From sequence record OR757436.1: 64,000 nt of DNA; one strand, written 5' to 3'. Of this stretch, positions 1 to 64,000 are shown piece after piece (within the stretch, counting starts at the first letter, position 1; every line of letters begins with the position of its first letter). The translations under genes were made by a program, and so were the position numbers. This DNA is from Escherichia phage vB-EcoP-XT73. The notes under the pieces are model-generated. The model had not been told where the DNA came from, ran no database searches, and saw only the letters and a list, made by a program, of their open reading frames with translations.

Positions 1-828
1 ATGACCTTCGGTATTCGATGGGGGGAGGTGGTAGCAATCGGTGGTGGTGTAGGTAGTGGTAAAACACTAATTGCTCACGAACTGGTTGCTCATCTGTGCT
101 TAGAGCATGGTTTTAATGGGGGTGGCTTCTTCTTGGAAGAGAAGGTAGGCATGTCTGTTAAGAACATCGCTGGTAAGTCAGCATCAATTCCTTTCCACCG
201 ACCTGATGTTGAATATGACGAGGAAGATTTGCGTAATGAAGCACTTCGTTATGCAGACAAATTCTTCTTGTATGACAACTTTGGGCAGAACGAATGGGAA
301 GACATTAAACAGTGTATCCGTTTCTGGGTAGTTGAAAACCAGTGTAAGTTCATCATTCTTGATAACATTACCGCTCTGGTATCTCATTTAACACCTTCAG
401 AGATTAACACTGAAATCAGTAAGATTGCTTCCGAGCTTGCTGGTATGTGTAAAGAATTAGACTTTACCGCTTTCGTGCTATCTCACCTTAATGCTCCGGC
501 AGGTGGTGCTCCTCACGAAGAAGGTGGACAGGTACGTGAAGTACAGTTCACTGGCTCTCGTTCTCTTATGCGTTGGTGTCAGTGTATCATTGGCTTTGAG
601 CGTGATAAGCAAGCTGACGGCTTAGCTAAGAACCTCTCAGTCATTCGATTATTGAAAGAACGTAACTACGGTCAGACTGGTGTCTGTTATACTAAGTATA
701 TCAGTGAAACCGGTAGACTTGTAGAAAGGGAAGACTTTGAAGTTGATGAAGATAATCCATTCGTTTTAACTAACGGAGAGGGTGCAGCTTCTCTCGTCAA
801 CCAAGCAGATGGAGCTTCACCGTGGTAA
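1..828 (+). CDS. DnaB-like replicative helicase, C-terminal domain (T7 gp4-like); 5' end lies outside the window
   Basis: Walker A-like GGGVGSGKT and a C-terminal stretch [32 protein letters not shown]...FERDKQ that aligns by eye with the T7 gp4 helicase region (LVICHLKNP...AHEEGRPVSITDLRGSGAL...ERNQQ). Confidence 0.8.
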
Positions 829-1376
829 AGAAAAAGAAAGTGTTTGCATTTGATATCGAAAGTAATGCACTATACGATGACATAACTAAAGTATGGTGTA
901 TTTACATTTTCGATGTTGAAACTGGTGAAAGGTGGGGCTACCGGCCTCACCAAATTGAAGATGGGATTCGTAAACTTACAGAAGCAGATGTACTAGTAGG
1001 TCATAATATTATTGACTTCGACTTACCTGCTCTGAAAAAGATATATCCCTCTTTGATTAAATATAATTTTAACGTCTTTGACACTCTGTGTCTTAGTCGA
1101 TATCTTAAACCTGACCGTATTGGTGACAGTCCTGAGTATCCGAAAGGTGACCCTAGACATGGCCCAAGAGGTCATGGTTTGAAGCAATGGGGTGAGTTCT
1201 TAGAGGAACTTAAAGGAGACTACGGTGAGCAAGAGGAAGCATGGGATGCTTTCACTGAAGATATGTTTACTTATTGTGAACAGGACGTTAACTTAACAGT
1301 TAAGGTTTATAAATACTTGTGTGAACTCACAGGATTTGACCCTTACGACCCACCTTCATTATATTGGAAAATGTAA
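822..1376 (+). CDS. DNA polymerase fragment 1: 3'-5' exonuclease domain (T7 gp5-like N-terminus)
   Basis: [48 protein letters not shown] and YCEQDVNLT match the T7 gp5 exo motifs (DIEANAL, HNGHKYDVPAL, DTLVLSRL, HALEAWGYRLGEMKGEY, YNVQDV). GTG start overlaps the helicase stop. The ORF stops at the exo/pol boundary. Confidence 0.85.
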
Positions 1377-1377
1377 A

Positions 1378-2739
1378 ATGATTGTTATCCCGATTAACCG
1401 AATTGAAGATAAGGTTGCTCAACAACCTGATATCACTGTCGGTCGTCACTTCATTGAACAGCTGATTAACAACAACTTGATTCCAGATGGTATCTGTCCC
1501 ATCATTACTGGTGGGGCTGTTCGTGACGCTGTTCTTAATAACATAGCACCTCATGACATCGATATCTTTATTGTCAGAGGACAGACACCAAGAACTCAAA
1601 ACACTTTCATCCGTCATGAACAGTGGCAAGCTCTTGGGCGTGAGATTGAAAGCAATGTGAAAGAGTGGCTAGAGTCACAAGATATTGAGTATTCATCTCT
1701 TCTTGCTGAAACTACAGATGAACCATATACAGGAACTTCCCAATTAACATTCACTGATATCATTGAATTTCAGTGGCAGGGAACTCGAATCCAATTCATG
1801 TTTAATTATCCCACTTCTATCGAAGAGGTATTGGATAATTTTCCTATGATGTGTCGTGGTGCGATGACCCTTGAAAACCTATTCATGACTCCTCATGGAT
1901 ATTTGGCTATGACCGCTCCCTGTCCAGTGGTTGTTTCTAGTCGTGAAATCAGATATGTTCACAAGAAGTGGCCTAATTCTCAGGTATTAAGATTCTCATC
2001 TCCAGCAGTTGCACATCAATACATGGCCCAAACTCGATACCTTCCCACACCTCAGCCGGTTAGTCATCTGGTCAACGAACGGGGTCAGGTTGCTCTTATT
2101 GAGGATACAACAAGTGCTCAGTATTGTGTTGACCGAGATATGAGTCTATTCTTTGGTATACCTTATGAAGAGATTCAGTTAATGTCGAGTCTTAACGGCT
2201 CTGGTCGGGTTCATGCGTATTGGTCTGAAGGGTTGACAAACTTAACAACTAATACAAGAGGAGATCTCCTTGGTCGGGAAGAGGAACCTAATCGGAACAA
2301 TGTAATTGAAGGGGTGTTTGTAGCCCCTGCAATGCGCCGAGCACAAGAGTCACGAAATCTAAGCTCTACTCGTAGAACATCTTTTGAAGAAACTCTTGGT
2401 GTTACTAGCGATTCATTTGAGCGGTGGTTGTCTAGACGTTCTAATGGTCAATCAAATGGTTTGACTGTTAGCCGTCACCAGTTCTCTGGTCAGAGTTTAG
2501 CTGTTGGTAATAGCAACGCACCTGTTATGGCTGTGTGGACCGATGAAGGTGTGGCCCAAGATGTGGTAAGTAGTCTTGATGTCCCTTCTCATGGTGAATT
2601 AGCTGAGACCGTCAGCCGCAATCTCGCTGATCGGTTTGTTGCTAACAACCCTGAAGTATTAGAGCCTCAAACCCGTACAGTTCGGTTTGCCGATGAAGCG
2701 GGTCGTGGATTTTCTTTTGACATGGAAACAAATAACTAA
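1378..2739 (+). CDS. Pol-beta-superfamily nucleotidyltransferase-domain protein (CCA-adding/poly(A)-polymerase-like head motif) with a low-complexity S/T/R-rich C-terminus
   Basis: Motif PIITGGAVRDAVLNNIAPHDIDIFIV resembles the GGAVRD...DxD signature of class II tRNA nucleotidyltransferases. ATG sits 1 nt after the exo-fragment stop (ATGTAAAATG), suggesting translational coupling. Confidence 0.5.
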   Translation: MIVIPINRIEDKVAQQPDITVGRHFIEQLINNNLIPDGICPIITGGAVRDAVLNNIAPHDIDIFIVRGQTPRTQNTFIRHEQWQALGREIESNVKEWLESQDIEYSSLLAETTDEPYTGTSQLTFTDIIEFQWQGTRIQFMFNYPTSIEEVLDNFPMMCRGAMTLENLFMTPHGYLAMTAPCPVVVSSREIRYVHKKWPNSQVLRFSSPAVAHQYMAQTRYLPTPQPVSHLVNERGQVALIEDTTSAQYCVDRDMSLFFGIPYEEIQLMSSLNGSGRVHAYWSEGLTNLTTNTRGDLLGREEEPNRNNVIEGVFVAPAMRRAQESRNLSSTRRTSFEETLGVTSDSFERWLSRRSNGQSNGLTVSRHQFSGQSLAVGNSNAPVMAVWTDEGVAQDVVSSLDVPSHGELAETVSRNLADRFVANNPEVLEPQTRTVRFADEAGRGFSFDMETNN

Positions 2740-2748
2740 GGAATAAAA

Positions 2749-3282
2749 ATGAGTTTACTAGGAAGTGTTGAACTACACGATGTAATTGATAATGGCTATC
2801 TGGATGCGGAGCATAAGTATGTTAACGCTGCTAGTGTGGATATCCGTATTGGTGATACTATCCTTGTTGAAGAACAGGCTGATGGCATCGTTGATATTGA
2901 TGCGAAAGAAAATCTTCAGTGGAAGGAAGTAAAAATCCCTGAAGAGGGCTTGGTTATCACTCCGGGTCAGTTCTTCTTGGCTCACTCTATGGAGGAGTTT
3001 AACCTTCCAGATAACATCTCAAGCCTGTTTGTTCTGCGTTCGTCTATGGCTCGTTGTGGTTTGAACCACCTTCACGCCGGATGGGCAGATGCAGGATTTA
3101 ACAGCAGTAAGCTGACATTTGAGTTCCATAACGTAACCAAGCATCATAGCTTACGAGTTCGTGCTGGTATGCGTGTTGGTCAGATGGTGATGTTTGAGCA
3201 CTCTCATGCAGGGGAACATTCCTATGCAGTGAAGGGTCGTTATAATAACTCTGAAGGTGTAGTTGCATCTAAAGGTGTGTAA
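2749..3282 (+). CDS. dcd: dCTP deaminase / dUTPase-superfamily protein
   Basis: 177 aa with SVDIRIGD, VITPGQFFLAHSMEEF and RSSMARCGL, typical of dCTP deaminases. Confidence 0.75.
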   Translation: MSLLGSVELHDVIDNGYLDAEHKYVNAASVDIRIGDTILVEEQADGIVDIDAKENLQWKEVKIPEEGLVITPGQFFLAHSMEEFNLPDNISSLFVLRSSMARCGLNHLHAGWADAGFNSSKLTFEFHNVTKHHSLRVRAGMRVGQMVMFEHSHAGEHSYAVKGRYNNSEGVVASKGV

Positions 3283-3489
3283 ATGACTGAAGAAGAGTTC
3301 CAAGAACTGAAAGGTTTGACTACCGAGGTTCAATTAAAAGCTATTACTTTTGGTCGAGCATGTCATCAATTTGATATATGCGTCGAAAGCAGTAAAGAAG
3401 CTTGTAAGAGCTATATGGATAAGAAGCACCTTGAATGGGGTAAAGCCTCTAACGATCTTTATAACTATATGAAGGGTTTAGTAAAATGA
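3283..3489 (+). CDS. hypothetical protein
   Basis: 68-aa ORF tightly packed between neighbours. Confidence 0.4.
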   Translation: MTEEEFQELKGLTTEVQLKAITFGRACHQFDICVESSKEACKSYMDKKHLEWGKASNDLYNYMKGLVK

Positions 3490-3683
3490 AAAAGTGGATT
3501 GTTCGTGTACATGATGATACGACTGGAGACTTGGTAGCTGTAGATTTTATTAACACTCGAGAACACGCCCGTAGGGTCAAAAACCAATACAAGTCTACTT
3601 TTAGACTCAATAAGGTTACAATAGGAAAAGCTATTGTGAATAACGAAGGTGCTCTTTTTGCCAACAGCAAGGTTTATTATTAA
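3486..3683 (+). CDS. small protein, paralogue family A
   Basis: Shares W-I/V-R-V ... F-T-R-x-x-A-R-x-x-K ... K-V-x-Y-Y pattern with the ORFs at 3683, 3892, 6442 and 13529. Confidence 0.5.
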   Translation: MKKWIVRVHDDTTGDLVAVDFINTREHARRVKNQYKSTFRLNKVTIGKAIVNNEGALFANSKVYY

Positions 3684-3892
3684 TGAGACCAATCACTATG
3701 AGACAGTTTTGGTTAGCAAAGATTAAGTGGGCATCAGGTGGTATGACTATGACTGCACTTCCTACTCGTCAACAGGCTCGAGATTTTAAAAAGACTATGC
3801 TTACTGGTGACGTGGTCAATAGTATCAGTATCCATAAGGCCAAGGAGTATTCTTCTGGTCGTGTTTATATCAGCGGAAAGGTACATTACTAA
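3683..3892 (+). CDS. small protein, paralogue family A
   Basis: Tandem paralogue; start overlaps the upstream stop. Confidence 0.5.
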   Translation: MRPITMRQFWLAKIKWASGGMTMTALPTRQQARDFKKTMLTGDVVNSISIHKAKEYSSGRVYISGKVHY

Positions 3893-4101
3893 TGAAAAAG
3901 ATGTGGGCGATTCGTGTTGTTTGGGATCTTGATCAACACACGAGAAAAGATAGCATCAAATTGTTTGACACTCGCAAAGAGGCTCGTATTGCTAAGAAAC
4001 AGTTGAAGACTCTGGGCACAATAGTAAAAAGCGCTGATATACATCGCTGGTACGAAGACCCTAACTCGGGTTCTTTTATGTCTAAAGTAATTTATTACTG
4101 A
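3892..4101 (+). CDS. small protein, paralogue family A
   Basis: MKKMWAIRVVWD...FDTRKEARIAKKQLK...KVIYY; third tandem copy. Confidence 0.5.
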   Translation: MKKMWAIRVVWDLDQHTRKDSIKLFDTRKEARIAKKQLKTLGTIVKSADIHRWYEDPNSGSFMSKVIYY

Positions 4102-4125
4102 TTGGTAGTAGATATGGTAACTCTC

Positions 4126-4134
4126 AAATGTATA
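4126..4134 (+). promoter_or_regulatory. AATGTATA promoter-like motif upstream of the 4174 gene
   Basis: aAATGTATAtagag about 40 bp upstream of the ATG; same core as the motifs near 9156 and 15352. Confidence 0.4.
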
Positions 4135-4173
4135 TAGAGTACAATAAGAATTTGTATTTTACAGGAGAGAGTT

Positions 4174-4500
4174 ATGTTAGATTTGAGTAAAGTGGCCCCG
4201 CCCACTGAAGAGATTACAAAATCCAAGGTGATGCAACAGTTTTATCATCGTGATATGCTTGGTCGCTTTATCAAGAATCGTGATGTTGTTGCTTGGTCTA
4301 TTGGTAATCAGGGATATCTGTTGAAGGTTCTTCAGGTTACAGGTTCAACTGCTAAGCGAGTTAAGGTGTATGACCCTGAAATGGGGCGTTCTAAGTCAGT
4401 AGACCCGCAGAACTGCATCGTAATTACCCAGCAGGTGATAGCAAATCTAGAAAGAAATGTAGCAAACTCTACTGAGTTAGAAGGAGAAGACCCTAAGTGA
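4174..4500 (+). CDS. hypothetical protein
   Basis: 108-aa ORF with AGGAGAGAG RBS upstream. Confidence 0.5.
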   Translation: MLDLSKVAPPTEEITKSKVMQQFYHRDMLGRFIKNRDVVAWSIGNQGYLLKVLQVTGSTAKRVKVYDPEMGRSKSVDPQNCIVITQQVIANLERNVANSTELEGEDPK

Positions 4501-4990
4501 TTCCAAAGGAATTGGAAGGGAAGATTGATGTAACAGAGGATGGTAGAGTATTTACTATAAAAAGTGGAAGGTTTTAACCCTCCACACTAATGGTGCCTAT
4601 TACAGAGTTACTATTTACTTTCCTGAAGGATTAAAGAATTTCTATGTCCACAGGCTGGTTGCTAGTAAGTACATACCGAACCCTGATAATCTTCCATGTG
4701 TCAACCATAAGGATGGCAATAAACTTAACAATCATAAAGATAATCTTGAATGGTGTACCCACCGAGAAAACTCTCAACATGCATCATCATTAGGTCTGAT
4801 GGTACAGAGGTTTGGAGAAGACAATCCGCAGTCTAAACTTACTCTAGAAGATGTAGAGTACTGTAGGAGAGTTTATATCCCTCGAGATAAAGAGTTTGGA
4901 GGCTCTGCCCTTGCAAGACGTTTTGGTGTCTCTCAGCAAGTGATATCAAAAGTTCTACTTAATCAAACTTGGAGGGAATATAATGCATAA
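4497..4990 (+). pseudogene. HNH homing endonuclease, interrupted by a frameshift at an A5 run (about 4559-4563)
   Basis: Frame 3 from GTG 4497 gives MIPKELEGKIDVTEDGRVFTIKSGRF then stops; the -1 frame continues YYRVTIYFPEGLKNFYVHRLVASKYIPNPDNLPCVNHKDGNKLNNHKDNLEWCTHRENSQHA to 4990. No in-frame start precedes the HNH core. Confidence 0.5.
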
Positions 4991-5546
4991 GAATGTTTTT
5001 GATTTACCTGAGATTGGTCGTGCCGAATATAATATGTTAGACCGATCAGAGCTTTCAATCTCTCGCCTTGAAACAATGCAGGGTATGATTAGTGGAAACA
5101 GCCTAGAACACATCCTGAGCTGCTTACAAGCTAACATAGAACTCTTGCATATCAAAGCTAAAAACTACCATTGGAACGTCTCTGGTGCAGGATTTCAGGG
5201 TGTTCATGGTATGTTTGATGAGCTGGAAGATTACGCACGACAAGTAGGAGATCGTATTGCTGAACGTATGCGTTACCACTGTGTTAAAGTGGACGCCACA
5301 GCAGCCAATTATCTCTCCCATGCTTGGTTCTCAGAGGGTAATGCTGACCTAGATATGGACGGTATGCTCTCTGATATGTGCATGACCTTGATGTGTATTA
5401 TTGAGAAGATGGATGAGTTTGATGGTGATTTAGCCACTTATCCAGTTGATCAGAGTATGCTTCAAGAAATTAATGAAGGTCTTGGCAAGTATTGCTACTT
5501 CGTCAAGAGCAACATGTCCCACTCAAGTGGCGATGTGTCTTACTAA
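4983..5546 (+). CDS. dps: Dps-like ferritin-family protein
   Basis: LHIKAKNYHWNVSGAGFQGVHGMFDELEDYARQVGDRIAERM aligns with the E. coli Dps ferroxidase region ([25 protein letters not shown]...DTMAERA), including the His/Asp/Glu positions. Confidence 0.7.
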   Translation: MHKNVFDLPEIGRAEYNMLDRSELSISRLETMQGMISGNSLEHILSCLQANIELLHIKAKNYHWNVSGAGFQGVHGMFDELEDYARQVGDRIAERMRYHCVKVDATAANYLSHAWFSEGNADLDMDGMLSDMCMTLMCIIEKMDEFDGDLATYPVDQSMLQEINEGLGKYCYFVKSNMSHSSGDVSY

Positions 5547-5608
5547 AAACCTCCGCCCTGTCTCCTAACCCGAGGTGGGGCGAACTTATTTATAAGGATA
5601 TAGATATA

Positions 5609-5787
5609 TGTTATCAGCAATCGTATGGGGTATTTGGGCTGTCTTTATTGGTGGTGGTATCTATTGGGCTTCTGGCAAGCTTATTGAAGAAACTCCTGAC
5701 AAGAAAGGTGAGATTCAAACAGCATCAACCATCATGGTTGTCGTAGCTGTTGTTATCCCATTCCTGCTTCACCTCCTGACTGCATAA
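5609..5787 (+). CDS. small two-segment membrane protein
   Basis: 59 aa (MLSAIVWGIWAVFIGGGIYWASGK...VVVAVVIPFLLHLL) with two hydrophobic segments; below the ORF-track length cutoff. Confidence 0.35.
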
Positions 5788-5796
5788 GGGTTTGAT

Positions 5797-5982
5797 ATGA
5801 TTTCACTGATTGTGTGGGCCGTGTGGTCGTTAATAGTTGGTACTGTTATATATAAAGCTCGAAATTTAGCAATTAAAGAAAACCCAGCAGAAGAGGATGT
5901 TAAAGCTATCAAGCTAGGCAGTGTTGTTCTGGTACATTTTGCTATAACACTACCTCTTGTTATTATTCTTTGTATGCTATAA
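5797..5982 (+). CDS. small two-segment membrane protein, paralogue of 5609
   Basis: MISLIVWAVWSLIVGTVIYKA...LVHFAITLPLVIILCML; same hydrophobic pattern as the upstream ORF. Confidence 0.4.
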   Translation: MISLIVWAVWSLIVGTVIYKARNLAIKENPAEEDVKAIKLGSVVLVHFAITLPLVIILCML

Positions 5983-6172
5983 GGAAACCAAAGAGTGAAA
6001 CTAAACCTACCTGAAGAATTACAAGCACATGCCATTATCGTTAGTGGCTGTGTGATGGGTCTTGGTCAAACAAAGAAGATTGCTCATGACTTAGCAAAAG
6101 GTCAGTATAAATCTTTTATTGTTGTTCCTGCTACCCAACGTCATATCAACCTGTTTATTAACAAGGAATAGA

Positions 6173-6445
6173 ATGTCTAAAGTGATTAAGTTTTATAGCG
6201 ATCAGTGTGCTCCATGTAAAGCAATGGCTCCTACCTTTGAGAAGGTTGTTAAGGAGTTCGATGTAGAAGTAGAAGAGATTAACATCCTTGAAGGTGATGG
6301 TCGTGAACAAGCTGTTAAGTATGGTGTAAGAAGCATCCCTGCTTTCGTTGTACCTGACCGTAATAGTGGTGCACACTATAGTCTCTCTGGTATGCAGACC
6401 GAAGCAAACCTGAAAGCATTCTTAACTACTGCCCTAGGTGTTTGA
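6173..6445 (+). CDS. thioredoxin
   Basis: FYSDQCAPCKAMAPTFEKV...KYGVRSIPAFVV aligns with the thioredoxin CxxC active site and the KYGIRGIPT strand. Start chosen at the internal ATG preceded by AAGGAA. Confidence 0.7.
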   Translation: MSKVIKFYSDQCAPCKAMAPTFEKVVKEFDVEVEEINILEGDGREQAVKYGVRSIPAFVVPDRNSGAHYSLSGMQTEANLKAFLTTALGV

Positions 6446-6651
6446 TTATGAAAAAATATTGGACGGTGGTATATTACCTCTACCAAGACCCGGCTATACC
6501 TGTTACAGAGCACTTTGCTACTCGTAAAGATGCTCGCCGTTTTAAGAAGGCTCTTAAGATGGCCCCAAAGATTTATAGTAAAGTAAGCTTACATAAATCA
6601 ACATTGTCAGAGATGGGAACCTTAGTGGTTTATTATGTAAAAGAATATTAA
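6442..6651 (+). CDS. small protein, paralogue family A
   Basis: MIMKKYWTVVYY...FATRKDARRFKKALK...LVVYY. Confidence 0.45.
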   Translation: MIMKKYWTVVYYLYQDPAIPVTEHFATRKDARRFKKALKMAPKIYSKVSLHKSTLSEMGTLVVYYVKEY

Positions 6652-6666
6652 TAAGGAAATTCACGG

Positions 6667-7323
6667 ATGAATGAACAATTACAAGCAACATTAATCGAAG
6701 CTATGGGAAGTGATCGTAGCGTAGTAAACGCAGCTCGAGTTTCCTTTGGCGTAACCCGTGAAGGTGATTTAAATGAACGTGATGAACGTCTCATCAACTT
6801 CCTCGCAAGAGAGAAGCATGTTACTCCATTCCGACACCCACAAGTCAGTTTCCGATGCAAAGCACCTATCGCAATTGCGAGACAGTTGGGCAAGCATCAG
6901 GTTGGATTCTCGTGGAACGAAATGTCCCGGCGGTATAAAGATGGAGCAGTTGAAGTCTTCATCCCTAAAGAGATTTTTGCGAGACCTTCGGACCTCCATG
7001 CAGGTTCAGGGGTTCAACTCATCGATGGAGAACGAGCTGAAGCATTAATGTTGATTAACGATGCATACGAAGCTTCTCTAGCAGCATATGACAAGTTGAT
7101 TGAATTCGTTGCACCAGAACAAGCCCGATTTGTTCTTCCTCAGGGAATGATCACTGAGTGGGTGTGGACTGGTTCTTTGTATGGCTGGTTTGAGTTGTGT
7201 CGTCAGCGACTATCCTCCCATGCTCAGTATGAAGTTCGAGTGTTTGCTCAATCTCTGGATGAAGAGATGGCTAAACTCTACCCAATCTCGTGGGCAGCTC
7301 TGAAGAAAACTTTGGAGAGTTAA
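6667..7323 (+). CDS. thyX: flavin-dependent thymidylate synthase (ThyX)-like
   Basis: 218 aa with HVTPFRHPQVSF and SWNEMSRRY segments resembling ThyX RHR and S-x-R-Y motifs; sits in the nucleotide-metabolism cluster. Confidence 0.55.
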   Translation: MNEQLQATLIEAMGSDRSVVNAARVSFGVTREGDLNERDERLINFLAREKHVTPFRHPQVSFRCKAPIAIARQLGKHQVGFSWNEMSRRYKDGAVEVFIPKEIFARPSDLHAGSGVQLIDGERAEALMLINDAYEASLAAYDKLIEFVAPEQARFVLPQGMITEWVWTGSLYGWFELCRQRLSSHAQYEVRVFAQSLDEEMAKLYPISWAALKKTLES

Positions 7324-7508
7324 TGACACATAAAGTGTGTAGCTTCTGTAAGAAAGAGAAGACTATCATCAACTTCAAACCTAATCCTGTAACTGGTCTG
7401 TCTCATGTTATGTGTCACTCTTGTAGGATATATCTTGAAACAAAGCACACCATTAACAGGTTGCATTATTATCACCCAACAACATTCAAATTTAAGGTTG
7501 TTAAATGA
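7323..7508 (+). CDS. small Cys-rich (zinc-ribbon-like) protein
   Basis: MTHKVCSFCKKEK...MCHSCRIY; start taken at the internal ATG after GGAGAG. Confidence 0.4.
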   Translation: MTHKVCSFCKKEKTIINFKPNPVTGLSHVMCHSCRIYLETKHTINRLHYYHPTTFKFKVVK

Positions 7509-7708
7509 AAACATTATGGACTCTTGACTGTCAAGATGATGACGGAGAGCGTTGGACTTGGAAATATTTCCTAGGGAAACCAACACCCGAGAACCCTGCT
7601 TTGGATTGTGCTTCATATGAAGATGCTAAGAAGCTGGTAAATGGAGAAAAGGTTTGGTCTCCGGATAATGAAGTTCAGTACTTTTTAACAGAACGGAAAT
7701 TTTCATAA
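7505..7708 (+). CDS. hypothetical protein
   Basis: 67-aa ORF, overlapping start/stop with neighbours. Confidence 0.4.
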   Translation: MKTLWTLDCQDDDGERWTWKYFLGKPTPENPALDCASYEDAKKLVNGEKVWSPDNEVQYFLTERKFS

Positions 7709-8031
7709 TGATTGACGGTAATACATTTAGGACTTCAAATGGAAGTGAAATAAGTCCCGCTGAAGTGATTAATCGGCACAGAAGGCAATTGATCATCCAT
7801 TCCTATTTGTATTACTGGTTGGATGACCCTATCTGGTCTGATGATAAATGGCAACAAGTTGCTAACGATTTGGTTGAGTTGCAAGCCTTGTATCCAGAGC
7901 CTACCGGAGTCTTTGACAATGAGTTCAAAGATTGGGATGGTTCTACAGGGATGCATCTCCCACATAACGAAGCTGTTGCTTGTATGGCGACAGCTGTTTA
8001 CAGACTTCATAAAGAGGTTAACTTCGCATGA
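7708..8031 (+). CDS. hypothetical protein
   Basis: 107-aa ORF. Confidence 0.45.
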   Translation: MIDGNTFRTSNGSEISPAEVINRHRRQLIIHSYLYYWLDDPIWSDDKWQQVANDLVELQALYPEPTGVFDNEFKDWDGSTGMHLPHNEAVACMATAVYRLHKEVNFA

Positions 8032-8228
8032 GCGTAGTTTATGTTCTAGAAAGATATGCTGAAGATCACAACAGTATTGTTGCCATATTTAAATATGCCC
8101 CAGATGTTGAGGATATTTTGAATGTGACTCACTTAACTGATGTTGATAAAATCAAAGACCTCATCAGGAATGACAATGCCCACATAGGTGACTCTCTGTG
8201 GTCTCTTACCGAATGGACATTGTGGTGA
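8028..8228 (+). CDS. hypothetical protein
   Basis: 66-aa ORF. Confidence 0.35.
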   Translation: MSVVYVLERYAEDHNSIVAIFKYAPDVEDILNVTHLTDVDKIKDLIRNDNAHIGDSLWSLTEWTLW

Positions 8229-8410
8229 AGTGCTCTAGATGTGAAGGGACAAACCTTCATTTAAGTAACAAGGTTATCAGAGAGCTTGCCAAAGGCTCTC
8301 CAACCAAAGGGAAGAACAAACGATTTACTAACGTCAGGGTTTATACAGCAATCTGTAAAGATTGTTTAACTACTGAATGTCATTACGAAGAAATTGGAGA
8401 GCGTAAATGA
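8198..8410 (+). CDS. small Cys-rich protein
   Basis: KCSRCEG ... CKDCLTTECH; the true start may be the internal Met (MDIVVK). Confidence 0.35.
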   Translation: MVSYRMDIVVKCSRCEGTNLHLSNKVIRELAKGSPTKGKNKRFTNVRVYTAICKDCLTTECHYEEIGERK

Positions 8411-9144
8411 GTCGTCGTCAATCACGGAAAGAATCACGGAAAGACCTTCGTCGGGAAGCACTTGTCACTCGTAAGGGTAAGCGCGAGTTTGAAGAGGTGG
8501 TTTTAGCAAAGCCTGTAGTCCCTCAGAACCAGTTCCAGTCTGAACTGCTCAATGCTATCAAGACTAAACAAGTTGTGTTCACAGACGCTCCTGCGGGCTG
8601 CGGGAAGACCTTTGTAATCACTTCCACAGTTATTGATGCACTGAAGAGTGGTAAGATTCAGAAGATCATTCTGAGTCGCCCTTCTGTTGGCATGGGTAAC
8701 TCACTTGGGTTGCTTCCGGGAGGAATGCGTGAGAAATTTGAACCATATCTGATGCCAATCATTGATGTTATTACTCAGAGATATGGTAAGGGGTTCTATG
8801 AATGCCAGCTCGGTAATAGTAACATTGAGTTTGTACCTCTGGAGTATCTCCGTGGTCGTTCTTTCAATGATGCTATCGTTATCGTTGATGAGTTCCAGAA
8901 CACCACTAAAGATGAAGCCTTCTCAATCATGACTCGATTGGGAGAAACCTCTCAGCTGTTCTGCATGGGTGATACAAACCAGCATGATATGCGTGGTCGT
9001 GAGAGTGGTCTTACTTGGGCTACTAACTTTATTGATGAACATGATCTGTATGAGTTCGCTGAGATTGTAGACGGCGAATCAGATGACATTGTTCGTTCTG
9101 GTTTCTGTAAAGCTATTGTTAAAGCAATGGAAAAGAAAGCTTAA
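8407..9144 (+). CDS. phoH: PhoH-like ATPase
   Basis: Walker A APAGCGKT and Walker B-like IVIVDEFQN in the PhoH arrangement. Confidence 0.85.
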   Translation: MSRRQSRKESRKDLRREALVTRKGKREFEEVVLAKPVVPQNQFQSELLNAIKTKQVVFTDAPAGCGKTFVITSTVIDALKSGKIQKIILSRPSVGMGNSLGLLPGGMREKFEPYLMPIIDVITQRYGKGFYECQLGNSNIEFVPLEYLRGRSFNDAIVIVDEFQNTTKDEAFSIMTRLGETSQLFCMGDTNQHDMRGRESGLTWATNFIDEHDLYEFAEIVDGESDDIVRSGFCKAIVKAMEKKA

Positions 9145-9155
9145 ACAGTAACTTA

Positions 9156-9164
9156 TAATGTATA
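9156..9164 (+). promoter_or_regulatory. TAATGTATA promoter-like motif
   Basis: acttaTAATGTATAct about 40 bp upstream of the 9201 start; shared with 15352. Confidence 0.45.
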
Positions 9165-9200
9165 CTCCTTAGTGTACACTGATATATTAAGGAGTTTTAA

Positions 9201-9524
9201 ATGGCAGACCATGTAGGAAAGAGAGATTATGCACAAGAAAGACGTACCGCCATCGCAAGGGGTGAAACGGGAATTGGTAGCAAGAGCGGAGATGCTCAGC
9301 GCCACCGTGCACGTCGCATCGTTGAAAAGCGCGATGGAAAAGCTGCTGTCAGAGGTAAAGACGTTGGACACAAGCGAGCCATCAAGTCAGGAGGCTCTAA
9401 TGCGTCAAGCAACTTACGTGTTGAAACAGTCAGCGGAAATCGTTCAGCTGGCGGCAAAAGTGGAGATCGAGCTGGGAAGGCAGCTGGCGCTGCTAAGCGA
9501 AAAGGAGCTTTAAGCTCCTCGTAA
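9201..9524 (+). CDS. basic, Gly/Arg/Lys-rich low-complexity protein
   Basis: AAGGAG sits 7 nt upstream of ATG 9201. An alternative overlapping frame (9229..9513) encodes a helical-looking 94-aa product; the sequence alone does not decide between them. Confidence 0.35.
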   Translation: MADHVGKRDYAQERRTAIARGETGIGSKSGDAQRHRARRIVEKRDGKAAVRGKDVGHKRAIKSGGSNASSNLRVETVSGNRSAGGKSGDRAGKAAGAAKRKGALSSS

Positions 9525-9532
9525 TATGAGGC

Positions 9533-9565
9533 TACCCAAATGGGTGGCCTTTTCTTTTATATAAA
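9533..9565 (+). terminator. rho-independent terminator
   Basis: ggctacccaaatgggtggcc hairpin followed by ttttcttttat. Confidence 0.6.
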
Positions 9566-9592
9566 CCGAATTAAACTTCTTAGGTAATAACT

Positions 9593-9841
9593 ATGTCTAT
9601 TGTAAAAACTGTAACTATTATTGATGTAATGACTGTCCGTCTGGTTAAGTGGAAATTCACCAACAATCATGGCATTGCTAATCTCATTGCAAACCAGATT
9701 GGTCATAACCCAAAAACAGCTCGTACTAACGTAATCCTCCGTGGTGCTGATGGGAAGTTCATTTCTTATAAGAATAAAGATGTAGAGAAAGAATTCCGTG
9801 TTGCAGTAGAAAACCTCATCCCATTCCCTAAAGGAGTTTAA
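9593..9841 (+). CDS. small protein, paralogue pair B
   Basis: ...HNPKTARTNVILRGADGKFISYKNK...LIPFPKGV; paralogous to the next ORF. Confidence 0.5.
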   Translation: MSIVKTVTIIDVMTVRLVKWKFTNNHGIANLIANQIGHNPKTARTNVILRGADGKFISYKNKDVEKEFRVAVENLIPFPKGV

Positions 9842-9842
9842 T

Positions 9843-10118
9843 ATGAATAAATTAGCTATGGTTCAGATTCGAGACATATACCCTAACCATCCGGAGAAAA
9901 CTTGGTCTTATCTGTTGACTGAAAGCAAGACTATTGACACATATCTTGCAGGGGTTGACACTATCCCAACCAGTATCACATTGCTCCCTCACAAAACAGC
10001 CAGAACCCATGTGATGTTACGTGACAGCAAAGGTAAGTTTATCTCTTATCGAGATGCTCGAATCAATAGCGAAATTAAATCTGCTATGGAATCTTTAACG
10101 CCATTCCCAAAAGGTTGA
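9843..10118 (+). CDS. small protein, paralogue pair B
   Basis: ...HKTARTHVMLRDSKGKFISYRDA...LTPFPKG. Confidence 0.5.
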   Translation: MNKLAMVQIRDIYPNHPEKTWSYLLTESKTIDTYLAGVDTIPTSITLLPHKTARTHVMLRDSKGKFISYRDARINSEIKSAMESLTPFPKG

Positions 10119-10281
10119 GTGATGAAAGAATATATTTACGTAGGAAAGCGCTGGGTCGGTGATGAATGGGAAGGTGGATACAGCGTTGTGAAAGCTTTTA
10201 AGTCTGAAGAAGATGCTAAGGCGTGGGTCTTAAAAGATGACGTTGGTGAGAGAACTTACATTGAAGTAGAGGTGGAGTAGA

Positions 10282-10698
10282 ATGCCATTACCAGCTAGAC
10301 ATCAAAACAGATTCCTAGTTCTCAAGTGGGATGATATCGAAATGAATCTCACTGAACACGAACTTGATTTGTTCCATGAACTGTTGTCAGAGATTCGCTC
10401 TGGTATCCCTGATCGTCAGTATGTAGTTATCAGTGATAAGCACCCTCAAGAGTTTGAAGAAGTTTGGGGTATGAAGTTAGCTTATATCCAGAGAGCTATT
10501 CGAGAAAGAGAAGAAGTCGCTAACCAAAGGGTTGTGGCCCATTTAGTACGAGAGCAACCTCGTGAAGCTGGGGCTAACCATGCACCACCTCCTCCTCGTA
10601 CAGTTATCAATGGGATGGTTAGGGCTTATAGTGACGAAGCTACCATGTTAGATGTGGTAGAAGATAACCAAGCATTTACAGATTTACTTTACCAATAA
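10282..10698 (+). CDS. hypothetical protein
   Basis: 138-aa ORF immediately upstream of the polymerase-domain gene. Confidence 0.45.
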   Translation: MPLPARHQNRFLVLKWDDIEMNLTEHELDLFHELLSEIRSGIPDRQYVVISDKHPQEFEEVWGMKLAYIQRAIREREEVANQRVVAHLVREQPREAGANHAPPPPRTVINGMVRAYSDEATMLDVVEDNQAFTDLLYQ

Positions 10699-10714
10699 TT
10701 TAAAGGAGTATAAA

Positions 10715-12559
10715 GTGAGCAACCCGGACGCTCTCCCATTTTTGACAGAGATGACTGTCGCTGATATAATCTCTAAGCAAGCGAAGCACGGAGTGAGTTT
10801 CAACCGAAGAAATGCTCGGTGGTATGTTCACCTCCTTAAAGAGATTATTGTTAATATTGACAAAGAACTGATTCCTCTCTTACCTAAGATGCGATTAGAT
10901 GGCTCTACTTACATGAAACCATTTAAGAAGTCTGGAGCTTTACAGAAATGGCCTCAAGCCTATTGTGATAGAGTTGGACTTAAGAGAGAAGACATTGGTG
11001 GAGCATTCACCTGTGTTGAATACGTAGACTTTGACCCATCGAAAGATGCACGAGTTAAAGAAGCCCTTATGGATGAGGGTTTTCTTCCTCCAGAGTTTAA
11101 CGTATCAAAGAAACCTTGGAATACTTTTGAAATCAAGAAAGATATGCGAAAGTATGGAACATACCAAGCATGGTATTCAGCTTGGATGCGAGGTAATGCT
11201 AAACAGAAGCAGACAGCCGAGATGGTTGACGCTGATATTAGGAAGTTCTTAGAAAAGCATTTTAGGTTTAAGACTAAGAACTATATGAAGGCTTATGTAT
11301 TTGGTTTAGGTTTAAATCCTAACCGACGTAGACCTATCACTTTTGACGAGATTAAGATAGCACTAGCTACCTCAAACAAGTGGCCTACAGCTCCTACAAA
11401 CCTCGAGGAGACTCTTGAAGAAGGGTTAGGGGGTGAGTTAGGAAGTGTCGGAAGTTTGCTTAAGAGACGCGTTGTAGCGGCTCACAGGCTAGGTCTTATC
11501 AGTGGACTAATAGCAAAGGAACGCGAAGATGGTAAACTTTCGGCAGAAGCTAACAGCTGCGCTACGCCGACTTTTCGATTCAAACATCGTATCGTGGTTA
11601 ATATTCCCTCCCGTGGTTTGTTTGGTCATGAGTGTCGCAGTTTGTTTGAGTCTGACTATAACTCAGATGATGATCACTCTCGTCCTTTCGTTATTACTAA
11701 CGTTGTTCCTGATGGTTGTTATATACGAAAAGGTACTAACGTAATTTACGAGAAAGGTAAGCCGGGGAAGAAAGATAAGCCTGTAGGTGCTTACAAATAT
11801 TACATACCCGCTGGTAAAGAAGTATTCTTAGGGTATGATGGTTCTGGGTTAGAGTTGCGTATGCTGGTACATTATCTAGTAAAAGAGTGCCTTGATATGA
11901 TGGAGGAGGCTAAACTAGAAAATGACAAAGTTAAATATCTAAGAGCTGAGAAAGGCTTAGAAGCTGCCTATACATACAGAGATGTACTGCTGTCTGGTGA
12001 TATTCATTCCCACAATCAGAAACTCGCTGGGCTTCCAACTCGTGACAATGCAAAAACCTTCATCTATGGATTCCTGTATGGAGCAGGAGCAGCTAAAATT
12101 GGGGAAATAGTTGGAGGGGGTGCTCAAGAAGGTGAAATTCTTAGAGAGCGATTCTTAGCGGAATGTCCTTGTATTCCTATCGTACTGGAGAGAGTTCAGG
12201 CCCGAGCGGAATCAGGCACTTTGGAAGGTGTGGATGGTCGTAAGTTAACTATGAGACGAGATGCTACTGGTAAGGTTATGGTGCATAAAGCACTGAATAC
12301 TCTACTTCAGAGTGCAGGTGCCATTGTCATGAAGTACTCTATTCTGTTTACAAACAAATGGGTAGAGCAGCAGAATATTAGAGGAAACAAAGTGATCGAT
12401 TATCATGATGAAGCACAGTGGTCTGTCAACCGTAACGACGTTGATAAAATGAAGAAGATAGCTGAGACTTGTGTTAAGAAGGCAGGTGAATATCTAAACA
12501 TGCACTGTGAACTAGCTTCTGATTGTAAAATCGGATTGAATTGGATGCAAACTCACTAA
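10715..12559 (+). CDS. DNA polymerase fragment 2: family A polymerase domain (T7 gp5-like)
   Basis: DGSGLELRMLVHY, GDIHSHNQKLAGLPTRDNAKTFIYGFLYGAG, ALNTLLQSAGA and YHDEAQ match T7 gp5 (DASGLELRCLAHF, GDIHTKNQ...PTRDNAKTFIYGFLYGAG, ALNTLLQSAGA, VHDEIQ). GTG start after AAAGGAG. The N-terminus aligns with T7 residues just after the exo domain. Confidence 0.9.
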   Translation: MSNPDALPFLTEMTVADIISKQAKHGVSFNRRNARWYVHLLKEIIVNIDKELIPLLPKMRLDGSTYMKPFKKSGALQKWPQAYCDRVGLKREDIGGAFTCVEYVDFDPSKDARVKEALMDEGFLPPEFNVSKKPWNTFEIKKDMRKYGTYQAWYSAWMRGNAKQKQTAEMVDADIRKFLEKHFRFKTKNYMKAYVFGLGLNPNRRRPITFDEIKIALATSNKWPTAPTNLEETLEEGLGGELGSVGSLLKRRVVAAHRLGLISGLIAKEREDGKLSAEANSCATPTFRFKHRIVVNIPSRGLFGHECRSLFESDYNSDDDHSRPFVITNVVPDGCYIRKGTNVIYEKGKPGKKDKPVGAYKYYIPAGKEVFLGYDGSGLELRMLVHYLVKECLDMMEEAKLENDKVKYLRAEKGLEAAYTYRDVLLSGDIHSHNQKLAGLPTRDNAKTFIYGFLYGAGAAKIGEIVGGGAQEGEILRERFLAECPCIPIVLERVQARAESGTLEGVDGRKLTMRRDATGKVMVHKALNTLLQSAGAIVMKYSILFTNKWVEQQNIRGNKVIDYHDEAQWSVNRNDVDKMKKIAETCVKKAGEYLNMHCELASDCKIGLNWMQTH

Positions 12560-12934
12560 ATTCAGAACTGAAAGATTGGAATACAAATGAACTAGTCTTA
12601 TTGATTAGTTCATAACAAGGAGATTGAAGTGGAAGAGATGCCATCGGATTGGTGTTATCGTCAGAGCGCCATCTGTAATGAACAAGGACGTCCTGATGAA
12701 GCTGAGTTTTATTTAGAACTCGCTGAACTATGGAAAGAGAGAGAGGAAAAGAATGACTGCAACTGAATTGAAAGAAACCATGTCCACTGAAGAAGGTAAA
12801 GCTTTCTTCCTAACTCAAGTACACTCTATGGGTAAAGATGCCCTTCGCCAAGCAGTCGTTGAGCTTACTGGTGTAGTGATTGACTTGAGTATTGAAAATG
12901 AAACACTTGAAGCTAAAGTAAAAAGTTAAATAAG

Positions 12935-12957
12935 AAGCTGCCTTAGGGCGGCTTTTC
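12935..12957 (+). terminator. possible terminator hairpin
   Basis: agctgccttagggcggctt followed by ttcttg; imperfect stem. Confidence 0.3.
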
Positions 12958-12975
12958 TTGTCTAAAGGATTTGAC

Positions 12976-13368
12976 ATGAATATTGGTTTAGATTACGATG
13001 ATACTTACACCTCAGATAAGAAGCTGTGGCGCTCTGTGGTGGCATTAATGCAAGCCAAAGGTTATGATGTGCGTTTTGTAACTTATCGCTTTGCAGAGCC
13101 TAATGGATATGATAATCACGACATTAAGATTGATGCAGAGTGTTTGCAGATTCCTATCATCTTTTGCAATGGTGTTCAGAAAGATAACGTATGTCGCCAG
13201 TTAGGTTTCTTTGTAGATATCTGGATTGACAACTTCCCTGTTGGAATCCCTAAGAAGGACCACCTAGATGGGATGCTGAAGGGCGTAAGACCTAATGACC
13301 TTAGGGCAGCACCTCCTGTAGAAATAGCCGCTCCTGTGTACTCTGAAGAGCCTCTGGTGATTCGATGA
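12976..13368 (+). CDS. hypothetical protein, possibly HAD-like phosphatase
   Basis: N-terminal IGLDYDDTYT resembles the HAD DxDxT motif; weak. ATG 12976 chosen because the upstream start would lie inside the hairpin. Confidence 0.35.
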   Translation: MNIGLDYDDTYTSDKKLWRSVVALMQAKGYDVRFVTYRFAEPNGYDNHDIKIDAECLQIPIIFCNGVQKDNVCRQLGFFVDIWIDNFPVGIPKKDHLDGMLKGVRPNDLRAAPPVEIAAPVYSEEPLVIR

Positions 13369-13528
13369 AAAAGTATAGTGTATGGTTTAACGAGGTAGAA
13401 GAAGGTTTTGATGAAGTTGGTGGATGGGTTAATATCCTAAACACTGATGATATAGAAGAGGCCGAGAAGTGCGCCCTAAACTATAACTCTGGATATTATG
13501 AAAGAAATTGGGAATACGAGGAAGAAGT

Positions 13529-13750
13529 ATGATTTGGATTCACACTTATAGAATTGGAAAGAAAGGGCTTACTACTGTTCACACATCTGAAGACAGTGCT
13601 AAAGCATCTCAGGCTGTACTGAAAGGAAAGATCACACCTTATGTAGTCGCTGAAGAAAAGAAAAGTCCTCCGGTTCTAGAATATCTAGGAACAGGTAAGG
13701 CTTACACAGCACTGGATGTTATTAACAACAAACAAGGAGATGTGGTGTAA
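13529..13750 (+). CDS. small protein, family A-like
   Basis: MIWIHTYRIGKKGLTTVHTSEDSAKASQAVLKG...; GAGGAAGAAG precedes the ATG. Confidence 0.4.
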   Translation: MIWIHTYRIGKKGLTTVHTSEDSAKASQAVLKGKITPYVVAEEKKSPPVLEYLGTGKAYTALDVINNKQGDVV

Positions 13751-13967
13751 AATGGAATACATTGATAAATACTCAAGTGAAGATTCAAAAGACGCTGAAG
13801 TTTTGTTCGTACTGAAAACAGACTGTTTAGAACATGGACAGCTTATCAACTTTATTGAATTGGCAAAACTTAAAGAAGAAATTGATCAACTATACAGTGA
13901 TGAGCAATCCAGATTACTTTCCTTGTCCCTGCTAGGTGACTTAACCTGTGATGGTTGCATGATATGA
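13740..13967 (+). CDS. hypothetical protein
   Basis: Small ORF; either ATG 13740 or 13752 is a possible start. Confidence 0.35.
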   Translation: MWCKMEYIDKYSSEDSKDAEVLFVLKTDCLEHGQLINFIELAKLKEEIDQLYSDEQSRLLSLSLLGDLTCDGCMI

Positions 13968-14437
13968 TAGAAGATCTTCTGGATGAGTTCTTTGTTTGTG
14001 ATTTATCATCTGGGAAAGTGTTCTGGAGAATTCACAACGGAACAAAATGCAGGCGGGGTGACGAGGCAGGAACTTCAAAAAAGGATGGAAGAGTGCTTAT
14101 TCGATTGAAAGGAAGAGCCATTTACAGATACCACATCATTTGGTATTTTGCTAATGGTGTTTTACCTAAAGATCAAATAGATCACATTGATCGAAACCCT
14201 TCCAACGATTCCATAGGCAACCTTAGAGAAGTTAACAACGAGAATAATTCTTGGAACAAGGGTTTGAACTCTAACAACACATCAGGAGCTAAGGGCGTAT
14301 ACCTCAATTCAAGAGGGAAGTACATAGCCAACATACATATTAGAGGTAAAACTAAATACCTAGGAACTTTCTCAACCCTAGAGGAAGCCGTCTCTGTTAG
14401 AAACAGAGCGGAGGAAGATCATAAATTAACTATCTAA
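13955..14437 (+). CDS. HNH endonuclease with AP2-like DNA-binding domain
   Basis: RYHIIWYFANGVLPKDQIDHIDRNPSNDSIGNLREV (HNH core) followed by GAKGVYLNSRGKYIANIHIRGKTKYLGTFSTLEEA (AP2-like). Confidence 0.7.
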   Translation: MHDMIEDLLDEFFVCDLSSGKVFWRIHNGTKCRRGDEAGTSKKDGRVLIRLKGRAIYRYHIIWYFANGVLPKDQIDHIDRNPSNDSIGNLREVNNENNSWNKGLNSNNTSGAKGVYLNSRGKYIANIHIRGKTKYLGTFSTLEEAVSVRNRAEEDHKLTI

Positions 14438-14446
14438 GAGGTCTTT

Positions 14447-15085
14447 ATGGCTGAAGTTTATTTTGCAGGAGATGGTCACTTAGGCCATCGAAACATCTGT
14501 AGTTTTCGTAAGCAATTTAAAAACATCGAAGAACATGACAAAGCAATTCTGGCTGCTTTTGACCACGTAACCAAACGTGATAAAGTTTTCTTTACCGGTG
14601 ATTGGGTGTTTGAAAAGTATGCCCTTGACATCATCGCTGAAGTTAGAGGAGAGAAGCATCTGGTCTTAGGAAATCATGACAGATTAGAACTTCTCCCTGA
14701 TATGATGAAAGTCTTCCGTAGAATCTCTGGTGACTTTAAATATAAAGAGTTTTGGGTAACTCATATTCCTATTCACTCTGATGAAATGAGAGGAAAGTAT
14801 AATATCTATGCTCATACTCATAATTCTACTATCAGAGATTGGAGATACTTTTGTACTTCTATGGAACAGATTGATTACAGAGCTGTGTCTCTGCAAGAAA
14901 TTCGTAAAGAGTTCGCTGCAAGAAAAAGCATTTTAGAAACTACATTATTTCCAGTGGGAGATAAAAGTAGAGAGCAATTGGATGAAATCCGAAAGAAGAT
15001 TCAATTAGAATCTCAAGCAGAATCTAACTTACTTTTTCAGAGAACAGTAGAACAAACTAGTTTTAAAGGTCTTTTAGAATGGTAG
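14447..15085 (+). CDS. calcineurin-like metallophosphoesterase
   Basis: GDGHLGH, TGDWV, LGNHD and HIPIH motifs. Confidence 0.7.
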   Translation: MAEVYFAGDGHLGHRNICSFRKQFKNIEEHDKAILAAFDHVTKRDKVFFTGDWVFEKYALDIIAEVRGEKHLVLGNHDRLELLPDMMKVFRRISGDFKYKEFWVTHIPIHSDEMRGKYNIYAHTHNSTIRDWRYFCTSMEQIDYRAVSLQEIRKEFAARKSILETTLFPVGDKSREQLDEIRKKIQLESQAESNLLFQRTVEQTSFKGLLEW

Positions 15086-15279
15086 AAGTTATTGTTTTAA
15101 GTTAAGTTTTCTTTTGATTTTAATAGAGAATCAAAGTCCTAGGAGTCCTCAACCTAAATCAAGGATTTCCTCAATTCTCTATTTTTATCTCGCAGGTGTC
15201 TCCTGCCCTTCGGTACTTGCAAGGGTTACGATGATTGCCCAATATACAAGCCTGCAATAGCTTTACTAGCTATACAATA

Positions 15280-15288
15280 TATACATTA
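15280..15288 (-). promoter_or_regulatory. inverted copy of the TAATGTATA motif within an AT-rich intergenic region
   Basis: Plus-strand tatacatta is the reverse complement of taatgtata; it points away from the plus-strand gene at 15419. Confidence 0.3.
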
Positions 15289-15351
15289 CTAGTGTGTTAT
15301 ATCTACTACCAAAGATACTTATATTATATAGTACCCTTATCGGTATAAGCG

Positions 15352-15360
15352 TAATGTATA
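15352..15360 (+). promoter_or_regulatory. TAATGTATA promoter-like motif
   Basis: gcgTAATGTATActatac about 60 bp upstream of the 15419 start. Confidence 0.45.
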
Positions 15361-15418
15361 CTATACATAACCGCTCAAAGAGAGCAACAATCTTTCAAAT
15401 TAAATAAGGAAATTAATA

Positions 15419-16165
15419 ATGAGCATGATCCCAACTATCGCAACTTCTTCTCGTAAATCCAACTACGATATTATCCCTGATGGTGAATATGAAGCACGTA
15501 TCGTTCGTGTAGTAGGTTTGGGTGTTCACAATCGTGATCCTTGGGTTGACCCGAAGACCAAAGCAGTAACTCCTAAGAATCCAGCTTTCCGTATGGATTT
15601 GGCTTTCGAGCTGATTGGTGTTGATGCTACTGGTAAAGATTCCGATGGTAAGGCATTAGAACCACGTCCTGCTTGCCAGTTCAAGAGTTATGATGTAAAC
15701 CCACGAGCTAAGAACTCTGGTATTCTTGATCTCTGCAAGATGATTGACCCAAGCATTCAAGCACTGAAAGGTGATCTGTCTTGGTTTAAGGATGTGTTGT
15801 TAGGTCAGCCTGTTAACATTCTGGTTAACTCCTACACTAACAAAGCTGGTGAAGTTAAAAACTCCATCAAGACCATTTCTCCAATCCCAACCAAATATCG
15901 TGCAGCAGTTGGTGAAGCTCGCAGTCCTCTGGTATTCTTCGAACCGTATGCGGAAACCGATGAGAACGTAGCATCCTATCAACTGATGTTCCCGTTCCAG
16001 CGCAACCTGCTTACTCAAGCTAATGACGCTAAGAACATGCCTCTGGCTGGTCGTGAAATTACTCGTGCTTCTGAAACAGAGCAGAAAGAAGCTACTCCTT
16101 CAATCCCTACGATTGATAAAGAGCCTGCTTCTACTTATGAAGATGACAACGACAGCCCATTCTGA
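15419..16165 (+). CDS. single-stranded DNA-binding protein (candidate)
   Basis: 248 aa ending in an acidic tail with terminal Phe (YEDDNDSPF), as in SSB and T7 gp2.5; located in the replication block. Confidence 0.5.
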   Translation: MSMIPTIATSSRKSNYDIIPDGEYEARIVRVVGLGVHNRDPWVDPKTKAVTPKNPAFRMDLAFELIGVDATGKDSDGKALEPRPACQFKSYDVNPRAKNSGILDLCKMIDPSIQALKGDLSWFKDVLLGQPVNILVNSYTNKAGEVKNSIKTISPIPTKYRAAVGEARSPLVFFEPYAETDENVASYQLMFPFQRNLLTQANDAKNMPLAGREITRASETEQKEATPSIPTIDKEPASTYEDDNDSPF

Positions 16166-16186
16166 TAACTCTCCTTGTTATAGCTT

Positions 16187-16212
16187 AGCCACCTTCGGGT
16201 GGCTTTTTTCGT
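16187..16212 (+). terminator. rho-independent terminator
   Basis: agccaccttcgggtggct hairpin followed by tttttcg. Confidence 0.65.
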
Positions 16213-16222
16213 TGGAGTCAAT

Positions 16223-16573
16223 ATGCAAAGCACTTTAAGTGATAATCTAGGATTTGTTATCTTCTCTGCTCTGGTGTTCTTTGGTGGTATGAAGTTTAAT
16301 GAGTACAGAACAGACAGTAACAATCTGGATAAAGAAAAGCATCAACAAGAGTTAGAGATTGAAAGAAGTAAGGCAGCTGATGAAGTTGCTCAGAGAGTTC
16401 TTACCGGTTTATCCAACTGGAAGAAGAACACGGAAACCGTTTATAAAGAGATGCATTATGAGAAAACTAAACCAGTTTTTTATAATGTCTGCGCTAGTGA
16501 TGACTACATCCGCATGTTCAACGAGCGACAGCAGCAGGCAATCGATGCCCTTACCAACAAACCTAAAAGCTGA
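16223..16573 (+). CDS. i-spanin (Rz-like) candidate
   Basis: N-terminal hydrophobic segment LGFVIFSALVFFGGM followed by a charged helical domain; a second ORF starts inside it in another frame. Confidence 0.4.
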   Translation: MQSTLSDNLGFVIFSALVFFGGMKFNEYRTDSNNLDKEKHQQELEIERSKAADEVAQRVLTGLSNWKKNTETVYKEMHYEKTKPVFYNVCASDDYIRMFNERQQQAIDALTNKPKS

Positions 16574-16714
16574 ATGTAGGGTTGACCTGCCTCTTTTAGA
16601 GAGTGCTCAAGGAAAGGCACTAGCCACTACGTTGGAGTGGTATCAGGACCAGTACACAGAATGTGCTGCTAATCACAATGGATTGTTAGAAGCTCTGAAA
16701 GAGCGTGGAGTAGA

Positions 16715-16718
<4 letters not shown>
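16458..16718 (+). CDS. o-spanin (Rz1-like) candidate, overlapping the 16223 gene
   Basis: MRKLNQFFIMSALVMTTSACSTSDSS looks like a signal peptide with a Cys near the cleavage region. It starts inside the upstream gene in a different frame and extends beyond it. The lipobox is atypical. Confidence 0.35.
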
Positions 16719-18091
<1,373 letters not shown>

Positions 18092-18092
18092 T

Positions 18093-18914
18093 ATGGAAGA
18101 CGTTAAGCTCCCTGAAGTAGCTATAGTGGATGCTGACGTTCTTCGATATGAAGTGGGTGCTCTTACTCAGGAGCATCCCTTTCTTGACACAGGACGTGTT
18201 CCAGTTGATTACAATTTCATGATTGAACGACTTCAGTACAAGATAGATACTATCATTGCTCGCTCAGGTTGCAGTAAGGTTGTGTTCTACTTCAGCGAAG
18301 GTGGTAACTTCCGTTTTGATGTTGCTAAGCAGCAAGACTACAAAGCAAATAGACCTCCCGGAGAAAGACCTTTTCACTGGCAAAATGTTGGTGATTACAT
18401 TAAAGGTAAATATGAATACATAGATGTATTTGGGAGAGAGGCTGATGATGCACTAGCTGAAAGGCAACGTAGGGATAAGAACACTATCATCTGTACTAGA
18501 GACAAGGATTTGTTGATAACTCCCGGATGGCACTACCGTTGGGCTTGTGGAGAAAGACAGAAAGAAGTTCCTCCTCACTATGTATCTGATTTAGTTTCGT
18601 GGCAAAACTTCTTCTATCAGATGTTGATTGGAGACGGTACAGATAATATCCCCGGATGTGGAGAACGTAAAGAAGTTATGTGGGGAGGTAAGCTCCAGCT
18701 TCGACGTCAAGGAATAGGGAAGAAAGCAGCAGCTAAGTTGTTGGCTGGTGTTACAGACAAGTGGACCATGTATCATATAGTACGAATGGAATATTATAAG
18801 AAGTTCGATACTGAAGATGAAGAGAAGATGCTTGAGAATGCTCGGCTGCTCTTTGTTGGTCAGACTCCGGAAGACCTATTTGATTGGTCGTGGCTCGAAA
18901 AAACTTGGGAATAA
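18093..18914 (+). CDS. 5'-3' exonuclease / flap endonuclease (FEN family)
   Basis: DADVLRYEV, YKANRPP, GREADDALA, TRDKDLLI and GDGTDNIPGCG in the FEN order. Confidence 0.8.
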   Translation: MEDVKLPEVAIVDADVLRYEVGALTQEHPFLDTGRVPVDYNFMIERLQYKIDTIIARSGCSKVVFYFSEGGNFRFDVAKQQDYKANRPPGERPFHWQNVGDYIKGKYEYIDVFGREADDALAERQRRDKNTIICTRDKDLLITPGWHYRWACGERQKEVPPHYVSDLVSWQNFFYQMLIGDGTDNIPGCGERKEVMWGGKLQLRRQGIGKKAAAKLLAGVTDKWTMYHIVRMEYYKKFDTEDEEKMLENARLLFVGQTPEDLFDWSWLEKTWE

Positions 18915-18924
18915 GGATATTATA

Positions 18925-19104
18925 ATGGGTAAATTTGACTATCGTTCATATGATGAAAACTCCTCCAATCGCGAATCTCGAAAAGAGCAGCGTATTAAAT
19001 ATAGTCATGAATTAGGCAATCGCTATATTAAAGAAAAGCGTGAAAAAGTATCACATCGAGTAGATAAACGTGTATGGGAAGAAGCTGATTATGGCGAAGT
19101 CTGA
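18925..19104 (+). CDS. hypothetical protein
   Basis: 59-aa charged ORF starting at the internal ATG (MGKFDYRSY...). Confidence 0.35.
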   Translation: MGKFDYRSYDENSSNRESRKEQRIKYSHELGNRYIKEKREKVSHRVDKRVWEEADYGEV

Positions 19105-19492
19105 GAAGACTAGATGCTCTGGAATGTGGACTGAAGCTCGTTACAATTCTTTCATCAAGTCAGGGATTCGTTCTCTGACTAGAAAGTGGAAGCCCATGTT
19201 CGATGCACTAGCAGACGCCAAGACAGAGCAGAAGATTAATCCAAAAACAGGCAGACTGGCAATGCACTTTAAGTGTGCCATGTGTGGTTCTGATCACCCT
19301 GTAAAGGATATGGCTATAGATCATATAAATCCTATCGTTCCTCTTGACCATGAAGCAACTTGGGATGAAATTATCTCTCGTGCTCTGTGTGAGAAAGAAG
19401 GTTTTCAGGTTCTGTGTAAAGACCCTTGTCATAAACTAAAAACTAAGATGGAAAATGATGCAAGAAAACAATTCAAAAAAGGAAATGAGTGA
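19070..19492 (+). CDS. HNH endonuclease
   Basis: CAMCGSDHPVKDMAIDHINPIVPLDHEATWDEIISRALCEKEGFQVLCKDPCHKLK; HNH core with Cys pairs. Confidence 0.7.
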   Translation: MYGKKLIMAKSEKTRCSGMWTEARYNSFIKSGIRSLTRKWKPMFDALADAKTEQKINPKTGRLAMHFKCAMCGSDHPVKDMAIDHINPIVPLDHEATWDEIISRALCEKEGFQVLCKDPCHKLKTKMENDARKQFKKGNE

Positions 19493-19712
19493 TGATCAAA
19501 AATCTACGCAACAAGTGCTTCGCTTTCGCTATCGCAATTGGAGAGGCGAGATTGCTGACCGGTCCGTTATTCCACTCCGAACCTCCGTTGCTAGCTCCCG
19601 TTTTCATAACGGTGGCAAACCTTGTTGGATTATGACAGCGATAGATGTAGAGAAAGATGAGATTCGAGAGTTCAAACTCTCTGACATTATTCAGTACTAC
19701 GATTTAATCTAG
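19455..19712 (+). CDS. hypothetical protein
   Basis: 85-aa ORF; start uncertain. Confidence 0.35.
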   Translation: MMQENNSKKEMSDDQKSTQQVLRFRYRNWRGEIADRSVIPLRTSVASSRFHNGGKPCWIMTAIDVEKDEIREFKLSDIIQYYDLI

Positions 19713-20131
19713 GAACTGACATGATCACACAAGCAGATAAAAATAAACTCTTCGACTTAATCCACGATCTATTAGAAGCTCAGAGCTTTATTGACAATGC
19801 CGAGACTTGGGAGATGGAAGCAGCTGGAAAAGCTTTTGATGAAAGCGAAGAGAAACTTACTAATTTTATAAACACAATCTAGGAGGGTATATGAATGAAG
19901 AAGTTGTTATCCTTGGCAGTAAATCAGATTGGTTCTATGGAGGCATCTCAGGATGCTTTGAAGATGAACATCCAGATTTCTGAAGAGAATTGGGATGTAT
20001 GAGGATGAATTTGATGGATTTTGAAAAGATAAAACAGAGCAAAATTGATATGATGAAAAAATTCAAAGCGGCTTATGATAAAGCTGTTAAAGAAGGAACT
20101 ATCACTTACAAGAAAATCTAGAAATAAATAA

Positions 20132-20165
20132 AGCCCCTTCCTTTCGGTTGGGGCTTTTCTTTTAT
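20132..20165. terminator. bidirectional terminator at the convergence of the plus and minus blocks
   Basis: agcccc-ttcctttcggtt-ggggct hairpin with T-rich flank (tttcttttat) on the plus strand and an A/T-rich flank on the other; lies between the last plus gene and the minus-gene stop at 20165. Confidence 0.6.
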
Positions 20166-23100
20166 CACTCCTTAGGTCGAACTCTTACACGGAGTCTCGA
20201 TTGACGCTTACTGCGTTCAAGCTTCTCTGACAATGAGCCACGTTTAATCTTCGGCTTCCCTTCGTCATTAAACTTCTCCAAGAACTGCAAGTACTCAGTA
20301 CGATTCGTTGTCTTGTAAGAAGGAATCTTAACATCAGGGTTCTCTTCAATCACACGTCTCATCTTCGCTACATCATCCCTGCCAAGCAACTTACTCTTAG
20401 CCTGTTCAGCTGTAGAACCAAAGATCTTCTCCAGTGCTCTGGATTTGTTACCACCTGCGGAAGAAGCACCAAGTTTAGCAATAGCAGAATAATCATCAGC
20501 ACTAAACCAAGCTACCGGATTATCGCCATACTTCTTCTTGTTTTCAGCAGCAGTCTGCAATGCACGTACAAAGCGACGGTTGTTACCAGCCTTATCTGCA
20601 CCATGAACCCTGTCTAAAACTTCAGCCACACTAGCTAACTCATCCAAGCTCTTCCCACTCAAGAAAGCTTTCTCTACTTTATCAGCAAAGACTTCTTCCT
20701 GCTGCTTAATACTTTCCAAGATATCAGAATTTGCTTGAGATTTTTCATCGTCAGGCAGAGCAGAACGAATCTTCTCCATCTCCATCTCTTCCTCTTGCAG
20801 TTTCTTAATATCAGAGTCAACCTTCTGAGCTTCCTCAATAGCCTTCCTAGTATCCGAATCCAAATTATCAATCTTACCTTCAGTATCTCCAGTAACCTTA
20901 ACAATCTCTTTCTCGATAGGAGTCATTGATTCGTACTTCTTAGCAAACTTCTCAACATCAGCCTCGATACGAGAACGAGCATTCTGATGTTCAGTTGGAG
21001 TCATAGGCTTCTCAAGAAGTGCATAACGGTTATCCATGTAGGAACCAGCAAACGCTTCAGCATCCTCTCTAGATATGCCCTTATCTTCCATAGTACGCAC
21101 CAGACGGCGATGAATGTCATCACGTTGACGTTGTACTGCCATAAGGTCATTCTCACGCTCTTGGGCCGCTTTAAGCTCTTCACTGCGCTTAACTCTCTTG
21201 TCCACATCAAACTTACGGTTCATCTCTTCCGCTTGCTCATACATCTTGTTCCACTTGGCCTGACGAGCATCTTCCTCTGCATCAGTTAAACGACGCTGAC
21301 GATCAAGGTAATCTGACTCGGCGTTGTGGATACGTTCAATGTAACTACGGAACTTCTCTGGAGGAACTGGAGAGTTCTTGTCATGGTGAGCAGCCAACTG
21401 TTTCAATGTACGAGATTCCTGAGCCTCACGAACAGGTTTAGGTAAACCTTCCATCATCTTCTCAATCTCACTCTTCTGAGCTGCAATAGCCTCTAGAGTT
21501 TTACGTTCATTCTCAACAGCAGCCTTAGCATCTGAACGAGCCTGAGCTTTGTTTTTCAGAGTGGCAAGACGTTCTTCACGAGCCTGTAAATGCTTAGCAG
21601 CAGCTTCATACTGAGAGTTCTTGTTAGCTTTGTTGAAGGCATTCACTTCTCTGTTATAGGTGTTAATAAACCCATCCCAAACATCCTTCATCTGACCAAC
21701 TTCCAAAGCCTCTTCTCTACCAGCCTTCTCTGAAGATTTAAACTTCCCATCTACATAATCATTCATCAGCTTACGCATAGCATCTTTCTGAGCAGGACGT
21801 AAAGGTTCTGAATCAATCAAAGTGTCAATCTCAGACTGAAGCTCTTTCTTCTGGTCAACCAGTTTAGGAGCATCTTTCTTATCAAAAGCTTTGTTCTCTT
21901 CTAGAGCTTGTTGATACAGTCTATCAAACTCATCCTCACGCTGCTTCTGATACAATCTTTCAGCACGACGTTTCAGACTATCCAAGTTAGTAACGTTCCC
22001 ACCTAAACCTTTCTCTTCAGCACGTAATGCCTTAGTAGCAATATCTTCTGGCAGACCACGTTCCTTAACCCATTCAGCAAAATTAGTTCGTACAGTGTTG
22101 TTCTTAGCAGTAGCAATACCTTGCTGAGAAGACAACTGGTTACGAGCCATTTCTTCATGACGTTCAGTGTTGATAGCATTATCTTCCTGACGAATACGAC
22201 GCATCAATTCCTTAGGATCACCTTTATAAGCCAAGAAGTTTTCAGCAGTAGCTTTAGCCTTAGCAGCCTTAGAGTACAGAGAACGAGCAAAGCGTTCTGC
22301 ACGATCTTTAGTAGCCTGACGAGCAGCACTAGACATAGCAGCTAAACGTTCTACACCACTTGCCGGTTTAACGTCCTGTACAGCTTCCTTAGGAGCTTTA
22401 GGAGCACGGGCAGGTAATGGCTCAGCTTTGACTGTTGGTTCCTCTACGGTTGGTTCTGGAGCCTGTGCGGCCTCTTCTTGAGCACGTTGCTGTTCCATTG
22501 CACGACGTTCCTCTAAAGGGTTACGAGCAGGGAGAGGTTCAGCCTGTGGAGCTTGTTCGACCGGAGCTTCTTGAGCCTGTGCTGCCTCTTCTTCAGCGCG
22601 ACGCTGTTCAGCCTGACGGATAGCACGTCTTTGCGCAACTAAATCACGAGCTGTAAGAGGGGTTTCTTGAGGAGCAGAAGAAGAAAGATTTTCTTCCGTC
22701 ACAGTACTAGAAGAAGGCTCCCGAACCGGTTCGGTTTCTACGTCATTTTGCGTCTTAAATTTAATGTCACCAACAACTGGTTCTTCTTCCATTTTAGCAC
22801 GAGCTTCATCAGCAGTAGACTTAGCACGAGCAACTTCCAAATCACCACGAGCCAGAGAGCGGATAGCTTCACTGTTAGATTCTTGTTGCTTAACACGTTG
22901 AGAGCGAGCACGCTGAGAAGAGAAGCGATTCAGAGCATACTTAGCAGCACCGAGTGTGTTCATAACCAGACTAGGAGAAGAAGCCTCACGGAATCCATCA
23001 TCAGTCAGGGACGTCCAACCACGGTCTTGGTTGCTCATGAACTTAGCTGTATTATTCAGAGTGTAAGCATCTTGAATAGGATTAAAACCTTCAGGCATAC

Positions 23101-24586
23101 CTTTCAGTTTCTTCAACCCACCAATAGCTTTCTTCATCTCTGGAGAAACATTATCAGCCATCTTCTGTAGTTCAGCAGCTTTCTCTACAAAGTTATTAAA
23201 GTCTTCACCATCACGAGCTTTGAATCGATTTGCTTCATTGTAGAAAGTCTTGTAAGCATCAATGAAATCACGGTCAGCTTGTGTACGGTTCTTAATGTCA
23301 ATCGGACTACCAGTAAAATCACCAGAAGCTCGGAGAGAAACTAACTCACGATCAAGATTATCCAGAACATCTGTAAGAGCTTTAGTGTTATCCTTTGTGT
23401 AATCAGCCATTGCATCTTTCATAGCAACAGCTTGCTTCTGGTTGTGCTCGTTATCAGCGAATGCTTTACCACGAACTTTAGAAGGAGAAGCCAAAGGATT
23501 GAGGCCAGGAATGTTAGAATGTTCTTTCTGAACAGAAGCAGCTTTCTCGGCACGAGCTTGGTCTGTATTAAGGATGCGCTGAGCAGCAGGAGAGTCTACA
23601 GCAACAGCATCTGTGATACGGAATCCGTTCTCATCCAGAAGGTTAAGGGCAGAAGCGGCGTTAGCAGTTTCAGCTTTAGAGTATGCTTCTTTCAGCTCAT
23701 CAATGTTCTTAGCACTACGAATTAATTCATCATCAGCAGCAATGTCAGTCTTTGCATACTCTGGAGTATTCTTAAAGACAGCAGAATCTGGACGACTAAT
23801 CAAACCATGGACACCACCAACTGCACCACCGAATGCAGCACCCATAGCGCCTTCTTCAATAGCACCTTCTAAGACATTAGAAAAGGTTGTGTCATCACCA
23901 TGTTTGTTCTGAGCTTCAGCAGCACCTACAAGAGCACCACCTTTAGCACCAGCCACTGCGTTACTAGCAACGTTCTGACCAATACGACCAAGTGTAGACT
24001 CAGCTGTACCAACAGCACCCGGAAGGATTCTCTGAGCTGCATAGTTAGCACCACCAACTAGAGCGGCATCCAGAACAGACTTATCTTCTCCCTCTTCAGG
24101 AGTTTGGTCTGCATATGCACGACCTGTCTCACGACCTGCAATGATAGCAGCGGCAGCTAATGGGTTAGCAACAGTCAAACCAATATCACCAACAACGCCA
24201 GCATATTGCCCAGCAGTTTTACCAATCCCATCCTCAATCTTATCCATACGATCTTTCAGAAGGTTCTGAGAGTTCTCTTGGATACGCTTACCATAACTAG
24301 TTTGTGCTCCAGCTAGATTCTCACCAATCTCAACTAAACCACCAATACCTTTAGCAGCACTAGCTGCAATGTTTGCACCACCAGATTGAAGAGCATTTGA
24401 CACACCTTGAGCAAACTCACCTATAGCACCACGTTCTTCTTGTTGTGGTTGTGCTACTGGTTGTTCCTCAGGAATAGAGCCACCTGCTGCCTTATATTGT
24501 TCTCTCATTTGAGCTTGACGCTCCGGAGAGGCATTCAGATACGCAGGAGCTTTGGAAGCTTCTTCCCACGGTTTAATGTTAGCCAT
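20165..24586 (-). CDS. large internal virion / ejection protein (about 1470 aa)
   Basis: Gly/Ala-rich N-terminal third, then long charged helical regions. Start taken at MANIKPW (ATG about 24586), preceded by AAAGGAGACG; the track ORF extends 15 codons further upstream. Confidence 0.55.
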   Translation of the reverse strand: MANIKPWEEASKAPAYLNASPERQAQMREQYKAAGGSIPEEQPVAQPQQEERGAIGEFAQGVSNALQSGGANIAASAAKGIGGLVEIGENLAGAQTSYGKRIQENSQNLLKDRMDKIEDGIGKTAGQYAGVVGDIGLTVANPLAAAAIIAGRETGRAYADQTPEEGEDKSVLDAALVGGANYAAQRILPGAVGTAESTLGRIGQNVASNAVAGAKGGALVGAAEAQNKHGDDTTFSNVLEGAIEEGAMGAAFGGAVGGVHGLISRPDSAVFKNTPEYAKTDIAADDELIRSAKNIDELKEAYSKAETANAASALNLLDENGFRITDAVAVDSPAAQRILNTDQARAEKAASVQKEHSNIPGLNPLASPSKVRGKAFADNEHNQKQAVAMKDAMADYTKDNTKALTDVLDNLDRELVSLRASGDFTGSPIDIKNRTQADRDFIDAYKTFYNEANRFKARDGEDFNNFVEKAAELQKMADNVSPEMKKAIGGLKKLKGMPEGFNPIQDAYTLNNTAKFMSNQDRGWTSLTDDGFREASSPSLVMNTLGAAKYALNRFSSQRARSQRVKQQESNSEAIRSLARGDLEVARAKSTADEARAKMEEEPVVGDIKFKTQNDVETEPVREPSSSTVTEENLSSSAPQETPLTARDLVAQRRAIRQAEQRRAEEEAAQAQEAPVEQAPQAEPLPARNPLEERRAMEQQRAQEEAAQAPEPTVEEPTVKAEPLPARAPKAPKEAVQDVKPASGVERLAAMSSAARQATKDRAERFARSLYSKAAKAKATAENFLAYKGDPKELMRRIRQEDNAINTERHEEMARNQLSSQQGIATAKNNTVRTNFAEWVKERGLPEDIATKALRAEEKGLGGNVTNLDSLKRRAERLYQKQREDEFDRLYQQALEENKAFDKKDAPKLVDQKKELQSEIDTLIDSEPLRPAQKDAMRKLMNDYVDGKFKSSEKAGREEALEVGQMKDVWDGFINTYNREVNAFNKANKNSQYEAAAKHLQAREERLATLKNKAQARSDAKAAVENERKTLEAIAAQKSEIEKMMEGLPKPVREAQESRTLKQLAAHHDKNSPVPPEKFRSYIERIHNAESDYLDRQRRLTDAEEDARQAKWNKMYEQAEEMNRKFDVDKRVKRSEELKAAQERENDLMAVQRQRDDIHRRLVRTMEDKGISREDAEAFAGSYMDNRYALLEKPMTPTEHQNARSRIEADVEKFAKKYESMTPIEKEIVKVTGDTEGKIDNLDSDTRKAIEEAQKVDSDIKKLQEEEMEMEKIRSALPDDEKSQANSDILESIKQQEEVFADKVEKAFLSGKSLDELASVAEVLDRVHGADKAGNNRRFVRALQTAAENKKKYGDNPVAWFSADDYSAIAKLGASSAGGNKSRALEKIFGSTAEQAKSKLLGRDDVAKMRRVIEENPDVKIPSYKTTNRTEYLQFLEKFNDEGKPKIKRGSLSEKLERSKRQSRLRVRVRPKE

Positions 24587-24624
24587 AACGTCTCCTTTTA
24601 TAAATAAAAATGTCCTACCCCCTA

Positions 24625-24633
24625 TATACATTA
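24625..24633 (-). promoter_or_regulatory. TAATGTATA promoter-like motif (minus strand) upstream of the large virion protein gene
   Basis: Plus-strand tatacatta about 40 bp upstream of the minus-strand start. Confidence 0.45.
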
Positions 24634-24653
24634 TAGAAGGCAGGACTTAGGTC

Positions 24654-26309
24654 TTATTGAGCGAACCAGCTGGTGTCTTCAACAGCTGATAAAGCACCGT
24701 TTAGTTTAGGATTGGTTGCTGCACCACCAACTGCCTCTTCTGCCTGTTCAGAGAAAACACCGAGTGGGTCATAGAAACCACCAGAAGGAATTGCACGGTT
24801 AACCAATGCAGTAGCCCTCTTCTTATCCATACCTGAACCAATGTACGCTTCGATAGTAGCTCTCTTAGCATCAGCAACACCTTTCATTGCAGATGTATGA
24901 CCAACATTAGCCTGCTTACGGGCATAAGAAAGAGCAGAGTCAGTAGGACGCCATCCTGACTTAAGAGCAAACTTGTTGCCAACACGAATGAAGATTGATG
25001 GGTCTTCTGCGAAGTGTCCCAAGTCTTCTTCGGTAAGGGAACGAGTAGCACCGATTTCAGCCCTTGCGGAGTTCATGATAGCCTGCATGTAAGCAGAACG
25101 AGCTGTCTGGTAGTCTTTATCTTTAACTGCTTTGTCAGCCAAATCCAAGTCTTTGTTGGACTGGTTAAACAGACCACCTTTCTCTGCCCACTGCTTAGCA
25201 ACTGTACCTTCAGCTGTGTTCTGAGCAAGACGAACTTCTTTCGGGTTAAAGTTAAAACTCTGAGCAACTTGTTCAGCACGTTCAGCCTTAACTTTATCAC
25301 GATAACCAATCAACTCTTTCTGACGTTCAAAGTTCATGTCAGTTCTCTTTTCAGCAGCACGACGAGTTTCCTCAGCACGTTCACGCATAGACTGCTCTTG
25401 AATCTGTTGACGTCTATCCCATTCAGCATTCTGACGTTCTTCACGAGCAGCATACAGAGCTTCCTGTTGAAGAGGGTCTTTAGCTTTCATCTTCAGAAGA
25501 GAAGGATCACCCTGAGCTATAGCAGCTGCAATTGAGTCTTGAGAGAAACCTTGTTCAATCAGAGCATCACGGTTAGCTTCCAGTTGCTTTTTAGTCTCAT
25601 CTTGATTAGCCATCCCCTGACCAATCTGGAATGCTTCGATAGGAGATTTACCTGACATGATAGAAAGACCTACACCCATTAAACCTGTATAGAAACTAGA
25701 GTTCTGATAGAAAGGTTCTTTCTGTAACTTCTTCCAAGCTTCTGAAGGATCTTTAGCTTTTGCAACTTGCAAGATATCATTGTTAACACGCTCTTGATCT
25801 TTAGTACGAGTAGCAGCAGCCATTCCGTCACCGGTGTCTTGTCCTTGAGCAAGAGTATTAACAACACCTTGTGCTTGTTCAACCTGAGAAGGAGTAAACT
25901 CCATAGGACCAGTTTCTAGTGGCTTGGCAGGAGGTGTCACCGGAAGAGGGTCACTAGGCATAAGTCCAGCATCCTGCAAACCTTGATCAGTAGATAAATT
26001 AGGATTAGCTGCTACAGGGGCTGGTGCTCCAATGTCAATACCCTGAAGACTTGTTGGGGTTCCTTGATTCTGTTGTTCCATAAGACGTTGCTGGAATCCC
26101 GGATTCACCATAGCATTCTGATCTTCTTCTGCCTGAGAGACAAGACCTGCGAGAGATGAAGGTACAGCAGGACGCTGGTACATAGAAACATCCGCTGTCT
26201 GAGTAGGTCTAGCCATATAAGGAGAGGCCGAAGCCGCTCCCGGATTAACACCATAGAAAGTATTTCTCGGGTCACGACTTCTGACCTGAGCGTAAGTTGT
26301 CTGTTGCAT
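24654..26309 (-). CDS. virion structural protein (internal protein candidate)
   Basis: 551 aa; in the virion block, tightly spaced with neighbours. Confidence 0.45.
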   Translation of the reverse strand: MQQTTYAQVRSRDPRNTFYGVNPGAASASPYMARPTQTADVSMYQRPAVPSSLAGLVSQAEEDQNAMVNPGFQQRLMEQQNQGTPTSLQGIDIGAPAPVAANPNLSTDQGLQDAGLMPSDPLPVTPPAKPLETGPMEFTPSQVEQAQGVVNTLAQGQDTGDGMAAATRTKDQERVNNDILQVAKAKDPSEAWKKLQKEPFYQNSSFYTGLMGVGLSIMSGKSPIEAFQIGQGMANQDETKKQLEANRDALIEQGFSQDSIAAAIAQGDPSLLKMKAKDPLQQEALYAAREERQNAEWDRRQQIQEQSMRERAEETRRAAEKRTDMNFERQKELIGYRDKVKAERAEQVAQSFNFNPKEVRLAQNTAEGTVAKQWAEKGGLFNQSNKDLDLADKAVKDKDYQTARSAYMQAIMNSARAEIGATRSLTEEDLGHFAEDPSIFIRVGNKFALKSGWRPTDSALSYARKQANVGHTSAMKGVADAKRATIEAYIGSGMDKKRATALVNRAIPSGGFYDPLGVFSEQAEEAVGGAATNPKLNGALSAVEDTSWFAQ

Positions 26310-26322
26310 ATTTATCTCCTAA

Positions 26323-27291
26323 TTAAGAACTAGCCATCCCGCCAATCACCCCTCCAGCCAAGGCACCCCAAGGACCAAAAGAAGAGCCAGCTGCTGCACC
26401 ACTCATAGCTCCACCAAGGAAACCACCTTTGCCACCAGATGTTTTAGTAGTTGTAGTTTGTCCGAGAGCACCGTTAAGTACACCTGCTGCACCTAGTTGG
26501 TTGTTAATGTCCTGCCATCCCCAGTTAGCTGCGTTCTGAGCATTCTGGTAGGCATTATCATATTCATTCTGTTGTTGCTGTTGTTGCTGCAACCCTGCAT
26601 TCCATTGATTCATCATTTGCTGTTGAGACAAATTAGCACCTTGCTGGCCTAAGTTAGAAAGATTAGAACCGATAGTAGAAAGACCTGAGAGAGCAGCTGC
26701 CTGATTCTGCCTATTACCAGAGAGGATGCTTTCAGCTTGACTAATAGCTGAGTTATAGGCGCTATTGGTAATATCTGTTGCTTGTCCTTGCATCTGATTC
26801 AGAGCATCGCCTTGAGCGAAAGATTTAGCCATACGAGCACCTGAACCCTGCTGACCAGCATACTGTTGAGCTAACTGAGGCAAAGCATTACGTGCTAGGT
26901 TCTGTTGAACTTGTTCGTTATTAGCTGTAATAGCTGCTTGCACAGCATCGTCATCATACAATTGACCAGCAAGAGCACCAATCTGTTCTCCAGTAACCCC
27001 ACCTTGTCCAGAAAGGCTCTGGTAGCCTTTATAGGCATTATCTAGATAACCCAACCCTTGGCCTGCTGCATCCATGTATTGTTGTGAGAGAGTCCCTAGA
27101 GCACCAGATTGTGCCAAGTTGTTAAGAGCTTCTGTCTGGTTGTTATTAAACCCTACATTGTCACGATAAACATAATCCCCTGAACTAGTATTACCAATCT
27201 GCTGGTTAAGCTGGTCAATATACTGTTGAATGTATTCAGGGCGAATCATTTGAGAAGTAGTCTTACTACCCCCGCCTCCGAAAAGTCCCAT
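26323..27291 (-). CDS. Q/N/G-rich low-complexity virion protein
   Basis: 322 aa with poly-Q (QQQQQQQNEY) and Gly-rich termini. Confidence 0.45.
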   Translation of the reverse strand: MGLFGGGGSKTTSQMIRPEYIQQYIDQLNQQIGNTSSGDYVYRDNVGFNNNQTEALNNLAQSGALGTLSQQYMDAAGQGLGYLDNAYKGYQSLSGQGGVTGEQIGALAGQLYDDDAVQAAITANNEQVQQNLARNALPQLAQQYAGQQGSGARMAKSFAQGDALNQMQGQATDITNSAYNSAISQAESILSGNRQNQAAALSGLSTIGSNLSNLGQQGANLSQQQMMNQWNAGLQQQQQQQNEYDNAYQNAQNAANWGWQDINNQLGAAGVLNGALGQTTTTKTSGGKGGFLGGAMSGAAAGSSFGPWGALAGGVIGGMASS

Positions 27292-27303
27292 ATTAAATCT
27301 CCT

Positions 27304-28350
27304 TTAGTTTGCTCCGAATGCCCCTAAGACCCCACCTAAGATATTATTACCCGTTGTGGATAACCAGTTAGACTGACCTTTCTGTTGAGAAAGATTAGAA
27401 CCTCCAATCATAGGACCAGCCATTCCAGATTGCCCACCTGAGTTGTTATAGGAACTCCAAGCATTCTGAGTCTGTTGGTTAGGAGAGAAAACTCCCATAC
27501 GACCTGCAATACCCAAACCAGTGATACCAGCACCTAGGAGCTGTTGTCCAGTATTAATCCCCGGAGCAGCATTCTTAATCGTGTATCCAGCCATAGGACT
27601 TACACTATTTAGTACATTAAGCTGATTGTTAAGCTGATTCCATCCATACTGCTGAGAGCCGATAGCATTCTGCCAATTAATATCAGCCTGAGCTTGGGCT
27701 TGTTGCTGTTGCAGATTGCCAGCCATGAGTTGATTCTGAATGGCCTGTTGAGTTGCCTGAACACCTTGAGCACCTAGGTTGAGGTTCTGTCCAGCTAGAC
27801 CGGATTGAGCACCAAGTAACCCTCTCTGGAAGTTCTGGTCTTGTTGCAAAGCACTTACACCCATATTCTTGCCACTGATAGTACGAGACAGGTTTGTATT
27901 AGCACCATTCAAAGCAGCCCCTTGAGCCGCAGCCCTACGGAGAGAACCAGAATCAGAGCCAAGAGAGACATTAGAAGCTGCTTTGCTAGTAGCTTGTGCA
28001 AGAGCTGAGTTGTTTAGTCCTTTACTAAAGTTATTAACACCCTCAGCCGTAACTCCACCACCATTGACAATATTCTGATACTGTTGAGCAAGAGAGTTGA
28101 GTTGGTCCAAACCTTGCTGTGTACGAGGTGTGTACATATCAGCTAATTGCTTTTGAGTTGTAGAAGCTGCTAAGTTATTCAGAGCACCTTGTTGGTTGCC
28201 ATTAAACCCAGCCAGCTGTTGGGAAATAAATCCCTGATCGTTGTTCTGCATATTCTGAGCATTAGCAACAATCTGCTTCAGCAGGGCATCAACCTGAGAG
28301 GAAGGAGCCACTGTGGTTTTGCTAGAAGCTGATTTTCCAAATAAAGACAT
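27304..28350 (-). CDS. Q/N/G-rich low-complexity virion protein
   Basis: 348 aa, similar composition to the adjacent gene. Confidence 0.45.
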   Translation of the reverse strand: MSLFGKSASSKTTVAPSSQVDALLKQIVANAQNMQNNDQGFISQQLAGFNGNQQGALNNLAASTTQKQLADMYTPRTQQGLDQLNSLAQQYQNIVNGGGVTAEGVNNFSKGLNNSALAQATSKAASNVSLGSDSGSLRRAAAQGAALNGANTNLSRTISGKNMGVSALQQDQNFQRGLLGAQSGLAGQNLNLGAQGVQATQQAIQNQLMAGNLQQQQAQAQADINWQNAIGSQQYGWNQLNNQLNVLNSVSPMAGYTIKNAAPGINTGQQLLGAGITGLGIAGRMGVFSPNQQTQNAWSSYNNSGGQSGMAGPMIGGSNLSQQKGQSNWLSTTGNNILGGVLGAFGAN

Positions 28351-28369
28351 AAGTCCTCCTTAATGACTA

Positions 28370-29152
28370 TTACTTAACACCAATGCTAGCCAAACGTCTA
28401 AGCACTGCTTGTGTTTGTGGACTGTACTGAGAACCTGCTGCATGAGGTGTACTCACTCTCTGAACTGTTTGAGAAGTAGGAGGTTTACCAGCAAGCATAG
28501 CAGCTACTCCTAATACTGCATTACCAAAGTTCTGTTGAGGCTTCTGGTCTTCACCTTCCTGTACTTCATCAGAGTAAAACTCTACCGGATTACCACCTAA
28601 AGCACCTGTCTTAGAAGCAGAAATCTCTGCCTGAGTTGGAGCTTGTGCAGCCTTCTCTCTATTTAGATTTTCTGGATTAAACTGGTTGACCGGTTGGACA
28701 GCTTGCAAAGCTCCAATAGGGTTAGCAATCTGAGAAGCTGCATCACCATAGAAAGGGAGAAAATGTTTGTTGTTCATTGAATCAAGAGCCTGAGGGGTAA
28801 ACCCTCTTTTACCAGCGAACATCTGCTTAGCACCACCTATACCTTCTGAATAACCAACCATTGCTTTCTTAACATCACCATTAAAAGCCTTTAAGTTATC
28901 TCTAATATAACGAGCACCCATGTCAATATTTTTTGCTGGGTCCAGTCTATCTTCCAGCTTATATCCATAGTCTTTAGCCAACCCTTTACTGATCTGCATT
29001 AAACCTACAGGACCAGTTCCAGAGGCCACTTTAGGACGTCCACTAGACTCTCTTTGGATTACAGCATGAATCAAAGCAGCTGGTATTCCATACTTCTTTG
29101 AAGCCTGTTGAACCATTGGGTCTAGTTCTTCAATACCCATTTTAATTGCCAT
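28370..29152 (-). CDS. lytic transglycosylase (SLT domain), probably virion-associated
   Basis: AALIHAVIQRESSGRP...GLMQI matches the SLT catalytic Glu-Ser and GLMQ motif. Confidence 0.75.
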   Translation of the reverse strand: MAIKMGIEELDPMVQQASKKYGIPAALIHAVIQRESSGRPKVASGTGPVGLMQISKGLAKDYGYKLEDRLDPAKNIDMGARYIRDNLKAFNGDVKKAMVGYSEGIGGAKQMFAGKRGFTPQALDSMNNKHFLPFYGDAASQIANPIGALQAVQPVNQFNPENLNREKAAQAPTQAEISASKTGALGGNPVEFYSDEVQEGEDQKPQQNFGNAVLGVAAMLAGKPPTSQTVQRVSTPHAAGSQYSPQTQAVLRRLASIGVK

Positions 29153-29164
29153 AATATCTCCTTG

Positions 29165-30196
29165 TTATAGTCCAGCAAAAACCTTAGCTGCATTCATTAC
29201 AGGAACTGATAGATTAACTACAGTGTCAGCTCCTAGGTCGTAATTTTGATCCCACTGAAATAGGTATCTTCCATAGCCAGTTCCTATGCTAGAGCCGCTC
29301 ATTGTGTGAGATCTCATTTGCTGATATCTCCATCCACTACCTTGGCCTTTTATTGCACCTATTCCAGAAGTAAGAGGTATCATAGGATACGACATTCCAG
29401 TGTTACCACCACCTGAACCTATAAAAGTATCTACAGTGAAAGGTGTTCTGTTAGTAGAGAAGACGCACTGAGTGGTGCCCGGAGAGTAGATATTCAAACC
29501 CCCGTTATGCTCAGGAACGCCAGCTCCGTTGCAGAATACGGCAATCCTCACAAAGACGGACCCTCCTTCATTAGTGTTTCCGTTGACATAAGGCCTATTC
29601 TGATAGACTCGAACAATCCTGTCATCAGATGTGTAAGATAAACCAACCCCTCCATCAGACCAATTAGCAAATACAACAGCATTGGTCATATTGAACCCAC
29701 CAATATTTGGTATCTGAAGGGAGTTGTTTATGGTCCCCTGCCAAGCCCAAATACATTGACCAACAACCCCACTATCCGATATTGAGAAGTAGTCTGCTGT
29801 ATTGGAAAAGGTAATTCCATAATTCCTATCCGCTCTAGGCCATATTTGGTATACGTTGAACCCACAGTCGAACAGAGGGTTACTACCTGGGTTCTGATTC
29901 AGAGTGACTCTAAAAGAGGAGTTGTTTTCTACGTAGATATCATTCACACAATAAACATCAGGAACTAGGTTAGGAGGGACTTCCCATTGCCAGCATAAAG
30001 AACCAGTAGGAACAATAACTATCTGACCACTGCCATCCCACCCACTAATAGGGAAAGACCTCCCTGCCCCGTTAAAGTTAAAACTTCCTCTTATACTATT
30101 CTTGAACTGAGGGAAAGTACTTCCACTGTCTATGAAAAGAGGGGCTGGTGTAGCTGGTCCCGGCCCTACCGGTTGTGTCCAAATTCCATATGCCAT
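29165..30196 (-). CDS. virion structural protein
   Basis: 343 aa, Gly/Ser/Asn-rich beta-type composition. Confidence 0.4.
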   Translation of the reverse strand: MAYGIWTQPVGPGPATPAPLFIDSGSTFPQFKNSIRGSFNFNGAGRSFPISGWDGSGQIVIVPTGSLCWQWEVPPNLVPDVYCVNDIYVENNSSFRVTLNQNPGSNPLFDCGFNVYQIWPRADRNYGITFSNTADYFSISDSGVVGQCIWAWQGTINNSLQIPNIGGFNMTNAVVFANWSDGGVGLSYTSDDRIVRVYQNRPYVNGNTNEGGSVFVRIAVFCNGAGVPEHNGGLNIYSPGTTQCVFSTNRTPFTVDTFIGSGGGNTGMSYPMIPLTSGIGAIKGQGSGWRYQQMRSHTMSGSSIGTGYGRYLFQWDQNYDLGADTVVNLSVPVMNAAKVFAGL

Positions 30197-30197
30197 A

Positions 30198-31166
30198 TCA
30201 CCAACTCCCTATCCTAATTCTCAGAGCACCACTTCCATCATAGAAGTCTATCCTGTTTCCATTCATCCATAATTGTGCCCCACCTGTGCCACCCATAACG
30301 AAATCACCTCCAACAGTAAACCTCCAGTTAGTACCTGACATTGTACCAGCAGTTATTTTATCAGCAGACAAACTTTGAATCTGAGCATTGGTGATTGATA
30401 CGTTGGTAATCTGCCCCCACTCAATAGTAGCAGTTGCAATTTGAGCAGAGGTGATAACTACGTTAGTGATATCAGCAAACTCCATAACAGCTCTACCGTT
30501 CTCAACCCTGAATGGGGTACTTCCTGACGTGCCATCAGATACCACAAACTTATCAGCTGTTACTTGGAACTGGCTTATAGTGCCATTGTTTGTTAGCTTT
30601 ACCCCTGCTGTCTTGCCGTTTACTGTGGAATTAACACCCCAAGTAGCCTCATACTCGGTGAGCTTCATATATTGAGATGCACTTCCTGTGCCATTAGTGA
30701 GATCAGATTGAATAAGAGCTATCTCTTGTCCTTGGTCGTTAACAATCCCTTCGACAGTTTGGATAGATGCTGTATTTCCTTCTATAGACGTTTTGATACC
30801 GGACACAGTTGAATCCAGCTTGACAGGAGGACTAACAGAATTATCCCAAATGTCATCAGTGGATAGATTACCCATTTGTGTTATGATATCTGCAATGGCA
30901 GTCTCAATCTCTGTAGTAACACGGTTCTCTAGTTCATCGAATTGTAAATTCATAGCATGAAGAGCTTTAATACGAACATCAATCTCCTCATGGATTTCAT
31001 CTATAGCTTGGAACATTTGATTAGTTGCAGTACTGATATTCTGGAGTTCATCATATATTGCAACGTTGTTAGTTTCTACACTCTCAGAGGTGTTTAGAAA
31101 ACCCACACTATAAGGTTGTGTTGTGTTGTTTCTTCCGGTATTCTTACGAAAGCCACCAGCACCCAT
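30198..31166 (-). CDS. virion structural protein (tail fibre-like)
   Basis: 322 aa; helical N-terminus then a T/S/G-rich region with repeated ITNV/ITSAQI segments. Confidence 0.4.
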   Translation of the reverse strand: MGAGGFRKNTGRNNTTQPYSVGFLNTSESVETNNVAIYDELQNISTATNQMFQAIDEIHEEIDVRIKALHAMNLQFDELENRVTTEIETAIADIITQMGNLSTDDIWDNSVSPPVKLDSTVSGIKTSIEGNTASIQTVEGIVNDQGQEIALIQSDLTNGTGSASQYMKLTEYEATWGVNSTVNGKTAGVKLTNNGTISQFQVTADKFVVSDGTSGSTPFRVENGRAVMEFADITNVVITSAQIATATIEWGQITNVSITNAQIQSLSADKITAGTMSGTNWRFTVGGDFVMGGTGGAQLWMNGNRIDFYDGSGALRIRIGSW

Positions 31167-31179
31167 ATAACCTCCTTCT

Positions 31180-31212
31180 TATAAACAAGAAAAGGGAGCA
31201 CGAAGCTCCCTT
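31180..31212 (-). terminator. rho-independent terminator (minus strand)
   Basis: Minus-strand gggagcttcgtgctccc followed by ttttcttgt, just downstream of the 985-aa gene. Confidence 0.5.
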
Positions 31213-31216
31213 AGTA

Positions 31217-34174
31217 TTATCTTCGCCCGCCAACAGCAAATTCAATAGTTAGGCCATTGATAGCTGCATTACTGTTAACATCATTATCTATAACATTATA
31301 GAATAGATACGGATGGTTCAGTCGGACACCTACATGTCTGTCCACACCAATCGTATAAGACTTTTCACTGTGAATATGTCTATCTTCCTGATCAGAATAC
31401 TGACTACCGCCAGCTTGGAATATATAGGTACCTGACCCTGTTACTTGTGGACGGAATCGGTTTATGTGCTTCTGATTCCATTCGTTAGTTACATTGTCAA
31501 AATCTATACCAGTTCTTTCCAGTTTCATCTCTAAAGGCTTCTTGACAACAATATCATTCAACCTATCGAATGAGTAGTCATAAGGACCTACATCCACTTG
31601 GTAAAAGCCTTTCATCCAAGAACCTACTACAGTGACTCTCTGACGGAAGTTAGTAGAATCCTTTCTCCACACAAGTTCACTGATTGAAGGGTCATCCCAA
31701 GTATACTCTTGGAAATCCACCCAAGTAGGACCTTTCTCTAGAGTTGGAGGATCAACTAAACCGATACAATGAGAGAATGGGATTGTACGGAAAGACCATG
31801 TATCAAACTCATAGTTCCATACAGCGGCTTTAGTACAAGCAAAACTCCCAGCAGGCTCTCCGGGTCCAACATAGAGAATCCACACTTCCTTCTTATCTTG
31901 ATGTAAGTGAACCTTAGTGGCTAAAGGGTTTACTAAACAGATTTCGTTGATAAGCATGTTCTTGACCCTGTTGGATGCAATAGATTTCTTAGTTGCACCA
32001 TTGTGTAGAATAACATCATTCTGAGTAACAACAAAGTGACTGCTCTCAACTTCAACCACACACTCAGGAGCTAAGATTCCAGAATCGTTGAAGAGCTTCT
32101 TGAACATTAGTGGTTGATATGTGTTGTTAGTTGGGGATCCGATGTAAGTCTCAAACTCTGTGTAGATAAATAAGTAATCCTTAAGAGGAAGAATCTCAAC
32201 TAAACTACCGTTTGAGTCAGCTAAATCTATATACCCAGCATATCCATTTTCCAGAGCCTCAGTCTGACCTACAACGTTTGCCGCTAAGTCTGAAGTCACA
32301 TATCTATCGTAAGCAAAATCATCCCATAAAGTAGGTGCCTTATTCTCATTAGCGTAATTAGACCAGCGAAGGCGAAGAGGATAGTGAGTGGTAACCCCTG
32401 ATGCATTAGACTCTCGCATATTAAGAGCAAATAGGCGATTATTAAATGCACGAATCCTTTCGCACTTCCAGTTATATTTTACAACAGATGGGTTTCCGTT
32501 AGCATCAACTATCGTCTGCTCCCCCCACCCCGGAAGATCTGTGAAGTACTCAGAGGCAAACTCTTTTACTTGAGGGGTTTCGTAGTGAGTGGTGAATACT
32601 GCGCAGTTAGAAATAATCGTATTGTACCAAGGATATTCCTCAAACGCTTCATAGTCTCTACGAGCTACCTGACTAGCAGTACAGGTTATCTTCACTTTGC
32701 CAGTCTTAATAGCAGTTAAGGTAAAGGAAGGCCCAGTAGTGGAAGTAGAGGATACATATCCCGGCTGATCTACCACCCAATTATAAAGATAGTCTCCTTC
32801 AGGGAATGCCGTTGCAGTTATTACTAATTCATCTCCAACATCAATTTCAGTATCCACAATGTCAAGAGTTAAAGTTTCAAGTTGAGCTGACCTTGACATA
32901 ACTGCATTTAAAGAATAGGCTTCGACTCCATCAACCATAGAATAGTCATAAAAAGGGTTGCCCTCTGACATAGCCGAAGTGTCGATACCTGAATCCGTAG
33001 AACTCGGTTCTTCAGGAGGAGCTGATGCAGCAGCAAAAAGGGTTCTACTTGACAGCTCAACTCTAACACTACAGGTAGCTGTCCTCTCACCTTCTTCCGT
33101 AGTTGCTGTTATAACTGTGAACCCAGCTGTGAGTCCAGAGATAGTACCTTGAAGACCTGTTCCAGAAACAGTAGCAATATTTGGATTAGAGGAGGTCCAA
33201 GTTATTTTCTGATTTGCAGCATTTGATGGGATTAAACTAGCATACAAGACATATGACGCCCCACGGTTAATTTGTAAATCTGTTTGACTCAAAGATATAC
33301 TGTCAATTTGATTAATAACACTAACAGAACATTCTGAGGTCTTAGACCCATTGCTTGCAGTTATTAGTGCATTACCTACTCCTTGAGCGGATAAAACTGC
33401 TGTAGTAGTATCACCGTTAGGAGCTACAGAAATAATGGCTGGGTTAGAAGAAGTCCATGTTAGAGGGGTCTTACTGGATGTTGCTGTAAGTGTGGTTGTT
33501 CCGCCTTTACGGAGTTGGACAGAGTCCCGGTTAAGGAAGATACCAGAATCAGAATCAACAACCCTTACGGAGATGCTGGCAGTCACAGAATCATCTTCAT
33601 TAGAGACAGTGACAGTAAAGCTGCCCTCATTAGATAAGACACTCAATGTAGCTTTCTTACTATCATCAGGATCAACTAGTATTGAACCATAAGAAGGATT
33701 ACTAACCTCCCACACAAGAGATGGTGTAGTAACACCCTCCGGAAGAAGAGATACCTCAAGAGTCTTGCTTTCATTAAAATTCATAATGACAGACGTTTCT
33801 TTAGGGATGATCTCCGTTAGTACAGGATTTATCTTAACATAAGACACAGCTTTTTTGGTGACTGTAGCCACTCTTAGACTAACATCAATCATAGATTCGT
33901 TGTTCAGTCTAAAAATACTCTTATCTGTACCTACCAGCAAGAAGCTATTGTTAGCGCTAAAGTAGTCAAAAGGCATTGAAGCGAATGATAATGGTTTTAT
34001 TTCTTTATCACTCTCAACGTAAGAAAGAGGGGCAGAGCCCCCCGTTTTAAACACACGCTGTTCTACAAACCGAGCATTGATTGCATTAGTGAATGCATTA
34101 GGAGCCAGATCTGTAGGAGATTGGTCGGCAATAACACCAACCGCACCCAAAGATTTTATTGGGTAGAGAGCCAT
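31217..34174 (-). CDS. large structural protein with Ig-like (BIG2-type) domains
   Basis: 985 aa with two repeats resembling bacterial Ig-like domains (…TWTSSNPAIISVAPNGD… and …ITWTSSNPNIATVSGTG…). Confidence 0.5.
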   Translation of the reverse strand: MALYPIKSLGAVGVIADQSPTDLAPNAFTNAINARFVEQRVFKTGGSAPLSYVESDKEIKPLSFASMPFDYFSANNSFLLVGTDKSIFRLNNESMIDVSLRVATVTKKAVSYVKINPVLTEIIPKETSVIMNFNESKTLEVSLLPEGVTTPSLVWEVSNPSYGSILVDPDDSKKATLSVLSNEGSFTVTVSNEDDSVTASISVRVVDSDSGIFLNRDSVQLRKGGTTTLTATSSKTPLTWTSSNPAIISVAPNGDTTTAVLSAQGVGNALITASNGSKTSECSVSVINQIDSISLSQTDLQINRGASYVLYASLIPSNAANQKITWTSSNPNIATVSGTGLQGTISGLTAGFTVITATTEEGERTATCSVRVELSSRTLFAAASAPPEEPSSTDSGIDTSAMSEGNPFYDYSMVDGVEAYSLNAVMSRSAQLETLTLDIVDTEIDVGDELVITATAFPEGDYLYNWVVDQPGYVSSTSTTGPSFTLTAIKTGKVKITCTASQVARRDYEAFEEYPWYNTIISNCAVFTTHYETPQVKEFASEYFTDLPGWGEQTIVDANGNPSVVKYNWKCERIRAFNNRLFALNMRESNASGVTTHYPLRLRWSNYANENKAPTLWDDFAYDRYVTSDLAANVVGQTEALENGYAGYIDLADSNGSLVEILPLKDYLFIYTEFETYIGSPTNNTYQPLMFKKLFNDSGILAPECVVEVESSHFVVTQNDVILHNGATKKSIASNRVKNMLINEICLVNPLATKVHLHQDKKEVWILYVGPGEPAGSFACTKAAVWNYEFDTWSFRTIPFSHCIGLVDPPTLEKGPTWVDFQEYTWDDPSISELVWRKDSTNFRQRVTVVGSWMKGFYQVDVGPYDYSFDRLNDIVVKKPLEMKLERTGIDFDNVTNEWNQKHINRFRPQVTGSGTYIFQAGGSQYSDQEDRHIHSEKSYTIGVDRHVGVRLNHPYLFYNVIDNDVNSNAAINGLTIEFAVGGRR

Positions 34175-34183
34175 ACTTCCTCC

Positions 34184-34987
34184 TTAACTAATACGTCTCC
34201 AGATATATGCTGCACGGAAAGGTGGTAGCGTATTTATAGGTTGACGAGATACGTCATCATAGCCAAATGTTGCATTGCCAGTGATAGAGTGGGTGTGGGT
34301 ATCAGAACTTGTTACAGCAGAATATCCACTACCTGGACTGTACCAGTTAGGTGAGCTATTATGACCACTTGCATCTCCACGTCCAAATGATGTAGTGTGT
34401 GAGTGTGTATAGTTAGAAAGAGAAAAACTTGAACCAGAGATTGTAGTCAATGGCAGGTTCTCTGTCTTAACTGTGTTGTAAACACGACCACCTGTAGCAC
34501 CAGCAGTAAACTCCACACGCTGAGCATTAGGGACTGTCCCATCAGGGTTCACAACCCCAGCACCCATGATAACACCAGTAACTGCTGTCCAGATACCAAA
34601 CCCTAAAGATGTAGAATCTCCAGGGTTAATATCTTCCTCAGTGATGTAATAAGACCCAACCCTGTAAATCTTATTCTGCATCCAGTTGAGCATAAAAGAT
34701 TCCATTTGAGCTTTGGTGGTAAAGTCGCTATTACCAGTACCTGCTGTACCGTTCTTAATCATCAGACCACCAACATCCATATAGTCACCAGCAAAAGAGA
34801 TCTTGTCAGAGATGGCGGCTAGTGTATCAGAATCTACTGTCATAGGCTCAGTTAAGTTGGGGAATGTGTTCTGTAATACTTGCTTAACTAGGCGCAGCTG
34901 GGCTGCACCTTCATAGATATAATCTCTATCACGAGGATAGAGAGGGTTTAAGTCGGTAACTACTACCGCATTAGTTTCAATAGCCAA
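34184..34987 (-). CDS. tail fibre / receptor-binding-like protein
   Basis: 267 aa, G/S/T-rich with His-x-His segments (YTHSHTTSFG, THTHSITG) as in fibre tip domains. Confidence 0.4.
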   Translation of the reverse strand: MAIETNAVVVTDLNPLYPRDRDYIYEGAAQLRLVKQVLQNTFPNLTEPMTVDSDTLAAISDKISFAGDYMDVGGLMIKNGTAGTGNSDFTTKAQMESFMLNWMQNKIYRVGSYYITEEDINPGDSTSLGFGIWTAVTGVIMGAGVVNPDGTVPNAQRVEFTAGATGGRVYNTVKTENLPLTTISGSSFSLSNYTHSHTTSFGRGDASGHNSSPNWYSPGSGYSAVTSSDTHTHSITGNATFGYDDVSRQPINTLPPFRAAYIWRRIS

Positions 34988-34999
34988 GAGGCACCTCCA

Positions 35000-35491
35000 T
35001 TAATATTTACCTTCGGTATAAAGATCAGCTTCTGCAACCCTTCTGTTATGAAGACCCTGACTTCTCTGCTTCACTCCCTTGACCGTTATCTTATCCCAAC
35101 GAAGAAATTCAGAATATACATCCCCTTTAACATCTCCATTGATAACCTTCCTTAACTTAGATGTGCTCAAAGCCCCACTACCAACATTAAAGTTGAAAGA
35201 GGTGAGTGCATCAAACTCATGAACTAGCAAAGGAACCTTTATGTTCTTCTGAGTAGCACGAACAGAGTCTTGTGTGTCTCTATCTAGCAGAGCTAGACAA
35301 TCCTCTATAGAATACGTTAATCCTTGTCTAACCGGATAACCATTCATATCGCGCGTAGCCCCTACACATATCGTCCAGATACCTGCGGAATCTTTATAAG
35401 CCTTAGTTCTCATACCCTCATGCTTCATGATAAATTCAATTCCAGCTGGGCTTAAGTTTAATTGTACAGGTGGCAATGCGGCGTTATCCAT
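35000..35491 (-). CDS. lysozyme (T4 e-like, GH24)
   Basis: HEGMRTKAYKDSAGIWTICVGATRD places the Glu, Asp and Thr catalytic residues at GH24 spacing. Confidence 0.8.
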   Translation of the reverse strand: MDNAALPPVQLNLSPAGIEFIMKHEGMRTKAYKDSAGIWTICVGATRDMNGYPVRQGLTYSIEDCLALLDRDTQDSVRATQKNIKVPLLVHEFDALTSFNFNVGSGALSTSKLRKVINGDVKGDVYSEFLRWDKITVKGVKQRSQGLHNRRVAEADLYTEGKY

Positions 35492-35520
35492 TTCTAACCT
35501 CCTTTTGTAGTCCCTTTAGA

Positions 35521-35739
35521 TTAAGGTAATATCTTTCTCAGAGCGTTAGATTCAGCATCAGGACAAATAACAACTAAGTTATTTTGAATTATTCTCTGCT
35601 TACATTGAGAACTAAGTTTCTCTACTGGAGCAGGGATATTTACTAATGGGTGAACTGCACCTACAGGAACTGCGGTCGACACCACAACACCTGCACCTAA
35701 ACACACCAAACCATATGCAGCTTGTTTCATCATTTTCAT
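35521..35739 (-). CDS. small membrane protein (holin candidate)
   Basis: 72 aa with one long hydrophobic segment (AAYGLVCLGAGVVVSTAVPVGAV); immediately precedes the lysozyme gene in the direction of transcription. Confidence 0.35.
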   Translation of the reverse strand: MKMMKQAAYGLVCLGAGVVVSTAVPVGAVHPLVNIPAPVEKLSSQCKQRIIQNNLVVICPDAESNALRKILP

Positions 35740-35854
35740 TTAAGTGTCTCCTATATATTAACCTCTTGAGATATATTAGTTTCATTACCCATCAAGAAAA
35801 GGTACTGCTAAAAATTCTTGATGGGCTGTTCTTATCACATATAGAGTATCAAGA

Positions 35855-38800
35855 TCATATCAATCCATAGATGATGTTGTGAAGAACACACCCCCCAACT
35901 GCGCCACCTATGTTGAAATTAATTTCAGCCTTACTGGACCCTGGAGGAACTGAATCAATAACAGCATAGAAACTGAACGAGTTGTTACTAGGTATGTAAT
36001 ATCCAATAGACTCAGAAACTGCATTACCTGCTGAATCTAGAAACCTAATAGATGCTAGTGTAGTGGTTGTATTCTTAGCCCAAAAACCAAACTGAAAGTA
36101 TCTTCCGGGATGACACTCACTCACTGATTGGGTGAAGTTTGCCGAGCTAGTCGTATCTGGGACACCAAAAGAGAATGATGTGTTAAACATAGGAGACGAA
36201 CTCGGAACATCATTGGGTTGAGAAACTGACACTACCCCTGATCCTGTTTGACTAAATGTCCAGTTAGATGTATTTAAGAATTGCCCGGAACCATTACTAA
36301 GACTATTAATGTAAGGGCTTACAATAGATCCAAGATCCCACCTACTTAAGACAAAACCAGCTCTAGGGTAACATCCGTTAGACACAACTCTCTTACTATC
36401 ACCGCCGATGAGTTGGCGAGTAGGGAAACCAGTGGCTAGAGTATTGTTGCCATACAGAGGTAGAGAGCAGTTTGTCAGAGAAACAAAACCATCCCCATTA
36501 CTTACTATAGGGACAGAACTAAAACCTACAGGGACCAAAATTGTCGAATCTTTTATGCTCAATCTCGAACTACCATTAACAGAAAAAGAAACAAAAGACT
36601 GATCCGGTTGATACTCAATGTTCCCATTAGAAAAAACAACTGTGGCGTTGTCTGTCATTATAATGGTTGGGTCAAAATATCCAGACTTTTTCCCAGCAGG
36701 AAGTGAACACGTATCAAAGATGAATTGTCCATTCTCAAAAGTAAAAGGTCCTCCGTTATCCACGCACCAGCAGTGATTGAACTTTATAACTTCTCCAGAG
36801 TTCGCTCTTGATTTAAAAACAACCGTGTCCGTAAAGCTTCTACTTATTGCACATTTGTCAAAAAGGATCCTATATGAATTATCAAGGAATTCAAGACCAG
36901 CTGTTGAGATAAAACCACAATTTTCTATCCGAACTTCCGACACCTCCCCACTATCAGTCCCTCCAATTACAACCTTTCTGGCACCTAGACCAACAAAGGA
37001 CACTCCTGATATCTTAGCTGTTGAAGAAATCGAATCTCTAAGCCCATAATCTGTGTTTGAATTTATAATCTTCAAGAAATATTGACCTGTTGCTCCAGCC
37101 CCTTCCTGAAGCTTACAATTATTATAGCCTATCAAGGCTCCTTTAGAAACGTCAATAGCTATCTCAGATAATACGGATCCAGAAGTTGGAACTATACAAT
37201 CGTAACCAGAGGAGTTCACTTTGTTGATATAAACAGCAATATCCCCGCTGCCAGTGTAGCCTGCATCAAACACAGAAGCTTCTCCAGAGAATAGCAACCT
37301 CTTCCATTTTACAGAAACTCCACTGAAAACCACCACCCCATCAGCTGTTTCTGAATTGTCTATTGCTACAAACACACCCCCTCCCATATTAGCCCCTTCG
37401 ACATAAGATCTTACAAAGACTTTGTCGCCTACAGAAGCTCCCTCTAAGGTCTGAAGTTGTTCAATAGAGGGGAGATCTCCAATAAGATTAAACCCTGTAG
37501 GCAGGCCTAGTTCTTGAGAGACCACATTAGATACCTGACCTAATGCCACTGCTTCGTCACTCTCAACGGCGTTTGGTATACGTATAGGTTGAGAAAAAGT
37601 TACCTTATTTGTCATCGAAGTAATATCTGAGTTAGCCCCACTCTTAGCCGCAACCAGTGCGAGCCTTGCCGTGTCCGGAGAAGAGGCTCCTGTACCACCT
37701 TTCGAAATAGGAACAATATTTTCTACAGAAACATCACCTAATCCTAAATTAGATCTAGCAATAGTAGTATTAATTGCTCCTGTACCACCTTTCGAAATAG
37801 GAACAATATTTTCTACAGAAACATCACCTAATCCTAAATTAGATCTAGCAATAGTAGTATTAATTGCTCCTGTACCACCTTTCGAAATAGGAACAATATT
37901 TTCTACAGAAACATCACCTAATCCTAAATTAGATCTAGCAATAGTAGTATTAATTGCTCCTGTACCACCTTTCGAAATAGGAACAATATTTTCTACAGAA
38001 ACATCACCTAATCCTAAATTAGATCTAGACCCCTCTGCCGTGGAAGAACCCGTACCTCCTTGGAGCAGAGAGAGAGGTGTGGTTAGGCCTGAGAGGGAGG
38101 TAATATCTGAGTTAGAGCCACTCTTAGCTGCACCGGTAATCTGCTCAACAGTATAGTCTCCGGCCTGCGGTGATACAACACCTGTCCGTGAGTTAAAACT
38201 GGAAACCACCTGTAAAGAAACTTCTCCTGTTTGAGCAACACCCCCATTAAGAGATACTGACCGAACAGAGGGGATTAGATTAGCAATGTCAACCATTGAG
38301 GTTCTATACAGCCCACCAGAGTCCTTATCTACGAAAAAACCATAATCATCCGACACAGGAATACCAACAGGAGTTTCCCCAATGTCTGAAATTGTACCAT
38401 CTGTTCCGTCACGACCCGGCTTCCCTTCTGGAATACCAAAAGAGAATACACCAGTTGTATTGTCATAGGAACCCGTTGCCAAACTACCTGGGGGTAGTAG
38501 CGTCGTCTGTACCGTCATATTAGAAATAATATCAAGCTGTTCTAGGACTTGCTGCGTTGCTTCTCTTGAAAGATCTGTAGCTGCATTTGTATTGTCAATA
38601 GCCTGTCCCGTAGACTGAATAAGACCTAGAAGAGTCTGATTCTGTGCTTCAAAGTCTTCTTTAAGTTGCTTAATGTCAGACTCTAGCAGGAACCCTTGAG
38701 CGTATAGACGTTCTACCTCAGCAAGAATCTCATCTACTGAAGAATATTTAGTCTGGGATAACAGCGCCCAATATTTAGCATCAGCTGCATACTCAGCCGC

Positions 38801-38890
38801 TGATTTATAAGCACCAATTGATCCTTCTGTAGCACCAAATTGGCCTACATTATTCACCGCTGTAGGTGCTGAATTGTTGTAACTGATCAT
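35855..38890 (-). CDS. tail fibre / tailspike protein with repeated fibre motif
   Basis: 1011 aa; four or more copies of SNLGLGDVSVENIVPISKGGTGAINTTIAR, and a Gly/Ser/Asn-rich C-terminal half. Confidence 0.7.
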   Translation of the reverse strand: MISYNNSAPTAVNNVGQFGATEGSIGAYKSAAEYAADAKYWALLSQTKYSSVDEILAEVERLYAQGFLLESDIKQLKEDFEAQNQTLLGLIQSTGQAIDNTNAATDLSREATQQVLEQLDIISNMTVQTTLLPPGSLATGSYDNTTGVFSFGIPEGKPGRDGTDGTISDIGETPVGIPVSDDYGFFVDKDSGGLYRTSMVDIANLIPSVRSVSLNGGVAQTGEVSLQVVSSFNSRTGVVSPQAGDYTVEQITGAAKSGSNSDITSLSGLTTPLSLLQGGTGSSTAEGSRSNLGLGDVSVENIVPISKGGTGAINTTIARSNLGLGDVSVENIVPISKGGTGAINTTIARSNLGLGDVSVENIVPISKGGTGAINTTIARSNLGLGDVSVENIVPISKGGTGASSPDTARLALVAAKSGANSDITSMTNKVTFSQPIRIPNAVESDEAVALGQVSNVVSQELGLPTGFNLIGDLPSIEQLQTLEGASVGDKVFVRSYVEGANMGGGVFVAIDNSETADGVVVFSGVSVKWKRLLFSGEASVFDAGYTGSGDIAVYINKVNSSGYDCIVPTSGSVLSEIAIDVSKGALIGYNNCKLQEGAGATGQYFLKIINSNTDYGLRDSISSTAKISGVSFVGLGARKVVIGGTDSGEVSEVRIENCGFISTAGLEFLDNSYRILFDKCAISRSFTDTVVFKSRANSGEVIKFNHCWCVDNGGPFTFENGQFIFDTCSLPAGKKSGYFDPTIIMTDNATVVFSNGNIEYQPDQSFVSFSVNGSSRLSIKDSTILVPVGFSSVPIVSNGDGFVSLTNCSLPLYGNNTLATGFPTRQLIGGDSKRVVSNGCYPRAGFVLSRWDLGSIVSPYINSLSNGSGQFLNTSNWTFSQTGSGVVSVSQPNDVPSSSPMFNTSFSFGVPDTTSSANFTQSVSECHPGRYFQFGFWAKNTTTTLASIRFLDSAGNAVSESIGYYIPSNNSFSFYAVIDSVPPGSSKAEINFNIGGAVGGCVLHNIIYGLI
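37686..38030. repeat. tandem array of identical 90-bp repeats (about 3.8 copies) inside the tail fibre gene
   Basis: gctcctgtaccacctttcgaaataggaacaatattttctacagaaacatcacctaatcctaaattagatctagcaatagtagtattaatt recurs at about 37686, 37776 and 37866 with no mismatches seen, plus a partial fourth copy. Confidence 0.85.
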
Positions 38891-38899
38891 ATTATCTCC

Positions 38900-39652
38900 T
38901 TATACACGAGAAGTACGAATACCATAAATATCAGGCAAGCTGCTCTGAAGCCGAGTCATGTTATTCGGAATTGCGATAGGTGAACCTGAGTACTCTTGTT
39001 TCTTATTCTGCTCTACCATTTCATCAAGGATAGCTTTTCCTAATGCTGACCATTTCTGAACTCCGTTGTCATCTTGAACAAACAAGCAAGCATGACGTAG
39101 AGTAAAGTACAGAAGAAGTTCTGGTGCGATAGTAAGAATAGCACTAGTGTCTGTGTCTTCATGGAATTCCGGTGGGTCTGCATAATAACTAAGAATTACT
39201 GAGTTTTCTGCTGGAATCAAAGGACTTCCATCATCAGGGTAATACGGAGTGTCTGCTTCGATGCTAGGATAGAAAATGAAACGACTACCGAAACGAGCAA
39301 AGTTAACAGGTTGATTGTTCCAATGAGATGGGTTAATTGTTCCATGCTGTCTACGATAGCTAATCTCTTCAGGAGATGTTACTTGGAAGATTGTACCATC
39401 TTTGGCTCTCATCATCCATTGAGCTTCTAAGTAATCAGGAGGAATGTAAGCTACTCCATCTTTAATATCTAAATACACTTCTTTTTCCAGAGGAGGGATA
39501 CGTAAATTACGATAAATCTCTTTCTCTGCAAAGTTAATAAAGTTTGGAATTTGATTAACAAATTCGTCATCGTCCCTATCTGCCCAGAGGGCCACGGCCT
39601 TCTTTAGCCACCCATAGGTATTGATGGGGTATTGAACATCTGGCATTGCCAT
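38900..39652 (-). CDS. virion protein (head-tail adaptor candidate)
   Basis: 250 aa, between capsid genes and tail fibre. Confidence 0.35.
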   Translation of the reverse strand: MAMPDVQYPINTYGWLKKAVALWADRDDDEFVNQIPNFINFAEKEIYRNLRIPPLEKEVYLDIKDGVAYIPPDYLEAQWMMRAKDGTIFQVTSPEEISYRRQHGTINPSHWNNQPVNFARFGSRFIFYPSIEADTPYYPDDGSPLIPAENSVILSYYADPPEFHEDTDTSAILTIAPELLLYFTLRHACLFVQDDNGVQKWSALGKAILDEMVEQNKKQEYSGSPIAIPNNMTRLQSSLPDIYGIRTSRV

Positions 39653-39685
39653 AGGTTGTCCTCCTTGTTATATGTAGACAAAGAA

Positions 39686-39694
39686 TATACATTA
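39686..39694 (-). promoter_or_regulatory. TAATGTATA promoter-like motif (minus strand)
   Basis: Plus-strand tatacatta about 35 bp upstream of the minus-strand start at 39652. Confidence 0.45.
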
Positions 39695-39753
39695 CACACT
39701 AGCTTGTATAGGTCTTAAAACGAAAAAACCCCGCCCGAAGGCAGGGTCTAATT

Positions 39754-40197
39754 TTAAGCAGCAGGTGTTACACCTGTGAATTCACAAGTGGCTGTTACAA
39801 GAGGTTTAGTCTCGTGTGTAGCTGTAACAGAGACTGCACCCGTAGCAGTATCAGCAAGAGTCAAAAGACCAGCTGCACTAACAGTGCCCGCTTCCGGAGG
39901 AGTTACCTCAAAAGTATAGTCACTTCCGGTAGAGTTTGTTGCTGTAAACATAGTAGAGAATGCGGTTGTTGATCCACCCACCTTCCCTGAAATCGGACCT
40001 CGGCTAACAAGGGTAGGTTCAGGGTCAGCAATAGCTGAGATCGTAGATGTACCGGATTTACCACCTTTAGTAGCTTTCACTGTAATCGGGGTTTCTTGCG
40101 ACGCACTCGGTGCAGTATACAGTCCAGAAACAGAAATAGCCCCACCACCCTCAACGGACCAAACAAATCCAGTTGTTGATGTGGAGCTATCACTCAT
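39754..40197 (-). CDS. capsid-associated protein with Ig-like fold (decoration candidate)
   Basis: 147 aa, T/S/G/A-rich beta-type sequence directly downstream of the major capsid gene; a hairpin with a T tract follows on the minus strand. Confidence 0.35.
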   Translation of the reverse strand: MSDSSTSTTGFVWSVEGGGAISVSGLYTAPSASQETPITVKATKGGKSGTSTISAIADPEPTLVSRGPISGKVGGSTTAFSTMFTATNSTGSDYTFEVTPPEAGTVSAAGLLTLADTATGAVSVTATHETKPLVTATCEFTGVTPAA

Positions 40198-40280
40198 TTG
40201 TGCTGTAGCTGTAAACTGCTGAGTAGCCCCCGTCGGAAGGCTTGCAACCGACGAAGGACTAACAGTTATGGTATCTACTG

Positions 40281-41342
40281 TTACGCCGCCACTGCCTTTC
40301 CCGCAGCAGTGAACAGAACACCGGAAGCATACGGGTTGCGGTGACGCAGACCAACTTCCATCTCAATCATCCATTTTTCGTAAGAACCATCTTTAGCCAG
40401 TTCAGTACGTTTCGGAGCACGCAGAACCATCTGAGTCCAGTCAGCGCTACGGAAGAAGTAAACTGCATCGGTAGGCATCCAACGGTTAACGATGATTTTG
40501 TAGCTCTGGCCCAGCGGGTCAGTGATGCTGTTAACTTCGTAAATGAACTGCTTGGTGTTTTCAAAGATACGCTTACGTGAACCCTGAGTATTTTCTTGCA
40601 GACCAGCGAAGATCTTAGCATGAGCCGGGTTAATCATGATGATATCTGCTTCAGAACCAGCGGTGTACAGTTGCAGAGTCATATCAAAGATATCTGCTTC
40701 ATCAAAGCCGATGTTAGTAGCCGGGTTAGAAGCGTTCTGTGCAACTTTAACAGTGATTGCACCAGTATCCGGGTCAGCAGGACCATTCTTGGTCTTGTCA
40801 ACAACGCCGCCAGCCAGACCACCGTGAGCACACAGGAACTGGAATGCACCAGTCTTACGAGCTGCATGGGTGTCGTTCTTGCCAATCTGATCTGGGTCAG
40901 CGGCAGAGTTAGTCAGGTATTGGTCAGCCAGAACGTCGGTACGAGCCTGACCAGACAGAAGGATTTTCTCGAGGTCACGCTTGATCTCTTTACCTTTCTT
41001 CTCCAGCTGGTACATCAGTTCGCGACCACGACCGTAGTTAGCGGTGGTGTTAGCAGTGTCAGAAACACGAACAACCTTACGCAGAATCTGAGTAACGTTA
41101 GACTTGATAACAGTCGGTTTCATTTCGCCGTCTTCAGCACGAGAGCCTTCGACGTGTGCGTTATTACCATCAACGCTTGCCAGTGCATCGGTCTGCCAGC
41201 TAAAGATAGTCTGGTTGATAGACTCTTTACCGGTCATGGATACGAACGGGGTATCCTGAGGGGACAGAACAGAAATCCAGTTAGCAAAAGAAAGTTTTTT
41301 ACCATTCTGGTCATACGATACAAATAAAGTTGGATTAGCCAT
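40281..41342 (-). CDS. major capsid protein
   Basis: 353 aa, directly downstream of the scaffold gene. Confidence 0.7.
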   Translation of the reverse strand: MANPTLFVSYDQNGKKLSFANWISVLSPQDTPFVSMTGKESINQTIFSWQTDALASVDGNNAHVEGSRAEDGEMKPTVIKSNVTQILRKVVRVSDTANTTANYGRGRELMYQLEKKGKEIKRDLEKILLSGQARTDVLADQYLTNSAADPDQIGKNDTHAARKTGAFQFLCAHGGLAGGVVDKTKNGPADPDTGAITVKVAQNASNPATNIGFDEADIFDMTLQLYTAGSEADIIMINPAHAKIFAGLQENTQGSRKRIFENTKQFIYEVNSITDPLGQSYKIIVNRWMPTDAVYFFRSADWTQMVLRAPKRTELAKDGSYEKWMIEMEVGLRHRNPYASGVLFTAAGKAVAA

Positions 41343-41383
41343 GTTATGTTAGCTCCTATACTATTAAATAATTAATTTGTCGA

Positions 41384-42469
41384 TTAATCTACGAGGAATT
41401 TGAATGCGTCTTCGTGACTAACGCGACCCTCTGCGAATGCCTTGGCAACCTTAGCGTTGTCTGGCTTATTGGAAGTACGAGACTTTGCAGCATCAGACTT
41501 CACAACCTTGCGTGGAGCACCGGGACGTTTAATCTTAGCCATCACCTGCTGCTTACCTTTATCAAATTGGTATGCTTTATGGAGAGCTAGGAAAATAGAC
41601 GGACGGTTTTCCTTCAATACTTCTTCTTCAGTAGCACCTAAGTCAATTGCATATTGCATTAAGTTTTGATATAAGTTTTCATCCCAATTTGGAATCTCAC
41701 GTTTCAGAATATTAACGCACTCAATACTTTTGGCTTGGAAAGCTTCCTGTTCTTTAGCTGCTGCTTCCTGCTTAACACGCATCTGAGCCTGTTCAAGCTG
41801 GTTACGACGAGCTGTGTACTTCTCTAGGAAACGTTTGTTTTCAACATATGCTTGAGGATCTTCTACTGCAAGCTTGTCCCAATCAAATCCGTTGTAATCT
41901 TCAATTACTCGGTCTGCTTCTAAAGACGCTAATTCTAATACATCCTTCAAACCTACTACACGTTCCTCAAATGCTTCCATGTGACGCTGAAGAGTTGATT
42001 CTCGTTCGGTCATGTCAGCACCAGTAAGATAGCCATTGGAGAGTTCTTCAATAGTCATCTCACGTCCATCAGGAAGGGTGATAACGGTTTCGTAGTCTAC
42101 ATCAAAGACCTCACCATCACCGTCAGCAGAATCATCTTCATACCCTGCATCGCTTGAGTCTTCCTCTTCTGCTTCAGTGTTTTCATCACCTTCATCAGAG
42201 TCATCCCCATCTTCTTCGACTTCGCCTTCCTCATCATGATCTTCCCAACCATCTTCATCTTCGAACTTAAGCTCATCGCTTTCACCGAGAAGGTCGGTAT
42301 CAAAGTCGAAATTGTCACCGATATCTTCCGGGAACTCATCGTCAATGTCCACTTCTGGTTCTTGTTCAGATTCTAATCGACCAAGTTCTTCTTTAAAAGA
42401 ACCTTTCAGGTCATCCAGTTGGAGGAAAGATTTAAAATCGTTCGGGTCAATATAATTATCTTGTGGCAT
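41384..42469 (-). CDS. scaffolding protein
   Basis: 361 aa, very acidic N-terminal half (Asp/Glu runs) and helical C-terminal half, between portal and capsid genes. Confidence 0.6.
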   Translation of the reverse strand: MPQDNYIDPNDFKSFLQLDDLKGSFKEELGRLESEQEPEVDIDDEFPEDIGDNFDFDTDLLGESDELKFEDEDGWEDHDEEGEVEEDGDDSDEGDENTEAEEEDSSDAGYEDDSADGDGEVFDVDYETVITLPDGREMTIEELSNGYLTGADMTERESTLQRHMEAFEERVVGLKDVLELASLEADRVIEDYNGFDWDKLAVEDPQAYVENKRFLEKYTARRNQLEQAQMRVKQEAAAKEQEAFQAKSIECVNILKREIPNWDENLYQNLMQYAIDLGATEEEVLKENRPSIFLALHKAYQFDKGKQQVMAKIKRPGAPRKVVKSDAAKSRTSNKPDNAKVAKAFAEGRVSHEDAFKFLVD

Positions 42470-42705
42470 TATGAAACATCTCCTGCACTATTGATAGCAG
42501 CTTTTATGACCTCTTTTAAGCTACCCACCATTTTATACTTTTGATAACAATCTTCGCGTTTCTTATTCTCATGAGGTTCAGTTTGAACTATCTCTGTCAT
42601 GAGTCTTTCTTTCAATGCCTCTAATGCTGCGTCAAGACTGCCGTTAAGATTGAGAGCCGCCAAAGCGGCGGCGTGCTCTTTATTGAATTGATGCCTAATG
42701 TTCAT
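42469..42705 (-). CDS. hypothetical protein
   Basis: 78-aa ORF between portal and scaffold. Confidence 0.4.
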   Translation of the reverse strand: MNIRHQFNKEHAAALAALNLNGSLDAALEALKERLMTEIVQTEPHENKKREDCYQKYKMVGSLKEVIKAAINSAGDVS

Positions 42706-42714
42706 TCGACGTCC

Positions 42715-44958
42715 TTACTTTTTACTTCCAAGACGTTTGCCTGGAATCCGTGAATCTTTGAGAGAAGCTTGTTGCTCTTTCTTAGTTACATTTGCTTCTT
42801 TCTTCTGGAGTTCCAAAGTTTTATCCTGAACACGAGATTGCTGAACAATCTTCTCTTGGTCAACCTGATGTTCCATAACCATCTGCAATTCTTTCAGTAC
42901 AGACTCATACTGACGGACCTGCTGTTGCATAAGAGCTAACTTGTGCTTAGCTTGTTCCAGAGTTGCATTGTTATCTTCTTTACGGTTTTCCAGAGTCATA
43001 GCATCTGCTGCATTTTCTTGCTTGAACTGCAACTCTTCCTGACGCAGACTTAATTCATCCGCAGCTTTCTGCTGTTCGAATGTAGTACGTTCACGCTGGT
43101 CGAATGCATCAGCAATCATCTTCTGAGAAGAAGCCTGTACGTTCTCAACCTGTGCTTTAGTCATCTCGAGCTGGAGGATTTCCATCGGAGACGGCTCAGG
43201 AGGCTGATACTGTTCCAGAGGCAGTAGGTATTTGTGAGTGTCTTTAATACCCATCAACTCAAAGATCTGTGCAGTCATGTAACGGTCTTGCTCCAAACCG
43301 AAGAGAGGTGCTAACTGTGCATCTGCTGCAATCAGCTGCTTCAAGCTAATCAGTTTCTGTGCACGTTCTGCTTTTTCATTAGGAGAGATAGCTACAACAA
43401 CTTGAAGATTGTGACGAGCTGGTAATTGTTTCGGATTTACCTGAACCATACCACGAGGGGTTTGTACCTCAATAGGAACTTCACCATTTTCTCTGATAAG
43501 GCTATAAATACCACGCATCAATTCAACCATACCATTGTGAGCAATGTTACGACATACCATACGGAGACGGTTCTGTGCAGCATTCATCATCAAGCCTACG
43601 GTTGCATAAGCGTTATCGTTCTTAAACACATCAGGGTTGATACCCATGCCAAGTTTAGTTACACCAGTACGTGTCTCTTTAAGCTCCTCAGACATACCTA
43701 GGAGGCCATCAATACCTTGAGGTAGGTTATGGTATGGGAACAGGTCGATAGCGTCCTGACGTTCCATTTCAACCACTCCACCGGGACGGTTATCAAGCAG
43801 AGAGCGACGATCGTATGCACCAACAAGAGCTTTGTATCGACCATAGTTAGCATTGTTGACGTTATCAATATAACCACGAACTAACGCGGTACGTAAATCC
43901 TGAATATCTTTCGTAATGTCATAGACTGACTGACCATAGAAGGAACCCGGAATCGGATACGGACAGAAGGTTACAAACGGAATGTGAGTTACTTCTTCAG
44001 TGTGAAGGATATGCTCACCAGCTTGAATAACCTGATAGAGTTTAGATTCTTTATTCTTATCTAGAACACCAGTACGGATGTAGTGCTCATAAACCCAAAC
44101 CATAGTAGCGATATCTTCAGTATCTGTGCCAATGTCAGCATCAATGTCCTGACGCCAGTCAGTACGAGACCAAGCAACTGTAGATTGAGTGGTATCCATC
44201 GTGTCTGTCCAGTCATTAAATGCTTCAATCTCATCTTTAGGGAAGCCCATAGCAACCAGATCTTCTTTAGAACGACGTACACGATGACAGAAATATTGTG
44301 CATCTGCAAAAGAGGTAGCATGTTCATCAACAAAGATTTGCTCTGAAGGAACATATTCAACTTTCACACGTTTAACAGTTTGTTCATAAGTAACTTTAAC
44401 ATCTACTGTACCGTCTTCATTTTCTTCAGTGAAGATTTCCAGATTCTTGAGTCCACCAGCTTCTAATCCCTGAACATATGCAGCCAACGCTTCCGGTGGT
44501 ACACCTTCAGCTTCTTCAGTTTGAGTAGAAGTGTGCTCATCCCAATAATACTTGATAAAAGAGTTACGAGTAACTAGACATTCTTGTGCAGCAGAGGAGA
44601 TAATATTGTATCCCGGATTGTCACGCAGAAGAATTTGGTTAACTAGTTTAGTTGCTACATCAGCAGCATCAGAGTCCTGTTGGTTATCAGCTACAAAAGT
44701 AACTGCTTCATCACCAGAACAGAATACGTTAATAATATCTTGCAATGTACCGTTAACGGATTCCCAAACAGTACGATCTACCCAACTAGAGCTGCCAGCA
44801 GTTACTGGTGCAGGTAAGTTACCATAGAAATATTCCCAAGCTTCACGAGCATAGCCCTTAACAGCCATGTCAACGTAACCTTGAGCGTAATTAAAACGAC
44901 GTTGAAGGTCAACACGTAACTCGTCCAACACCTCTTCACTATATTTTTGCTTAGCCAT
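42715..44958 (-). CDS. portal protein
   Basis: 747 aa, immediately downstream of TerL and upstream of scaffold; RBS GGGAGAGAA. Confidence 0.7.
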   Translation of the reverse strand: MAKQKYSEEVLDELRVDLQRRFNYAQGYVDMAVKGYAREAWEYFYGNLPAPVTAGSSSWVDRTVWESVNGTLQDIINVFCSGDEAVTFVADNQQDSDAADVATKLVNQILLRDNPGYNIISSAAQECLVTRNSFIKYYWDEHTSTQTEEAEGVPPEALAAYVQGLEAGGLKNLEIFTEENEDGTVDVKVTYEQTVKRVKVEYVPSEQIFVDEHATSFADAQYFCHRVRRSKEDLVAMGFPKDEIEAFNDWTDTMDTTQSTVAWSRTDWRQDIDADIGTDTEDIATMVWVYEHYIRTGVLDKNKESKLYQVIQAGEHILHTEEVTHIPFVTFCPYPIPGSFYGQSVYDITKDIQDLRTALVRGYIDNVNNANYGRYKALVGAYDRRSLLDNRPGGVVEMERQDAIDLFPYHNLPQGIDGLLGMSEELKETRTGVTKLGMGINPDVFKNDNAYATVGLMMNAAQNRLRMVCRNIAHNGMVELMRGIYSLIRENGEVPIEVQTPRGMVQVNPKQLPARHNLQVVVAISPNEKAERAQKLISLKQLIAADAQLAPLFGLEQDRYMTAQIFELMGIKDTHKYLLPLEQYQPPEPSPMEILQLEMTKAQVENVQASSQKMIADAFDQRERTTFEQQKAADELSLRQEELQFKQENAADAMTLENRKEDNNATLEQAKHKLALMQQQVRQYESVLKELQMVMEHQVDQEKIVQQSRVQDKTLELQKKEANVTKKEQQASLKDSRIPGKRLGSKK

Positions 44959-45184
44959 CTATTCTCTCCCTCGGTTGATAGCTTAAATAAAAGAAGGGAG
45001 GACAAACCTCCCCTCTTGTTTTTCTTTCTAGCTGCACTTAAGGTAGCAAATCACCTGAATTTCTTAACCATAAGACTAAAAGGGAGGTCGTAGCCTACTC
45101 TCCCCAACAAGCCGCCAGAATGCTTGTCCCCTACACTAGAAAGACCAATTTCTGGCCTAAGTCTCTCTAGAAACTCTTAGGATT

Positions 45185-46726
45185 TTAGTAGCTCTGATTC
45201 CATCTGCTTACGTTTGCCTCATACAAAGAAGCGCTTCCGTAGCTAACATCATGCTTAGAGCGACCACGATGTGTAACAGAGCACGCTGAATAGCGCATTG
45301 CATCCATTAAGTCATCATGTTCTTTAATAATCTTACCAACCTTACGGTGATATCTAGCTTTCTCTTCGAATAGCTTAGCGTTAGCGGCTGTGTTAAAGAC
45401 TTTAAAGCGTCCACTCATCATTCTTTCTCGGATATCTGTGATTCCCGGTTCTACAAAGAAGTTCTTTTTACCATCCATTCCAATTTTGTTGTAGAAGGTC
45501 TCACTCTGTACGTTAACTCCTGCATTCTTATAGAATTGAGCAACAGATGAGCCACTACCTTTCTCAGTATTGTCCGCATCATGCGGTAGGATGACAGGAA
45601 TCCACTGACCACGACCATTAATAGCTGGAGCATGATACACTGGAGTAAAGCCACCTTCTTTATATGAGTCGTAAACATAGATAGTATCCGTGTTTGCATC
45701 GTAAGCTGTCCAAACAGCAGCAGTTGGGTGATCAATACCAATATCAATTGCACAGACACGTTTCCACGTATCAGGAATTTCGAATGGTTCACATTTAATT
45801 GTGTCATCCGATACATCATATATCAAACCACTTCCTAACAATGGCATACCTTTTGAACGCATCTCTAACTGCCACGCTGGAATACCTTCAGTCATATCTT
45901 TTATATCTTGGTCAGTGATGTGTCCACCTAGGTCTGCATGAGCATCCCACCAAGAAGCATTCTGGAAATACAGAGAACCTGTGTTCTCATCTCCTTCACC
46001 TTTCATAAATTTATCTACCAGTTCAGTTAAACCGTTCTCTGGTGTAGCTGTAATTGTAACTAGACCTTTAGTTGTGAGTGTACGTGTGACGCACTGTGCG
46101 AATATAGCCATAGACTCGTATGGATCTTCTTCGTCTAACCAAATGTAGTCAACTGTTGCACCCATCAATGTGTGTTCACCCTGTTGGGTTGAACGGAATT
46201 CTAATGTACTTAAACCGTCAAACTCTCCTCTCTCATTTTGATGTTTGATTTGTACGATTTGAAGTTTGTTACCATCTCGTTCTATCGTATCAATGACGAT
46301 AGCATCACGAGGAATGACACCTGTCCCTAATAAATTTGTATCCTTTCCGATAGGTGTACCAAACAATTCCTTTTGCAATACTTTCCTTGTGGAATCCCCT
46401 GTAATACCAACTGCCCATGCTAAGATAGGTCTTTTAAATTTATATCCTGTCCACCAAGTTGGGTAGCGACCTGTGACATGACAAGCAAACTCGTATGCCT
46501 CGCTATAAGATTTACCAACACGGTTCGCTGCACACAAGAATCTAAAGCGATGCTTCAATCCTGCTGCATAAAATTTCTTTTGGAAGTCATACGCCTTGAA
46601 AGACAAAATCTTATTATACTTCCTCCATTGGTCACGCTCTTTCAACATATTCAATAGTGCTTTCTTTTCGTCTACACTAAGGTTGTTACCAGTTAGAGCT
46701 TCATAAATTTGTTTATCTAATGACAT
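45185..46726 (-). CDS. terminase large subunit
   Basis: 513 aa with Walker A-like AANRVGKS and Walker B-like VDYIWLDEED, then a nuclease-type C-terminal half. Confidence 0.8.
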   Translation of the reverse strand: MSLDKQIYEALTGNNLSVDEKKALLNMLKERDQWRKYNKILSFKAYDFQKKFYAAGLKHRFRFLCAANRVGKSYSEAYEFACHVTGRYPTWWTGYKFKRPILAWAVGITGDSTRKVLQKELFGTPIGKDTNLLGTGVIPRDAIVIDTIERDGNKLQIVQIKHQNERGEFDGLSTLEFRSTQQGEHTLMGATVDYIWLDEEDPYESMAIFAQCVTRTLTTKGLVTITATPENGLTELVDKFMKGEGDENTGSLYFQNASWWDAHADLGGHITDQDIKDMTEGIPAWQLEMRSKGMPLLGSGLIYDVSDDTIKCEPFEIPDTWKRVCAIDIGIDHPTAAVWTAYDANTDTIYVYDSYKEGGFTPVYHAPAINGRGQWIPVILPHDADNTEKGSGSSVAQFYKNAGVNVQSETFYNKIGMDGKKNFFVEPGITDIRERMMSGRFKVFNTAANAKLFEEKARYHRKVGKIIKEHDDLMDAMRYSACSVTHRGRSKHDVSYGSASLYEANVSRWNQSY

Positions 46727-46887
46727 ACTTCCTCCAGTTTAAAAATAGAAAAGGGAAAGTCCCTTCGTCAAAGAACCTCCCCTCTCCACTACAAGGGTAC
46801 ACTGCAAAAGAACATCGTGGCAATAAAACTATAACAACCCTCAGATTGCTAATCAGATGATCTTCGACAGCTCCCTGTTTCCTTTAA

Positions 46888-47361
46888 TTAACTCTCGTCC
46901 GCTTCCTCCCCCTTTTCAGCGTCCTCAGAGTTGTCTTCTTCTGGAGGCATAACGTCGATACCAAGTGCTCCAGTCAAGAAGTCCTTGATTTGTGCATTCA
47001 ATGATTCTTCGTTAATTACATTCTCTTCCTCAATCTTAACTTCAACAGAGGCCGCCTTAGGATATACCAGATCTGCAACTTTTGATGCAGCCTTGAATCT
47101 AAGATCAGGTGGAATATTAGGATCTTCGTAAATTTGAATTAACACTTCATCAGGAGACAAATGACTTGCAGCAACACGGTCCAACATTAATTGTGTCAGT
47201 TTACCTCTACTACCTCTGGGTCGTCCGAATTTATTTCCCTTTTGAAACTTCCCATTGCTTGGGTTCATACCACGGCCTTCAAGTTCTTCCGTTACTCCGG
47301 GTAATCTTCCTGTAATCTCAGCTACCTGTGCAGGCGTGAGTTCTCCGTTTTCTCCAAACAT
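46888..47361 (-). CDS. terminase small subunit (candidate)
   Basis: 157 aa with GNKFGRPRGSRG and an acidic C-terminus, directly upstream of TerL. Confidence 0.55.
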   Translation of the reverse strand: MFGENGELTPAQVAEITGRLPGVTEELEGRGMNPSNGKFQKGNKFGRPRGSRGKLTQLMLDRVAASHLSPDEVLIQIYEDPNIPPDLRFKAASKVADLVYPKAASVEVKIEEENVINEESLNAQIKDFLTGALGIDVMPPEEDNSEDAEKGEEADES

Positions 47362-47417
47362 TTTATACTCCTTCTACATTATCAACAACACAAAAAGCCT
47401 CCCAAGGGAGGCAAACA

Positions 47418-48050
47418 TTACTTACAATCACCAACGGACAGGTTAAACATCTTACCTAAAGTAACTATCTCACCCTCCCACGGAAGTTCTACACCCTTCT
47501 CTTCCTCTAAAAGAATAGAGCCGTCGACCAAAAATTTTTCGTAGTCTCGCAGTGCGTCGTCTACTAACTCACTCTTGTGAATCCACGTAATTGTTTCTGT
47601 ACCATCTTCTTCGATTCGAACATCACGATGCCATTCATCTTTAGAGGTAATGTAATCATGGAGCATTTCATATTCAGCTTCTTCAATCATCTCAATCATT
47701 GCACGAGCATAGTCAGGAAGGTGATCATGTTTAGTAGATTCATATTCAACTACTTCCAGAGTAGATGGTTGTGTTTTAGTTTTAGAGTTAGGGCGAGTAG
47801 TATGAATCAAATCTAACATGTTTTTGTTCTCCGTAATATTTGGTTTAAGAATACTTCCACTATACAAATCTTGTACAGCCAGTCCTGAGATGTTTCCCAT
47901 AGTTTCTAAATGTTGTAAGCTACAACCAGAGCGACATAGCTGTGAATTATACTCGTTAAGGTCCATCGCTTGGGTGTGGAAAGGAGAGCCAGAAGGGAAA
48001 CTACCTCCATAAATACCTTCCATGTTACGTGCGATTATTTGATTATTCAT
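47418..48050 (-). CDS. hypothetical protein
   Basis: 210-aa ORF at the head of the minus-strand block. Confidence 0.45.
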   Translation of the reverse strand: MNNQIIARNMEGIYGGSFPSGSPFHTQAMDLNEYNSQLCRSGCSLQHLETMGNISGLAVQDLYSGSILKPNITENKNMLDLIHTTRPNSKTKTQPSTLEVVEYESTKHDHLPDYARAMIEMIEEAEYEMLHDYITSKDEWHRDVRIEEDGTETITWIHKSELVDDALRDYEKFLVDGSILLEEEKGVELPWEGEIVTLGKMFNLSVGDCK

Positions 48051-48297
48051 CTGTCTCTCCCTTGCTGTAATCTTTATACGTTTCTACTTTGTAAGTGCAG
48101 AATGCTCTAAAGAAGAGCCAACCTAAGCTACTCACATCAATGGTAATATCGAAATCTGTTTCATCATCTAGGTCAACAAGACGACCTAAGCATGTAGCTT
48201 CCATCCCATCTTCAGAGTCACTATTGACTACGAAAGCGTATGTCTCCGTTCTGAACCGAGGCACTATCTCTGATAAAAAGTCTAATACTAAATTCAT
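48043..48297 (-). CDS. hypothetical protein
   Basis: 84-aa acidic ORF, first gene of the minus-strand block; RBS AGGAG. Confidence 0.45.
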   Translation of the reverse strand: MNLVLDFLSEIVPRFRTETYAFVVNSDSEDGMEATCLGRLVDLDDETDFDITIDVSSLGWLFFRAFCTYKVETYKDYSKGETDE

Positions 48298-48342
48298 AAC
48301 TCTTCTCCTCTGAATAAGAGTATAAAGGGCTAGTCATATCTA

Positions 48343-49281
48343 ACCCGTAAAGGCCACGTCATCAAAGATGACTACCTCATACTAACAACCCGTGTACTCT
48401 GAAGTAAAGGGCATGTCATAAAGGCACCCTCATGTTAAGGCCATGTCATTAGTCATACTTGATACATCTTGCTATAGAGAAGCAGATGAATAAACAGAAG
48501 ACTATTACTAACCAAAAGATTATTTCCATTAAGACCTATCCACCCACGTACTGAATCTCAACTTACCACATTCCTTACACTTCCATGTTGATAGGTAGAG
48601 ACCGTGTATTCTTTCATCCCCGTAAGCTTTACGAAGAAGGTAGTAATTGTGCTTACACTTCATCCGTCTAAATACTTTAATTAGATTCATTAAGTTCTCT
48701 CTTAAGCTTATATATAACAGTTCAAAATTCTGATTTGACCGAGTGGGGCTAGGCCCTCTGCGGCGAATTGTTAAAAAGGGGGAGTCCTCAAATAAAAAAT
48801 GGTTATTGGCAATGCCTTTACACCTTCTTCCACGTTCCAACCTTTCCCCGTGCCTACTCCCCGTAATTATTTCCCCGTGTATACCATCCTATTCATTACC
48901 TACCCGTTTATTTAGTACCCCTTTACTGAATGGATGAAAGGCTAGCACTGTATAGGCACATTCATAACCAGGATAATAATACCGTATTGTTACCGTTCAG
49001 CTCCCCATAGTTTGATTGTAAATAGTTTCAATAGTGATTGTTATGAGTGCAATAATGATGTATGTATTAATTAAGTGGATAATGGTTGATGTGTGTTATT
49101 GTTTCTTTTAATTACTTTCTTTTTCAGCGTGCATGAGCGTAGCGAATGGTCTTTGATGTTTGAGTTATACAATTATTTAAGTGGTATATTATTACCGCAC
49201 TATCTGGCAATGTTCCCCCGTGGTCTGTCCTGCGGTTGTATGTTCCCCGTCCTATAGAGATAGTAGAAATATTTTACCCGT
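48343..49281. repeat. non-coding region with at least 9 dispersed copies of a (T)(T)CCCCGT(G/A) motif and 3 copies of a CA(T/C)GTCAT motif
   Basis: Copies seen at about 48343, 48388, 48617, 48846, 48859, 48873, 48902, 49216, 49245 and 49276; lies between the divergent minus and plus blocks with no convincing ORF. Confidence 0.6.
48529..48664 (-). CDS. small zinc-ribbon-like protein
   Basis: MKCKHNYYLLRKAYGDERIHGLYLSTWKCKECGKL shares a C-K-H ... C-K-x-C-G pattern with the small ORFs at 58889 and 59062; weak RBS. Confidence 0.3.
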
Positions 49282-49554
49282 AGGACTTGCTTTCTTTATT
49301 AAGAAGTAGTAAATTGTATTCATCGAAGCGAAGCAGTGATGCAAAGTAGCTAGATGGTAGTAAGCTCCATGAAGGATAATCGTCCTAAGTAGTGGAGAAT
49401 GTTTAAAGATAAGGACTCTGCGATTGACTGGTGAAAGCTGGAACACTATCGAGTCAGTGAAGAGGCCAACTGAGCAATGGCCCTACGTATAAAAGAGAAA
49501 TACGTGCTATCTTGTGAAACATGAAACCAAATACACATCAATGAGGATTCACAA

Positions 49555-50046
49555 ATGGCTAAAGTAATGCAGGTAGTTAATCTGGCAAGCTATGTACTGG
49601 TTGCCGCGATCGGTGTTAGTGCACTGGTAACATCTCTTTCTGATAAGGCTATCGCTAGTCCAGCTCCTGCAACTAATGCCGCTGATGTTTTCGCTAGTTC
49701 CATTAATAAAGGTTGGATGATTTGCAACGGTGCGGATAGTGACGGCAATACCATCGCGTTAAAGATGAAATTTAGTAACGTAACAAATGAAGGCGTTCTC
49801 TTTCAATCTAAGACGTTGGATGGTCAGCCTAACAGTGATCTGGTACTCAAGCGTGCTGATAATGATGCGGATATGGTGACGTATGGCACTGTACAACGTT
49901 ACGAAGACGTTAAAGCTGTAACCAACCTAGTGAGTTATGGTCCGGTCAATGAGTCGATGATTGCTACCACTGTTTACAATAACGCTGATAACGCTGTTTA
50001 TACTATTCACGTTAATCTGTCAAATTGTATTAAAGCTAGCAAATGA
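49555..50046 (+). CDS. secreted/periplasmic protein (signal-peptide-like N-terminus)
   Basis: MAKVMQVVNLASYVLVAAIGVSALVTSLS; RBS GAGGA. Confidence 0.5.
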   Translation: MAKVMQVVNLASYVLVAAIGVSALVTSLSDKAIASPAPATNAADVFASSINKGWMICNGADSDGNTIALKMKFSNVTNEGVLFQSKTLDGQPNSDLVLKRADNDADMVTYGTVQRYEDVKAVTNLVSYGPVNESMIATTVYNNADNAVYTIHVNLSNCIKASK

Positions 50047-50150
50047 AAAAATTAATTTGCAATACTAGCTCAACCTTGCTATCTTTAGCTTTCACCGCGA
50101 TTGCTACGGCAATAGCATATTATGTTCTTGTTGTTTTGGGAGTGTAGGTT

Positions 50151-50402
50151 ATGGCTATCAAAGAAGTTAAATTGTCTAACGGTTTTTCCTGTTTCGTCGG
50201 TCGTTCTGAAATCATGTTTAATACACTTGATGGTCAGATAACTTTTCCTATCGTCACTTTTTGCAAGATGGAATATCAGCCTCTTAAGGACTGGTTAGCC
50301 TTTGCTAATTTCGAAATTAACCGCGATGACTTCCGCTCAATCTATATTGACGGTGATTTGACTCTGGCTAACCTGCTTAGTGAAGGATTAATACATGGCT
50401 AA
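50151..50402 (+). CDS. hypothetical protein
   Basis: 83-aa ORF. Confidence 0.4.
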   Translation: MAIKEVKLSNGFSCFVGRSEIMFNTLDGQITFPIVTFCKMEYQPLKDWLAFANFEINRDDFRSIYIDGDLTLANLLSEGLIHG

Positions 50403-50649
50403 AGAGCATAGCTTTACTATCCCGACTTACAATTACGGTGAGATTGATTTCTCATATACGGATAACTCTGACAAGTGTCTAATCTTGTTTGTTGTCGGTG
50501 ACAATATTAATGCGATCGACTTCCCTGCGGTCGCTCTAATCATGGATGGCGTTAAAGCAGGCCATTATCTGGCGCAACGTGGGATTCTTCTGTCGCTGGA
50601 AGAAATCGAACTACTTAGAGTAGCACTATTTAAAGGTAAAGGCAACTAA
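50395..50649 (+). CDS. hypothetical protein
   Basis: 84-aa ORF overlapping the upstream stop. Confidence 0.4.
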   Translation: MAKEHSFTIPTYNYGEIDFSYTDNSDKCLILFVVGDNINAIDFPAVALIMDGVKAGHYLAQRGILLSLEEIELLRVALFKGKGN

Positions 50650-50848
50650 TGATCCATGATTATTTTTGGCGGTGCTTGTTCGTTGTTACAGTGGCGTTAT
50701 TCGTAGCTGATATGCTTTATTCTTACATTCTATAGAGTCCGGTTGTGTTATTTCTGTTTTTGTTTGTCGTTGGCTTCATTTCTTTAAATTATTTATTGAT
50801 TGTTGCCGCTTTCGATATTCTTAAACTCATTACTAAAGGTTAACTATT

Positions 50849-51214
50849 ATGTGGTTTATTAAATTCGTCGTTAAAACGGTTGTAGGCTTTTTTCTGGTTG
50901 TTCTTCTGTTGGGTGTCCTGCTATCAGCTATGGGTAGCGTTAAGGCTGCAACATTTTCCCCTGCTACGGTTGACGGCTTGCAATGTACCTACCTTGTAGA
51001 AAACTATTCGACTGGTAAAAAGTCACCTAAGGTTATTATTTTACATGTAAATGATTTCGAGCATGTACAATCATACGCTAAGACTATTCAGCTAGTGAAT
51101 GAAACCACTGGCAAACAAATCACGGTCGATCACTTGATGCGCTCGTCGTTGACGCTCTTTGACGAGTCTATGAATGAAGTAGAATCCGGTAACGGTCAGT
51201 GTGTAAATCCTTAA
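50849..51214 (+). CDS. membrane-anchored or secreted protein
   Basis: N-terminal hydrophobic stretch VVGFFLVVLLLGVLLSAMGSVKA. Confidence 0.45.
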   Translation: MWFIKFVVKTVVGFFLVVLLLGVLLSAMGSVKAATFSPATVDGLQCTYLVENYSTGKKSPKVIILHVNDFEHVQSYAKTIQLVNETTGKQITVDHLMRSSLTLFDESMNEVESGNGQCVNP

Positions 51215-51293
51215 TCCTTGTGGGCCTGTTCTTTTTGACCATTGTCGGTGCAATGGGCCTTTTCTATGCTGTCATAATGTTAGGAGTTTAAAA

Positions 51294-51617
51294 ATGAAGA
51301 AGTTAATCGTTGGCTTGGCTGTTGGTTTGTCTTTGTTTGCTGGTAGTGCTAGCGCATACATGAAATGCGGAAGCATTGGAGTGGTCACAGCCTCTAATGG
51401 TGCTAAAAATCTCACCGCTTTAGGTAAGACTTGGTCCGCTACTGAGGTTATCACTTTAGAAAATGGCTTAAAGGCTGTAATCTATGATAACCGGAAAGAT
51501 GGTTCAATTCTTCGGGTTGTTCCTACGGAAGATGGGAAAACGGTTGCCATTATCTATTATCGAGATGCGGAATCTAATCTTAATGGTAATCCTGTGCTTT
51601 CCGGTATGTGCCGATAG
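51294..51617 (+). CDS. secreted protein with Sec-type signal peptide
   Basis: MKKLIVGLAVGLSLFAGSASA followed by a hydrophilic mature region. Confidence 0.5.
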   Translation: MKKLIVGLAVGLSLFAGSASAYMKCGSIGVVTASNGAKNLTALGKTWSATEVITLENGLKAVIYDNRKDGSILRVVPTEDGKTVAIIYYRDAESNLNGNPVLSGMCR

Positions 51618-51954
51618 TCTATCTGATGCTCTAAATCCTTCCTATAAGCCTCCTAGTGAGGCTTTTCTCATTTCTAAGGTGATTGTATTCCTTACCCTCC
51701 TTTAGCTCATTGTGATGCGTCTGAGAGCGTCAAATAGTGCTTTACAAGCCTGTTTTAGTATGTTATTCGCGTGCGCGTTCCTTTACCTACTCCTCTACGA
51801 AAAAGTTTAAAATAATTTGCTTTGCCCTATTGCATTACTCACTGGTTGGCGTATACTTCAATTCATCGGGTACGATGAAAAACATACAAGGCAAGAAATT
51901 GCCCCGCTCTTTAAAAATCAGGCTAGAAAGTGAAAAAATACTTGAAAAAAGTAT

Positions 51955-51982
51955 TTGACAACTGGAAAGCCTAACCTATAAT
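51955..51982 (+). promoter_or_regulatory. sigma70-type promoter (consensus -35 and -10)
   Basis: TTGACA, 16-nt spacer, TATAAT, preceded by A-tracts. Confidence 0.6.
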
Positions 51983-52101
51983 GAGCATAAGTCAGCGATG
52001 ACGTGAAACATCCCCGCTCTTTAAAAACTTATCATCTTGCCCTTTCGCATAGATTCAAGCGAGATAAGGGAAAAGAATAAAAGAAGATGATAAAAAAGAG
52101 G

Positions 52102-52130
52102 TTGCAAACGTGGTTAAGGTAGTTCATACT
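52102..52130 (+). promoter_or_regulatory. sigma70-type promoter candidate
   Basis: TTGCAA, 17-nt spacer, CATACT, A-rich upstream. Confidence 0.45.
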
Positions 52131-52407
52131 AACCACAAGTTAACAAAACAACGTTAACTAGTTCCCAAGTCAACGTATCGCGGGAAAGGTGGCACATAGT
52201 GCAGCGAGTAGTTCGGGAGTAGGCGCCCCGTTAATGAATAAGTAAGCCTTTAATGATGCAGTGATTAGCAGACACTATAAAAGGCTAAAAACGCTCTTTA
52301 ACAATATGGATCATAAGTTTAAGCCTTATCGCTTAATCTTCAATCAAATAAAGCTGGTTGATATATCCTCCCAATAGCGGGAACGACGAAAAAGATTAAA
52401 AAAGCGG

Positions 52408-52436
52408 TTGACAGCAAAAACATCATGGTCCATACT
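52408..52436 (+). promoter_or_regulatory. sigma70-type promoter candidate
   Basis: TTGACA, 17-nt spacer, CATACT, preceded by aaaaaagcgg. Confidence 0.5.
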
Positions 52437-53357
52437 GAGCACTCACTAAGCAAAACACCGCTTCAGTGAAAAGCGAAACAACGGCTAACAGTTGCATGAC
52501 GTGAGAAAGCACGTCGATAGATTTACCGCTCTTTAATAATTTAAACATTCCCCTATATCGGTTAAATATGTTTGATGATAATAACCATCGGAAAACATAC
52601 CAGATAAAACGGTGTAAAACTCCCTAAAATATCAGGGTAAACAGTTTTACATTCCCTTACTGGAAACGCCACCACTGATAAGCGGATTCATTGAGTACAC
52701 GCAACGGCTTAAGCTAATCGCCCACGGTTAAGGGTAGCGGCGGCCATCGCTAACACGGTGCTACAGTGAAAGAAACTAATCAGGGTAGGCAATCCCGACG
52801 AATTAACGCTCAATTGAGAGCGGCGGGGAGTGGTTAAAAAGTGGCAAATTGCTATTTAACAATAAGGTTTAATGCGAACGTTTACGATGTGAACGGCTTG
52901 AGATTCATCACAAGATGAAAGTACATAGCCGGTTTATGTAGTAAACCTGCCGAAAGATATAAAACGCCGGAATACTAGGCGGTTAGTGACTTTTTCGCAA
53001 TAGTATCCCGTAGTGGGCGATGACTAGCGAAAGAGAGCTGATATAAAAGGATAAGCGGGAGCGAAAGCAAAGTAAACGATATTGCCGACGGTTACAGTAA
53101 TGTAATTAAATAGAGTCGGACGCATAGCCTTATTGTGATGATTGATCATCGCTATCAGGTCGGCTTCGTTTATAGCGACTAATTAAAGATACCAGATGAA
53201 ACATCACGGATAAGGGGGCGGCAAGGTTAACTCCTGACAAGACCGCCCCGCTTATCAATAATTACTTAACAATGAGTGATTATCGATAAGTCAATGGCGA
53301 CTTAAAAAGCTCATAGAGAGCGGGGCATAGTGCCCTTACAATTGAAAGGTGAATATC

Positions 53358-54257
53358 ATGGCTAAAATTTTTAATCTGGTAAAAGAATCTGGTTTTAACG
53401 CACTGGCTAACAACATTCGTAGCAACAACGCGGCGATTAAACAAGATGTTTCTAATTTTCTGTTAGGGCACTTGCAGCACTTCCGCAGTAACGGCAAGAA
53501 GTTAGATGTATTGCAGTCGGCGGTTGATTTTCTGTTAACCGAACGTTTCCGCGATATGGATGTGATCGCCACTGCAATTACTTTCTTAACCCCAATCAAG
53601 TTTAACACCGATGCGGCAAATGGTCGTAAGAAGTGGATTAATCTGGAAGGTGAAGCGAAAGCGAAAGAAGATGCGAAAGAAGCGCAAATTAAGGCCAAAA
53701 TGGAACAAAACCGTGCTCGCTGGTCAAATGCTTTCGAAAATTTTGCTTTAGGCCGTGAAATTGAAGTCGATAACCCTAACTTCTACAAGGGTTGCAATGA
53801 CAACGTGGCGGCACACCTGCAAATCCCGGCGAAAAACAAGGAAGATTTTAATCAGGATATTTACGCTTTAGTTGAACGCTTGAATGCAATCCGTATCGAA
53901 GCCAAATTGTTGGCTGATGAGCGCAATGGCGCTACCAGTGATAATACTATTGCCTTGAGTGAAGAAGTGGGGAAAGTTAAAAAGTCCTTTGATTCACTCA
54001 TCAAGAAAGTCACGGCCTCAACGGTAGCGATCTCGGATGATTATCTGATGAACGCATCAAGCAAGGAATTAGGATCACTCGATTCATACGCTGATGAAAT
54101 GGAAAAGACTGTTGCAGCTATGCAGGAGAAGTTAGAAAGTCTGCGCGGTCGTATCTCTTCAACGGTTGCTACCCGTACCGAACAAGCTGCGAAAGAAGAA
54201 GAGGAAGAAGTATTGCGCAAGGCAGCTGAGATTATGGCGGCACGTCAGGCAGCATAA
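53358..54257 (+). CDS. hypothetical early protein
   Basis: First long ORF downstream of the promoter cluster; GAAAGGTG RBS before ATG 53358; charged helical sequence. Confidence 0.5.
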   Translation: MAKIFNLVKESGFNALANNIRSNNAAIKQDVSNFLLGHLQHFRSNGKKLDVLQSAVDFLLTERFRDMDVIATAITFLTPIKFNTDAANGRKKWINLEGEAKAKEDAKEAQIKAKMEQNRARWSNAFENFALGREIEVDNPNFYKGCNDNVAAHLQIPAKNKEDFNQDIYALVERLNAIRIEAKLLADERNGATSDNTIALSEEVGKVKKSFDSLIKKVTASTVAISDDYLMNASSKELGSLDSYADEMEKTVAAMQEKLESLRGRISSTVATRTEQAAKEEEEEVLRKAAEIMAARQAA

Positions 54258-54288
54258 GTAAGACAATTCTAATAAACATGAGGCGCTA

Positions 54289-54318
54289 TCTTAACGGGTA
54301 GCGCCTTTTCTTTTATCA
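54289..54318 (+). terminator. rho-independent terminator
   Basis: ggcgctatc-ttaacgg-gtagcgcc hairpin followed by ttttcttttat. Confidence 0.6.
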
Positions 54319-54359
54319 GTGCATTGATTCAGTGCATTAATCAAAGAATATAATCAAAG

Positions 54360-54587
54360 GTGACGATCATGTTAATTACGCATACCACGATTTATCGGAA
54401 TCTTGTCAACGGTCAACATTACCGACTATCTAAAAAGTATGGCGTTGAATGTAAATGTGCTATTACCGGTGAATGGTATCCGTCGCCAATGAAGATTGAA
54501 ACGTTGGAACGCGAAGCGATCAGCTATATTATCACGCAAGAAACAACGTTAGGCCGTATCTTAAGAAAGCTGGGATTAAGAAAATGA
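54360..54587 (+). CDS. hypothetical protein
   Basis: 75-aa ORF. Confidence 0.4.
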   Translation: MTIMLITHTTIYRNLVNGQHYRLSKKYGVECKCAITGEWYPSPMKIETLEREAISYIITQETTLGRILRKLGLRK

Positions 54588-54808
54588 TATTCAGTAGCAA
54601 TTTTGGCAAGTGTCCTATTTGTGAGAAACATCGCAGCACGGGAAACCATCGCAAATGTAGTAAGATATTACAGCGCCAACGTGATAACAAACATTGGGAT
54701 ACTGTACACACCAACCAACGTAAGGAAGAAGTTAGAAAAATGGCTGTTAAAGCGTCATTTGCTCAATCCACCCGTATTGAACACATTCAAAGGTATCAAG
54801 CATTATGA
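54584..54808 (+). CDS. small basic Cys/His-containing protein
   Basis: FGKCPICEKHRSTGNHRKCSK; an overlapping alternative frame (54603..54815) also exists. Confidence 0.35.
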   Translation: MIFSSNFGKCPICEKHRSTGNHRKCSKILQRQRDNKHWDTVHTNQRKEEVRKMAVKASFAQSTRIEHIQRYQAL

Positions 54809-55014
54809 TCACTAACATCTCAGAATTTAAGAAGGCTCCTTCCCGACTGTTAGGCCGTCGTGTTGTATATCTTTATAGCAACAAAGGTAAATGTACAACC
54901 GGACGAATTACAACGGTGAGTAGTGCTAACAAGAAGCTGTTAAAGTTATGCGTGGCTATGGATGATGGTACAATCCTGCTACGCAGTTGGAAATCGTTTA
55001 GTTTACTTGATTAA
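54805..55014 (+). CDS. hypothetical protein
   Basis: 69-aa ORF. Confidence 0.4.
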   Translation: MITNISEFKKAPSRLLGRRVVYLYSNKGKCTTGRITTVSSANKKLLKLCVAMDDGTILLRSWKSFSLLD

Positions 55015-55083
55015 GTTGTTTGTTCAAGCCTATCCCCTTGATGGGCTTGCCCGATATAACTTATCACTGAAAGGAATAAGATT

Positions 55084-55527
55084 GTGGCTAAATCTAAAAT
55101 CAGCATGAAGGGCGGTCGTTGTTTTGCTATCTCTGAATTAGAGAAAGAGAAACCAAAGGCAACCAATCACGTCAGTAAGCGTAGTTTAAAACGTCGTGCT
55201 GCAAAGGCTGAAGCTGAATCCCATATCCCTTCTAGTGTGGCAAAACGTGTAGGCCATCGTGTCCATCGTGCTGATGCGTTATTGTTAGCCGATCATAAAC
55301 GTTCTTTGTTAAAGAGCGGGGGAGCTAAAACAGAAGAGGAGAAGAAGTTAGAAATCTTCTGTAATGGTCGCACCCGTGGTAAACAGAAGTTTAAGGGTAG
55401 CACGAAAGACCCTCAGGCTTTTCCTAAGACAAGCCAGTGTGCGCCTGATGTTTTCTACGCAGATAGTAAACACAAATGGGGAGTTGAAAAATACATTGAC
55501 CCCATAAAAGAGGCGAGGGTAAAATGA
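55084..55527 (+). CDS. strongly basic protein (nucleic-acid-binding candidate)
   Basis: 147 aa rich in Lys/Arg/His. Confidence 0.4.
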   Translation: MAKSKISMKGGRCFAISELEKEKPKATNHVSKRSLKRRAAKAEAESHIPSSVAKRVGHRVHRADALLLADHKRSLLKSGGAKTEEEKKLEIFCNGRTRGKQKFKGSTKDPQAFPKTSQCAPDVFYADSKHKWGVEKYIDPIKEARVK

Positions 55528-55706
55528 TTTATTCAGAGATTCTAAATAAAGTCAGAGAGATGCGGAAAGGTGATGCAGTAGTTGATGTTTTGGTTCATCT
55601 GGTAGCATCCTTGCAAGAAGAAAACGATTTGCTAAAGAAGGAGATAGAATCTAGAAGTAGAGAAAGGGATAGGGAGTCATTACGGAATAGCACCCCTCTC
55701 TTTTAG
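55524..55706 (+). CDS. hypothetical protein
   Basis: 60-aa helical ORF. Confidence 0.35.
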   Translation: MIYSEILNKVREMRKGDAVVDVLVHLVASLQEENDLLKKEIESRSRERDRESLRNSTPLF

Positions 55707-55759
55707 TACTATGACGCTCTTTCTGTCACGTCGTGCCCTCTCCCCATTTGAAGCTTCCG

Positions 55760-55880
55760 CATAGCCGCCTTTGAGCGGCTTTTTGCGTTGCTATAAGTGC
55801 ATTTGCGAGTGTATTTATAGCAACGGTCATGTGTTGCTTTCAGGTTTGCCCCGGCTACGGCTGGGGCTTTTTTATGCCCG
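55760..55880 (+). terminator. two tandem hairpin terminators
   Basis: agccgcctttgagcggct + ttttt, then gccccggctacggctggggc + tttttt. Confidence 0.5.
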
Positions 55881-55922
55881 TAAAACAGGAGGTAGCAAGT
55901 TCTGATAACAACGGCCCAGCTA

Positions 55923-56312
55923 ATGTTGACATTGACTATTTATTATGAGGCAGGGAACCAGCCAACCGCATGTAAGGCTTTAGTTGCGGATACCGTAATA
56001 AATAGAATGGCTCAACGAAAACTGACCGCTGAACAGGTGATAAGACAAAAGAACCAGTTTGAGTGGATTCCGGTACTATTAAAACAGGAGAAACCTTATA
56101 AACGTTATGTAAAGCTGATTCGTGACAAGAATCCGATGACTAAGCAAGCCATTGGAGAAAGCGAGCGACTTGCTAAACGTGCCCTTAAGAAGAATTATGT
56201 TCCGCTGTATAGTGGGACTTACTTTCAGAGTAAGAGCGAAGGGGTGCCAAAATGGTATGCCAATCCTATATATTGTGGTGATTTAGTGTTCGATAATAGC
56301 TCTAGGGAATAA
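55923..56312 (+). CDS. cell-wall hydrolase, SleB/CwlJ-like domain (candidate)
   Basis: IYYEAGNQPTACKALVADTVINRMAQ...NQFEW resembles the Hydrolase_2 motif; the start may lie upstream at a non-ATG codon. Confidence 0.4.
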   Translation: MLTLTIYYEAGNQPTACKALVADTVINRMAQRKLTAEQVIRQKNQFEWIPVLLKQEKPYKRYVKLIRDKNPMTKQAIGESERLAKRALKKNYVPLYSGTYFQSKSEGVPKWYANPIYCGDLVFDNSSRE

Positions 56313-56511
56313 TCACTAGTGCCAGATTTGACAAACTAAATTCCTTTATAAACCAACCACTTAGTAAATTTATTGAAAAAGATGGTAGTATTCTGGGACT
56401 ATGAGTAATGCTCTGTATATAGACCCTTTGAAAATTTCTTAGAAAATAAGTTTACTAAATATAACTTACTTAAATAATATTACTTTTAATCTCTGATAAA
56501 GGGTAAATAAT

Positions 56512-56808
56512 ATGACTTTAGAAGTATATAAATTCCTTTTTGTAAGCTGTTTAACTATCAGCGTTATAGGATTTATTGTTCTCAGAAACAAAGCAGCAAG
56601 CTGGGAGAGAATGTATAGATCTCTAGTCCGAGTGGATGAGATGTATAATGAGAAAGTTAAAGTAACACTCAACGATCTTATTATGCAAGTTGAAGACAGA
56701 AACAAGCGTCTTCAGAATCTCAATCATGAAGTGTTGCGCCTTGCTCGTGCTAATGAAGACTTGCGAGTGGCTATTGCTAAGCAGCAGGAGATTAACAGTG
56801 AAAGTTAA
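56512..56808 (+). CDS. membrane-anchored coiled-coil protein
   Basis: N-terminal hydrophobic segment FLFVSCLTISVIGFIVL followed by a heptad-like region. Confidence 0.45.
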   Translation: MTLEVYKFLFVSCLTISVIGFIVLRNKAASWERMYRSLVRVDEMYNEKVKVTLNDLIMQVEDRNKRLQNLNHEVLRLARANEDLRVAIAKQQEINSES

Positions 56809-57031
56809 TATCAAGCCCGATCATACCACACTTCGTTTAAATAACATGAGGCCGGGTGCCCTGTTTCATTTTAAAGGCTCCCTCTATATCAGAACCGGAT
56901 TAACAACTGACTATCACGTCAATTGTGTTAACGTGGTTTCTGGAGAGCTTATTGTTATCAGCAAAAACGAAGTCTGCCAAGTGCGCAACGATCTCCACAT
57001 AACCAACATAGAGGCTAAAGATGAAGATTGA
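56800..57031 (+). CDS. small protein, paralogue family C
   Basis: GTG start overlapping the upstream stop; ...LRLNNMRPGALFHF...YHVNCVNVVSGELI fits the family pattern. The longer track ORF (56690..57031) overlaps the upstream gene and is taken as an over-extension. Confidence 0.45.
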
Positions 57032-57275
57032 TCTTAACCTTAAAGCTAAAGAATTGCGTGTGGGTGATTTGAAACTTGGCGATGTGTTCCAAGTTAAGGC
57101 AACATGTATTGATTATTACATGATCGTTCAGTTATATACACCACATGTGTCAGAGACTGATCTTCGGAATGGTTGTGTAGTTCTTAATTTAAGAACCAAT
57201 CAAGTAATGAAGCTAGATTCAAACTTACCTGTTTCAGTTATCCATGATGCAGTAATTACCAACAAAGAAGAGTAA
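57021..57275 (+). CDS. small protein, paralogue family C
   Basis: KELRVGDLKLGDVFQV...YYMIV...GCVVLNLRTNQV. Confidence 0.5.
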   Translation: MKIDLNLKAKELRVGDLKLGDVFQVKATCIDYYMIVQLYTPHVSETDLRNGCVVLNLRTNQVMKLDSNLPVSVIHDAVITNKEE

Positions 57276-57575
57276 CATCGACTTATAGCCCTTGTGTTTA
57301 TCAGAGGGCTATGTGAGGGTGTTCCTCATTAACTTATTAATTCAGGCATATGCCACACCGCTAGGGAGAGCTTGCTCGAACATCCGGTGTTAGACTAAAA
57401 CCTGTTAATTTTCGAAAGACTTTCTGATATGTAGGGGTACATATCGGTTTGGGATTCAGGAGACTTCCTAGGGGTAGGGAGTCTTCACCAGTTTGTAGAG
57501 TAGGTGGCTCTATTGTAAGAGTCATCCGCTATATCAACTGGCAATAATGCCTCCACTAACAAAGAGAGATAGGTA

Positions 57576-57719
57576 TGAAAGTATCAACCAAACGTATGAA
57601 CCGCCCTGAACGTATGGATGCAGTAGCTAACGGTGCTCTGAAACTGGAAGGCTTCTGGATTCATGCAATGTCAGCCATCCGTAACAAGCAAGGTAATTGG
57701 ACTTATGCCGGTTAAAACA
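57576..57719 (+). CDS. small basic protein (47 aa)
   Basis: AGAGAGATAGG precedes the ATG; below the ORF-track cutoff. Confidence 0.3.
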
Positions 57720-57914
57720 GCTCATGTGATAGGTATGCGAGAGATCATTCGCATTGCCTTGATGGAACACACTGATCGAAACATGCAACTAACGCAAATC
57801 TCTAAGTGTCTTAATTGCTCAAGAGATATGGCTAAGGAATTAATGTTCGCATTCCTTTATAATGCAGAAGATGGGTTTTTACAAAACCGTCTGCTTGGTT
57901 TAAAACAGAAATAA
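57705..57914 (+). CDS. hypothetical protein
   Basis: Start taken at the internal Met (MPVKTAH...) of the track ORF 57663..57914; a hairpin with T tract follows. Confidence 0.35.
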   Translation: MPVKTAHVIGMREIIRIALMEHTDRNMQLTQISKCLNCSRDMAKELMFAFLYNAEDGFLQNRLLGLKQK

Positions 57915-57999
57915 ATAAATAAAAGGCTGCCCAATCGGGTGGCCTTTGTTGTTTTAATTAAGGGACAGCTCTTACTTAAACTAACAAGAGGAAGCTCAA

Positions 58000-58176
58000 A
58001 TGTCTAAGCAAACAATCAAGAATACACAAGCTGGTTACTCTTATGTTAACTCTCCTTGCTGTGGTGCTCGTGTTAATCTGGTTAAAGAAGAGGTTCGTAT
58101 CGTTCAGCGTGGAGCTACTGTTGTTCGTTCATGCTGTGTCTGTGGTAATGACATCTTTATTAAAGGTAAAGTATGA
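58000..58176 (+). CDS. small Cys-rich protein
   Basis: About 58 aa with SPCCGARV ... CC-x-C; below the ORF-track cutoff. My hand reading of this stretch was off by one base against the ORF track, so the 3' end is approximate. Confidence 0.3.
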   Translation: MSKQTIKNTQAGYSYVNSPCCGARVNLVKEEVRIVQRGATVVRSCCVCGNDIFIKGKV

Positions 58177-58397
58177 TTATCGTCCACTCTGAACCTAAAG
58201 ATAATACTTTTGGTAGTCTACGTAATGGTGATGTATTCTCTCTAGAAATAGACGGGGATACAAAACCTCCTTTATACATGAAGGTTATGCACAGACATGC
58301 TATCTGTATAAAGAATCCTGAAACAAGATTCACCTTTGATAGAACTTGCCCTGTCAAATACTATCAAGCTACCCTAAATGTTAGGAGAGTAGGATGA
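58173..58397 (+). CDS. small protein, paralogue family C
   Basis: DNTFGSLRNGDVFSL...LYMKVMH...HAICIKNPETRF. Confidence 0.5.
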   Translation: MIIVHSEPKDNTFGSLRNGDVFSLEIDGDTKPPLYMKVMHRHAICIKNPETRFTFDRTCPVKYYQATLNVRRVG

Positions 58398-58645
58398 AAA
58401 ACTTCCAAGCTGCACCAATAACTAAAGCGATCGCAGTTAGTGATGTGATGATGACTGTTCCTCTGAACACTCGTTACATTGCAATTGACAAGATGGGTTA
58501 TGTATGGGCTTGGAAGATTAAGCCTAGCTATAACGCATTGTTTGACGAGTTTGTTTGTACTGGTACTTACAGTCCTACATTCTTGGGTTTATTTGGAGAG
58601 TTTGAAGGTCAGTATAAAATCATTACTCTCCCTGCTTGTGTTTGA
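58394..58645 (+). CDS. small protein, paralogue pair D
   Basis: RYIAIDKMGYVWAWKIKP; shares the Y-I/L-A-x-D-x-x-G-x-V-W/Y core with the next ORF. Confidence 0.45.
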   Translation: MKNFQAAPITKAIAVSDVMMTVPLNTRYIAIDKMGYVWAWKIKPSYNALFDEFVCTGTYSPTFLGLFGEFEGQYKIITLPACV

Positions 58646-58654
58646 GGTTCTGGT

Positions 58655-58886
58655 GAAGACTAAAGAGGTTAAATATTTTGGTGAAGTTATTAAAATAGGT
58701 AACTCTATAAGATATTTAGCAACTGATAGCAACGGCGAAGTGTATGGGTTTACTCATAAGCCAGAAATTCGTGGGTATGCTTGGGCACTCCCTTATGGAA
58801 CTCCATTCGAGACTGGAGGGGCTGTTTATCTTAATGATAATGGACCTCTGTTTGGGTGGAAAACATCTCTCGTTGAGGTGGTATAA
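58655..58886 (+). CDS. small protein, paralogue pair D
   Basis: RYLATDSNGEVYGFTHKPEIRGYAWALP; non-ATG start assumed just after the upstream stop. Confidence 0.35.
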
Positions 58887-58888
58887 TT

Positions 58889-59053
58889 ATGTTCAAGTGG
58901 TTTAAATATCTCTTCCATCTCCATGAGTGGGAGACAATCAAAGCGGTTAGTTTAAATACATACAATGAGTTTGGTAAACTGGAAAGTACCGGAACTCGTT
59001 ACATACTTCGATGTAAAACATGTGGTCATATCACTAAGCGGGATATGATCTAA
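58889..59053 (+). CDS. small H-E-W / C-x-x-C protein
   Basis: MFKWFKYLFHLHEWETIK...RCKTCGH; 54 aa. Confidence 0.35.
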   Translation: MFKWFKYLFHLHEWETIKAVSLNTYNEFGKLESTGTRYILRCKTCGHITKRDMI

Positions 59054-59061
59054 GAGGTGTT

Positions 59062-59271
59062 ATGTTCTTTCGTAAGAAAAAGCCCGAAGATTCTGGATGT
59101 AAACATGAGTGGGTGATCACTGAAAACTTACATATCACTCACGCTAAAGACACTCCAGTTGAAGCGAAAGAGTCTCGTGTATCTCGTGTCTGTAAACGCT
59201 GTTTGAAAATAGAACAGCATAAAGTCCCCGGTCATATAGGTCATGATGTGGCCTTGCGTATCTTCAGTTAA
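59062..59271 (+). CDS. small H-E-W / C-x-x-C protein
   Basis: ...CKHEWVITEN...VCKRCLK; paralogue of the 58889 ORF. Confidence 0.4.
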   Translation: MFFRKKKPEDSGCKHEWVITENLHITHAKDTPVEAKESRVSRVCKRCLKIEQHKVPGHIGHDVALRIFS

Positions 59272-59289
59272 ACAAATTCAGAGGTTAAT

Positions 59290-59598
59290 GTGAAACAAAA
59301 GCATTTTATCATCTCAACCTTACTACTAATGACAACCATTGGTATCATCTCTGTTAATAGTGCAGAGATTGGGGTTAAGTATCAGAGTGTTCAGCAATGC
59401 ACTCTTAAAGAGCATAGCTTAACTGGTATCAAAGAATCTCATGGTATGGTAAGAGATGGGCTTCTGTTTGTAGAAACAACTTCTGGTAATCGTGTCATGG
59501 CTACTGATGGCAAAGAAACAAAGTATGCCTACTTCCCTGATACAACAGGCTACTACACTTTTGAAGAGAAGGATTGTAAGAAGTCTTTCTCTTTATAA
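59290..59598 (+). CDS. secreted protein with signal peptide
   Basis: MKQKHFIISTLLLMTTIGIISVNSAE. Confidence 0.5.
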   Translation: MKQKHFIISTLLLMTTIGIISVNSAEIGVKYQSVQQCTLKEHSLTGIKESHGMVRDGLLFVETTSGNRVMATDGKETKYAYFPDTTGYYTFEEKDCKKSFSL

Positions 59599-59607
59599 AA
59601 GAATCAA

Positions 59608-59682
59608 GTCCCTATAGTTAAAAGGATATAACAGATTTCTTCTAAAAATCCATTCTAGGTTCGAGTCCTAGTGGGGACGCCA
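59608..59682 (+). tRNA. tRNA-Arg (anticodon TCT)
   Basis: Hand-folded cloverleaf: acceptor gtcccta/tggggac (one G-U), D stem gtta/taac with GG in the loop, anticodon stem gattt/aaatc with loop cTTCTaa, T stem ctagg/cctag with loop ttcgagt, discriminator G and encoded CCA. Confidence 0.75.
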
Positions 59683-59702
59683 AATCAAATAGGAGGTGTG
59701 TT

Positions 59703-60002
59703 ATGAGTTGGGGTGGTGTAATATCCTTAATCGGTATCTTCATCGTCTGTGTGGCCCTTACAGGCTGTGTACAGAGCCGTCCTGATGGATGGTGTGCAGT
59801 AGCAGTGGATGGTATTTGTGTATCTCGCTGGCATAAAGGTGAGAAGGTTCCTTCTGGTGAGATTGATATGCGCTGGAACGGAGCAACCTGCTCTAATGCT
59901 AACCCTTCTATCAACGAAGAGAAATCTACACCGGATAATGTTGTGATTGATACAGCGTTGTGGTGTGGTGGCTCTGTAACAACAACCGGTAAGGAGTGGT
60001 GA
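59703..60002 (+). CDS. lipoprotein
   Basis: Signal peptide ISLIGIFIVCVALTGC with lipobox L-T-G-C; six further Cys in the mature part. Confidence 0.55.
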   Translation: MSWGGVISLIGIFIVCVALTGCVQSRPDGWCAVAVDGICVSRWHKGEKVPSGEIDMRWNGATCSNANPSINEEKSTPDNVVIDTALWCGGSVTTTGKEW

Positions 60003-60003
60003 T

Positions 60004-60201
60004 ATGAATTATACATCTACAAAGGTGTTAATTGATTCGATTAATAGCTCCTCAGAAGCTGTACAGGAGCGTTTAATACAAGATGTTAGCAATGACATTA
60101 AGTTCTTTGTTAAACGCCGCCTGTTAGGTTCTAAGGCTTATTACAGAGCTAAAGCAGAGTTAACTAAGAGAGTGTTTCTCTTACATGGCTTGGTATATTA
60201 A
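60004..60201 (+). CDS. hypothetical protein
   Basis: 65-aa ORF. Confidence 0.4.
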   Translation: MNYTSTKVLIDSINSSSEAVQERLIQDVSNDIKFFVKRRLLGSKAYYRAKAELTKRVFLLHGLVY

Positions 60202-60210
60202 GGAACTTAT

Positions 60211-60432
60211 ATGAAATTAGATTCTAAACAATCCCTTAAAACTGTTGAACTATCCACACTGCCAAACGGAAGTATTTTTGGTCATGATAAACACTTCTGG
60301 ATTAAAACAGACTACTTGAACGATGGGTATATCACCTGTGTCAATCTTTGGAATGGCTCAGTGGATGGCTATCGCCCTAGTGCAAAAGTAGTCCCTCAGC
60401 CTGATGCAAAGGCTATAGGTTTAGTTTATTAA
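60211..60432 (+). CDS. small protein, paralogue family C
   Basis: KTVELSTLPNGSIFGH...FWIKTDY...GYITCVNLWNGSV. Confidence 0.5.
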   Translation: MKLDSKQSLKTVELSTLPNGSIFGHDKHFWIKTDYLNDGYITCVNLWNGSVDGYRPSAKVVPQPDAKAIGLVY

Positions 60433-60441
60433 GGAGTTTAT

Positions 60442-60615
60442 ATGAGCTGTTTTGGTGGTGGTGAAATAGATGACGATTATGACATGGAATCCAACGGTAC
60501 ATGTCCTGATTGTGGATGTGAGACGTGGGATGGTGTGTCAGTATACCCTGCCTGTAGTTACTCACCAGTGATCTGTAAAACATGTGGTGATCAGCCATGT
60601 GACCAATCTTGTTAA
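60442..60615 (+). CDS. small Cys-rich protein
   Basis: 57 aa with CPDCGCE ... CKTCGDQPC; below the ORF-track cutoff. Confidence 0.3.
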   Translation: MSCFGGGEIDDDYDMESNGTCPDCGCETWDGVSVYPACSYSPVICKTCGDQPCDQSC

Positions 60616-60624
60616 GAGGTTAAT

Positions 60625-60882
60625 ATGGACGGAGAAGTGGTTTCATATATAGCCATGACTTACTTGGTAGGTTGGTGGGTTGCAGTGTTGGTGGTGACGT
60701 GGTGCTTCAAGAGAGGGAAGTTTAAAACTTTCCTACATACTCCTTGGGGGAACCCTGACGAAATTGCAATTTGGGTTGTGATCTTCTTCTGGCCTGTTAT
60801 CTTATTATTCTTTATCATCTTCCCAATCCTACTACTATTTGACACTGTATTATGTAGGCTTACTAATTTTATAGTAAAGTAA
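60625..60882 (+). CDS. small integral membrane protein
   Basis: Two or three hydrophobic segments (LVGWWVAVLVVTW ... IAIWVVIFFWPVILLFFIIFPILLLF). Confidence 0.5.
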   Translation: MDGEVVSYIAMTYLVGWWVAVLVVTWCFKRGKFKTFLHTPWGNPDEIAIWVVIFFWPVILLFFIIFPILLLFDTVLCRLTNFIVK

Positions 60883-61530
60883 TATCGTGAAGGATTCTTA
60901 CGAGAGTCCTTTGAGATAGGACTTCAGATCTCCTATCAAACTAACATTCATGTAACTAGCCCATAAGGGCGTTACCCTTTAATAACCCAGCCCACTAAGG
61001 GGGCGGGAGTTTAGTGCTGGATTAGCATAACGCTTATTCCCACAAAGGCAACCGATTGTTAGATCTTACATGCAATATTAATTAATAGGATAAGGGAGGA
61101 TTCGTCCCCTCCCCCTATTTATAAATTATCAGGAGGGTGCATTAGCTGATTAGCTGTAGAAGGGAGGCTGATATCTACAGCGTGGCCCAGAGTTAGTGTA
61201 CTCTCCTGATGAGTAGATACCTCATCACGGTAAGCTGTGGAATAATCTTTACAGAAGTTACTTAAAGTAGCCTGTACGGCCCTCAGCAAAGAGTCCGGAC
61301 GATATCTGAGTGACTTTAAAAACAGATGGAGCCAGGTGGAATCCCTGGCAATCAATTACAGGTATAGCTTATGAGGCTAATTAATGCAGAGCCTATGGTA
61401 AAGCAGTCGCCCGTGGTCAAATGACCGTATGCCCATTGGGTGCATCCCTTTGGTGATGGCTAGGGAGTCCGAGCGTAGGTCCGAACCCTACACCTGTAAC
61501 CAAATCAAACAATATCTAATTGGAGGATGT

Positions 61531-61842
61531 ATGAAAGCTCGAAGAACTATATGGACTCCGATTCAGATTGAAAATCTTCGGAGACTAATCAAAGAGTACT
61601 CTGTTCAAGAGGTTGCTCAGATTATGAATGTAACGGAGAATGCAGTTAATACAGCTTGCACTAAGTTTGGTATATCAAGAGCTGCAATCCGAGTCAAGTG
61701 GTCTAAAGAAGAAGACCAGTTCCTTATCCGTAATGCTGGGTTCATGTCTATTCAGAGAATGGCTGACATGCTCGGTAGAAGCTATGCTGCTGTACAGAAC
61801 AGGGCATGTATGCACCTTAACATTAGCCTTAAACTTAAATAG
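61531..61842 (+). CDS. DNA-binding protein candidate with two helix-turn-helix-like repeats
   Basis: Start at the internal ATG after GGAGG; two similar segments (SVQEVAQIMNVTENAVNTACTKFGIS and SIQRMADMLGRSYAAVQNRACMHLNIS). Confidence 0.4.
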   Translation: MKARRTIWTPIQIENLRRLIKEYSVQEVAQIMNVTENAVNTACTKFGISRAAIRVKWSKEEDQFLIRNAGFMSIQRMADMLGRSYAAVQNRACMHLNISLKLK

Positions 61843-61850
61843 GAATCAAT

Positions 61851-62105
61851 ATGAAAGTTAACGAGTTAAATAGAACTACCAAGACTGTGAAACTCCATAC
61901 TCTGAAGAAGGGTGATACATTCCGTTTAGAGGAGAATGGACCAATCCACATGGTCTGCACTGCGGCATCTACTAATTGGGTGGAAGTTGCACGAGATCGA
62001 GTAGTGTGTGTCAGGCTGGAAGATGGTAATCTGAGTGGTCCGGTCGAGAGGATTCCTGTTATCCCTGTTAAAGTTGAAGCTAACGTTATTAAGGGTTCTA
62101 AATGA
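61851..62105 (+). CDS. small protein, paralogue family C
   Basis: KTVKLHTLKKGDTFRL...IHMVCTA...RVVCVRLEDGNLSG. Confidence 0.5.
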   Translation: MKVNELNRTTKTVKLHTLKKGDTFRLEENGPIHMVCTAASTNWVEVARDRVVCVRLEDGNLSGPVERIPVIPVKVEANVIKGSK

Positions 62106-62347
62106 AGATCATCCCAAAGATTAAAGATAACACTGTTTCATTGGCTACAATTATTCCCGGAAACCCTTTCGTAGTTCAAAGAGGAACAGCATCCCCTCAG
62201 TATTACATCCGTGTCAATAATGTGTCCAACAAAATCTCTGTCGAAGAAGGTTGGATTACTATAGTCAATCTTCTTACTGGTGTATTAGGTGTTATGAAAA
62301 GTGATGCCCCAGTTGAAGTAATTCGTATGTCAGTGGTTCAGGAGTAG
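62102..62347 (+). CDS. small protein, paralogue family C
   Basis: NTVSLATIIPGNPFVV...QYYIRV...GWITIVNLLTGVLG. Confidence 0.5.
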   Translation: MKIIPKIKDNTVSLATIIPGNPFVVQRGTASPQYYIRVNNVSNKISVEEGWITIVNLLTGVLGVMKSDAPVEVIRMSVVQE

Positions 62348-62352
62348 TGTAG

Positions 62353-62595
62353 ATGAGCACAATACATATCAAGGTCCATCACAAAGAAGAAAAGAAACTC
62401 TTTGTTAAAGATCTATCAATCGCTGATATCTTCACTTTAAAAGAAGATGATAATCAGGTCATCTATTTGATGATGCCTGTGACTGGAGGGTATCGAAGGG
62501 CTGTTTGTTTGGGTACAGGTGTACCTCGTCCTGTTGCTGATACTCTTGAAGTTGGTGAGAAGTTTAGTAAGGCTGAAATCATCTTAACTCCATAG
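62353..62595 (+). CDS. small protein, paralogue family C
   Basis: KKLFVKDLSIADIFTL...VIYLMMP...RRAVCLGTGVPR. Confidence 0.5.
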   Translation: MSTIHIKVHHKEEKKLFVKDLSIADIFTLKEDDNQVIYLMMPVTGGYRRAVCLGTGVPRPVADTLEVGEKFSKAEIILTP

Positions 62596-62603
62596 GAAAA
62601 CAA

Positions 62604-62720
62604 ATGAGACGTAAAGCATATTCTTATGACGATATGATTAACCAGAAAGGCTTCGGTCAACGACAGCCTGACGGTTCAATTATCTGGTTCGTAAACGGGC
62701 AGAAAAAGGTAGCTAAATAA
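62604..62720 (+). CDS. small basic protein (38 aa)
   Basis: MRRKAYSYDDMINQKGFGQRQPDGSIIWFVNGQKKVAK; below the ORF-track cutoff. Confidence 0.25.
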   Translation: MRRKAYSYDDMINQKGFGQRQPDGSIIWFVNGQKKVAK

Positions 62721-62825
62721 GCCTTCTTCTCTCCTCCTTTTAGTACTATGACGCCTCTCTGTGGGCGGACCAATTTGCGTAGGGAATTCCCTCTACGCAG
62801 CCATAATTTTTAAGGAATTTCCCCT

Positions 62826-63059
62826 ATGTCTAAAGTAAGCGCAATTGATGCAATCCGTCAACCGTTCCAGTTCCAATCCAAATCAACCCAAACCTTCAGC
62901 GAGCCTAAGCAAATTCGCTTGGGTGGCACAGAGAAGACTGTATTTGATCTGGCTAAAAACAAGAGCGTTACTGTAGTTGATGGTGGCACTCTGGTTAACG
63001 TTTCCCATCGTATCCGCACTGGCAAAACTGCCAAAGATCGTGCTAAGAAAGGTGAATAA
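62826..63059 (+). CDS. hypothetical protein
   Basis: 77-aa ORF with upstream AAGGAA. Confidence 0.45.
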   Translation: MSKVSAIDAIRQPFQFQSKSTQTFSEPKQIRLGGTEKTVFDLAKNKSVTVVDGGTLVNVSHRIRTGKTAKDRAKKGE

Positions 63060-63301
63060 TGAAAATAGGGCAACCAGCTAAGGATGTTCTAGCGAAGATT
63101 AGTGATATCTCTATTGGGGAGGTTTTCTCAGCAGAGCACTTTTCAAGTTACTACATGAAAATCCCTGACACTAAAGTAGAGGGTTGCATCACCCCCGCCA
63201 ACGCAGTTAACCTGAACACAGGGCATTTGTCTGCATTCAAACCTGATTCACAGGTTACTGAAATCAAAGATGCCTACCTTGCCTTTGGTGGGGATAAATA
63301 G
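63059..63301 (+). CDS. small protein, paralogue family C
   Basis: KISDISIGEVFSA...SYYMKI...GCITPANAVNLNTGHL. Confidence 0.5.
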   Translation: MKIGQPAKDVLAKISDISIGEVFSAEHFSSYYMKIPDTKVEGCITPANAVNLNTGHLSAFKPDSQVTEIKDAYLAFGGDK

Positions 63302-63302
63302 T

Positions 63303-63518
63303 ATGATAGAACTTGTGTCTGTCGTTTACAGATTACACTATCGTCTAGATAAAGGAAAATCCTATAAATGCAAGAGTAAGACAGGGAATCTGTGCTCTGT
63401 AGAGAATAACTCTGGTCAATGGGTGAATGTTCCTTGTTGCTGGTTCAGGAAAGATTTGACTAGCAAAGAGATTGACGAAATTCTTAGTGATGATTTTGTA
63501 AAATCAGGTGATTTTTAG
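63303..63518 (+). CDS. hypothetical protein
   Basis: Start at the internal ATG of the track ORF 63270..63518. Confidence 0.35.
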   Translation: MIELVSVVYRLHYRLDKGKSYKCKSKTGNLCSVENNSGQWVNVPCCWFRKDLTSKEIDEILSDDFVKSGDF

Positions 63519-63755
63519 TTGTAGTAACGCCTATAGCCTTCCCTCCGGAGGGCTATGTGAGTTATTCTGACTCAACCAACCTAATCTTAATATATTTCCC
63601 GTATGGGGCCGATGCTAGGGCGAGGAATAATCCTCAAACATCCGTCGGATAGATATTTTAAGAGCAGGTTATCCACAGATATTGGGTAATATCTTTTTGG
63701 ATTTAAAGCTTGGCTCTTTTCGGAGAGTCCTTTTTTAAATTCAACGAGAGGAAAT

Positions 63756-63908
63756 ATGTCTAAATTAGATTTAAAACTGCTAGCAGCAGCGGTAGTGATT
63801 TGTGCACTAGCACTGGTAACGCAGAGAACATCTGGATTTATTCAGTGTTTCTTTTCTGGGCAATCCACTTATCAGTGGGTTATTGACGAGTGTAAACAAC
63901 AGGAGTAA
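63756..63908 (+). CDS. small membrane/secreted protein (50 aa)
   Basis: MSKLDLKLLAAAVVICALALVT...; GAGAGGAAAT RBS. Confidence 0.3.
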   Translation: MSKLDLKLLAAAVVICALALVTQRTSGFIQCFFSGQSTYQWVIDECKQQE

Positions 63909-63910
63909 GT

Positions 63911-64000
63911 ATGAATACACGTCCCATTAAGGGCAACGTTAATATTGAAACTCTGAACAAGGTTGCATCAAATCTCGGTGGAATGTCCAACGAGGATCTT
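63911..64000 (+). CDS. hypothetical protein, 3' end outside the window
   Basis: ATG after AGGAG; ORF runs to the window edge. Confidence 0.3.
   Translation, partial: MNTRPIKGNVNIETLNKVASNLGGMSNEDL

Follow-up and report, generated by a model that had tools for sequence, protein, structure and literature searches.

Why a phage with a T7-type DNA polymerase should encode a thioredoxin of its own is the question raised by a small gene of Escherichia phage vB-EcoP-XT73 (OR757436.1), of which a stretch of 64,000 nucleotides (the window) was analysed. T7 itself recruits the thioredoxin of its host, E. coli TrxA, as a processivity factor, and a sequence-only reading of the window had proposed that the phage protein may take the same part for its own polymerase or else serve as a reductant in nucleotide metabolism. 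Both the gene and the polymerase-processivity idea are already published. The description of phage Privateer, published in 2021, suggested that a thioredoxin encoded by the phage may pair with its T7-like polymerase and improve the processivity of the enzyme, and filed the protein under stress response (PMC7881722). Work on phage SU10 found the thioredoxin and a Dps-like protein conserved in all five C3-morphotype phages and detected both by mass spectrometry, the SU10 thioredoxin with a coverage of 52.8% (PMC4281155). According to a 2025-26 preprint, the function of a phage-encoded thioredoxin had never been investigated before the work reported there.

The window comes from a phiEco32-like Kuravirus (Gordonclarkvirinae). 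Escherichia phage vB-EcoP-XT18 matches its first 16 kb with 97.9% identity and 99% coverage, and 99 phage records of the phiEco32 group match this part. The thioredoxin protein was found by tblastn in 126 phage records, many of them annotated as "thioredoxin" or "thiol-disulfide isomerase and thioredoxin", and the gene is present in every Kuravirus-type record matched in both the DNA and the thioredoxin searches (92 Escherichia and 3 Shigella). The protein is 100% identical to those of NJ01, 172-1, XT18, and XT32 and 98.9% identical to that of phiEco32. The thioredoxins of phiEco32, SU10, NJ01, and Privateer represent the same gene with no substantive difference, and the window is another isolate of this group.

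The thioredoxin gene lies on the plus strand at 6173..6445 and encodes 90 amino acids, from an ATG at 6173 to a TGA at 6443-6445. An AAGGA Shine-Dalgarno sequence, read from the sequence at 6163..6167 (+), stands 5 nt before the ATG, and the preceding ORF (5995-6171) terminates in a stop codon, at 6169-6171, that leaves 1 nt before the start. The product matches the Pfam family PF00085 (Thioredoxin) far beyond chance, with E=2.5e-13 and a score of 50.3 bits, the gathering cut-off being 23.5, and it matches PHROG 22 ("thioredoxin domain"; category nucleotide metabolism) with E=1.9e-12. The active site, C12-A-P-C15, comprises residues 12-15 (nt 6206-6217), and KYGVRSIPAF comprises residues 49-58, with the cis-proline loop G51-V-R-S-I-P56 encoded by nt 6323-6340. 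Thus, the claim that the phage encodes its own short thioredoxin, with a CAPC active site and KYGVRSIPAF, holds. To judge from codon substitutions, the gene is under strong purifying selection, with a dN/dS of about 0.07 relative to phage SU7, the same as that of the polymerase, in a comparison in which synonymous sites are saturated. A sharp mosaic boundary falls at the start of the gene. The two preceding ORFs (5797-5982 and 5995-6171) have 100% protein identity to SU7 and a dS of 0.02-0.05; the thioredoxin is 79% identical to that of SU7 and saturated at synonymous sites, and likewise the exonuclease is 80%, the polymerase 81%, and the Dps-like protein 84% identical.

The protein differs from TrxA in several respects. 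It lacks the N-terminal beta1-alpha1 of TrxA (about 20 residues), and the match to the Pfam profile begins at position 22 of 103. The chain begins at the strand before the active site, and in place of the canonical TrxA architecture of five strands and four helices in about 105-110 aa, the AlphaFold2 model (pLDDT 92.9) has a minimal beta-alpha-beta-alpha-beta-beta-alpha fold with 4 strands (residues 3-8, 32-37, 57-61, and 68-72) and 3 helices (13-26, 43-49, and 77-88), C12 and C15 lying at the start of the first helix. Lys (Lys6) replaces Asp26, Tyr replaces Trp28, Gln replaces Trp31, Ala replaces Gly33, and Ser replaces Gly74; consequently, where the canonical protein has W-C-G-P-C and a buried Asp26, the phage protein reads Q-C-A-P-C. 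Retained are C-x-P-C, the equivalent of Arg73, and the cis-proline, with R53-S-I-P56 corresponding to R73-G-I-P76 of TrxA. Within the family, neither of the two cysteines varies, nor does the cis-proline or the residue equivalent to Arg73. The best Foldseek matches of the model are E. coli TrxA chains (TM 0.82, rmsd 1.6-1.9 A, 28-30% identity), and the TrxA chain from the T7 polymerase complex 1T7P is among them.

A profile search against 1.84 billion representatives returned 17,817 relatives at E<=0.001. Among the top 150 of these, 60 are single-domain matches of <=115 aa, most of them 80-92 aa; in this sample, Lys occupies the Asp26 position in 47 of the 60 and Ser the Gly74 position in 40, and C-x-P-C is found in 58. 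The representatives examined are metagenomic singletons on short contigs, and all three of the genomic contexts fetched are phage replication modules. The idea that Lys for Asp26 together with Ser for Gly74 marks a relaxed redox function was rejected, because both are hallmarks of this large class of short thioredoxins. Within the sequences compared, then, the departures of the phage thioredoxin from TrxA are features of its class rather than oddities.

The middle genes, which serve replication and nucleotide metabolism and include a nucleotidyltransferase, occupy the first 16 kb of the window. At its start lies the C-terminal part of a T7 gp4-like primase/helicase (1..828, +), cut by the window start and ending ...NQADGASPW. 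T7 gp4 carries at its C-terminus an acidic tail and a terminal aromatic residue that dock on the polymerase, and the primase/helicase C-terminus found here would fit a replisome built like that of T7. A separate gene for a 3'-5' exonuclease subunit of 184 aa (822..1376, +) is followed by a dCTP deaminase gene, dcd (2749..3282, +), which in the related family Grimontviridae stands directly upstream of the thioredoxin gene, by a small conserved ORF of 108 aa without a Pfam family, here called x (4174..4500, +), which is homologous (HMM E=3e-20) to the ORF found between the thioredoxin and Dps-like genes of Grimontviridae, and by the gene for a Dps/ferritin-like protein of 187 aa (4983..5546, +). 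Two terminator-like hairpins, each from a consensus scan only, one of 11 pairs followed by a T-rich tail (5554..5582, +) and the other at 9528..9551 (+), delimit a predicted transcription unit that comprises small membrane ORFs, the thioredoxin gene, the gene for the flavin-dependent thymidylate synthase ThyX (6667..7323, +; separated from the upstream thioredoxin gene by one small ORF), a DNA ligase-like ORF, and PhoH (8407-9144). The polymerase gene, 4.27 kb downstream of the thioredoxin gene on the same strand, belongs to the next predicted unit. The phiEco32 late-promoter motif TAATGTAT is uninformative: it occurs 5 times where 3.1 occurrences are expected, and nowhere near the thioredoxin gene.

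Several neighbours have features of their own. The ORF directly downstream of the thioredoxin gene, at 6448 (PHROG 4939, "unknown function"), is one of four paralogous proteins of 65-69 aa encoded at 3486-4101 and 6448-6651 (+), which have a "...TRKEAR..KK.L..." pattern and pairwise E values of 5e-5 to 3e-6; a second tandem pair of paralogues, at 9593-9841 and 9843-10118, has 56% identity in an aligned segment of 41 aa. The ORF at 7708-8031 (+), named "DNA ligase" in GenBank records, is a stand-alone 107-aa protein consisting of domain Ia of NAD+-dependent DNA ligase alone (Pfam Nlig-Ia, 121 bits); as it has no adenylation domain, its function may lie in the modulation of host LigA or in NAD+ binding. 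At 16715-17158 (+), among the middle genes, lies the gene for a protein with a macro domain (Pfam Macro, E=5e-9), which the XT18 annotation calls a phosphatase. A perfect sigma-70 consensus (TTGACA, 17 nt, TG-TATAAT; 12/12) at 10742-10770 (+) falls inside the polymerase ORF, within its first 56 nt; the N-terminus of the product is conserved in homologues.

That a T7-like polymerase gene lies downstream of the thioredoxin gene was also correctly read from the sequence. The ORF at 10715..12559 (+) encodes the 614-aa polymerase-domain subunit of a split T7-type family A DNA polymerase. Its best solved relative is T7 gp5 (phmmer E=9e-37, hhalign probability 100%, Foldseek E=9e-26; pLDDT of the structural model 92.6). 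Residues 271-614 align to gp5 412-704 with 30% identity (E=4e-41), and the exonuclease ORF aligns to gp5 residues 1-196 with 32% identity (E=1e-17). Thus, the polymerase is split at the exo/pol boundary, and the two genes are separated by 9.3 kb that hold about 20 others. Besides an element in the thumb, the polymerase has three further inserts relative to T7, at aa 124-228, 318-366, and 386-420 or, more narrowly delimited, at about aa 135-221, 322-362, and 388-413, which vary or vanish among relatives; the last of these (ins4; 35 aa versus 7) was found only in the thioredoxin-carrying C3-type lineage. In KBNP1711, ECBP2, and one further relative (L016), the polymerase frame breaks off after aa 453 or 564 (window numbering) and is resumed in another ORF, which probably reflects homing-endonuclease insertions; the copy in the window, unlike these, is intact.

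[quoted passage not shown] In the model of the phage polymerase, a 55-aa element (codons 56-110; 10880..11044, +) sits exactly between helices H (aa 31-55) and H1 (aa 111-120) and is built of a strand (59-66), a helix (78-87), and a second strand (98-104), with a pLDDT of about 88-91. Profile alignment makes it colinear with the T7 TBD, with 53 of the 76 T7 residues aligned (polymerase 53-105) at 30% identity, so that the thioredoxin-binding insertion for which the sequence-only reading had asked in this thumb has a counterpart. The element is 23 residues shorter than the T7 domain, the deletions lying mostly in the N-terminal half, and its C-terminal half (T7 293-333) is 38% identical to T7, compared with 12-14% for the flanking thumb helices. 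T7 E319 aligns with Glu92 of the polymerase; Himawan and Richardson reportedly found in 1992 that changes at gp5 E319 suppress the thioredoxin change G74D. In every relative, down to those of about 35% identity, the length of the element stays constant at 52-58 aa. Among the alleles of Kuravirus and Suseptimavirus, no other segment of the thumb, or of the N-terminal half of the polymerase, is as well conserved, the element being 95-100% identical where its flanks are 78-83% and ins4 is 61-67% identical. The polymerase therefore has a truncated homologue of the TBD that is under strong constraint; as far as such comparisons can tell, it looks functionally important.

If this element were kept for the phage thioredoxin, the two would be expected together. 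Bruynoghevirus Pa222, however, has the element and no thioredoxin-like ORF in its whole 45.8-kb genome, even at E<=10; its element and that of the window phage have in common the motif G-x-x-Y-x-x-P-F ... G-G-P-F-T-x-V-x-Y-x-P-F-D. The metagenomic relatives L007 and L008 have the element and no redoxin within +/-10 kb, and L009 and L012 have the element and a glutaredoxin with no thioredoxin within +/-10 kb. Thus, in five relatives, the element occurs with its length and motif unchanged and with no thioredoxin gene in the sequence covered. The element is therefore no predictor of a phage thioredoxin, and its ligand may be the thioredoxin of the host or some other molecule. Nor could linkage between thioredoxin and element alleles be demonstrated across eight mosaic Kuravirus/Suseptimavirus genomes, in which the element differs at three positions only. 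One of these (M67S) follows the thioredoxin allele class; the other two are unlinked, since KBNP1711 combines a class-A thioredoxin with element substitutions that elsewhere accompany class B. The thioredoxin does co-occur with polymerase ins4 and with the Dps-like gene, an association inseparable from shared ancestry. Consequently, the proposal that the phage supplies its own factor is supported in part, by the presence of a homologous thumb element, and in part is not, since the same element is found in relatives without the thioredoxin gene.

For the other half of the original proposal, in which the protein would serve nucleotide metabolism as a reductant, the phage itself encodes no client. 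Neither the window nor the genome of XT18, the nearest complete one, was found to contain a glutaredoxin or a ribonucleotide reductase of class I, II, or III (NrdA, NrdB, NrdD, NrdG, or class II), and the thioredoxin gene of the window is not adjacent to nrd genes. Among the C3-type phages that have the thioredoxin, Kuravirus encodes no reductase, GAP52 encodes NrdD/NrdG only (class III), annotated as resembling those of the T4-type phage RB16, and Privateer encodes NrdAB plus NrdD (class I plus III). NrdD of the T4 and E. coli type uses formate as reductant rather than thioredoxin. Thus, the thioredoxin is retained across the C3-type phages whatever the reductase set, which argues against a role purely in the service of a phage reductase.

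The protein could still feed deoxynucleotide synthesis, as a redox-active disulfide reductase that the thioredoxin reductase of the host recycles, if its client were host NrdAB (class Ia) here and the phage reductase in relatives. The invariant C-x-P-C, cis-proline, and Arg73-equivalent loop, and the C-x-P-C of nearly all of the short thioredoxins sampled, fit such an activity, as does the position of the gene among those for nucleotide metabolism, with ThyX in the same predicted unit and dcd upstream, and the PHROG category agrees. In the T7-like marine podovirus L032, a short thioredoxin of the same class overlaps the start of the reductase gene; in L010, a small redoxin stands directly before nrdB-nrdA; and in L030, the order is dcd-Trx-x and then NrdD. 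The thioredoxin of cyanophage Syn5, the only phage thioredoxin studied experimentally, is redox-active and thought to serve the reductase (bioRxiv 10.1101/2025.10.05.680603), and those experiments favour such a role. Syn5 resembles the window phage in having both a phage-encoded thioredoxin and a T7-type polymerase, and both mechanisms were considered for it; however, Syn5 has its own ribonucleotide reductase, and the window phage has none. Likewise, the T4 NrdC/NrdH-type redoxins are small and phage-encoded, with a CxxC motif, a length of about 80-90 aa, and a minimal thioredoxin-fold topology, but these are glutaredoxin-like and coupled to a phage or bacterial reductase, whereas the protein in the window is of the thioredoxin class by sequence and fold, and the window has no reductase. 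In the sister clade, redoxins track reductases (the glutaredoxin of L009 adjoins nrdAB, and Pa222 has neither), a rule that Kuravirus breaks: the gene is kept under strong constraint in a phage with no reductase of any class, and GAP52 keeps it with a class III enzyme alone. Moreover, abundant TrxA and Grx1 already serve NrdAB in E. coli. We regard this redox role as rather unlikely, though it is the foremost competitor. The associations with Dps could instead reflect a module for redox or iron handling or oxidative stress, in which the thioredoxin, the Dps-like ferritin, and x would protect replicating phage DNA. The three co-occur in nearly all C3-type relatives examined (on L030, no Dps-like gene was called within +/-10 kb), x and Dps are both in the window, and in the Grimontviridae-type GAP52, Privateer, and L011, the genes form a tightly packed, overlapping dcd-Trx-x-Dps block. 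The thioredoxin-less relatives other than Pa222 also have no ferritin gene within +/-10 kb, and the published conservation of both proteins in the five C3 phages and the assignment to stress response in Privateer point the same way. In the window, however, the thioredoxin gene has moved off x-Dps, past the terminator-like hairpin, and into the ThyX/PhoH unit; the co-occurrence may reflect nothing but the shared ancestry of the clade, and no functional connection of thioredoxin with Dps is known to us. Such a module is the least probable of the explanations considered. The adjacency of x and Dps itself is conserved in GAP52, Privateer, L011, and the window.

The presence of the thumb element in relatives without a thioredoxin leads to another alternative, in which the element binds host TrxA or has a thioredoxin-independent role, such as contact with DNA or helicase, and the phage thioredoxin has an unrelated client, for example a phage protein that it keeps reduced or a host defence that it counters. 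The best-conserved half of the element corresponds to the T7 segment with E319, and both phages infect E. coli. In addition, AF3 predictions for Syn5 place host thioredoxins, and not the phage one, on the polymerase (bioRxiv 10.1101/2025.10.05.680603). On the other hand, no candidate client was found and no defence-related signal was seen, and the retention of the gene throughout the clade, inside the replication module, is left unexplained; this alternative is improbable, if less so than the Dps module. A further comparison bears on whether a shortened domain binds any thioredoxin. The split T7-like polymerases of the S-SBP1 type have a TBD shortened by half, and for cyanophage S-SBP1 itself, AlphaFold2 predicted no complex with either host thioredoxin (PMC10201439). 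These polymerases resemble that of the window phage in their separate exonuclease and polymerase genes and their shortened TBD. They differ in that the element of the window phage, at about 55 aa, would pass the "50 aa or more" criterion for a TBD used in that work (Czernecki et al. 2023) and in that the window phage has its own thioredoxin gene and three further polymerase inserts.

The explanation ranked first, which we hold tentatively and at somewhat less than an even chance, is that the phage thioredoxin is a partner of the phage's own T7-type polymerase. In this model, a minimal functional thioredoxin would be produced in the middle (replication) phase and would join the exonuclease and polymerase subunits in a three-piece T7-type replicase. 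Its active-site face (C-A-P-C and the R53-S-I-P56 loop) would dock at the thumb tip, on the 55-aa element, and the docked protein would hold the thumb over the duplex and so raise processivity. Having its own thioredoxin, the phage would be independent of host trxA. We infer both the binding of thioredoxin to polymerase and the gain in processivity that would result from it. T7 gp5 with TrxA (1T7P) is the closest precedent, with the nearest solved polymerase, a homologue of the element at the TBD position, a thioredoxin resembling the model, and the same host species; it differs in that the thioredoxin in the window is phage-encoded and 90 rather than 108 aa long, that the polymerase is split in two genes, and that binding here is a hypothesis. 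This precedent in the same host and the highly specific recognition (PMC8010470) offer a rationale for a dedicated, co-evolved partner.

Several results favour the polymerase partnership: the split T7-type polymerase with its structured, conserved, and TBD-colinear thumb element; the constraint on the thioredoxin despite the lack of any phage reductase or glutaredoxin; the likeness of the thioredoxin model to TrxA, the factor of T7, above other structures; and the fact that the protein is made, as mass spectrometry of SU10 has shown (PMC4281155). Others weaken it. The thumb element is equally conserved in relatives without the thioredoxin gene; 23 residues of the TBD are missing, and the S-SBP1 polymerase has no predicted thioredoxin complex (PMC10201439); and the Syn5 thioredoxin is redox-active and a predicted non-binder of its polymerase. 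The use that T7 makes of thioredoxin is redox-independent, so that for a subunit with a structural role alone there is no evident need of both cysteines, and yet these, the cis-proline, and the Arg73 equivalent are invariant. Furthermore, short thioredoxins of this class often lie beside reductase genes, as in L032, L010, and L030, and the thioredoxin and polymerase genes show no demonstrable co-segregation of alleles and are in separate predicted transcription units. A more far-reaching form of the polymerase partnership, which we regard as possible and put forward with greater reserve, is that this clade of prolate-headed podophages has internalised the host-factor dependency of T7: a stripped-down thioredoxin, without beta1-alpha1, with Lys for Asp26, and without Trp31, would be the third replicase subunit, seated on a half-length TBD, and the loss of trxA would thereby be closed as a route to resistance. 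A literature search found no report of dependence on host trxA for Kuravirus or LUZ24-like phages.

Beyond the published gene and processivity idea, the present analysis adds that a TBD-homologous thumb element exists, that it is the most constrained part of the thumb and is not tied to the phage thioredoxin gene, and that retention of the thioredoxin is independent of any phage reductase. This phage group is therefore an unusually clean test case, with a TBD remnant in a T7-type polymerase, no confounding reductase, and E. coli as host, for which deletions of trxA, trxB, and trxC and T7 controls are standard. If the polymerase partnership is false, a redox role independent of reductase would be indicated. 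If it is true, these phages would provide an instance of a virus turning a recruited host factor into a subunit of its own replicase.

Follow-up and report, generated by a model that had tools for sequence, protein, structure and literature searches.

An overlapped gene pair with the features of a two-component spanin in the DNA-metabolism block of the phiEco32-like phage vB-EcoP-XT73

Results

The locus and its phage group

The window analyzed, a stretch of 64,000 nucleotides of Escherichia phage vB-EcoP-XT73 (OR757436.1), carries on the plus strand two overlapping genes, an i gene at 16223..16573 (116 aa, defined by the ORF and its translation) and an o gene at 16458..16718 (an 86-aa precursor with a predicted mature form of 67 aa). 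They are homologous to phiEco32 gp39 (i) and gp38 (o, with its start corrected), respectively, in the numbering of that phage. Over the 1.8 kb around the pair, identity was 100% with Escherichia phages vB-EcoP-XT18 and XT32 and 93 to 96% with phiEco32, Paul, SU10, SGF2, and further Kuravirus members, and the window departed from XT18 farther along. By sequence, then, the window is that of a close XT18 relative within Kuravirus, the phiEco32-like podophages. Kuravirus (Gordonclarkvirinae) comprises podophages of Escherichia coli with prolate heads. In all Gordonclarkvirinae examined, the pair was preceded by a gene for a 248-aa protein, which resembled a phage replication-initiation family weakly and below the threshold, and was followed by the macro-domain and sigma-factor (gp36) genes.

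The i gene follows a Shine-Dalgarno GGAG (16214..16217, plus strand; 5 nt before the ATG, assigned with the Shine-Dalgarno strings of SpaninDB), and its protein sequence starts with MQSTLSDNLGFVIFSALVFFGGMKFNEY. The most hydrophobic 15-residue stretch of the i-protein spanned residues 9 to 23 (LGFVIFSALVFFGGM; mean Kyte-Doolittle value, 2.23), which predicts a membrane helix at about these residues (nt 16247-16291, plus strand), and hydropathy over the full 116 aa gave no second hydrophobic segment. Because the N-terminus carries a net negative charge, as is also remarked in SpaninDB, the positive-inside rule does not make an N-in topology evident, and we assume such a topology here. The AF2 models of both proteins were low-confidence, single-sequence models (pLDDT, 55 to 58) that we used for helix propensity only, and in that of the i-protein helices covered residues 5-30, 37-76, 79-90, and 93-111. 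The secondary-structure entry for the phiEco32 i-spanin in SpaninDB reads 88 / 54 / 10 (PMC6139136), which we took as 54 helix and 10 strand residues among 88 periplasmic ones. The only Cys of the i-protein, at position 90 in the motif N-x-C, was invariant in an alignment of 12 homologues, as were G22, E80, N88, and N100. Against PHROG 1152, named "Rz-like spanin," the protein scored E = 1.2e-37, with residues 2-116 aligned to positions 5-127 of the 127-position profile.

The o-protein opens with MRKLNQFFIMSALVMTTSA followed by CSTS; two basic residues precede a hydrophobic core free of charges, and Ala at -1 and Cys20 come next. From this we predicted a signal peptide over residues 1-19 (nt 16458-16514, plus strand) and lipidation of Cys20 (nt 16515-17) behind the lipobox TTSA. 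The residue at +2 is Ser, the Asp of Lol avoidance being absent from that position. The signal matched a pattern like PROSITE PS51257 and the lipobox in its relaxed form, [ILMFTV][^REKD][GAS]C. It missed the strict consensus [LVI][ASTVI][GAS]C on account of the Thr at position -3, where Met is found in close relatives and Leu in ECBP2. Past Cys20, a Ser/Thr/Pro-rich linker leads to a predicted C-terminal helix (residues 50-82 in the low-confidence AF2 model) that bears the invariant Cys69, and another Cys lies at position 40; the 67-aa mature protein as a whole is not proline-rich, with only 3 Pro. Residues L4, C20, T22, G52, C69, N74, and L76 were invariant in 10 homologues, and the protein matched PHROG 2425, an unnamed family, with E = 2.9e-27. 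A weak Shine-Dalgarno-like AGAG (16447..16450, plus strand) lies 7 nt before the o gene ATG, within the i coding sequence, and is marked as a Shine-Dalgarno sequence in SpaninDB and as a ribosome-binding site in phage Paul.

We scanned all six frames of the 64-kb window for ORFs with lipoprotein-like N-termini and compared the result with shuffled sequences. Three lipobox ORFs were found against 1.3 expected, and the o gene was the only convincing one; the other two, at 5995-6171 (plus strand) and 39162-39040 (minus strand), were weak and were judged spurious. A lipobox-bearing ORF by itself is thus not above chance, and it is conservation that shows the pair to be real.

The start of the o gene matters in this respect, since in XT18, phiEco32 (gp38), IME267, and others the gene is annotated as 57 aa from an internal Met30 (window position 16545). 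Translation from Met30 would yield a soluble protein with no signal peptide, and there would be no spanin unit. Gene callers have chosen this start in many deposited genomes, the Shine-Dalgarno sequence before 16458 is weak, and a lipobox ORF of such quality arises by chance about once per window, all of which would suit the shorter gene; the pattern of substitutions in the overlap, and the homologues, are what we set against it.

Dual coding in the overlap

The two genes share 116 nt (16458..16573, plus strand), comprising i gene codons 79-116 plus the stop, and codons 1-38 plus part of codon 39 of the o gene, whose reading frame is +1 with respect to that of the i gene. Substitutions were analyzed in 9 distinct Kuravirus/Suseptimavirus sequences, with five close Kuravirus contigs from IMG/VR used. 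Over the 9 sequences, 24 of the 116 sites in the overlap were variable, versus 156 of 376 outside it (64/142 in the part coding for o only and 92/234 in the part coding for i only, the latter count being slightly inflated since the first ~20 nt were misaligned in the three sequences with an i-spanin shorter by one codon). Wobble positions of the i frame varied at 51 of 78 sites in the i-only part versus 13 of 39 in the overlap (P = 0.0015), and those of the o frame varied at 39 of 48 sites in the o-only part versus 6 of 38 in the overlap (P = 1e-9). Wobble periodicity was lost within the overlap, and variation past 16573 followed the o frame. Overall, this pattern indicates that both frames are translated and that the overlap is under dual constraint.

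Suppression of i-frame synonymous sites extended over exactly the stretch upstream of Met30, which argues against a start at that codon. The 29 upstream codons were also open in every homologue, down to 25 to 30% identity, with the basic n-region, the hydrophobic core, the invariant Cys, and Ser/Thr at +2 all kept, whereas conservation of Met30 itself did not extend beyond the Kuravirus and Suseptimavirus sequences in the comparison. Kongari et al. likewise record that the annotated o-spanin start was shifted upstream to recover the lipoprotein signal (PMC6139136). We regard the Met30 start as very improbable and take the o gene to begin at 16458.

The first-pass annotation had described a 116-aa protein with an N-terminal membrane anchor and a helical body, overlapped in another frame by an 86-aa protein with a signal-peptide-like N-terminus and a Cys near the cleavage region, and had likened the arrangement to overlapped spanin genes. 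Our analysis bears out each part of this description: the ORF at 16223-16573 has its hydrophobic segment at residues 9-23, helices are predicted for its body both in the low-confidence AF2 model and in the SpaninDB table for phiEco32, and the ORF at 16458-16718 has TTSA before Cys20. The signal peptide and lipobox check proposed there was run by pattern, with the fit to the relaxed lipobox and the PS51257-like pattern and the miss of the strict consensus (Thr at -3) given above, and the 116-nt overlap, the +1 frame, and the adjacent i-then-o order are those of overlapped spanins.

Homologous pairs in other phages

By tblastn against phage records, the o-protein was found in 359 records and the i-protein in 451, with overlapping coordinates in the records that the two shared. 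We extracted the pairs from 12 phages of six lineages, at protein identities of 25 to 40%: Kuravirus and Suseptimavirus; 9NA-like siphoviruses with Bas82 and Klebsiella e270.2; Proteus Gorganvirus; the P2-like ESSI2_ev239; Felixounavirus and Mooglevirus; and Erwinia Kolesnikvirus. In all 12 pairs, the i gene encoded an N-terminal transmembrane domain and the o gene lay in the +1 frame with an overlap of 107 to 164 nt. The lipobox Cys was followed by Ser/Thr and then Thr in 12 of 12, and an invariant i Cys (N-x-C) and an invariant C-terminal o Cys (C-x4-N-x-L) were present in every pair. Most members had Cys40 of the o-protein; the Felix O1-like and Erwinia members lacked it. Both subunits of the Felix O1-like phages (Felixounavirus, Mooglevirus, and Kolesnikvirus), of the 9NA-like phages, of Bas82, and of ESSI2 are homologous to those of XT73 and share the +1 overlap. 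The tblastn link between the Kuravirus o-spanin and the Felix O1 ones was weak (E = 1e-3 to 1e-8), and in the clustering of Kongari et al. the Kuravirus o-spanins form a family apart from them (PMC6139136).

These alignments also bear on whether the two frames could be parts of one protein, the anchor of the first being fused to the Cys-containing C-terminal domain of the second by programmed +1 frameshifting, or the frames being separated by a sequencing error. The frames do overlap by 116 nt, and the helical o C-terminus with its conserved Cys bears a superficial likeness to the C-terminal domains found in some Rz-like proteins. Against a fusion, the i gene ends in all lineages with a conserved C-terminal domain and a stop codon of its own, and the complete, conserved secretion and lipidation signal of the o gene would be meaningless inside a fused protein; an identical arrangement in dozens of independently sequenced genomes excludes a sequencing error. 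We give a fused product next to no credence and continue to treat the locus as two genes with separate products.

The genomic setting of the homologues differed among lineages. In Bas82, FSL SP-062, and Klebsiella e270.2 the gene order was holin, endolysin, a small membrane protein, and then the homologous i/o pair, and in the P2-like ESSI2_ev239 the pair stood directly behind holin and endolysin. In the Felix O1-like phages the pair had rIIB and a polynucleotide kinase of the pseT type as neighbours, and the lysin lay elsewhere. The XT73 pair differs in position from the siphovirus and P2-like pairs, being located in the sigma-factor/DNA-metabolism block while they are located in lysis cassettes.

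The pair had been catalogued before. Kongari et al. (2018) list the pairs of phiEco32, NJ01, ECBP2, and KBNP1711 as overlapped ("ovl") spanins with a 116-nt overlap, the phiEco32 coordinates being 35417-35768 for the i-spanin and 35272-35533 for the o-spanin with 116 nt shared (PMC6139136). In SpaninDB, the i-spanins belong to family "JH2," together with the Felix O1-like phages, and the o-spanins to family "NJ01," the four members of which are those of phiEco32, NJ01, ECBP2, and KBNP1711 (PMC6139136). In phage Paul, annotated by the Center for Phage Technology, the orthologues are labelled i-spanin (TMpred transmembrane domain at residues 8-23) and o-spanin; the latter, 95% identical to the XT73 protein, has the lipobox MSAC and a LipoP SpII score of 18.03 with cleavage between residues 19 and 20. 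The spanins are also mentioned in later Kuravirus genome papers. The pairs of phiEco32, NJ01, ECBP2, KBNP1711, and Paul are the same genes as those of XT73, at 72 to 95% protein identity with point differences only, and the phiEco32-group pairs match XT73 in protein lengths (116/86 aa), the 116-nt overlap, the position of the lipobox, and the upstream hairpin and Shine-Dalgarno sequence. The spanin pair of the phiEco32-like phages is hence already known, having been catalogued in 2018 and annotated in several genomes. In the literature, we found no genetic or biochemical test of any member of this spanin sequence family.

Lysis partners and position

The predicted lysis partners lie on the minus strand: a lysozyme-type endolysin at 35000..35491 (PHROG 7 endolysin, E = 5e-47; phiEco32 gp17, "lysis protein") and a 72-aa holin-family gene at 35521..35739 (PHROG 11161 holin, E = 1.3e-47; phiEco32 gp16, "putative holin"). 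They were found about 18.3 kb from the pair and on the opposite strand, between tail genes, so that the XT73 pair shows no linkage to a lysis cassette. Such linkage to holin and endolysin is common for spanins and is not obligatory. The first-pass annotation had placed the pair in the replication block, some 19 kb from the lysozyme and holin candidate at 35.0-35.7 kb, and had found this odd for a spanin. The placement agrees with the sigma-factor and DNA-metabolism block in which we found the pair, and the distance is close to the one we measured. The remote position is real; its oddness did not hold up, because the position is normal for the phiEco32-like group and has precedents in T4 and the Felix O1-like phages. 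Remoteness is therefore neither evidence against the spanin reading nor a novelty.

Position does enter into another reading, in which the genes encode a real membrane protein and a real lipoprotein whose main job is not lysis but superinfection exclusion or receptor masking, comparable to T5 Llp or the lambdoid Cor-type proteins. Such a role would fit a pair that lies in a middle-class cluster and is separated from holin and endolysin by 18 kb and by strand. It fits less well with the homologues, since homologues of both subunits close holin-endolysin cassettes in unrelated phages, and obligatory pairing and the +1 overlap are hallmarks of spanins (PMC6139136). The T4 spanins, which are also located away from the holin and endolysin genes, are proven lysis proteins. 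Furthermore, the six-frame scan of the 64-kb window yielded no other credible lipoprotein or spanin candidate, and none next to the endolysin, whereas most phages of Gram-negative hosts have a spanin; the genomes in which Kongari et al. failed to find one amounted to only about 13% (PMC6139136). A principal role other than lysis consequently seems improbable to us, and we keep to the spanin reading.

Transcriptional context

In phiEco32, the cluster of DNA polymerase, nucleotide-metabolism, and sigma-factor genes belongs to the middle temporal class, and holin and endolysin lie within the oppositely oriented late cluster (PMC8948821), as they do in XT73. A hairpin resembling an intrinsic terminator (GCCACC-UUCG-GGUGGC plus T6; 16187..16209, plus strand) was found between the 248-aa gene and the Shine-Dalgarno sequence of the i gene, 4 nt before the ribosome-binding site, and is annotated as a terminator in Paul. 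It was nearly invariant across Kuravirus and Suseptimavirus loci, while Suseptimavirus coding DNA was about 78% identical. From these features we infer that the hairpin functions as a terminator, and because of where it lies, transcription that enters the spanin genes must read through it.

An exact match to the consensus TAATGTATA, published for promoters of the phage sigma factor gp36 (PMC8948821), is located at 15352..15360 (plus strand), some 60 nt upstream of the gene for the 248-aa protein, and is a candidate middle promoter that may feed the spanin genes by read-through. Matches with one mismatch allowed were not enriched window-wide (19 found versus 21 expected); apart from the cluster at 15.27-15.37 kb, the five exact matches alone seem to carry meaning, and for this reason the link between promoter and spanin genes is worded here as a possibility.

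Early or middle synthesis would be compatible with a spanin model by analogy with lambda. In that phage, intact peptidoglycan restrains the Rz/Rz1 complexes, which stay inactive up to the action of the endolysin. The hairpin and the middle operon might together provide early, attenuated dosing of the spanin, or, alternatively, the lipoprotein made early might have a second role besides lysis, such as superinfection exclusion; we consider both ideas speculative and improbable.

Discussion

We conclude from sequence comparison that the overlapping genes at 16223-16718 very probably constitute the two-component spanin of a phiEco32-like podophage (Kuravirus). In terms of the features by which two-component spanins are recognized (Summer et al. 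2007; Kongari et al. 2018), we found a transmembrane domain, a signal peptidase II signal, the characteristic order and frame, and periplasmic Cys residues. Assignment of a lysis function rests on architecture, genomic context, and analogy with other spanins. The present analysis provides the ORFs, their signals, the overlap and the dual-coding constraint on it, the conservation, and the lysis-cassette linkage of homologues; processing, localization, disulfides, complex formation, membrane fusion, and the timing of expression are modelled on the lambda and T4 paradigms.

Following those paradigms, the i-spanin would be a type II inner-membrane protein, anchored at its N-terminus, with about 90 residues in the periplasm, mostly helical. 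The o-spanin would be made from its own start inside the i gene, cleaved before Cys20 by signal peptidase II, and lipidated, and Ser at +2 would allow Lol sorting to the inner leaflet of the outer membrane. Each subunit would probably form a covalent homodimer through conserved Cys residues (Cys90 of the i-spanin and Cys69, with or without Cys40, of the o-spanin), and the periplasmic domains of the two would bind each other through the peptidoglycan mesh. The complex would be made from the middle-class DNA-metabolism transcription unit and then stay idle until the late holin and endolysin destroy the murein, upon which the freed complexes would fuse the outer membrane or disrupt it and thereby bring lysis to completion.

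With lambda Rz/Rz1, the prototype of the class, the XT73 pair shares a type II inner-membrane protein, an outer-membrane lipoprotein encoded in the +1 frame, and periplasmic cysteines. The lambda genes are embedded, whereas those of XT73 are overlapped and lie outside any contiguous lysis cassette, and the XT73 o-spanin is longer and has a predicted helix, whereas Rz1 is a proline-rich unstructured chain. At Pfam, neither protein matched PF03245 (Rz) or PF06085 (Rz1) at E <= 0.1; the i-protein gave only a chance match to DUF7333 (E = 0.024, below the cutoff) and the o-protein gave none. An NCBIfam scan likewise gave no match for either protein.

T4 PseT.3/PseT.2, a separated two-component spanin validated by experiment, complements lambda Rz/Rz1 amber mutants (PMC6139136). 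Its subunits are of 117/83 aa as published (PMC6139136), close to the 116/86 aa of XT73, and as with the XT73 pair its genes are placed among those of nucleotide metabolism, a long way from the holin gene t and the endolysin gene e. The o-spanin of XT73 also resembles that of T4, as described by Kongari et al. (PMC6139136), in having a predicted C-terminal helix and cysteines. The two pairs differ in that the genes overlap by 4 nt only in the T4 record and by 116 nt in XT73, and in that the T4 i-spanin has no Cys while that of the XT73 family has one that is invariant. We had suspected homology, because the sizes match and the Felix O1-like homologues adjoin a pseT-type polynucleotide kinase, and rejected it on hhalign probabilities of 0.9% (i) and 13.9% (o), with only the transmembrane domain or the lipobox aligned. 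On these comparisons, the XT73 proteins are spanins by architecture and belong by sequence with PHROG 1152 and SpaninDB family JH2, and they are not sequence relatives of the lambda or T4 spanins.

Beyond annotation hygiene the significance of these results is small. The 57-aa "hypothetical protein" call in XT18, phiEco32, IME267, and others hides the lipoprotein signal of the o-spanin, and a correct inventory of lysis genes has some applied value because Kuraviruses are in development for therapy against avian and uropathogenic E. coli. Three loose ends at the locus are the conserved putative terminator directly upstream of the pair, the Thr at position -3 of the lipobox, and the widespread misannotation of the o-spanin start.

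Start and lipobox of the o-spanin and comparison with other phages

In several records, the o-spanin gene is called from an internal Met (window 16545-16718) as a 57-aa "hypothetical protein." This call, found in XT18, phiEco32 (gp38), IME267, 101114UKE3, and at least one Kuravirus published recently (loci L002, L007, L008, and L013), is a mis-call that conceals the lipoprotein signal; XT18 is nearly identical to the window throughout the spanin region. The −3 residue of the lipobox (window 16506-16517) is Thr in XT73 (TTSA|C), as it is in XT18 and XT32, whereas in relatives this position is occupied by Met (T/S-M-S-A|C) or Leu. Thr at −3 could weaken processing by signal peptidase II or could be a tolerated variant.

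In the Felix O1-like phages Maleficent, Rouille, and Mushroom (loci L006, L009, and L011), the gene for a polynucleotide kinase of the pseT type is followed, a few genes farther downstream, by a homologous spanin pair, and pseT.3/pseT.2, the validated spanin genes of T4 (locus L015), are placed likewise. No homology was detectable between spanin proteins of the Felix O1-like type and those of T4, and their shared position may reflect positional convergence or replacement inside a conserved neighborhood.

The 72-aa "holin" (window 35521-35739, minus strand; PHROG 11161) contains three Cys residues and one hydrophobic segment, which is N-terminal and resembles a signal peptide or signal anchor. 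For Kuravirus ZCEC16, too, a paper from 2026 reports a predicted signal peptide only and no TMD. The protein therefore seems to be a putative holin.

Regulatory elements and genes flanking the spanin genes

A terminator-like hairpin (GCCACC-UUCG-GGUGGC) followed by T6 ends 4 nt upstream of the i-spanin Shine-Dalgarno sequence (window 16187-16217, Shine-Dalgarno sequence included). Since the hairpin and T6 are near-invariant in Kuravirus and Suseptimavirus loci, compared to only ~78% identity in coding DNA, they suggest that entry into the spanin, macro-domain, and sigma-factor genes is marked by a conserved element, either an attenuator or one that forms an RNA end. Directly upstream of the spanins, a 248-aa protein (window 15419-16165, plus strand) corresponds to phiEco32 gp40 and belongs to PHROG 6599, a family of unassigned function; in NCBIfam, the entry "phage replication initiation protein, NGO0469 family" matched it weakly and below threshold (24.9 bits, where the cutoff is 75; E = 1.3e-5).

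The 330-nt intergenic region at window 15086-15418 contains, inside 100 nt, four matches to the promoter consensus of the gp36 sigma factor, TAATGTATA, at 15271-15279(−), 15280-15288(−), 15352-15360(+), and 15362-15370(−). Two of the four are exact and lie on opposite strands, and the region may hold middle promoters that are divergent or regulated. Elsewhere in the window, the consensus is matched exactly at 9156(+), 24625(−), and 39686(−).

Downstream of the sigma-factor gene, ~650 nt are missing at window 17813-17826 compared with Paul, XT18, and phiEco32. The gene for a GTP-binding protein is absent, as is the N-terminal half of the dNMP kinase gene. The remnant, an 89-aa open reading frame (window 17822-18091) beginning at the sigma-factor stop, matches the dNMP-kinase PHROG over the C-terminal half of that family only (positions 89 to 176) and also matches Pfam DUF3310.

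Follow-up and report, generated by a model that had tools for sequence, protein, structure and literature searches.

Perfectly identical tandem repeats within the coding sequence of a phage tail fibre raise the question of whether the repeats are a recent expansion of one part of the protein, an older array kept uniform, or a product of sequence assembly, and what they might do for the fibre. We examined this for such a locus in Escherichia phage vB-EcoP-XT73, a Kuravirus isolated on E. coli O78; the window referred to throughout is the whole 64-kb stretch of DNA that was analysed. Tandem Repeats Finder (TRF) reported a single long-period array in the window, with a period of 90, 3.8 copies, 100% matches, 0% indels, and a score of 686. 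A first-pass annotation had described three full copies and one partial copy of a perfect 90-bp unit in a fibre gene, and this copy count and the perfection of the repeats agree with our results. The end point it gave, 38030, is 2 nt too far and the array ends at 38028. On the coding strand the array consists of a block followed three times by a linker and a further block, and the four 73-nt blocks are identical to each other, as are the three 17-nt linkers (Table 1). The linker is AT-rich (21% GC for a 19-nt version). A 24-mer containing the linker was observed three times compared with an expectation of 0.00 from 100 dinucleotide-preserving shuffles, so the array is not due to chance.

Table 1. 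Coordinates of the repeat array, its parts and the surrounding genes in the window.
Feature	Position	Strand	Basis or remark
Perfect tandem array, 90 bp x 3.8	37686..38028	-	TRF, sequence, translation
First 73-nt block in coding order ("native" block)	37956..38028	-	Array-collapsed window gene aligned to L007
Other identical 73-nt blocks	37686..37758, 37776..37848, 37866..37938		
First 17-nt linker in coding order	37939..37955	-	Within the codons for AINTTIA
Other identical 17-nt linkers	37759..37775, 37849..37865		
Long-tail-fibre/tailspike gene, 1011 aa	35855..38890	-	Translation, PDB and PHROGs matches
Virion-anchoring N-terminal part, residues 1-229	38204..38890	-	Homologous to SU10 gp12
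Stalk, residues about 245-440	37571..38158	-	Five GGTG..AR.NLG(LG) modules, 30-aa spacing
Upstream AAKSGSNSDITS motif DNA	38097..38132	-	Repeat search of the window
Tailspike head, residues 449-1011	35858..37546	-	Homologous to CBA120 TSP4
Antisense ORF across the array, 161 aa	37671..38156	+	
Adaptor protein gene, long-tail-fibre docking site	38900..39652	-	Pfam PF24175 SU10_adaptor, E 3.2e-29
Capsid gene	40281..41342		Pfam PF17236
Holin-sized ORF	35521..35739		
Lysozyme ORF	35000..35491		

The array is in frame with the fibre gene and its 90-nt period corresponds to 30 codons. It encodes ...GGTG-AINTTIA-RSNLGLGDVSVENIVPISK... three times, with the partial unit fused to the flanking native motif, and the 30-residue peptide quoted for the repeat in the earlier annotation was correct by translation. 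The array thereby specifies the same 30-aa stalk module, AINTTIARSNLGLGDVSVENIVPISKGGTG, three times. These three nucleotide-identical modules are added between a native first module and the last module of the stalk, and the GGTG of the resulting five modules is at residues 278, 308, 338, 368, and 398. The stalk is bracketed by AAKSG.NSDITS motifs. The DNA encoding the upstream motif (AAKSGSNSDITS) is 89% identical over 36 nt to positions 37617-37652, which encode AAKSGANSDITS downstream of the array, and this pair forms a second direct repeat that brackets the stalk.

The product of this gene is identical to WPK42100.1, which is annotated as a hypothetical protein. Judged by homology, it is a three-part chimera, in which GGTG..AR.NLGLG modules form a stalk that joins an anchor of the SU10 gp12 type to an O78 head of the CBA120 TSP4 type. 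Residues 1-229 matched chain residues 1-226 of the SU10 long tail fibre proximal protein gp12 (PDB 7Z47_D; 257.6 bits, E 2.5e-75, phmmer) and the N-terminal part matched phrog_10305 (E 1.7e-85). Residues 449-1011 matched chain residues 139-697 of the beta-helix tailspike protein 4 (TSP4) of CBA120 (PDB 5W6H_A; 821 bits, E 1.3e-245), phrog_4217 (E 3e-210) was matched by the head, and the head is 63-68% identical to tailspikes of many O78 phages (tblastn). Because TSP4 of CBA120 is an O78 O-antigen depolymerase (PMC8217332) and the hosts are O78 strains, the head is a putative O78 O-antigen-cleaving domain. A monomer AlphaFold2 model built from a 65-sequence alignment had a mean pLDDT of 58 and was uninformative in the stalk (pLDDT 33-63). 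It placed a long helix at residues 70-123, in agreement with the coiled coil that has been described in SU10. When the complete protein was searched against Pfam-A with hmmscan (E up to 1), no model was found for the repeat or the head and there was no match to PF03406 (Phage_fiber_2); the sole match, to INPP5B_PH, was sub-threshold and irrelevant (19.4 bits compared with a cut-off of 29.2). A precomputed match to PF27114 is recorded for homologs of the fibre protein.

The gene neighbourhood also supports the idea that this is a tail fibre gene. The SU10-type adaptor gene lies directly upstream in the head-tail module, and this position, together with the gp12-type N-terminus and the TSP4-type C-terminus, substantiates the original assignment to a tail fibre. 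The same adaptor-fibre gene order was found in L007, ES17, WFI101126, and XT18. The next ORFs after the fibre gene are of holin size and for a lysozyme, and no separate gp13 distal fibre gene was found between the fibre gene and the holin. As in ES17, the fibre carries its own receptor-binding head.

As a comparison, SU10 builds a 700-A fibre from two proteins, gp12 and gp13 (PMC9509320), whereas XT73 has a single protein ending in a tailspike head. The two phages share homologous N-terminal 229 residues and the position of the gene directly after the adaptor gene, and SU10 gp12 has GGTG..AR.NLGLG modules at chain residues 464-545, although these are diverged rather than identical. The gp12 structure covers no more than the first 90 residues, leaving the module without a structure from this family (PDB 7Z47; PMC9509320). 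At the other end of the protein, residues 449-1011 of XT73 align end to end with the TSP4 chain (PDB 5W6H), and the CBA120 gene has approximately 65% tblastn identity. In TSP4, gp10-like N-terminal domains build a branched tailspike complex (PMC8217332); in XT73 the Kuravirus anchor and the repeat stalk stand in place of these domains.

The repeated unit belongs to a family of stalk modules. The module, of about 30 aa, has GGTG and, 8 residues further on, an Arg; in most cases NLGLG comes next. Across 69 aligned units G11, G12, T13, G14, and R22 are invariant and A21 and L25 are at least 90% conserved; the window unit has all of these residues. The number of modules ranged from 2 to 6 per protein among 120 homologs, and the closest relatives (P0004-P0016) mostly have three with a spacing of 30 aa. 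Adjacent modules had a median identity of 13/30 in 146 family pairs. A motif profile matched SU10 gp12, PhiM1 gp47, an L-shaped tail fibre, and the R1 pyocin fibre in the PDB. The RBPseg atlas paper had nothing useful on the GGTG module. These results document a widespread, unnamed fibre-stalk motif that lacks a Pfam model.

We considered whether the function of the repeat could lie in the DNA or RNA itself, with an incidental coding content; it might, for example, supply a series of protein-binding sites, form a promoter array or carry an antisense gene. The array unit is AT-rich (32% GC compared with 43% in the rest of the gene) and an ORF runs antisense through the array, as might be expected from such a role. 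By contrast, the period amounts to exactly 30 codons and keeps the frame of a 1011-aa gene, the flanks have solved homologs, and the encoded unit fits every invariant position of the fibre-family motif, all of which makes a nucleic acid-level role highly improbable. Any stop-free repeat yields an antisense ORF of this kind, and we rejected the antisense gene as a by-product of the repeat. A diversity-generating retroelement target, in which the repeats would differ at adenine positions, was also rejected because the copies are 100% identical and form a tandem in-frame array rather than a TR/VR pair.

The array probably arose recently, when one 30-residue stalk module of a Kuravirus long tail fibre/tailspike was amplified in tandem and in frame. 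Evidence for this comes from the ortholog in L007 (GCA_002832705.1; protein P0001, 921 aa), which is 90.7% identical at the nucleotide level across the gene. When the array was collapsed to one block, the window gene aligned to L007 with no gaps, and L007 contained one block and no linker, although this single block is likewise taken from an assembly and may be mis-assembled. Only the native block of XT73 has a counterpart in L007, with 4 nt differences within a 71-nt core. This ortholog and the identity of all XT73 copies bear out the recent expansion that had been proposed from the window; ongoing homogenisation, which had been put forward as the alternative, may also be at work.

Further evidence comes from the sister phages XT32 and XT18, which according to their records were isolated on an E. 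coli O78 strain. Outside of the array, the window gene differs from those of XT32 and XT18 by 4 SNPs in 2693 nt, and XT18 and XT32 have identical flanks with different arrays. In the database records the array is 343 nt in XT73, 523 nt in XT32 (5.8 copies, in a protein of 1071 aa), and 374 nt in XT18, where 3.8 copies are accompanied by an out-of-frame 31-bp insert within the array that splits the gene. Because near-identical sisters have different arrays and the ortholog has a single block, the array is young and, from these sequences, apparently changing in length, always in 30-codon steps. The earlier suggestion of a built-in route to fibre-length variation is thus backed by database records, with 5.8 copies in XT32 compared with 3.8 in XT73 between near-identical flanks.

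An alternative is that the array is old and that concerted evolution by gene conversion has kept its copies identical, with the single-block ortholog being a secondary collapse. This would accommodate the linker, which has no source in the unexpanded ortholog, and a related AINT heptad does occur elsewhere in the family (AINTAGA in P0043, the nearest family heptad to the linker-encoded AINTTIA). As three modules are usual in the closest relatives, the ortholog, which has two, could have arisen by deletion. Nonetheless, we consider an old array unlikely. The three genomes show no differences within their 343-523 nt of array, although other parts of the gene do vary among them, and the low identity of adjacent modules in the family indicates that homogenisation is not the norm. 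In addition, the linker/block junction had no exact match in IMG/VR, JGI metagenomes, or GTDB genomes, which points to a very narrow distribution of the array. Sensitive blastn with two units returned only stalk modules of about 70% identity, from Kuravirus, coliphages of roughly 115 kb, and Klebsiella K64-1; it found no donor for the linker. With up to 3 mismatches allowed, no linker-like sequence was present in the window other than the three copies of the array.

It is also quite possible, if short of an even chance, that the array exists and that the differences in copy number are assembly artefacts, the true number perhaps being equal in the three sisters and other than 3.8. A limitation of these comparisons is that XT18, XT32, and XT73 come from one laboratory, one study, and one host, and that all copy numbers are taken from database assemblies that are likely to be short-read. 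Arrays of 343-523 bp made up of perfect 90-bp repeats are too long for short reads to cross, so an assembler could traverse the repeat loop an arbitrary number of times. The XT18 insert is telling here. It consists of the left-boundary base of the array plus the first 30 nt of the unit (junction GGAACAGGCTCC), and it breaks the frame of an essential host-recognition gene even though the phage was propagated on its host. This anomaly and the likely use of short reads suggest that the recorded copy numbers may be partly artefacts, and at least one record, that of XT18, is probably wrong in the array region. The identical flanks and differing arrays of XT18 and XT32 can be read in the same way. 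By contrast, XT32 and XT73 both have an intact reading frame and differ by whole units, and since the linker is a unique sequence at least 1.8 copies must be real. Long reads have also shown genuine copy-number heterogeneity of a fibre duplication in another phage (PMC6365445).

A second 90-bp near-perfect array, unrelated in sequence, was found in the same module in TH42 (1.8 copies, 98%) and TH34 (2.6 copies). The TH34 record (Kuravirus) is marked UNVERIFIED and both begins and ends within its own array, where the two ends overlap, so we rejected it as a clean second example and gave weight only to TH42. The TH34 record is in itself consistent with an assembly artefact, and together with the XT18 insert it supports the risk of assembly collapse that had been raised for the XT73 locus.

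If the array is a young amplification, its perfect 73-nt direct repeats, 90 nt apart, would be substrates for replication slippage or unequal homologous recombination, by which units would be gained or lost in 30-codon steps with the frame kept. The most likely history would start from three diverged modules in the ancestor, as is most common among the closest relatives, followed by expansion in the XT lineage and contraction to two in the MAUZ01 lineage. The 17-nt linker is not derivable from L007 by simple duplication, which leaves the first step of this history unaccounted for. With each added unit, the trimeric stalk that separates the anchor from the putative O-antigen-cleaving head may become roughly 3-4 nm longer, an estimate that depends on the pyocin Shaft, to which the match is weak (E 0.018-0.5). 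Unit number would then alter reach and geometry and not receptor specificity.

The Shaft of R1/R2 pyocin fibres is a "helix-plus-turn" interdigitated trimer that forms a thin rod of about 93 A for 70 residues (PMC6116203). The sequence ..L.GGxG..TA.GAR..xG aligns just after the iron-binding HxH of the Shaft, with E values of 0.25-0.5 for a single sequence and 0.018 for a profile. The XT73 stalk lacks the HxH site, and pyocins lack tandem identical repetition.

On a stronger reading, fibre length would be set by a true contingency locus. The array would gain and lose 30-codon units at high frequency, so that every lysate would contain a ladder of stalk lengths, from which selection would pick the length matching the thickness of the host O78 O-antigen or capsule layer. 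Once the two-protein fibre had given way to a compact tailspike head, length might also matter for the geometry needed to set off the nozzle rearrangement of Kuravirus. The 90-bp arrays of TH42 and TH34, being independent, would then point to repeated use of the GGTG module in this way in Kuravirus. We think this quite improbable.

For the XT phages themselves, literature searching found only an ICTV taxonomy summary, and a combined-term search on tail-fibre tandem repeats returned nothing. The closest precedent is the Enterococcus phage EfV12-phi1, in which the long tail fibre gene has variable in-frame tandem duplications that were selected during coevolution (Wandro et al. 2019, PMC6365445). 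Copy number varied between and within populations as determined by PCR and MinION reads (PMC6365445). As in XT73, the duplications are head-to-tail, in-frame, and sequence-identical, and they lie in a tail-fibre gene upstream of the carbohydrate-binding part. The EfV12-phi1 unit is 1.8 kb and its coevolution was observed, whereas the XT73 unit is 90 bp, a single stalk module, with copy numbers from assemblies only. With such a phage precedent already published, we regard the XT73 array as a tidy but ordinary case of fibre-length variation.

The copy counts of XT73, XT32, and XT18 are not trustworthy without long reads. This is a warning for users of avian-pathogenic E. coli phages, for whom the 1011-aa, 1071-aa, and split versions of the gene are unreliable until such reads are obtained; in XT18 the host-recognition gene is annotated as two broken genes, probably because of the repeat. 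If the difference between the sisters is real, they would provide a natural minimal system for relating stalk length to adsorption, with a single 30-residue unit, a frame that is always kept, and an unchanged anchor and O78-specific head. Such an effect of stalk length is usually hard to separate from that of changes in the receptor-binding domain.

Length-variable stalk repeats also occur in the receptor-binding proteins of dairy streptococcal and lactococcal phages, where collagen-like (Gly-X-Y) repeats expand and contract by recombination. These are short in-frame repeats of a fibre stalk like those of XT73, although the XT73 unit is a 30-aa GGTG module. We rejected a collagen-like repeat for the array since the unit has no Gly-X-Y periodicity. 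A short collagen-like stretch, GKPGRDGTDG, is present in the protein at residues 156-165, outside of the array and unrepeated.

The array had been located to within 2 nt in the first-pass annotation, which also quoted the repeat peptide correctly. Tandem Repeats Finder gave a period of 90, 3.8 copies, 100% matches and no indels (score 686), with no second long-period array in the 64-kb window. The units are identical and the period corresponds to 30 codons, in frame with the minus-strand ORF. A 24-mer containing the linker occurred 3 times vs 0.00 expected from shuffles. The unit has a lower GC content than the remainder of the gene (32% vs 43%), and the linker (codons for AINTTIA) has 21% GC in a 19-nt version. 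The antisense ORF of 161 aa that spans the array is most simply a by-product of the stop-free repeat and not a gene.

Coordinates of features in the window and in related records
Feature	Position	Strand	Remarks
Fibre gene ORF, 1011 aa	35855..38890	-	contains array in frame
Array	37686-38028
73-nt block, four identical copies	37686-37758, 37776-37848, 37866-37938, 37956-38028	-	from sequence
17-nt linker, three identical copies between blocks	37759-37775, 37849-37865, 37939-37955	-	from sequence
Antisense ORF	37671-38156	+
36-nt direct repeat	37617-37652 and 38097-38132
Collagen-like stretch	38396-38425
Adaptor gene	38900-39652	-
Site of HNH gene in sisters	~39633-39645		5' end of adaptor gene
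XT18 31-nt insert, within array	L002 (XT18 locus) 6012-6072
TH34 array	L008 4474-4710		2.6 copies, 99%; GGTG module
TH42 array	L011 2930-3094		1.8 copies, 98%; GGTG module

An exact-sequence look-up identified the encoded protein as WPK42100.1 of vB-EcoP-XT73 (75,827-bp record), annotated as 'hypothetical protein'. Its assignment as a tail fibre was borne out at both ends. Residues 1-229 match gp12, the long tail fibre proximal protein of Kuravirus SU10 (PDB 7Z47_D, E 2.5e-75), and residues 449-1011 match tailspike protein 4 (TSP4) of CBA120 end to end (PDB 5W6H, E 1.3e-245); PHROGs were concordant with both. TSP4-type heads at 62-68% identity are found in many phages isolated on O78 strains, and TSP4 of CBA120 is a depolymerase of the O-antigen of E. 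coli O78 (PMC8217332). The stalk (residues ~245-440) contains five GGTG..AR.NLG(LG) modules at an exact 30-residue spacing and is flanked on both sides by AAKSG.NSDITS motifs. The 700-Å fibre of SU10, which makes the first cell contact, is built from gp13 and from gp12 trimers docked on the adaptor; the resolved part of gp12 is confined to its first 90 residues (PMC9509320). By contrast, the gp13 gene is absent from the XT fibre module, and the fibre is a one-protein chimera of a Kuravirus anchor, a stalk and an O78 tailspike head. The neighbouring genes encode an SU10-type major capsid protein and, directly upstream, an SU10-type adaptor, with a holin-sized ORF, a lysozyme, a Gp10_C protein and a Big_2 short fibre downstream, all consistent with the assignment to Kuravirus.

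The AAKSG.NSDITS motifs are encoded by a direct repeat whose copies are 89% identical and 480 nt apart. Just past the downstream copy (residues ~421-457), homology to other Kuravirus fibres gives way to homology with O78 tailspikes from unrelated phages, and because of this switch the motif region looks like a module-exchange junction. In the N-terminal part, a short collagen-like stretch (GKPGRDGTDG, residues 156-165) has an additional GKD triplet at its position in WFI101126, adding a second, small site of length variation to the fibre.

The window is at least 99% identical to vB-EcoP-XT18 and vB-EcoP-XT32, both of the genus Kuravirus, which have a common host (E. coli EC-YG1908-580 O78) and source (chicken-farm sewage). 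Outside the array, the window gene has 4 SNPs in 2693 nt relative to these sisters, which show 0 differences from each other in the 862-nt N-terminal flank and have in common the single SNP of the other flank. Despite these nearly identical flanks, the recorded copy numbers of XT73 and XT32 differ in whole units, with arrays of 343 nt vs 523 nt (5.8 copies, 1071-aa protein). This agrees with the earlier proposal of a route to fibre-length variation, and the database records make the XT73-XT32 difference a candidate copy-number polymorphism. The proposal of recent expansion is likewise supported, both by the identity of the units and by a 9%-diverged ortholog without any extra unit. Across the gene, this ortholog (GCA_002832705.1, MAUZ01000001.1; protein P0001, 921 aa) has 90.7% identity, and it aligns to the window gene without gaps after removal of three extra units; it has one block, with 4 substitutions, and lacks the linker. 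At all four substituted positions, the window has A or T where the ortholog has G or C. Exact scans of IMG/VR, JGI metagenomes and GTDB genomes for the linker/block junction returned nothing further.

Perfect arrays of 90-bp units that extend over 343-523 bp are beyond typical short reads. The linker is unique sequence, which sets a minimum of 1.8 real copies in the XT phages. The 374-nt XT18 array equals that of the window plus 31 nt (GCTCCTGTACCACCTTTCGAAATAGGAACAG), made up of the base just before the array and the initial 30 nt of a unit. The insert throws the gene out of frame, and the XT18 annotation has two CDSs here, a 'tail fiber protein' of 353 aa and a 'tail protein' of 684 aa. Because the insert corresponds to no clean tandem duplication and to no whole unit, and because it knocks out the main receptor-binding gene in a phage grown on its host, it is probably a mis-join or another assembly or sequencing error. 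The two-CDS annotation is therefore likely wrong, an annotation problem that the array exposes. In two other Kuravirus records, TH34 and TH42, an independent, near-perfect 90-bp array of unrelated sequence (unit GGTGATNAAGARTNLGLGNISTLNNVPVAS) lies in an SU10 gp12-type fibre gene. The TH34 record is linear and UNVERIFIED, and its two ends overlap within the array region. Together, these data show that recent duplication of the GGTG module recurs in Kuravirus and that the region of the repeated module breaks assemblies; with the out-of-frame XT18 insert and the TH34 overlap, the warning of a collapse-prone site was justified.

The unit of the array is a true representative of a conserved stalk module. 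Homologous fibre proteins (n = 120) each have 2-6 copies of the GGTG motif, spaced by 30, 40 or ~61-68 residues. Adjacent units at the 30-residue spacing have a median identity of 13/30 (146 pairs), and identical neighbours were seen only in the XT proteins and in P0068 of TH34. The closest relatives (P0004-P0016) are 77-81% identical over the aligned N-terminal region (P0011 lower, 57%) and mostly have three modules, with two in P0001. Full-length XT proteins were missing from the homology search because of cluster representatives: the 90%-identity cluster of the 1011-aa protein is represented by an unrelated 55-aa ENA peptide (P0122), and the 1071-aa XT32 protein is clustered under the 684-aa XT18 fragment. 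In fibres of other Kuravirus, coliphages of roughly 115 kb and Klebsiella phage K64-1, nucleotide conservation of the module is ~70%.

Alignment of 69 units revealed invariant G11, G12, T13, G14 and R22. The resulting profile matches SU10 gp12 (7.7e-25), short tail fibre gp92 (9ZD7, 8.5e-8), PhiM1 gp47 (8VBX, 2e-7), an L-shaped tail fibre (8HQZ, 8.8e-7) and, weakly, the R1 pyocin fibre (6CL5, 0.018). The pyocin Shaft domain consists of interdigitated 'helix-plus-turn' units spanning ~93 Å for 70 residues (PMC6116203). Because the motif comes after the iron-binding HxH in the pyocin alignment, the module would map to the second half of this domain. An AlphaFold2 monomer (65-sequence alignment) had a mean pLDDT of 58.3 (33-63 in the stalk); the short helices that it predicts over ..ARSN.. 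of some but not all units (285-291, 315-321, 375-381, 405-415) would fit a helix-plus-turn stalk, but the uncertainty is too great to rely on them. A DGR target, a collagen-like repeat and a Pfam Phage_fiber_2 repeat were each rejected for the array, and no Pfam model matches the repeat.

Given the recombination length thresholds in E. coli, perfect 73-nt direct repeats should suffice amply for replication slippage or unequal homologous exchange. Each gain or loss would retain the frame and add or remove one stalk module, roughly ~4 nm by analogy with the pyocin Shaft (93 Å/70 aa × 30). Relative to the two-module ortholog, the stalk of XT73 would be longer by ~12 nm and that of XT32 by ~20 nm, both rough figures. 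Because receptor specificity resides in the unchanged head, the phenotype would be expected in reach, flexibility or adsorption kinetics and not in serotype-level host range. The linker is not derivable by duplication of any sequence in the unexpanded ortholog. We conjecture, as the best reconciliation, a three-module ancestor with a middle heptad resembling AITPSEA, ATIPSEA or AINTAGA, all of which occur in relatives; homogenisation of the two blocks and their expansion would have followed in the XT lineage, and the MAUZ01 lineage would have dropped the middle unit.

Among documented cases, Enterococcus phage EfV12-phi1 comes closest: its long tail fibre repeatedly acquired a variable, in-frame tandem duplication of 1.8 kb during coevolution, and long reads revealed heterogeneity of this duplication (PMC6365445). 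The XT array represents the same kind of event, but its unit is one stalk module and it is found in natural sister isolates. Literature searches yielded no paper on the XT array and, for the XT phages, returned an ICTV summary alone. The phenomenon and mechanism are unsurprising to a phage biologist; the array is of value as a clean natural handle on fibre-stalk length.

XT18 and XT32 also have an extra gene of ~500 bp, annotated in XT18 as an HNH endonuclease, between the adaptor and Ig-like genes. The XT73 window is without this gene, and the two BLAST pieces share 13 nt at the breakpoint. The HNH gene beside the fibre module looks like a homing-endonuclease presence/absence polymorphism.

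Follow-up and report, generated by a model that had tools for sequence, protein, structure and literature searches.

Several members of the genus Kuravirus (Gordonclarkvirinae) have had their genome ends determined. For phiEco32, terminal repeats of 193 bp are reported, with restriction analysis, primer walking and subcloning as the mapping methods, and in its sequence record nucleotides 1-193 are identical to nucleotides 77362-77554 at the other end. The ends of SU10 were recognized from sharp drop-offs in read coverage, those of Paul by PhageTerm analysis and those of YF01 from full-length nanopore reads. In phiEco32 and SU10, sigma70 early promoters have been described to either side of the repeat, and among the potential sigma70 promoters in Table S2 of the SU10 report is one that precedes CDS1. 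For YF01, an HHpred match of the small terminase (TerS) to the TerS of PaP3 was described. The literature on the phiEco32-type repeat, apart from two of its reports (Savalia 2008; Pavlova 2012), mentions an internal repeat CCCTTTTTTA and a conserved segment at 130-170, and no CCCCGT arrays. Judged by search results, the literature that links a CCCCGT motif with phiEco32 or Kuravirus holds incidental co-occurrences only.

The window, by which is meant the whole stretch of 64,000 nucleotides analysed here, belongs to Escherichia phage vB-EcoP-XT73 (OR757436.1), and its closest relatives are Kuravirus phages. Positions 48298-49554 had been singled out by a sequence-only reading as lying between divergent virion and early-type blocks, next to the packaging genes, and this setting was confirmed. 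The leftward virion and packaging block, which contains the gene of the large terminase TerL (45185-46726; Pfam Terminase_6N/6C), adjoins the region on the left, where an 84-aa ORF ends at 48297, and the rightward block of small genes begins at 49555. The region is 97% identical in phage XT18. With good confidence, it is probably the place where the two genome ends of a phiEco32-like Kuravirus podophage meet in the concatemer junction, with the cut sites and motifs described below as its parts. A genome terminus or packaging site was among the candidates named beforehand, and it is supported by homology to the mapped phiEco32 repeat, by the annotated repeat of YF01 and by the ends of deposited records.

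The direct terminal repeat and its cut sites

The counterpart of the phiEco32 repeat is a 193-bp direct terminal repeat (DTR) at 48751-48943 (minus strand), present as a single collapsed copy. Nucleotide 1 of phiEco32 corresponds to window position 48943 and nucleotide 193 to 48751, and the two sequences align over the full 193 nt without gaps at 87.5% identity; identity to 14 other genomes ranges from 86 to 97%. The window runs on contiguously past the DTR on both sides, and so represents a collapsed concatemer junction with one DTR copy; beyond the DTR it passes into the unique sequence of the phiEco32 right end. On the phiEco32 map, the DTR falls between the small operon upstream of TerS and TerL and the last leftward-read early gene. 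Other records place their ends at the same two positions. In YF01, the DTR annotated from nanopore reads begins at the equivalent of 48751. Among independently deposited linear records, that of IMEP8 starts or ends at this same position, and those of WFI101126, KM01 and IME267 start at the equivalent of 48943. For XT73 itself, we infer the ends from homology to these mapped ends.

Both boundaries of the DTR coincide with CTAG, which would be cut as CT/AG (the slash marking the putative cut). The predicted inner cut, placed by the phiEco32 repeat boundary, is found at 48749-48752, between 48750 and 48751, and CTAG occurs at an equal offset from the conserved 12-mer core of the repeat (see below) in SU7, EK010, KBNP1711 and the distant relatives L034 and L035. 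The predicted outer cut, placed by the phiEco32 boundary and by relatives, lies at 48942-48945, between 48943 and 48944, in the sequence GAAAGGCT/AGCACTG. GGCTAG is present at this cut in eight of nine aligned relatives, the ninth (MN03) having GGCCAG, and it is at this position that the WFI101126, KM01 and IME267 records begin. Inverted AAAGGGG/CCCCTTT arms at the repeat ends were considered as well; they are present in Kuravirus and missing in SU7 and KBNP1711, and were dropped.

The conserved 12-mer and the small terminase

Within the DTR, a core consisting of AAAAAGGGGGAGTCCTCA and a following AAAAAA (48773-48799, minus strand) is invariant in 15 Kuravirus genomes and is also present in SU7, EK010 and KBNP1711. 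It contains the 12-mer GAGGACTCCCCC (48778-48789, minus strand), which lies some 25 nt inside the predicted inner cut. The 12-mer occurs exactly once in each of four distant relatives with genomes of 88-100 kb (L032-L035), where it adjoins the same promoter-like element as in the window and where the remainder of the repeat is unalignable. It is kept once per locus even where the TerS-like protein is only 64-75% identical, and across relatives its conservation equals that of TerS. From sequence conservation, this 12-mer is most likely the primary terminase recognition element, or at least the best candidate for it.

The TerS-like protein of 157 aa is encoded at 46888-47361, directly upstream of TerL and 1.4 kb from the DTR sites. 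In a profile search of the PDB, its best matches were two small terminases, both below significance (7joq, E 0.05; 6w7t, E 0.17), and a single-sequence search of the PDB returned nothing relevant.

The CCCCGT and CCCGT arrays

The region was said to contain at least nine copies of (T)(T)CCCCGT(G/A). This number holds for the relaxed core CCCGT, of which there are ten copies, and not for the longer forms: CCCCGT occurs six times (48618, 48846, 48859, 48873, 49216 and 49245) and CCCCGT[GA] five times. The further CCCGT copies start at 48344, 48389, 48903 and 49277, and all ten are on the plus strand, with none on the minus strand of the region. The density of the motif relative to the rest of the genome, proposed earlier as a check, was found to be strongly raised. 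The five CCCCGT[GA] copies are all those of the 64-kb window; the other 62.7 kb contain CCCCGT five times on the plus strand and three times on the minus strand, and other stretches of 1257 bp have at most three CCCGT per strand. In an unbiased scan of 614 k-mers, CCCGT was the top 5-mer (10 observed vs 0.35 expected, P ~6e-12) and CCCCGT the top 6-mer. Tandem Repeats Finder at a minimum score of 30 reported nothing, the repeats being dispersed and short.

Most of the copies form two arrays on the plus strand. One is located in the DTR (48845-48908; cores at 48847, 48860, 48874 and 48903), where the offsets from the repeat end (-96, -83, -69 and -40) are the same in every one of 15 Kuravirus genomes. 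The distance of these sites is 36-96 bp to the outer cut and 97-157 bp to the inner one. The other is situated in unique sequence to the right of the DTR (49214-49282; cores at 49217, 49246 and 49277), with cores 29-31 bp apart at about +275, +304 and +334 from the DTR, again in 15 of 15 genomes. An invariant block CCCCATAGTT (49003-49012, plus strand), 60 bp outside the DTR, holds a CCCAT-type copy of the motif. Two cores (48344 and 48389) are found in the left leader of the 84-aa gene, embedded among the 15-nt repeats described below, and the CCCGT at 48619 is inside a zinc-ribbon gene, at a place that encodes AYGDE. The spacings between sites are 13, 14, 29, 29 and 31 bp, around a conserved core of 5-9 nt. 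Such spacings match no geometry known for TerS sites or for iterons.

The motif is conserved beyond what its surroundings would suggest. The core of the right array has 14 invariant columns out of 15, its neighbourhood 26 out of 81 (P = 1e-5), and the flanks differ; over all seven sites, 34 of 35 columns are invariant in the core and 251 of 525 elsewhere (P = 9e-10). The G of the motif is invariant in all 105 Kuravirus copies, and not a single copy on the opposite strand was found within 800 bp in the 15 Kuravirus genomes. Arrays are present at the same two places in Nieuwekanaalvirus and Suseptimavirus; they persist in three genera in spite of surrounding sequence that is unalignable. In these other genera the copies are partly CCCAT, and many orthologous copies have changed from CCCGT to CCCAT in Suseptimavirus. 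The CCCCGT and CCCGT sites are conserved, strand-oriented cis elements.

The left early operon

To the left of the DTR, at its inner edge, an element with GGTCAAATCAGAATTTT, AACT and TTATATATAAG (48706-48740, minus strand) is a putative promoter for the early operon that runs leftward. It is conserved in all genera, including L033-L035, and the potential promoter listed upstream of CDS1 in SU10 matches the GGTCAAATCAGAATTTT/TTATATATAAG element. The region had been described as having no convincing gene, which is contradicted by a conserved gene for a 53-aa zinc-ribbon protein (MNLIKVFRRMKCKHNYY...CKECGK...) at 48529-48690 (minus strand; phrog_7696, E 3e-16). This gene was recovered in 17 of 18 related genomes examined, in two alleles, and 18 of its 28 variable sites are at the third codon position. 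Its stop codon is overlapped (TAATG) by the start of a possible ORF for a hydrophobic peptide of 26 aa (MEIIFWLVIVFCLFICFSIARCIKYD; 48449-48529, minus strand), which was read from the sequence and also occurs in 7 of 15 Kuravirus genomes.

Three copies of CA[TC]GTCAT had been noted, and these were indeed found (48355, 48412 and 48442). They are better described through a 15-mer, T[AT]AAGG[GC][CA]NN[CG]TCAT, with five copies (48323, 48348, 48405, 48419 and 48435) that is found nowhere else in the 64 kb on either strand. The copies, units of 14-16 nt reading RTGANNNNSCCTTWA on the minus strand (repeat family D1), occupy 48323-48449 in the leader of the 84-aa gene, and CATGTCAT is part of this unit, located between the small genes of the leftward early operon. 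There are two to five copies per genome in the 15 Kuravirus genomes and three to five in SU7, EK010 and KBNP1711. A coding role of the block was rejected, as a unit length of 14-16 nt does not keep the frame. At 48327-48346, a 7-bp hairpin precedes a U-rich tail; the fold of the minus-strand RNA of the block has z = -1.96, with 9 of 200 shuffles folding equally well, which lends weak support to a structure. The left side is thus laid out as promoter-like element, 53-aa gene, possible 26-aa ORF, 15-nt repeats and then the 84-aa and 210-aa genes. The CCCCGT and CATGTCAT families are separate features, the former of the repeat and its right flank, the latter of the intergenic spaces of the left early operon.

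The right leader

Between the DTR and the right array, a conserved AT-rich non-coding stretch extends over 48944-49213. Its GC content is 30-32% between about 49000 and 49200, and it includes invariant blocks of 40 nt (49043-49083) and 30 nt (49119-49150). A predicted promoter, an extended -10-like element TGGTATATT at 49182-49190, points rightward and is conserved. This leader with its promoter-like elements may feed the rightward early genes. A divergent promoter array had been among the suggestions for the region. The early promoters reported in phiEco32 and SU10 speak for it in part; in a scan with promoter consensus sequences, promoter-like sites were not enriched, with four found vs 8.6 expected in shuffles. 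Terminator-like hairpins numbered three vs 1.3 expected, which is not decisive, and Rfam covariance models gave no match at E <= 1 in 47800-50100.

Role of the arrays

The homology to mapped ends is a direct observation, as is the finding that the motifs are enriched, share one orientation and are conserved; as for their reader and purpose, junction processing or packaging is what we infer as the most likely role. After replication into head-to-tail concatemers with one repeat per junction, in the manner of T7, the terminase (TerL with the 157-aa TerS-like protein) would recognize the junction, with the 12-mer GAGGACTCCCCC as its primary recognition element, and would cut at the two CT/AG sites 193 bp apart. 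Fill-in synthesis would then duplicate the repeat, so that each virion DNA would have it at both ends. The CCCCGT/CCCGT sites (four in the repeat, three about 275-335 bp to the right and two in the left leader) would serve a sequence-specific protein that aids the recognition or processing of the junction. That this protein is TerS itself is not supported. The window's TerS-like protein shares about 91% identity with its counterparts in SU7 and EK010, and many sites of these two phages are CCCAT; the lack of co-variation between site and TerS weakens the idea that TerS reads CCCCGT. Two further proposals were rejected by reasoning: Chi-like end protection, as the orientation of the motif is the same at both ends of a direct repeat, and a rut site on the C-rich strand, as no transcription unit reads into the repeat that way.

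It is conceivable, if rather doubtful, that the oriented YCCCRT sites, comprising the four sites of the repeat, the invariant CCCCAT, the three sites about 300 bp outside and the copies in the left leader, form an array for a phage-encoded sequence-specific protein other than TerS that organizes the concatemer junction. The specificity of such a protein would have been relaxed from G to A/G in Suseptimavirus. Looping of the two arrays might, for example, position the two staggered terminase cuts, or the protein might link the processing of the ends to early transcription or to replication. In that case, there would be a first handle on the role of short oriented repeat arrays at T7-type ends.

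A role in replication, which had also been among the candidates named beforehand, is an unlikely alternative explanation of the arrays, by which they would be iteron-like origin sites that bracket an AT-rich unwinding region (about 49000-49200) near a promoter, as in the primary origin of T7. The low GC content between the arrays is as expected of an unwinding region, the two invariant non-coding blocks fall within it, the extended -10-like element is immediately upstream of the right array, TGGTC-type sequences (CCCGTGGTCTG) come after the motifs and the oriented direct repeats are conserved across genera. Against this, a short core with irregular spacing is unlike iterons, which are phased at 17-22 bp, no neighbouring protein has a replication-initiator domain, four of the sites are inside the terminal repeat itself and the GC skew simply tracks the switch in transcription direction. 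The same -10-like element, with the right array just downstream of it, would also suit a reading of the motifs as operators, likewise suggested beforehand, at which a regulator encoded by the phage would control the divergent early transcription units. The two left copies in the leader of the 84-aa gene and the early promoters described for phiEco32 and SU10 would suit it as well. We regard operators as quite improbable, because promoter-like sites are not enriched, the leftward promoter-like element has the DTR array more than 100 bp behind it, and CCCCGT[GA] is absent from the rest of the window, including the stretch expected to hold the other early promoters known from SU10; moreover, the inhibitor of early transcription in phiEco32, gp79, targets RNA polymerase and not DNA.

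The motifs might also have no function of their own, as a by-product of the strong bias of C over G on this strand or as sequence duplicated within the repeat and inherited by descent. The GC skew does reach -0.52 at 48800-48899, and close relatives share much sequence by descent. The conservation data disfavour this explanation and leave it with a very slight chance: the core is invariant where the flanks have been replaced, the arrays persist in three genera without alignable surroundings and CCCGT is the single most enriched 5-mer of the region.

For annotators, what appears as a non-coding gap is probably a physical genome end. Judging from the homology, the true chromosome of XT73 would start at 48943 (minus strand) and have the stretch 48751-48943 twice. 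Among the deposited Kuravirus records, many are permuted or were trimmed wrongly at their ends. Kuraviruses are under development for phage therapy. For packaging in a DTR phage, the region brings together a small set of candidate cis elements, with two CT/AG cuts, a deeply kept 12-mer and an oriented array.

Comparison with known systems

Some likeness exists to the cos and pac sites of other phages, such as the R-sites of lambda cosB and the pacL and pacR sites around pacC of SPP1, in that short sites are repeated within a few hundred base pairs of a cut, near the terminase genes. As in the description of SPP1, two clusters flank the cut site. The ends of the window are, unlike these, a DTR and neither cohesive nor headful ends, the spacing of the sites differs and the TerS-like protein shows no co-variation with the motif; the arrays are candidate sites in this sense.

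The junction of T7 is similar in its architecture. There, too, a short exact terminal repeat, of 160 bp, is found beside early promoters, and a short motif recurs in one orientation, both within the repeat and in unique DNA to its left and right. CCTAAAG occurs three times in the T7 repeat, eight times just right of the left repeat and twice just left of the right repeat, all 13 copies of the end regions being on the plus strand and none on the minus strand; the window counterpart is four, three and two. The CCTAAAG repeats of T7 have long been noted and are not known to have a defined function. The likeness is architectural only, since the motifs differ (CCTAAAG and YCCCGT), the junctions show no sequence similarity and the phage families are unrelated. 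In the window, moreover, about 270 bp of conserved AT-rich DNA come between the repeat and the right array, and whereas T7 has its own RNA polymerase, Kuraviruses redirect the host polymerase by means of a phage sigma factor.

The nearest system is that of the Kuravirus phages phiEco32, SU10, YF01 and Paul. Sequence divergence of the phiEco32 repeat from that of the window is about 12%, and the neighbouring genes differ: phiEco32 has the other zinc-ribbon allele, the window is without a phi32_2-like ORF, and the first early gene encodes 163 aa in the window as against 290 aa in phiEco32. The repeat itself is homologous and of the same length of 193 bp, without indels. It occupies the same place, with the gene-1 operon upstream of the terminase on one side and the last early gene on the other, and it contains the same internal blocks, namely GAGGACTCCCCCTTTTT, four ACGGG sites and the CT/AG boundaries. 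As a genome end, the region is thus a feature already known from these phages, to which the CCCCGT arrays add a modest new detail.

Terminal-repeat junction

The region at 48298-49554 matched 79 phage records in a megablast search, nearly all from Escherichia/Shigella phages that belong to Kuravirus (a genus of the subfamily Gordonclarkvirinae); vB-EcoP-XT18 matched best, with 96.9% identity across the entire query. The ORF map showed that the virion genes form a long leftward block reaching 48297, which includes TerL (45185-46726, Pfam Terminase_6N/6C), and that small genes run rightward from 49555 on; the sequence-only reading had thus correctly placed the region between the virion/packaging block and a rightward block. 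Three small proteins at 47418-48050, 50151-50402 and 50849-51214 have homologues called 'ABC transporter' (210 aa), 'polymerase' (83 aa) and 'terminase' (121 aa). The PHROG names echo these labels, none of which is backed by a Pfam domain; they look like propagated mis-annotations. In a 100-kb relative (locus L035, Logan SRR24234332_7058), a GIY-YIG endonuclease ORF separates the two SU10_portal pieces (446 aa and 291 aa) of a split portal gene at 8137-11192, which looks like a homing endonuclease or intron insertion.

The reference record of phiEco32 is linear, and its first and last 193 nt are identical. This repeat aligns without gaps to 48943..48751 of the window (minus strand), with phiEco32 left-end genes continuing on one side and phiEco32 right-end unique sequence on the other; hence, the window represents a circularised, concatemer-type assembly in which both terminal repeats were merged into one. 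The 193-bp repeats of phiEco32 were mapped by restriction profiling, primer walking and subcloning, those of SU10 by sharp read drop-offs pointing to blunt ends, those of Paul with PhageTerm and those of YF01 on full-length nanopore reads, and 30 phages of the group were assigned repeats of 192-193 bp by similarity. The position matching 48751 is where the annotated repeat_region of YF01 begins and the deposited IMEP8 record ends, and the position matching 48943 is where the deposited records of WFI101126, KM01 and IME267 begin. The earlier proposal of a genome terminus is supported by the homology of 48751-48943 to the mapped phiEco32 repeat and by these coinciding ends, and on this comparison the region can be taken with high confidence as the terminal-repeat junction of a Kuravirus. 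Both the repeat and where it lies were known before for this genus.

Boundaries and conserved core of the repeat

Both boundaries of the repeat fall in the middle of CTAG, the inner one reading GGGGCT/AGGCCC (48750/48751) and the outer one AAGGCT/AGCACT (48943/48944). The GGCTAG of the outer boundary is present in 8 of 9 aligned relatives, and the inner CTAG in SU7 and EK010 (Suseptimavirus), KBNP1711 (Nieuwekanaalvirus) and two distant loci (L034, L035). Provided that the cut sites are homologous, a true repeat length of about 250 bp would follow for SU7 and EK010, and of about 207 bp for KBNP1711. The linear records of SU7 (NC_070980) and EK010 (LC553734) carry end duplications of 53 bp and about 140 bp, respectively, both finishing in GGCTAG, and these deposited ends look mis-trimmed.

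Alignment of 15 Kuravirus genomes revealed three invariant stretches within the repeat, namely AAAAAGGGGGAGTCCTCA..TAAAAAA at 48773-48799, TTCCCCGTGC.TACTCCCCGT.ATT.TT.CCCCGT, and CTACCCGTT.A.TTAGT.CCCCTTTA. One 12-mer, GAGGACTCCCCC (48778-48789, minus strand), is conserved much deeper than Kuravirus: four loci were taken from relatives of 88-100 kb with a TerS-like protein of only 64-75% identity, and each has exactly one copy, about 25 nt from CTAG (or CTAT) and about 60 nt from a shared ..CTTATATATAAGG element, while the rest of the repeat could not be aligned there. This makes the 12-mer the strongest candidate for a primary recognition signal of the terminase. It is proposed, with moderate confidence, that the terminase recognises this core and cuts at both CT/AG sites.

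Oriented CCCCGT-type arrays

The region holds exact CCCCGT six times, CCCCGT[GA] five times and the core CCCGT ten times (48344, 48389, 48619, 48847, 48860, 48874, 48903, 49217, 49246 and 49277), all on the plus strand. The sequence-only reading had counted at least nine copies of (T)(T)CCCCGT(G/A), a figure that holds for the relaxed core and not for the stricter forms. The enrichment over the rest of the genome that it led one to expect was found: the other 62.7 kb contain CCCCGT 5 + 3 times on the two strands and CCCCGT[GA] not at all, and CCCGT never exceeds 3 copies per strand in any other stretch of 1257 bp. When k-mers were scanned without bias, the strongest enrichment among 5-mers was that of CCCGT (10 copies against 0.35 expected; P about 6e-12, 614 k-mers), and among 6-mers that of CCCCGT.

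Four cores lie in the repeat at -96, -83, -69 and -40 from the outer boundary in 15/15 Kuravirus genomes, and three more cores, or four in some genomes, form a second group in unique DNA at about +275, +304 and +334; no opposite-strand CCCGT occurs within 800 bp in any of the 15. Of the core columns, 34/35 are invariant, compared with 251/525 of the others (Fisher P = 9e-10); in the right group taken by itself, where the core is kept while flanking sequence has been exchanged between lineages, the corresponding figures are 14/15 vs 26/81 (P = 1e-5). In KBNP1711, the repeat carries five CCCGT and one CCCAT, with four CCCGT to its right. The arrays of SU7 and EK010 occupy the same places as in Kuravirus, with orthologous copies reading CCCAT at three of four positions in the repeat and two of six in the right group, and the left-leader copies are also of CCCAT type (ACGGGTT to ATGGGTT). 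Because of these CCCAT copies the motif is written YCCCRT, whose G is, in the genomes aligned, strictly kept in Kuravirus and relaxed in Suseptimavirus.

Left flank

A conserved element, ..GGTCAAATCAGAATTTT.AACT.TTATATATAAG (48740-48706, minus strand), adjoins the repeat and was listed by the SU10 authors as a potential sigma70 promoter upstream of CDS1. Left of the repeat, SDYTW1, 172-1 and O18-011 carry a tandem duplicate of promoter-like ATTTTAAAC..TATATA. An ORF of 53 aa follows (48690-48529, minus strand) with a zinc-ribbon C-x-H ... C-x-x-C pattern and a match to phrog_7696 (E 3e-16). It was found in 17 of 18 genomes examined, in two allelic forms, with 18 of 28 variable sites at the third codon position and 15 synonymous-only codons vs 7 with amino-acid changes; the view that no convincing gene is present must therefore be dropped. 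In phiEco32 (NC_010324), the annotated phi32_1 (296-496) is in another frame than the zinc-ribbon ORF (253-417), and this annotation is probably wrong, given the presence of the zinc-ribbon frame in 17 genomes with third-position-biased variation. A hydrophobic ORF of 26 codons, MEIIFWLVIVFCLFICFSIARCIKYD (48449-48529, minus strand), whose start overlaps the zinc-ribbon stop, occurs in 7 of 15 Kuravirus genomes; phiEco32 lacks it.

The three copies of CA[TC]GTCAT noted earlier were recovered as part of a longer unit, T[AT]AAGG[GC][CA]NN[CG]TCAT (repeat family D1; minus-strand form RTGANNNNSCCTTWA). This unit has five copies, at 48323, 48348, 48405, 48419 and 48435; the rest of the window contains none on either strand. 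These 15-nt units number 2-5 per genome and are partly tandem, with ACGGGTT interspersed; their periods vary from 14 to 16 nt, which rules them out as coding sequence. At its end the block has a hairpin (48346-48327), behind which come a U-rich tract and the ribosome-binding site for an 84-aa gene; the fold z-score of the block is only -1.96. Comparable blocks lie upstream of other small ORFs in relatives and are present in all three genera. Our reading of the 15-nt units is that they may be intercistronic elements within the left early operon, e.g. RNA hairpins or shared gene-boundary cassettes.

For the phiEco32 sigma factor (gp36), a promoter consensus tAATGTAtA has been reported upstream of gene 6. 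A matching TAATGTA at 47375-47381 (minus strand), 14 nt upstream of the TerS-like gene, corresponds to this late promoter and would place the genes to its right in an early or unclassified left-end operon, in agreement with SU10.

Right flank

Directly after the repeat, about 55 bp are variable, followed by about 200 bp of conserved AT-rich DNA (30-32% GC) with invariant blocks at 49043-49083 and 49119-49150; CCCCATAGTT at 49003 is also invariant. A predicted extended -10-like TGGTATATT (49182-49190) precedes the right CCCGT group. SU10, SU7, DE5 and FH3 have a canonical TTGACA-16-TATAGT promoter ahead of the first early gene, where the window has a different segment. The first rightward gene (49555-50046, 163 aa) equals residues 129-290, the C-terminal part, of a 290-aa family whose members occupy this place in phiEco32, YF01 and Paul, and the 325 bp upstream of it replace 627 bp of phiEco32; hence, the first early gene and its promoter region exist in two alternative forms. 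As a generic promoter scan of the region gave no enrichment, promoter positions in this phage are predictions only.

Candidate readers and role of the arrays

The 157-aa protein directly upstream of TerL (46888-47361) was described in the YF01 paper as a putative small terminase by its HHpred match to PaP3 TerS. A single-sequence PDB search with it gave no relevant match. With a profile of 13 homologues, small-terminase structures ranked first (7joq_I, E 0.05) and third (6w7t_I, E 0.17), the matches being colinear and of equal length, yet below significance. Its conservation parallels that of the 12-mer core.

The arrays are favoured here as elements of junction recognition or processing, since they lie in and around the repeat in a single orientation and have a parallel in T7. 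The simplest version would have them read by TerS. Against this, the TerS-like proteins of Kuravirus and Suseptimavirus share about 91% identity and thus show no co-variation with the motif's G-to-A change; the zinc-ribbon protein likewise does not track the motif, having two alleles of quite different sequence within Kuravirus, all with CCCGT arrays. The arrays may instead be part of a replication origin, a possibility that gains from the conserved AT-rich segment bracketed by the two arrays, or they may be operators for divergent early promoters, which is also possible. That they are a pure by-product of base composition is unlikely, because cores were retained while their flanks were exchanged.

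No mention of the YCCCRT arrays, the deep conservation of the 12-mer or the CT/AG boundaries was found in the literature covered, a scope outside which the two primary phiEco32 papers fall. The oriented arrays are a modest, testable new detail of an ordinary and largely explained feature.

Comparison with phage T7

The T7 reference has a 160-bp repeat, identical at its two ends. CCTAAAG is found three times inside this repeat, eight times within the first 175 bp after the left copy and twice just before the right copy; none is on the other strand. These repeats are said to have been noted by Dunn and Studier in 1983, at genome sequencing, and they are not known to have a firmly established role. 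Chung and Hinkle (1990) reportedly located the T7 packaging signals at the concatemer junction, and the Privateer paper cites their work as well. The junctions of T7 and Kuravirus are alike in architecture but differ in motif.
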